Below, piece by piece: positions 1-16,245 of a stretch of DNA of 16,245 nt. The notes below the pieces were generated by a model. The model was not told where the DNA came from. It ran no database searches and saw only the letters and a list, made by a program, of their open reading frames with translations. Location of the stretch: assembly GCA_050944155.1 (NCBI GenBank), contig JBMNQN010000018.1, forward strand, positions 1 through 16,245, in the 5' to 3' direction. The translations under genes and the position numbers were made by a program. Within the stretch, counting starts at the first letter, position 1; every line of letters starts with the position of its first letter. The DNA is from Candidatus Methanomethylophilaceae archaeon. Lineage in GTDB: Archaea; Thermoplasmatota; Thermoplasmata; Methanomassiliicoccales; Methanomethylophilaceae.

Positions 1-180
1 CTGACAACCATACTTCTGACCACCGCCCTGATATTCATATTCGGAGGAGTGGCTGCGGCGGAAGGAGAAGACATCTGGGTGCTTATGCAGGGTATAGCCG
101 CGATAGCAAACTTTGCTCTGGCTCTTTACCTGGCATTCTCTCTCGTCAAGGCGGAATGCGACGGAACCTGCTCGGAATAA
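1..180 (+). CDS. 3' end of a membrane protein, probably acetate/succinate uptake family (SatP/YaaH/GPR1-FUN34); 5'-truncated by the window edge
   Basis: Frame 1 is open to TAA at 178-180: LTTILLTTALIFIFGGVAAAEGEDIWVLMQGIAAIANFALALYLAFSLVKAECDGTCSE. Two hydrophobic helices with a G...A.YLA pattern resemble SatP TM5-6. Followed by a hairpin. Confidence 0.6.
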   Translation: MTTILLTTALIFIFGGVAAAEGEDIWVLMQGIAAIANFALALYLAFSLVKAECDGTCSE

Positions 181-187
181 AACCGAA

Positions 188-212
188 TTCCCCTCCCTCG
201 GGAGGGAAAAAA
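188..212 (+). terminator. Stem-loop after the first gene
   Basis: CCCTCCC-tc-GGGAGGG (191-206) flanked by TT and an A-run, just after the TAA; T-run at 224-229. Confidence 0.5.
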
Positions 213-223
213 CATCTTACCCG

Positions 224-237
224 TTTTTTAATTATAA
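224..237 (+). promoter_or_regulatory. Putative archaeal TATA box of the aro operon (probably leaderless)
   Basis: TTTTTTAATTATAA ending ~20 nt before ATG 258; no Shine-Dalgarno seen. Confidence 0.5.
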
Positions 238-257
238 GATAAACGCGATTACCGCTT

Positions 258-1265
258 ATGTCCGATATTCTCTGGATTCGGGCGGATATACCCGATTCGA
301 AAGAAGACCGCAGACTTGCGGCCGCCGATGCCGTCGCCGCAGGGATCAAATCCGTCATTGTCAGACCCGAGGATACCGACTTTGCCGAACTCGGAGCGGA
401 AAACGTTCTTTACGTTTCATACTCCGGCAGAAAGGGAGACACTCTGGTTGCCAACATCAAAACTCTGAGGGATCTCAGACGCGTTCTGTCCCGTACGGGC
501 TCATTCAGAGCCGTCGTGTTAGAGGAAACCGACAATTCGGTGATACCCCTGGAAAACATCATCGCGGTCTTTTCCGGCTCCGGAATCCGCGTTCTTGTCG
601 AAGTTTCCGATGCGGACAGAGCAAAAGTATGCATTAACGCGCTGGAAGTGGGTGCAGACGGTCTCGTAATACGGAACCCGTCGCAGGCGGCGGAAATTTC
701 GGAACTCACGAAACCCCCTCAGACGATTCCGCTGTCCGAAGTCAGAGTAACGGAAACCAAAATCACGGAGGCGGGAGACAGGTCATGCATCGATACGATA
801 TCTGTCATGAATCCCTCAGAAGGCATGCTAATCGGGTCCCAGTCGTCCTGTCTTTTCCTTGTGGCTTCCGAATCGGAAAACAACGATTTCATTAACAGCA
901 GACCCTTCAGAGTCAACGCCGGAGCCGTTCATTCCTACGTTCTCGTACCTGACGGAATGACCCGTTACATAAGCGAAATTTCCGCTGGAGACTCTGCCCT
1001 CATAGTCTCTAAAGAGGGTACTTCCAGAAAAACCACCGTCGGACGTTCCAAAACCGAACGCCGTCCGCTGATTATGATAAAGGCTTCGGACGGAAAGAAC
1101 GATTACAACGTGATTCTTCAGTATGCGGAAACCGTAAAACTCATCGGACCTAAGGGTAACATTCCCGTCACTTCCCTGAAAGAAGGAGACGTTGTCCTGG
1201 CGCATCTTTCTTCCGCGGGAAGGCACTGCGGTATACCCGTGGACGAATCGGTGATCGAAAAATGA
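258..1265 (+). CDS. aroB': 3-dehydroquinate synthase II (archaeal-type)
   Basis: 335 aa with family motifs VIPLENIIA, LEVGADG, GDRSCIDT, EGMLIGS, SRPFRVNAGAVHSY, GRSKTERRPL, LQYAET and C-terminal GRH.G..V.E...EK. Confidence 0.93.
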   Translation: MSDILWIRADIPDSKEDRRLAAADAVAAGIKSVIVRPEDTDFAELGAENVLYVSYSGRKGDTLVANIKTLRDLRRVLSRTGSFRAVVLEETDNSVIPLENIIAVFSGSGIRVLVEVSDADRAKVCINALEVGADGLVIRNPSQAAEISELTKPPQTIPLSEVRVTETKITEAGDRSCIDTISVMNPSEGMLIGSQSSCLFLVASESENNDFINSRPFRVNAGAVHSYVLVPDGMTRYISEISAGDSALIVSKEGTSRKTTVGRSKTERRPLIMIKASDGKNDYNVILQYAETVKLIGPKGNIPVTSLKEGDVVLAHLSSAGRHCGIPVDESVIEK

Positions 1266-2554
1266 CCCGTCTGTGTGCCGTACTTCCCTCCGAAAAACAT
1301 ATCGGAGAGGCGAAGAAAGCGGACATGGCGGAAATACGAACCGACATTTTCGGAGAGATGCCCAATATATCCGGGCAGGAAACCGTCATAGCTCTGAGAG
1401 GCGGGAACTTCAAAATTCCAGACGGTTACGACGGTTACGTCGATTCCGAAGAACCGCTGCATGGTTACGCTGGAAAAACCATTGCATCGGTTCACGATTA
1501 CGAAAAAACACCCCCGGCAGAAAAAATAATTTCGGAGCTTTCTTCGAAGAAAGGCGATATCGTCAAAGGCGCATATGCGGCGAAGTATTTTGCCGATTTA
1601 AACAGTATTTTCGAAGTGTCCCGGGAACTGAAACGTCCTCACATTCTCATAGGAATGGGAGAAACCGGAAAAATCACCCGCGTAAGATCCGAATTGCTGG
1701 GAAACGAAATTACCTATTGTCATATGGGCACCCCCTCGGCCGAAGGTCAGTTTTCTTTACCGGAAGCTCTTAAATTCGATGAAAATACAGTTGTTTTGGG
1801 ATTAATCGGAAATCCTCTCGGCCGTTCCCTGTCGGAAAAAATGCAAACGGCGGCAATAGAAAAATCCGGATATAACGCCGTTTACTTAAAATTCGAAGTT
1901 ACAAACTTGAACGGATTTGCGGATACGGTAAGAAACTACGATATCCGCGGACTCAACGTAACGATTCCGTACAAAACCGAAATAATCGAACATCTCGACG
2001 CTCTGAATCCTGCTGCGGAAGAAATCGGCGCCGTAAACACAGTGGTAAACGATTCCGGAAAACTGACGGGATTCAATACGGACATCGACGGCATGGAAAA
2101 AGCGTTCTCTCTGCGGAACGCCGTTCCTCACGGAAAAGTTTTGATAATGGGTACGGGCGGAACCGCGAGAACCGCAATAAGATATTTCAGAAATTACGGA
2201 TGCGAAATTTATGTTTCGTCGAGAAATCCCTCGGGCACGGCGGATTTCCGCAGAGAAACCCAATCTTCTTTGTACGGCGGTGAAAGCATAAAGAATTTCG
2301 ACGTTATAGCGAACTGCACGCCCATGGGAATGTACGCCCCCGCCGAATATCCCTTTGATGTACACGGCATAAATGAAAATCATATTGTTTTCGATGCGGT
2401 ATACGGAATCAGAACGCCTCTGATTGCAGCCGCGGAGCGTGCCGGTGCCGAAGCCGTGTACGGAGAGGATATGCTTGCGGGGCAGGGAGCCGCTTCCTTC
2501 GCCCTATGGACGGGAGTCGGAAATATGTTCGGAACCATGAGGGATGCGTTATGA
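1262..2554 (+). CDS. aroDE: Bifunctional type I 3-dehydroquinate dehydratase / shikimate dehydrogenase (AroD-AroE fusion)
   Basis: N-terminal ~170 aa carry AroD motifs (ADMAEIRTD, IASVHDY, DIVK, GMGETGKITR, SAEGQ). C-terminal part carries AroE motifs (GLIGNP..SLS, GLNVTIPYK, GAVNT, GFNTD, GTGGTA, NCTPMGM). ATGA overlap with the upstream gene. Confidence 0.9.
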   Translation: MTRLCAVLPSEKHIGEAKKADMAEIRTDIFGEMPNISGQETVIALRGGNFKIPDGYDGYVDSEEPLHGYAGKTIASVHDYEKTPPAEKIISELSSKKGDIVKGAYAAKYFADLNSIFEVSRELKRPHILIGMGETGKITRVRSELLGNEITYCHMGTPSAEGQFSLPEALKFDENTVVLGLIGNPLGRSLSEKMQTAAIEKSGYNAVYLKFEVTNLNGFADTVRNYDIRGLNVTIPYKTEIIEHLDALNPAAEEIGAVNTVVNDSGKLTGFNTDIDGMEKAFSLRNAVPHGKVLIMGTGGTARTAIRYFRNYGCEIYVSSRNPSGTADFRRETQSSLYGGESIKNFDVIANCTPMGMYAPAEYPFDVHGINENHIVFDAVYGIRTPLIAAAERAGAEAVYGEDMLAGQGAASFALWTGVGNMFGTMRDAL

Positions 2555-3804
2555 AAATCAAATTCGGGGGAGGGGACATATCCGGAAAAGTTTCCCCACC
2601 GCCTTCCAAAAGCCATACCCACAGGGCATTTTTCATTTCGGCCATGGCGGACGGAAGAAGCACGGTCCAGAACTCTCTGATTTCCGAAGATACCGTTTCC
2701 ACTCTGAAGGCATGTGAAGCGATCGGCGTCTCATGCATAGAAGAAGCGGGTCAGATGTTCATCGACGGCGGACGCATTCATGCCCCGTCCGAACCGATTT
2801 ATGCGGGAAATTCCGGAACGACTATGAGAATAATCACCGGAATATGTTCCTTGTTCGAAGAAGAATCGGTAATCACGGGAGACGGTTCCCTCAGCAGAAG
2901 GCCCATGAAACCGCTTTTGGATTCCCTGGAACGTCTGGGTGTGAAATGCGGTTCCGCCGGAGGGTTTCCTCCGATTTCCGTTGCCGGGCCGAATAAGGGC
3001 GGACAAACGACAACAGAGGGAAATTTCAGCTCACAGTTCACGACGTCTCTGATGATGTGCGCGCCTCTCGCGGAAAACGATACGGAAATAACCGTCGTCG
3101 GAAGACAGGTTTCCGCTCCTTACGTGGACATGACGGCGGATATGATGCGCCACTTCGGAGCTTTCGTGGAAAAAGAGGGTAAAACCGTCAGAGTGAAAGG
3201 GGGAACGGGATACAAACCGAAAGATGTAGTCATACCTGCGGATCTTTCGTCCGCCGCGTACCCGCTTATCGCCGGAGCTCTCGGGGGCAACGTTTCCGTT
3301 TCCGGACTGAAGGTTTCCGATTCCGGCGTTTTACTCGGAATTCTGGAGAATGCGGGTGCGGAAGTATCCGTGAGAGAAAATACGATTACGGTAAGCCGCG
3401 GAGGACATATTCTTCCGCTCGACGTCGACATGTCCGACGTCCCCGATCTGTTTCCCGCCGTCGCGGTACTGCTGAGTACTGCGGAAGGAACCAGCAGGCT
3501 TTACGGCGCGGAGCACCTTAAGTATAAAGAAAGTAACAGAATCGAATCTACCGTCCGTATGATCAATTCTCTCGGCGGGGATGCCGTCGAAACGGAAGAC
3601 GGATGTGTGATACGCGGCAAAAAAAAGTTAAGAGGCGGTACTGTGGACACTTACGGAGATCACCGCATACTTATGTCCGCCGCGGCCGCTTCCGTCGTGT
3701 GTTCCGAACCCGTGGTGTCCGAAGACACAAACAGTTATTCGGTTTCCTATCCTTCGTTCCTTTCGGATATGGAACGCATAGGTCTCAGAGTATCCAAGTT
3801 CTGA
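2551..3804 (+). CDS. aroA: 3-phosphoshikimate 1-carboxyvinyltransferase (EPSP synthase)
   Basis: Motifs PPSKSHTHRA, GNSGTTMR, GDGSLSRRPM, SSQFTTSL, KESNRI, DHRI. Start placed at ATG 2551 (MKIKF), which overlaps the aroDE stop as ATGA, rather than at 2506. Confidence 0.95.
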   Translation: MKIKFGGGDISGKVSPPPSKSHTHRAFFISAMADGRSTVQNSLISEDTVSTLKACEAIGVSCIEEAGQMFIDGGRIHAPSEPIYAGNSGTTMRIITGICSLFEEESVITGDGSLSRRPMKPLLDSLERLGVKCGSAGGFPPISVAGPNKGGQTTTEGNFSSQFTTSLMMCAPLAENDTEITVVGRQVSAPYVDMTADMMRHFGAFVEKEGKTVRVKGGTGYKPKDVVIPADLSSAAYPLIAGALGGNVSVSGLKVSDSGVLLGILENAGAEVSVRENTITVSRGGHILPLDVDMSDVPDLFPAVAVLLSTAEGTSRLYGAEHLKYKESNRIESTVRMINSLGGDAVETEDGCVIRGKKKLRGGTVDTYGDHRILMSAAAASVVCSEPVVSEDTNSYSVSYPSFLSDMERIGLRVSKF

Positions 3805-3812
3805 TTTTTCTG

Positions 3813-3825
3813 GAAAGGTTATTAT
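3813..3825 (+). promoter_or_regulatory. Putative BRE+TATA for the downstream microprotein gene
   Basis: GAAAGG-TTATTAT ending ~22 nt before ATG 3847, preceded by a T-run directly after the aroA stop. Confidence 0.45.
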
Positions 3826-3846
3826 CCGAACCTTCTATGTCAGTTC

Positions 3847-3957
3847 ATGAAGCAGAGTACCAAAAACAAAATCTTTGCCTTGGCCGTAGTGCTCTTCATG
3901 GTCGGTGCAGCTTTTGTTACTGCTATTGCAGTGTTTTATGAAGGTTGGACGAACTAA
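3847..3957 (+). CDS. Small single-pass membrane protein, 36 aa (not in ORF track)
   Basis: MKQSTKNKIFALAVVLFMVGAAFVTAIAVFYEGWTN*: basic N-terminus, ~22-aa uninterrupted hydrophobic helix, aromatic C-terminal cap; promoter-like element upstream. Confidence 0.65.
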   Translation: MKQSTKNKIFALAVVLFMVGAAFVTAIAVFYEGWTN

Positions 3958-4082
3958 GTTAAATAATATATGTGTTAGCTTAACATACTATATTAATTAC
4001 AACATAACATGATATGCTTCATTTTTCCCATTTTTTCTTATTTTTTGGAAAATTGTGTTTTCAGGTATGCAGTGTTGAGCAG

Positions 4083-4126
4083 TGATATTAATTAAGTAAG
4101 TAGCTAAATCAACTTAATTAATATCA
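4083..4126. repeat. Perfect 15-bp inverted repeat with 14-bp spacer
   Basis: TGATATTAATTAAGT (4083-4097), spacer AAGTAGCTAAATCA, ACTTAATTAATATCA (4112-4126). Confidence 0.9.
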
Positions 4127-4356
4127 GATTATAAAAAAATGAGATATTTTGTGAATTAAATGAGATTTTTGCATTATGAATTGTGCAGTCTGCAGCGTAT
4201 TCCGATGTTTTTTCCTGATTTTTTCCGTCCGGACAGGGTGTATTTTCTCGACAGTCACAAAATTGCAAAAAAGAGTCGTTTAGTCTAGCCTTTTTGGTCT
4301 CAAAATGGTATTCCCAAGTTGATATTCGGGGAACCGTCGTGGACAGAATATAGGTG

Positions 4357-4403
4357 ATTTTTTGGAAAAAATGACATTTTTTGGAAAAAATTGCTATTTT
4401 TTG
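4357..4403. repeat. Tandem ATTTTTTGGAAAAAAT repeats, 19-20 bp period
   Basis: Exact 16-mers at 4357-4372 and 4376-4391; partial ATTTTTTG at 4396-4403; related ATTTTTTGGAAAATTG at 4040-4055. Confidence 0.7.
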
Positions 4404-4489
4404 AGATCGTTTGCAAAATTTATCGAAAAAGTGTAATTCTGATGTATTTTTGATGAAAAATCAATATAATCTAATTATTATATCAAGTA

Positions 4490-4622
4490 AAGCAACCACA
4501 TATATTTTTAATACACTTGCACAACATTCTAAAAAATAATTTAATTTCTTATGTTCAATAATATTCATCATAAGGATATTTTGTATATTCTTTATTTTAA
4601 TAGTTGGTTAAGCAATCACATA
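4490..4622 (+). repeat. Spaced direct repeat AAGCAA(C/T)CACATA
   Basis: 4490-4502 and 4610-4622, 12/13 identical, 120 bp apart. Confidence 0.55.
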
Positions 4623-4714
4623 AATTAATTTTAAATTTATAAAATATCTGATTTTTTTGTATGCAAAACCGGTTTACACGACATTCAGCGATTACCAATG
4701 TCGATCATGGTTTC

Positions 4715-4788
4715 AAAACATGCATTTTAATTTTAAAAAGTCCCTAAAAACATGCATTTTATTTTTTTAAATGTATGAAAAACATGCA
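4715..4788 (+). repeat. Three-copy direct-repeat array AAAACATGCA(TTTTA), exact 32-bp period, just upstream of the ATPase-1 promoter
   Basis: Copies start at 4715, 4747 and 4779; the first two share 15 nt, the third 10 nt. TATA-like AATAAATAT at 4814-4822. Confidence 0.85.
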
Positions 4789-4840
4789 AAATTCATTGGC
4801 CAGCACGCAAGCGAATAAATATCTATCAAGCGTTCTTTGA

Positions 4841-6193
4841 ATGATGCTCAAGAGAAAGATCTACGGACAGCTTGAAAAATGGAAATCCGACAAGAGAGGA
4901 ACATGTCTGATGATAAGGGGTCCCAGACAGGTCGGAAAAACATATGCAGTAGATCATTTCGGAAAAGAGAATTACGAAAATTATCTCCATGTCAATTTTG
5001 AGCTGCAGCCGGAAGTAAAAGAAGCGTTCTCCGGAAATTTGGATGTGGAGACCGTTACAAAGAAACTTACGGCGTATTTTCCGGATTTTATTTTCGAAGA
5101 AGGCAACACTCTGATTTTTTTTGACGAGATCCAGATGTGTCCGGAAGCCCGCACATCTCTCAAGTCATTCGCAACAGACGGCAGATATGATGTAATCGCT
5201 ACCGGATCCCTTCTGGGAATAATTTTTAAGCAGACCACTGGTACGCCGATGGGGTACGAAACTCAGGTAGATATGCATCCCCTGGATTTCGAAGAGTTTC
5301 TCTGGGCAAACGGATACAGGGAAGAATTCACCGAAGATCTGAAAGAATCGATATCGAAGAAAAAACCGCTGGGAAGCGCAATACTCTCGACAATGAATGA
5401 GAAGTTCAGAGAACATATGATTGTGGGAGGTATGCCTAAGGCAGTCGACAGGTTTGTCAAAGAAAACAGCTTCGGCGCAGCACAGGCAGCTCTCAGAGAT
5501 ATTTCCGATATGCAGAGAACCGATGTTATAAGATACAGTTCTCAGCCGGATAAGGTGAAGACGCTGGCCTGTCTGGAATCCGTTCCCGCACAGCTAACAA
5601 ACACAAATAAAAAATTTACATATGCAAACATAAACGGTGACGGAAGTGCGCCCTCTCGTAAATACGAAGGAAATCTGCTTTGGTTACACGATGCGGGAAT
5701 AATATCTTATTGCCACAACATTACCGAACCGAAAATTCCTCTGGCCTCTAAAAAAATCACAGATTCCTTTAAAATCTACATGAGGGACACTGGTCTTTTG
5801 ACACTTTCCTACGGAGATTCTGCAAGAATCGCCCTTGCCATAGGCAAAGGCGGAGAAAACAAAGCTTCTGCCAGTGAGGGAGCAATTACCGAAAACGCTG
5901 TCGCAGACATGCTTTATAAGAACAATATTCCGCTTTATTACTACAAAAAAGGCGGCAAGGAAGTGGATTTTGTCACAGAATTGGGGCTTGATACAGCCCT
6001 GATCGAAGTAAAATCCGGTTCGTACGGCAGGTTTCCTTCGTTAGATTACGTCGCTGAAAAATACGGTGCCGACAGAAGAATCGTATTAGGCTATCACGAT
6101 ATAGGTGTCGACACAGAGGGACGGGAATATTATCCTTTGTTTGCCGCCGCCTTCATAAAGTCCATGACGGACGAGAAATATGCCGGACTCTGA
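4841..6193 (+). CDS. AAA+ ATPase (AAA_14) with DUF4143 and C-terminal PD-(D/E)xK-like motif (COG1373-type)
   Basis: Walker A GPRQVGKT, Walker B IFFDEIQ, ATGS, PLDFEEF, GGMP, KIYMRDTGL, EN.V, EVDFV, IEVKSG. The start could be 4844. Confidence 0.88.
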   Translation: MMLKRKIYGQLEKWKSDKRGTCLMIRGPRQVGKTYAVDHFGKENYENYLHVNFELQPEVKEAFSGNLDVETVTKKLTAYFPDFIFEEGNTLIFFDEIQMCPEARTSLKSFATDGRYDVIATGSLLGIIFKQTTGTPMGYETQVDMHPLDFEEFLWANGYREEFTEDLKESISKKKPLGSAILSTMNEKFREHMIVGGMPKAVDRFVKENSFGAAQAALRDISDMQRTDVIRYSSQPDKVKTLACLESVPAQLTNTNKKFTYANINGDGSAPSRKYEGNLLWLHDAGIISYCHNITEPKIPLASKKITDSFKIYMRDTGLLTLSYGDSARIALAIGKGGENKASASEGAITENAVADMLYKNNIPLYYYKKGGKEVDFVTELGLDTALIEVKSGSYGRFPSLDYVAEKYGADRRIVLGYHDIGVDTEGREYYPLFAAAFIKSMTDEKYAGL

Positions 6194-6195
6194 CG

Positions 6196-7473
6196 TCAGT
6201 TCCTGAGAGCCGTAACGGGAACCACGTACACCCCGTCTTCCCGTCTGTAGGCGGCGGAAGAAAGCCCGCAGATTACGCACAATACGTCGGGCTTTTCACT
6301 GTTCCGGGTTCCTTCTATTTTTTCCTCGAATTTAATGAGGTTTTCCGCTGCCTCATCGATACGGTTGGCTCCGAGTTTTATTTCGAATGCACCCCATCTT
6401 TTGTCCGGGAGCTCCACAATGGCATCAATTTCGCGCCCTTCTCCGTCTCTGTAATGAAATACCTCGGCCCCTAAAGACTCGGCATAAACCGTCAGATCCC
6501 GTATACACATCGATTCGAAAAGAAAGCCGTAGGTGTTCAGATCCTTGGACAGTTTTTCGGGAGTGGCTCCGAGGGCCGCTGCAGCGAGGGACGGGTCGGT
6601 AAAACGTCTTTTGGGCGATTTTCCGACTCTTACGGAAGAACGCATACCCGGGTTGAAAGAAAGCTGTTTTTCTATGATATACAGGCGTTCCAGAACGTTC
6701 AGATAATCCGCTACGGTCTGTACGGATATTTTTTCCGCATCTGTTTCTTCCATGTCTTTCGCAAGGGTGCTGTTACTTACTACTGTGCATTCGTTTCGAG
6801 ATATGGATCTTACGAATGCCCGCATCTTGTTAAGGTCTCTTCTTTTACCGTCCGTTTTTACCGTGCATTCGTTCAGAATAGTCCGCAGATATTTTTTGGA
6901 CGCTTTCTGCGATTCGTAGGAACTCTTTCCGATGGTGTCAGGCCATCCGCCTCTAACCGTCAGGCCTATCATTTCTTTGAGCGTTTTTTCACCAGTAAAA
7001 CAATTCTCGAAAACGTTATCAAATAGACCTTGTAACGAAACGTCTCCCGAGGAATCTCCTGACTCATACAGAGACATGCTGCGCATCCTTATACTGCCGA
7101 TTCTTCCGGCACCGCTGTGCATTATTCCTTCGGTTTTCGGCGTCGCGGAACCGGTCAGAATGAACATTCCTTTCTCGGCATTTTCATCTACTTTGAATCT
7201 TACGGCATCCCATATCTTAGGAACTTCCTGCCATTCATCAATCAAACGAGGGGATTTTCCGTCTAAAATCAGGGCAGGATCGAGTTCTGCCATGGATTTA
7301 CTCTGTGATTTCGAATCATTGATGTACACTGCACTGTTGGCATTGTTGAGGCCTGTCCAGGTTTTTCCGCACCACTTAGGGCCCTCTATGCTCACGGCTC
7401 CGAACAATCTGAGATATCTTTCAATCTGTCCGTCAGCTATGCGCGGCATGTAATTTTTCGGTTTAAGGGACAA
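6196..7473 (-). CDS. Second AAA_14/DUF4143 ATPase, different subfamily (GPKWCGKT type)
   Basis: Y.PRI.D, Walker A GPKWCGKT, LIDEWQ, ILTGS, GGWP, KRRFTDPSL, FES, EIDAIV, FEIKLG. TTG start with GGAGGA Shine-Dalgarno at 7488-7483. Confidence 0.88.
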   Translation of the reverse strand: MSLKPKNYMPRIADGQIERYLRLFGAVSIEGPKWCGKTWTGLNNANSAVYINDSKSQSKSMAELDPALILDGKSPRLIDEWQEVPKIWDAVRFKVDENAEKGMFILTGSATPKTEGIMHSGAGRIGSIRMRSMSLYESGDSSGDVSLQGLFDNVFENCFTGEKTLKEMIGLTVRGGWPDTIGKSSYESQKASKKYLRTILNECTVKTDGKRRDLNKMRAFVRSISRNECTVVSNSTLAKDMEETDAEKISVQTVADYLNVLERLYIIEKQLSFNPGMRSSVRVGKSPKRRFTDPSLAAAALGATPEKLSKDLNTYGFLFESMCIRDLTVYAESLGAEVFHYRDGEGREIDAIVELPDKRWGAFEIKLGANRIDEAAENLIKFEEKIEGTRNSEKPDVLCVICGLSSAAYRREDGVYVVPVTALRN

Positions 7474-7508
7474 TGATTTTTATCCTCCGATTAATAATGA
7501 ATCTTACT

Positions 7509-7571
7509 AGTTAAAGGTTTTCGGAGTTTTCAGTTAAAGGTTTTCGGAGTTTTCAGTTAAAGGTTTTCGGA
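7509..7571 (-). repeat. Perfect 23-bp tandem repeat x2.7 at the ATPase-2 promoter; each unit contains a BRE/TATA-like core
   Basis: AGTTAAAGGTTTTCGGAGTTTTC at 7509-7531 and 7532-7554, plus 17 nt at 7555-7571. The minus strand reads TCCGAAAACCTTTAACT three times. Confidence 0.92.
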
Positions 7572-7716
7572 AATATATCTAAATTGCGGGGTATTTTGTT
7601 CCCATATGTTTAATCTTAAAAAATTAATGCAATAGCTTTACAGGCAATATTTTTCAATAGTAAAAAACTCGATGTACGTTTTTGTACATATTTCGGGAAA
7701 TCCGTTGTAATTCATG

Positions 7717-8604
7717 TCAGTCCACGATACGGAATCCTTTGTTTTCCGAATCTTCGTCCGAATTGAAGCGGATGTGTCTGTCGCGAAGTATGCTCGTTAT
7801 GGTTTTCACGTGAACCCCCAACCCCACGTTAAGAAACTGATTTTCCACAACGGTTTTTCCTTCGTATTCGACGGTGGGGTGGAATCCCAGAGGCTGATGC
7901 GCGGTCTGTACCTGCATGGCGCAGATTCTGCCCTCTTTGTCGTATATCGGCCCTCCCGACTGCCCTTTAAGGCCCGGAGTTGACGTTTCCACGTAAAGCA
8001 TCTCGTAATTTCCGTCGATGCTCCGCCCCTTCATCACGTTGCGTGTGTGCATTCCTTCGTTGGGGAACAGGGGCATTGGGAGGACTCCCTTTCTGATTCT
8101 GAACGTGCCGGAAGCTTCGTCGAAGTCGCTCCCCACCTCTATGAACGGGAAACCGAGTCTGCAGAGGCTGGTTCCCGGGCGCATGGTATCCGGGTTCCTG
8201 AATACGGGATATTCTTTAATCCATGAGGGGTCGAAGGGTTCCAGTTTTCCTACGGCAATATCTATCTGACGGTTCACATAGGCGTTTACGAGTCTTACGC
8301 CGTCCCATCCCCACCAGAACGAATGGTTGGTTATCCAAGTGGGGTCGGTTTTCAGAAAGTTGCGGGGGCTCCCGGATATTTCGGAATGTTTGGCGTTGAG
8401 TTCGTTGATTTCTTTGATTTTGTTCTGATCCGACTGGAATTTGACGTAAGAATCGAAAAGATGTCCGGCGGTTATGATCCAGCCTTCGTCGTTTATCACA
8501 GAAAAGGCTCCGCATCCCGCTTCCACTTTTCCGCTGTAGAGGCGGGTCGAGATTATGACGGGACGTACGAATTTGGCAGCTTTGCTGCAGGCATCCGCAA
8601 ACAT
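7717..8604 (-). CDS. Trypsin-like (S1/Trypsin_2) serine protease with no signal peptide
   Basis: Catalytic triad contexts ITAGH, DIAVGKL, GQSGGP; hydrophilic N-terminus; no PDZ domain apparent. Confidence 0.85.
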   Translation of the reverse strand: MFADACSKAAKFVRPVIISTRLYSGKVEAGCGAFSVINDEGWIITAGHLFDSYVKFQSDQNKIKEINELNAKHSEISGSPRNFLKTDPTWITNHSFWWGWDGVRLVNAYVNRQIDIAVGKLEPFDPSWIKEYPVFRNPDTMRPGTSLCRLGFPFIEVGSDFDEASGTFRIRKGVLPMPLFPNEGMHTRNVMKGRSIDGNYEMLYVETSTPGLKGQSGGPIYDKEGRICAMQVQTAHQPLGFHPTVEYEGKTVVENQFLNVGLGVHVKTITSILRDRHIRFNSDEDSENKGFRIVD

Positions 8605-8702
8605 TGCTCCCCAATCGCACGGCGGTTAAATGAATCTGCCGATAACGCCGTACGTTCCGACCGCAGGCAACGATATATTAACGGAGAAAACGATTTCCGT
8701 GT

Positions 8703-9455
8703 ATGGAAAAGGACGTTTACGGTTCGGTTGTTTCCGTTCTGAATTCGATGGGCGTGGAGATCATAGGTTCCTGCAGCGCGGACGCCTGGAATACGGATCC
8801 TCTAGTTTCCTCGGTCGTACCCGCTGAAAAGAGGCCCGGGTCCTTCATGCCCGGATGCCGTTCCGTTATCGTGTTCGGCATACCCGTTCAGAAATCCATC
8901 GTAAACACGGCCCCTTCCATATGGTACAAAGAGCATTACAATGCACTGAACAGTTACCTGGACCACTGTGCCCTGCGCGTCGCAATGGAACTGGAGAATG
9001 CGGGATTTTCGGCGGTCTCGGTTCCCAGGGACGGCTATAACGGAGTAAAGGCTTTGAAAAAGTCCCCGTCCACCTTCTTTTCCCACAGACATGCCGCCTA
9101 TCTTGCCGGACTGGGAACTTTCGGTCTCAACAACGTGATTCTCACGGAAAGATACGGTCCGAGAATCAGATTCGTTTCCGTCTTTACGACGGCGGTTCTT
9201 CCTTATTCCGAACCTTTGAAAAAACAGATCTGCAACAGGTGCGGCAAGTGCGTAAAAGCCTGTCCGGTGGGTGCTCTGAGCACGATTATGTATCCCGAGG
9301 CTTCGACGGATGTCGTGAAGTGCATAGAACGCACCGACGGGCTTGCCGCCGAAGGGAAATATCCCTGCGGAATCTGCATTGCGGTATGTCCCGCCGGAAA
9401 AGACAGAGCCGAACTTCCCGGGCCGGACGCCTTGGAAACGGTACGGAAATACTGA
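8703..9455 (+). CDS. QueG/reductive-dehalogenase-like Fe-S protein (probably cobalamin-binding)
   Basis: P..RSVIV, FSHRHAAYLAGLG.FG.N, YGPRIRF.SV.T, CNRCGKCVKACP, C...CGICIAVCP. TATA-like ATATATTAA at 8673-8681. Confidence 0.8.
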   Translation: MEKDVYGSVVSVLNSMGVEIIGSCSADAWNTDPLVSSVVPAEKRPGSFMPGCRSVIVFGIPVQKSIVNTAPSIWYKEHYNALNSYLDHCALRVAMELENAGFSAVSVPRDGYNGVKALKKSPSTFFSHRHAAYLAGLGTFGLNNVILTERYGPRIRFVSVFTTAVLPYSEPLKKQICNRCGKCVKACPVGALSTIMYPEASTDVVKCIERTDGLAAEGKYPCGICIAVCPAGKDRAELPGPDALETVRKY

Positions 9456-9456
9456 T

Positions 9457-10821
9457 TCAGTTCAGCGCCGAGAGCCCTTTTTCGGTTGCGCGGTATTTCT
9501 GGTTCCTGCTGGTGGGTTTTTCGCAGGTTCTTTCCACATAACCGTCTGCCATGGCAGGTTCCAGATAGTTGGCCATGAACGTGGGTCTGTGCTTGAATCC
9601 CAGTCTATGCATCAGTTCTTTGGCCGAGGCCTCTTCTTCGCCTATGGCGGTCAGCAGAGCCGCGGTACGGAATTCCCTGGTTCTGGCATCTCTGTCTTTC
9701 AAATCTCCAGACTCGGTGACGAAAAGGGGAGCGCATTCCTGCGGTTTTTCCGGTGTTTCGGCAGGCGCAGCCACGGTATCTTCTCCGATCGATTCCGTCT
9801 TCGGAACCGCCGAGAAAGTAACCGAAAAGTCCTCTTTGGTGACTCCGAATGAAATTTCGCGGTTTCCGGATTCGGCGCACGCGGCGTTCATAATCGGAAT
9901 GCCCGAACCCATGAGCCTCATCATTCCCGCTCTGGCGAAAATGTCGGCGAGTGCGGGGTTTGCGGGTCTGGATACTTCTTCGGACAGGTGCCTGTTCCTG
10001 TTGAATCCGCCCGGGTTGTATATCACGAGGCGGTCTTTGTAGACTTTGATCTGAATGGGCCCGCCTGCGGTGTAATCCTTGTGGGCGACCGCATTGATAA
10101 CCGCTTCCTTCACGGCATCCATGGGATATTCCCCGTCGGAAAGGTACTTTTTCTTCAGAACTTTCATGACCTTTTTGGGCTGAAGGAAAACCGGGCCGGA
10201 AATAACGTCGATGTCGTCTGCCGGTCCGGCGGCGGAGAATCTGCCTATGCGGATTTCCGGAGCGACCGCAAACTGGCTGGGATCGGGATGGAACAGAATC
10301 AGAGCGGACCCTCTGAGCATGCCCTTGTCCATGAGTCTCAGGGACTGGAACAATTCCGTGTCGTCGGTCTTTTTCGGTATTCCCGCGGCCGAACGGAACT
10401 CCGAAACGGCGGTTTTGTCCAAATCTTTGACGGCAACGCCGGGAACGAGAAGATTGAGTCTGGATCTGCTGTCTTTGAGCAGAATGAATTTTTCCAGGTC
10501 GTCCCCCGTAAGCTCCCTGTCTTCTTTTCCTATGCGTCTGAAATACTTTCCGTTGACGCACACGGGTTCGGGGCTGGGTTTCACGTCGATTACGACGCAG
10601 GCGCGTCCCCTGGACTCGGACGGGCGTATGTGGGGAGATATGTCCAATGCGCCGCTGACTTCATTCGAAATGGATACCGCAAGGGACGCGGCTTCGTCCA
10701 GCGAGTACGAGTCGGCTTTGCCGATAACCAGACGTCCGCCGTAAGAGTTCGCAAATGCACAGACTGTTCTGAGATGTTTGGTCTTCCATTGCTTCTTGGA
10801 GTCGGATATCTGATCGGGCAT
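9457..10821 (-). CDS. Schlafen/AlbA_2 + HATPase_c_4 + C-terminal winged-helix protein ('RecG C-terminal / transcriptional regulator' family)
   Basis: VCAFANSYGGRLVIG (AlbA_2); YP..AVKEAVINAVAHKDY, I.NPGG, NP.LA..F, GSGI (HATPase_c_4); C-terminal ELM..LG.KHR.TF..NYL.P...G..E.T..KPTS.NQKY. Start re-called to ATG 10821 because the longer ORF overlaps the next gene and its intergenic region. Confidence 0.8.
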   Translation of the reverse strand: MPDQISDSKKQWKTKHLRTVCAFANSYGGRLVIGKADSYSLDEAASLAVSISNEVSGALDISPHIRPSESRGRACVVIDVKPSPEPVCVNGKYFRRIGKEDRELTGDDLEKFILLKDSRSRLNLLVPGVAVKDLDKTAVSEFRSAAGIPKKTDDTELFQSLRLMDKGMLRGSALILFHPDPSQFAVAPEIRIGRFSAAGPADDIDVISGPVFLQPKKVMKVLKKKYLSDGEYPMDAVKEAVINAVAHKDYTAGGPIQIKVYKDRLVIYNPGGFNRNRHLSEEVSRPANPALADIFARAGMMRLMGSGIPIMNAACAESGNREISFGVTKEDFSVTFSAVPKTESIGEDTVAAPAETPEKPQECAPLFVTESGDLKDRDARTREFRTAALLTAIGEEEASAKELMHRLGFKHRPTFMANYLEPAMADGYVERTCEKPTSRNQKYRATEKGLSALN

Positions 10822-10845
10822 AATCGGGAATCGATTTCCCTGATA

Positions 10846-10861
10846 ATTAACTTTAGTTAAT
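10846..10861. promoter_or_regulatory. Palindrome over the likely promoter of the AlbA_2 gene
   Basis: ATTAACT-TT-AGTTAAT, 25-40 nt upstream of ATG 10821 on the minus strand. Confidence 0.45.
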
Positions 10862-10895
10862 ATATCGGCGTCCGAATATATATAAAAAAAAAGTT

Positions 10896-11540
10896 TTACG
10901 CAGTATCTCCGTATTTTACGGCCCTGAAACATACCCAATTCTTGTCCGCAAGGGTGTGTACTTCCGTTTTCAGGTTCATGCTTTCGAGCATGGATTCCAT
11001 CTCTTCGTTCTTTACCAAAACGAATCCCGTTCTTTCCGCTCTGTTTCTGTTGCGTTCGTCGAAAAGCGGATGGGGGTATTGTTCGGAAACTATCATGAGA
11101 ATCCCTCCGTCTTTAAGAACGCGTTTCAATTCTTCCAGGGATTCTTTCAGATTTGGCCAGAAGAAGTATGTTTCCACGGCGGTAATCAGATCGAAAGTGC
11201 CGTCGGGATACGGAAGATTGTCCACCGACGCTCTGTCTATTCTGCATCTTCCCTCCGCAATGGTTTCGGCGTTGACTTCCGAAGACAGTTTACACGCTTC
11301 TTCCGACAGGTCGGCGCCGTAAAGAAGAGCGCTCGGAAACCATTCTCCGAGTTTTTTAAGGAACATTCCTCCGCCGCACCCTACGTCCAGAATGCTTTTC
11401 GGAGTGAAATTTACGGGAATCAGCGAGACTGCCCAATCTCCCAGTTCCGAGTGGTGGCTGTTCATGGATTCCAGGGCCTTTCTGCCTTCTTCTCCTCTGG
11501 GATCCCCAAAACTGAAAAATTCCGGCGGTTTTCCTTCCAT
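10896..11540 (-). CDS. Class I SAM-dependent methyltransferase
   Basis: ILDVGCGGG, GADLS, LPY.D.TFDLITAVET.FFW, RVLK.GG. Start re-called to ATG 11540; GAAAAATGTTTTA promoter-like element upstream. Confidence 0.87.
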   Translation of the reverse strand: MEGKPPEFFSFGDPRGEEGRKALESMNSHHSELGDWAVSLIPVNFTPKSILDVGCGGGMFLKKLGEWFPSALLYGADLSEEACKLSSEVNAETIAEGRCRIDRASVDNLPYPDGTFDLITAVETYFFWPNLKESLEELKRVLKDGGILMIVSEQYPHPLFDERNRNRAERTGFVLVKNEEMESMLESMNLKTEVHTLADKNWVCFRAVKYGDTA

Positions 11541-11625
11541 GGCCCCGTATGTACGGGGGACGTAAAACATTTTTCCGAGTAACAGTTTTTTAATCGGGCC
11601 GTCTTACGGGGAACCGAGGCAATCA

Positions 11626-11790
11626 ATGGTAACAGTTGACGAATCCAAGTGCGTGGCATGCGGTGCATGCGCAGACGTGTGCCCCGAGGGTGCGATAACC
11701 GTTGACGACGTGGCCGTAATCGACGCCGGGAAGTGTGTCGATTGCGGAGCATGCGTGGACGAATGCCCCTCCGACGCAATCTCCGAGTGA
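11626..11790 (+). CDS. 2x[4Fe-4S] ferredoxin, 54 aa (below ORF-track cutoff)
   Basis: MVTVDESKCVACGACADVCPEGAITVDDVAVIDAGKCVDCGACVDECPSDAISE*; two CxxCxxCxxxCP motifs; GAGG at 11616-11619; TTTTTTAAT at 11586-11594. Confidence 0.96.
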   Translation: MVTVDESKCVACGACADVCPEGAITVDDVAVIDAGKCVDCGACVDECPSDAISE

Positions 11791-11826
11791 ATCCGGAGAC
11801 AAACCCTTTAATTTTTTTGCCAGGAA

Positions 11827-11855
11827 GAACCCGTACGGGTCTCTCCGTACGGTTC
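11827..11855. terminator. Hairpin between the convergent ferredoxin and MMPL genes
   Basis: GAAC-CCGTACGG-gtctct-CCGTACGG-TTC; T-run at ~11812-11818 after the ferredoxin stop. Confidence 0.5.
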
Positions 11856-14526
11856 ATTCTTCCGAAGCGCGGGCTTTCTTTCCCTGCATCCACTTGGGAC
11901 CTACCCAGTTCCACTTTCCGAGAAGGTGCATGACGGCCGGGACAACATAAAGGCGTATTATCAGCGCGTCCAGCAGAATCGCGAAACACAGAGCGAAACC
12001 GAATTCCTGCATCATGGGCATGGAGGACAGCATAAGGGTTCCGAAGGCTCCTCCCATGATTATTCCGCAAATGCTGATGACCGTTCCGGTGTGAATCACC
12101 GCTTCGTTTATCGCGGTGTCGTTGTCCATTCCTCTGTGGACCGCGTTTTCACGTATGCGGGTTGTAAGCAGAATGTCGTAATCCATACCCAGTCCCAGAC
12201 ATATGACGAACAGGATGATCGGAACCAGCCAGATGACGCCTATTCCCAACAGGTTGGTGAACAGAAGGTGTGTCACCGCGACAGTCCAAATAACGCTCAT
12301 CAGAATCGTAAGAACCGAACGGATCGGTATGAGGTAAGACTTCATCACCACGAAAAGAAGCAGGAGAATCAGCAGAACCACGGTCAGCTGTATGTATCTG
12401 AATTCGTCGCCCACCGAGTTGGACAGGTCGTAAGTGAGGGCGGGAGCTCCGGTAATCCAGGATTCTTTGACGATTCCGGGGTTGGAATCCGCAAATGCCT
12501 GTACACTTTCGCCCAGGTGTCCGATCGTATCCATGGATACCGCAGACGTGGGGGAAGTTTCGGTGATTGCGCTTATTCTCACGTAGTTCAGGGGGCCTCC
12601 CGCAGCGGAAACGGCGCCTCCGAGAACACCTCCCATGTAGTTGACCGCCGCATCCATAACCGGAATCACGGCGGGACTCGAAAGCTGGGCAGTCTGCAGA
12701 GGCGGAAGAACCGCGGTCGTTGTGAAATACAGGACCAGGGCGTCCGGAGATTCGGACGTGACATATGTGTTCATAGCTTCCAGGAGGTTCACGTCAAGAC
12801 CCATGTTGGTGAGAACTCCGAGGGCGAACAGAGCGGATTCCGAGGAAAGCTGTTTAAGCGCGAGTCCGGCGATGGCGTGGGCTTCGAAGGCATTCAGCTT
12901 TTCGGGGGTATCGAGAATTATTGTCATACCTGGGCCTGGAGGCATCATACCCCAAAGTGCCGTCGCGGTGTTCACGGCATCTTCCCATTTGACGATACCC
13001 GAAGCGGATTTTATATTGTCAACCGACGCCAAATCGGCAGTCAGTGTTGTCATGCTGTTGTATCCGGTACTGTCCGGGGACCACGTCAGCACAGGCACCG
13101 TACCCCCTCCCATATCGACGTAAGTGAGGTATGCGACGGGCTGTTCGAGCTCCAGTACGACGTAGTTGGGCATAATCACCCCTCCGCCCAGCGTTCCTTC
13201 GATTTCGTCCATGCCGGCGTTGGACTCTCCGGTACTCATTATTCCCATCATGTCGTAGGATGTTTCGGCGGTTGCTACGACGTACACGGCGGGTACGGTT
13301 ATCAGAACCGCCGCGGCGACGATGGCTTTAGCGTGATTCTTCGAGAATTGGGTGGATTTATGGAAATATTTGGCCCCCATTCTGGAGACTTTTCCGTACC
13401 ATCCTTTCATGGCTTTTCCGCCCTCTCTCAGCATATCGGGGGACGTGGGCCAGAACATTTTGTCTCCCACGAGCGAAAGGACGGACGTTATCAGAGTGAG
13501 CGCGGCTATGAGAGCTATGACGATTCCCAGGGCCAGAACGATTCCCATGGAACGCACCAGGTCCACGGACGACATGGTGAGGACTCCGAATCCGATTATG
13601 ACGGAAATTCCAGATATGGTGATGGATTCTCCCGCCCAGACCACGGCTTCTCTCATCGCTTTCTCGTGTTCCGCTCCCTTTATGCGTTCTTCGCGGTAGC
13701 GTGCCAGAATAAAGATGCAGTAGTCGCATCCGGCACCCATCATCGTCACGAGAATCATCATCTGGGTTATGAAGTAAATGTCAATGAAGTGACCTATAAA
13801 GAACACCAGCGAAAGCGTTATGCCGAAAGCGAATCCGATTGTAATCGGAGGCGTGGAAGCGGAAATCACGGAACGGAAGAACAGCCCCACGAGAATCAGA
13901 ATCATCAGCACGGTGAAGGGTTCGATTTTGGAAAGATCGTCTACCGCACCCTGTTCGATGTCGTAACCCATGGCGGGAGTTCCCGTAACGTATGTTATCA
14001 GCTCCACATTTCCGCCGTCGTTCCTGTAGTCGGCAACGGCGGCCGCCACATAGTTCCTGAGTTCGGACGTGTCGCCGCTCACTCCTTCCACATAGGGGTA
14101 GTACAGAACGTTTATTACGGTCAGTGTTTCTCCGCTGTCTCCGCTGACGGCTCCCTGGTATGCGAATTTCATGACTTTCGGTCTGCCGTCTTCATCGGTA
14201 AATGCCGAAAGACGTACCGGATCGTTCAGATATTCTGCGGATAATTTTTGAAATGCGGCGCCCGCTTCGTCCGTGGCGCCGTACGACTTAATCACAAGCA
14301 TGGGACTGGAGGTTACGTTCGTGTCCGACTTGTAGAAATACTGGTTGTAGAGGGCATATCCCCTCACGGATTCCGAATCTTCCATGGAAACTTCGGACGT
14401 ATCGTAGTTGAGGACTTCTTGGGCGTGCACCGCCATAGGAACGGCACACAGGAGCAAAACGACCCAAGCGATAATAATCTGCTTCGGATGCTTTATTATC
14501 GCGTCTGCCAACTTCTCGAATATCAT
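11854..14526 (-). CDS. MMPL/RND family membrane transporter
   Basis: 890 aa; two repeats of TM, large loop, five TMs; motifs GAGCDYCIFILARYREE and GLGMDYDILLTTRIRE, plus IRLYVVPAVMHLLG.WNW. Confidence 0.93.
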   Translation of the reverse strand: MIFEKLADAIIKHPKQIIIAWVVLLLCAVPMAVHAQEVLNYDTSEVSMEDSESVRGYALYNQYFYKSDTNVTSSPMLVIKSYGATDEAGAAFQKLSAEYLNDPVRLSAFTDEDGRPKVMKFAYQGAVSGDSGETLTVINVLYYPYVEGVSGDTSELRNYVAAAVADYRNDGGNVELITYVTGTPAMGYDIEQGAVDDLSKIEPFTVLMILILVGLFFRSVISASTPPITIGFAFGITLSLVFFIGHFIDIYFITQMMILVTMMGAGCDYCIFILARYREERIKGAEHEKAMREAVVWAGESITISGISVIIGFGVLTMSSVDLVRSMGIVLALGIVIALIAALTLITSVLSLVGDKMFWPTSPDMLREGGKAMKGWYGKVSRMGAKYFHKSTQFSKNHAKAIVAAAVLITVPAVYVVATAETSYDMMGIMSTGESNAGMDEIEGTLGGGVIMPNYVVLELEQPVAYLTYVDMGGGTVPVLTWSPDSTGYNSMTTLTADLASVDNIKSASGIVKWEDAVNTATALWGMMPPGPGMTIILDTPEKLNAFEAHAIAGLALKQLSSESALFALGVLTNMGLDVNLLEAMNTYVTSESPDALVLYFTTTAVLPPLQTAQLSSPAVIPVMDAAVNYMGGVLGGAVSAAGGPLNYVRISAITETSPTSAVSMDTIGHLGESVQAFADSNPGIVKESWITGAPALTYDLSNSVGDEFRYIQLTVVLLILLLLFVVMKSYLIPIRSVLTILMSVIWTVAVTHLLFTNLLGIGVIWLVPIILFVICLGLGMDYDILLTTRIRENAVHRGMDNDTAINEAVIHTGTVISICGIIMGGAFGTLMLSSMPMMQEFGFALCFAILLDALIIRLYVVPAVMHLLGKWNWVGPKWMQGKKARASEE

Positions 14527-14744
14527 TTTAACGTTACAGGTAAACGTAAACGCATCTTTAAACGTTCCCCGTAACCCGTCCGCAGCATTTCGGAGAAACC
14601 GTTTTTTTCGGTTCCGTTCGGTATCTTCCGGACACCGGGAACATAGTCGAAGACATGACGGTTACATATTGCGGCGCCGCATCCCAACGGTCGTTCCGCG
14701 CACCGCACCCGTGCCGTCCCGCATTTCCGCAGAAACTTCCTTCG

Positions 14745-14760
14745 GCAAAATGATTTATTA
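14745..14760 (+). promoter_or_regulatory. Putative BRE+TATA of the dehydrogenase gene
   Basis: GCAAAA-TGA-TTTATTA ending ~22 nt before ATG 14782. Confidence 0.45.
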
Positions 14761-14781
14761 TGCGTCGCAGATTGGCAGGCG

Positions 14782-16002
14782 ATGCCGATGGACGAAGAAG
14801 CAATCAGAAAGGCACAGGAAATTTACGGAGACCTCTTGAGGAAACAGCTTCTCAGAGTGGAGAATCTGAAAAAAGAAGGAGATTGGATCGATTATTCCAA
14901 ACTCGACAAAATGATAATCGGAGTGTGCGGAGGAGACGGAATAGGCCCCTACATCTGCGCATCCGCCCAGAAGGTTATGGAATTCCTCCTGGAAGACAAG
15001 ATAAAAGCGGGAAAGGTGGAAATCAGACAGATTGAAGGACTGACCATCGAAAGACGCGTGGAAGTAATGAAAGCCATTCCCGACGACACTTTGGCGGCTC
15101 TGAAGGAGTGTCACGTGATTCTCAAGGGTCCGACCACCACGCCCAAGAAAGGAGACCCGTGGCCCAACATCGAAAGCGCGAACGTGGCGATGAGAAAAGA
15201 ACTTGATCTTTTCGCCAATGTGAGGCCCGTCTCGGTTCCGCAGGAAGGAATCGACTGGGTGTTCTTCAGGGAAAACACCGAAGGAAGCTACGCCCTCGGA
15301 AGCGACGGAATCAACGTAACCGACGACCTGGCAATGGACTTCTGCGTGGCAACCACCCAGGGAACAGAGAGGATAATCCGCGCCGGATTCGAATACGCGA
15401 AGAAAAACGGAATCGATTACGTTTCTCTGGTGACGAAAGCCAACATAATCAAAACCACCGACGGCAAATTCCTCAGCATCGCCGAAGAGGTTGCCAAAGA
15501 TTATCCGGACATAAAGTGGGACGACTGGTTCATCGACATCATGACCGCGAAACTCATCGACCCGGCAAGACGCAGCAATTTCCGCGTGTTTGTTCTTCCC
15601 AACCTTTACGGAGACATAATAACGGACGAAGCCGCGCAGATTCAGGGAGGAGTCGGTACCGCGGGAAGCGCGAACCTGGGCAAAAGATACGCCATGTTCG
15701 AAGCCATACACGGTTCCGCGCCCAGAATGGTGTGCGAAGGACGCGCCCAGTATGCCGACCCCAGCAGCATGATCAAAGCCGTGGCCCTCATGATGAACCA
15801 CATAGGTGAGACCGAAAAGGGCGAGAAACTCACCATGGCTCTCGACGTCTGCTGCCAGTTCGAAAAGAAGCTGGTCATGACGGGAAGGCCGAACGGGGCA
15901 ACCGGAGACGAATTCGCGGAATACGTCATGGAAACCGTAAAAAGACCCGACCTCAAAAAGGTCTGGCAGAGTTACGTGGAAAAATCGAAAAAATCCGCCT
16001 GA
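14782..16002 (+). CDS. icd: Isocitrate/isopropylmalate dehydrogenase family; most like isocitrate dehydrogenase
   Basis: GDGIGP, LKGPTTTP, SANVAMRKELDLFANVRP (S-x-N as in isocitrate-binding enzymes), FRENTEG.Y, K.NI.K.TDG.F, PNLYGDI.TD, MFEAIHGSAP. The start may be 14788. Confidence 0.8.
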   Translation: MPMDEEAIRKAQEIYGDLLRKQLLRVENLKKEGDWIDYSKLDKMIIGVCGGDGIGPYICASAQKVMEFLLEDKIKAGKVEIRQIEGLTIERRVEVMKAIPDDTLAALKECHVILKGPTTTPKKGDPWPNIESANVAMRKELDLFANVRPVSVPQEGIDWVFFRENTEGSYALGSDGINVTDDLAMDFCVATTQGTERIIRAGFEYAKKNGIDYVSLVTKANIIKTTDGKFLSIAEEVAKDYPDIKWDDWFIDIMTAKLIDPARRSNFRVFVLPNLYGDIITDEAAQIQGGVGTAGSANLGKRYAMFEAIHGSAPRMVCEGRAQYADPSSMIKAVALMMNHIGETEKGEKLTMALDVCCQFEKKLVMTGRPNGATGDEFAEYVMETVKRPDLKKVWQSYVEKSKKSA

Positions 16003-16013
16003 AACCTTTCACA

Positions 16014-16032
16014 GCCGGTCCGTCGGACTGGC
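16014..16032 (+). terminator. Stem-loop after icd
   Basis: GCCGGTCC-gtc-GGACTGGC (one G-U pair), followed by CTTTATTT. Confidence 0.55.
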
Positions 16033-16045
16033 ACAACATCTTTAT

Positions 16046-16076
16046 TTCGACCAATGTCGAAGATACGTTTTATATA
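16046..16076 (+). promoter_or_regulatory. Palindromic operator plus TATA box of the SatP-family gene
   Basis: TTCGAC-CAAT-GTCGAA (16046-16061), TTTTATATA (16068-16076), GGTGA Shine-Dalgarno at 16097-16101. Confidence 0.55.
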
Positions 16077-16105
16077 TTGTCGTACGATTTACCATCGGTG
16101 ATTCC

Positions 16106-16245
16106 ATGACCGAATACAAATTTTCCAACGTCGGAGCACTCGGACTGTGTGCTTTCGGCATGACCACCCTTCTTACCATGTACATGGATTTCACGGAGAG
16201 GCCCACCGACAGCCTGGTATGGGGGATGATGATATTCTACGGAGG
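16106..16245 (+). CDS. 5' part of a SatP/YaaH/GPR1-FUN34 acetate uptake transporter; 3'-truncated by the window edge
   Basis: MTEYKFSNVGALGLCAFGMTTLLTMYMDFTERPTDSLVWGMMIFYGG matches the family pattern N.A.LGL..FGMTT.L ... IFYGG. Confidence 0.85.
   Translation, partial: MTEYKFSNVGALGLCAFGMTTLLTMYMDFTERPTDSLVWGMMIFYG

What the first reader, a model, noticed from the sequence alone, without database searches (positions are those of the whole stretch)
4715..7571. Tail-to-tail AAA_14/DUF4143 ATPase-nuclease pair, each gene headed by its own three-copy direct-repeat array
Seen: two divergent members of the same ATPase superfamily converge with 2 bp between their stops. Both have three direct-repeat copies at the promoter (AAAACATGCA, 32-bp period; AGTTAAAGGTTTTCGGA, 23-bp period). 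The arrays are unrelated to each other, and no other gene in the window has one. Established: these proteins combine an AAA+ ATPase, a helical/wHTH-like middle region and a PD-(D/E)xK-like tail, are patchily distributed, and have no defined function. Inference: each protein may bind its own iteron-like array (autoregulation, or the cis site of a one-gene selfish or defence module), so 'repeat array + ATPase-nuclease' would be a co-evolving unit.
Basis: partly seen in the sequence, partly recalled or inferred. Interest (0 to 1): 0.8.

Follow-up and report, generated by a model that had tools for sequence, protein, structure and literature searches.

The report
Self-operator repeat arrays before defence-candidate ATPase-nucleases
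Two neighbouring archaeal genes of a very common but untested ATPase-nuclease family each have their own short run of DNA repeats at the promoter, likely the docking site of the protein each gene encodes; their tail-to-tail arrangement is incidental, and the repeats give a direct experimental handle on the family.

Summary
Both genes are AAA_14+DUF4143 (COG1373, PADLOC candidate PDC-S01) ATPase-nucleases from different clades, and both arrays beat 1000 of 1000 shuffles. All 4 family genes in this genome have an array. The only other high scores among 747 genes are two neighbours sharing those arrays and one orphan array.

In homologues the period follows the protein clade: 23 bp in clade B (53 of 55), 32-34 bp in clade A (42 of 52). 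The repeat sequence is private to each gene. In clade B it co-varies with one residue of the predicted winged-helix recognition helix; this is strong in-sample but mixed in held-out loci. In bacterial relatives the last box fills the -35/-10 spacer. Best reading: each array is likely its own protein's operator and assembly site (autorepression).

Against the wider claim: arrays are not family-wide (other clades more often carry palindromes), covariation in clade A is weak, and the tail-to-tail pairing is not conserved. Binding, nuclease activity and defence are untested. I found no paper on the pairing, but this scan reported it earlier on other DNA, including another locus of this genome.

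The parts
4715..4788 (+). Array A: three boxes AAAACATGCA (14 bp shared by the first two), period 32, diverged spacers; likely operator of gene A
   Evidence: clade-A relatives have periods 32-34
4807..4822 (+). Putative archaeal BRE/TATA-like element about one array period after the last box and about 20 bp before the ATG (inferred from sequence only)
   Evidence: sequence; archaeal promoter consensus recalled, not tested
4841..6193 (+). Gene A: AAA_14 + DUF4143 ATPase / predicted winged helix / PD-(D/E)xK nuclease, clade A, PDC-S01
6196..7473 (-). Gene B: AAA_14 + DUF4143 ATPase / predicted winged helix / PD-(D/E)xK nuclease, clade B, PDC-S01 (TTG start; ATG at 7449 is the alternative)
6685..6723 (-). 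Predicted recognition helix of gene B's winged helix (residues 251-263); residue 252 (Q, codon 6718-6720) is the position that co-varies with the repeat in relatives
7484..7488 (-). Shine-Dalgarno-like GGAGG before the TTG of gene B
   Evidence: sequence
7509..7571 (-). Array B: perfect 23-bp unit, 2.7 copies (three 17-bp boxes); likely operator of gene B, the last box possibly overlapping the core promoter

Best explanation
Each gene encodes an ATPase with a predicted winged-helix domain and an intact-looking PD-(D/E)xK nuclease domain, and the repeat array in front of it is likely that protein's own binding site, where several copies would sit side by side over the promoter and repress their own gene. 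Shown: the arrays, their enrichment, the clade-fixed period, sequences private to each gene, conserved catalytic residues, and the position at the core promoter in bacterial clade-B relatives. Inferred: the winged helix reads the box, the period reflects the footprint of one ATP-linked protomer (about 23 bp in clade B, 33 bp in clade A), and binding represses transcription to keep a potentially toxic nuclease low. Array plus gene behaves as a one-gene cassette that arrives and is lost at variable sites. A and B are two independent cassettes that landed in the same hotspot after aroA. The downstream job of the nuclease, most likely defence or selfish persistence, is not shown.
For: Genome control: 4 of 4 family genes score 30 bits or more; the other 3 of 747 genes that do are two neighbours sharing those arrays and the orphan array, and the best unrelated score is 28. 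Homologues at 20 bits or more: clade B 87 of 94 (all period 23, 24 or 46), clade A 48 of 59 (47 at 32-34), control 28 of 747. Tree: clade B 53 of 55 period 23, clade A 42 of 52 period 32-34. Family-picked sample at 25 bits or more: B 6 of 6, A 6 of 10. Viral-contig B loci: 12 of 16 at 20 bits or more, all period 23. In clade B, unit identity rises from 11 to 16 of 23 with protein identity (rho 0.55); the excess signal peaks in windows starting at residues 241-251, and residue 252 gives the top coupling. Residue 252 lies at the start of helix 251-263 of a helix-helix-helix-wing order. D/E at 252 goes with [GC]G in 32 of 33 units against 1 of 26 for N, and E with T at the next variable base in 16 of 16. 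The code recurs on separate branches, and independent pairs go the same way in 5.8 of 7 and never the opposite way (median p 0.03). A TAnnnT hexamer starts 4 nt after the last box in 33 of 55 bacterial B arrays, so that box fills the -35/-10 spacer. Closest solved folds are the archaeal ATPases SSO1545 and PAB2304 and DNA-bound Orc1/Cdc6. Clades without direct arrays more often carry palindromes (19 of 50 and 20 of 38 against 17 of 250 controls).
Against: No binding or expression data exist. The residue-base traits were chosen after seeing the data; three of the four pair tests gave p 0.06-0.125. In held-out viral-contig loci only 1 of 4 scored D/E proteins showed [GC]G with automatic phasing, though 0 of 8 others did. 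Clade A shows no overall covariation (rho 0.05, p 0.19; a rise only above about 50-60% identity, 30 pairs). The window's own residue (Q252) belongs to a class of 3 with three different triplets. The winged helix is read from secondary-structure order and weak hits, and whole-protein TM-scores to solved structures are only 0.2-0.45. Array A ends about 25 bp before the putative TATA instead of overlapping it. Much of clade B is 80 best hits of one query, mostly Bacillota, so rows are kin.
Confidence: 0.62

Rival explanations
1. Guard or addiction module with a DNA antitoxin: the array holds the ATPase-nuclease in an inactive assembly, and loss, degradation or titration of the array (virus-driven DNA breakdown, DNA mimics, cassette loss) frees or activates the nuclease and kills the cell. 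This extends the operator model and does not exclude it.
For: Nuclease and ATPase catalytic residues are conserved in both clades. The family is a PADLOC defence candidate found by embedding in defence loci. Fold relatives include STAND/NLR immune ATPases. Up to 32 paralogues per related genome, with distinct units within a genome (8-14 of 23 identical). An orphan array persists without its gene.
Against: PDCs are untested. One paralogue in this genome is frameshifted while its array is perfect. 16 of 41 related genomes had no match. Nothing here shows toxicity.
Confidence: 0.18
2. The array is a cis site for the cassette's own mobility or replication, like iterons for Rep or ORBs for Orc1/Cdc6: the protein loads on it and nicks or opens DNA to move or amplify the cassette.
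For: Orc1/Cdc6-DNA structures rank among the top fold matches. Cassettes sit at variable sites: after aroA in 2 genomes with different clade members and strands of context, beside a tRNA-like gene end, and as a 230-bp insert between Hef and ligase that 15 of 15 same-genus genomes lack.
Against: No integrase or transposase was seen beside the pair, and no target-site duplication was seen by eye at the orphan insert. The last box sits in the core promoter in bacteria, which a regulator explains more simply.
Confidence: 0.1
3. The arrays are neutral or promoter-strengthening tandem duplications of the promoter (23 bp equals the -35 hexamer plus a 17-bp spacer), produced by slippage and not bound by the protein.
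For: The bacterial unit length matches sigma-70 geometry. Archaeal clade-B units are nearly identical to each other (median 0.93 against 0.74 in bacteria), as recent duplication would give.
Against: The 23-bp period persists in archaea with fully changed sequence. Clade A keeps 32-34 bp in both domains. Other promoters of the genome lack arrays. The unit co-varies with one protein helix.
Confidence: 0.07
4. The array is transcribed into a guide RNA or is a CRISPR-like memory that programs the nuclease.
For: A repeat array next to a nuclease gene.
Against: Units within an array are identical or differ only in AT-rich linkers, so there are no distinct spacers. The B unit has 0 exact matches in viral contigs. 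Each unit occurs only in its own array in the genome.
Confidence: 0.03

Closest known systems
PADLOC phage-defence candidate PDC-S01 (COG1373; Pfam AAA_14 + DUF4143)
   Same: Both proteins match PDC-S01 models (A E 6.5e-127, B E 1.3e-59); single-gene ATPase fused to a PD-(D/E)xK domain, as PMC12988326 describes (passages).
   Different: The passages I saw describe no cis element. PDCs are untested candidates (bioRxiv 10.1101/2024.01.29.577857, passages; 'S01' does not occur in its main text, supplements not seen).
Archaeal Orc1/Cdc6 with origin recognition boxes beside its own gene
   Same: ATPase plus winged helix; PDB 2qby is among the top Foldseek matches (B rank 4, A rank 11). Repeated boxes next to the initiator gene (recalled).
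   Different: C-terminal nuclease domain; many paralogues each with a private direct array of fixed period; low whole-chain TM-scores (0.22-0.29); no evidence of an origin.
Plasmid iterons and Rep initiators (recalled: RepA, pi, TrfA)
   Same: Direct repeats near 2-3 helical turns apart bound by a winged helix, with autorepression of the rep promoter (recalled).
   Different: Chromosomal one-gene cassettes with an ATPase and a nuclease; no replicon evidence; no Rep family hit.
Archaeal STAND-type ATPases SSO1545 (2fna) and PAB2304 (2qen), and NLR/CED-4 ATPases
   Same: Best structural matches of both models (TM by query 0.40-0.45).
   Different: No sensor repeats; a DUF4143 nuclease tail; I know of no operator array described for them (recalled; listing only).

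Membership tests
COG1373 / PDC-S01 (AAA_14 + DUF4143) | N-terminal AAA_14 and C-terminal DUF4143 above curated cut-offs; match to PDC-S01 models | tested here: met
COG1373 / PDC-S01 (AAA_14 + DUF4143) | Intact Walker A/B and PD-(D/E)xK catalytic residues | tested here: met
   B K37, D79, E80, R124, E320, D350 in 90 of 90, E364 89, K366 88; A K32, D94, E95, E350, E388 in 50 of 50, D375 48, K390 49
Validated antiviral defence system | Protection against a virus or plasmid | not testable with these tools
   PDCs are described as untested; validation pending for most PDCs
Autoregulatory operator array (iteron-like) | Direct repeats of fixed period at the gene's own promoter, enriched over other genes | tested here: met
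Autoregulatory operator array (iteron-like) | Repeat sequence co-varies with the DNA-reading helix | tested here: inconclusive
   strong in-sample for clade B, mixed in held-out loci, not seen overall in clade A
Autoregulatory operator array (iteron-like) | Cognate-specific binding and repression | not testable with these tools
   needs EMSA and a reporter
Orc1/Cdc6 with ORB origin | Membership of the Orc1/Cdc6 family by sequence | tested here: not met
   no Cdc6/Orc1 family among Pfam or NCBIfam hits and no PDB sequence match; fold resemblance only
Orc1/Cdc6 with ORB origin | Origin activity | not testable with these tools
   none
CRISPR or other guide array | Constant repeats separated by distinct, foreign-derived spacers | tested here: not met
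   identical units; 0 exact viral matches for the B unit
Two-gene system (A+B pair) | Conserved tail-to-tail pairing across genomes | tested here: not met
   second family gene in 2 of 80 bacterial B loci and 1 of 67 metagenome A loci; no other close A+B convergent pair; only B after aroA in G015

The most novel reading that the evidence does not exclude
PDC-S01 proteins are array-guarded immune or addiction nucleases. Each assembles as an ATP-linked row on a private DNA array whose period is fixed by the clade and whose sequence is set by a few recognition-helix residues. The array acts as a DNA antitoxin, so losing or titrating it triggers the nuclease. Rapid re-duplication of the unit would let dozens of mutually orthogonal paralogues coexist in one genome, and the specificity would be reprogrammable by point changes.
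Probability: 0.18. Interest if true: 0.88.

Novelty: new variant of a known kind. Interest (0 to 1): 0.62.

Why it matters
PDC-S01 is reported as the fourth most common defence candidate in prokaryotes (about 39,000 detections in PMC12988326, passage seen) and has no tested function. A predicted cognate DNA site for each protein gives a substrate for binding, ATPase and nuclease assays, and suggests that cloning the gene without its array could be toxic or misleading. A clade-fixed period with a residue-level code would also supply many natural orthogonal protein-operator pairs. This window is a convenient natural swap control: two unrelated arrays and two distant proteins side by side, plus two more pairs and an orphan array in the same small methanogen genome.

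Tried and rejected
Conserved A+B tail-to-tail system: rejected.

Family-wide direct arrays: rejected; in 61 genes picked by family only, arrays at 25 bits or more were B 6 of 6, A 6 of 10, C 0 of 7, other clades 9 of 38 (my notebook's '10 of 38' was a miscount).

Virus-derived unit: 0 exact matches of the B unit in viral contigs; the other units were not searched there.

Copy-number variation of array B: repeat-unitig depth was 2.2-3.2 times the flank in three runs but about 1.4-2.2 times in four others; inconclusive.

Homodimer prediction for B: no verdict.

No PDB relative by sequence beyond short P-loop hits; no NCBIfam family. The ESM Atlas search of residues 195-305 gave only unnamed or low-score HTH leads. 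VIA-align fold searches could not be run because the machine was busy, so the winged helix has no domain-level structural match. No gene relic was found near the orphan array or in the 880-bp spacer before gene A.

Literature searches with no description of the arrays in the listings: DUF4143+repeat, DUF4143 (20), COG1373 (21), PDC-S01 (23), AAA_14+tandem repeats+upstream (70), MNS/STAND terms (71, 0 papers), Pfam accessions (81, noise), guilt-by-embedding (82), a six-term search (128, 0 papers), SSO1545 (129).
Full report
OBSERVATION. Gene A (4841-6193 +, 450 aa) and gene B (6196-7473 -, 425 aa) converge with 2 bp between the stops. Both carry AAA_14 and DUF4143 and match PADLOC PDC-S01, but they barely align. 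Array A has three AAAACATGCA boxes at period 32 with different spacers; array B is a perfect 23-bp unit in 2.7 copies. Neither score was reached in 1000 dinucleotide shuffles. Independent sequencing runs cover the locus with no differences listed inside the arrays: three for the whole stretch and four more for array B. The host is a small archaeon; the closest named relative of gene B is from a Methanomassiliicoccales bin (62%), so that order is my inference.

OWN GENOME. The 1.04-Mb assembly has four DUF4143 genes. The other two, on contig C7, each have a perfect 23-bp array of 3.7 copies with an unrelated sequence; one of those genes is frameshifted. I scored the 300 bp upstream of 747 called genes for periodic repeats. 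Seven reach 30 bits: the four family genes, two neighbours sharing those arrays, and an orphan 23-bp array on C19; the best unrelated score is 28. The orphan lies in a roughly 230-bp insert between the Hef and DNA ligase genes that 15 of 15 same-genus genomes lack. By eye its unit fits the clade-B frame, and no gene relic is near it. Each unit occurs as an array only once in the genome.

HOMOLOGUES. From 275 loci I found 323 family ORFs. I dropped 48 (26 without a Walker A motif, 15 with short upstream DNA, 7 without a start), and 203 remained after removing near-duplicates at 90%. At 20 bits or more: B-like 87 of 94 (79 at period 23, 4 at 24, 4 at 46), A-like 48 of 59 (47 at 32-34), C-like 19 of 50 (15 at 39-42), against 28 of 747 control genes. 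On a tree of 156 of the 192 full-length proteins (bacterial B rows cut to 25 of 61), clade B has period 23 in 53 of 55, clade A 32-34 in 42 of 52, and clade C about 40 in 15 of 42. Held-out sets agree for A and B: 12 of 16 non-redundant B loci on viral contigs, all period 23, and B 6 of 6 and A 6 of 10 at 25 bits in 61 genes picked by family alone. That sample also limits the claim: clade C 0 of 7, other clades 9 of 38. Those clades more often have a palindrome within 150 bp of the start (19 of 50 and 20 of 38 at 15 bits, against 17 of 250 of the 374 control genes with long spacers). A cis site may therefore be general while its geometry depends on the clade.

COVARIATION. For 81 clade-B arrays, unit identity rises from 11 to 16 of 23 with protein identity (rho 0.55). 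After removing that trend the signal peaks in windows starting at residues 241-251, and residue 252 gives the top coupling to unit positions. The model of B (pLDDT 94) has helices 214-226, 234-245 and 251-263 followed by strands 267-270 and 288-291, the order of a winged helix, with 252 at the start of the third helix; the winged-helix label is my reading. D or E at 252 goes with [GC]G in 32 of 33 units and N in 1 of 26; E goes with T two bases on in 16 of 16 and D in 4 of 17. The combinations recur on distant branches, for example in archaeal paralogues L012, L013, L017 and L032, an E protein nested among N proteins (L138), and an N protein nested among D proteins (L197). Independent-pair tests on a tree without that region never went the wrong way on average but are small: median p 0.03 for one trait, 0.06-0.125 for three, all chosen after the fact. 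The held-out test was mixed: 1 of 4 scored D/E proteins and 0 of 8 others had [GC]G under automatic phasing. Clade A showed no overall trend (42 arrays, rho 0.05).

PROMOTER POSITION. Clade-B arrays end a median of about 30 bp before the start codon. In 33 of 55 bacterial members a TAnnnT hexamer begins 4 nt after the last box, and many show a TTG-led hexamer 17 bp before it, so the last box fills the -35/-10 spacer (promoter consensus recalled). Archaeal members show no single TATA offset. Archaeal units are more uniform than bacterial ones (median adjacent identity 0.93 against 0.74), which suggests recent re-duplication. For gene A, a TATA-like element lies about one period after the last box (sequence only).

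PROTEIN. Walker A/B and nuclease residues are conserved in both clades, and clade B has an invariant arginine at 124, the likely arginine finger; the corresponding position in clade A is variable. Foldseek's best matches are SSO1545 and PAB2304, then Orc1/Cdc6 on origin DNA, ORC, CED-4 and plant NLRs, at whole-chain TM-scores of 0.2-0.45.

CONTEXT. The pair is not a unit. A second family gene occurs in 2 of 80 bacterial B loci, 1 of 67 metagenome A loci and 18 of 120 archaeal loci, mostly in tandem, and no other close A+B convergent pair was seen. Of 11 same-genus aroA regions fetched, one (G015) has a family gene after aroA: a B-type gene on the + strand whose perfect 23-bp array starts 8 bp after the aroA stop. 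The trypsin-like gene next to B is followed by other variable genes in relatives. Genes A and B (44% and 48% GC) and the spacer (27%) are below the flanking genes (52-53%). The simplest history is two separate arrivals of array-plus-gene cassettes at a variable site.

MECHANISM. Most likely (0.62), each protein binds its own array through the winged helix, several protomers in a row at a clade-fixed step, and represses its own promoter. Rivals: the array as a DNA antitoxin of a guard or addiction nuclease (0.18), a cis site for mobility or replication (0.10), neutral promoter duplication (0.07), and a guide array (0.03). Binding, repression, nuclease activity and defence are all untested.

LITERATURE. 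[quoted passage not shown] PMC13356809 (passages): the most frequent single locus in rumen genomes. PMC3424549 (passage): DUF4143/COG1373 is a PD-(D/E)xK family of unknown function. bioRxiv 10.1101/2024.01.29.577857 (passages): 145 untested PDCs; its supplements, where PDC-S01 is presumably listed, were not seen. Two other DUF4143 preprints mention it only in passing (passages). Ten searches showed no description of the arrays in the listings or passages I saw; the library lacks most subscription papers.

EARLIER SCAN NOTES. Earlier notes of this scan describe the 23-bp and 33-bp arrays, the operator reading and a one-residue code on other DNA, including another locus of this genome. I had the operator reading before consulting them; the residue test and the attention to orphan arrays were prompted or encouraged by them and checked here.

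VERDICT. A real feature and a local instance of a widespread, apparently unpublished pairing of private operator arrays with PDC-S01 ATPase-nucleases. The tail-to-tail arrangement is incidental. Novelty: new variant of a known kind. Interest 0.62.

Noticed in passing
G000:C19:5905-6013 (L294): Orphan 23-bp array of 4.7 copies in a roughly 230-bp insert between the Hef helicase and DNA ligase genes, absent from 15 of 15 same-genus genomes; it fits the clade-B frame, and no family gene or relic is near it.
   Followed up: yes
G000:C7:2063-3450 (L295): B-type family gene split by a frameshift, with a still perfect 23-bp array of 3.7 copies.
   Followed up: partly
G000:C7:48990-50464 (L296): B-type gene with a perfect 23-bp array ends next to what looks by eye like the 3' end of a tRNA-Leu gene, a common integration site.
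   Followed up: no
window 3847-3957 (+): 36-aa ORF with a hydrophobic stretch after aroA; possible small membrane protein.
   Followed up: no
window 4083-4126: Perfect 15-bp inverted repeat with a 14-bp gap in the AT-rich spacer; possible regulator site or element end.
   Followed up: no
window 4357-4403: 19-20-bp near-palindromic AT-rich unit in 2.4 copies; it could be a leftover operator of a lost clade-C gene (speculative; no relic found).
   Followed up: partly
window 7717-8604 (-): Trypsin-like gene (68-85% identical where found in the genus) whose downstream side holds different genes in relatives, some by eye methyltransferase- or helicase-like: a variable hotspot.
   Followed up: partly
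window 9457-10938 (-): Schlafen/AlbA_2 + HATPase_c_4 + Fic-like C-terminal protein, a type often found in defence or mobile regions (recalled).
   Followed up: no
L086, L092, L066 upstream regions: Clade-A arrays with alternating units (odd and even copies more alike), suggesting duplication of unit pairs.
   Followed up: no
L383-L437 and clade-C loci: Family clades without direct arrays often have long palindromes just upstream, or two palindromic boxes 39-42 bp apart.
   Followed up: partly
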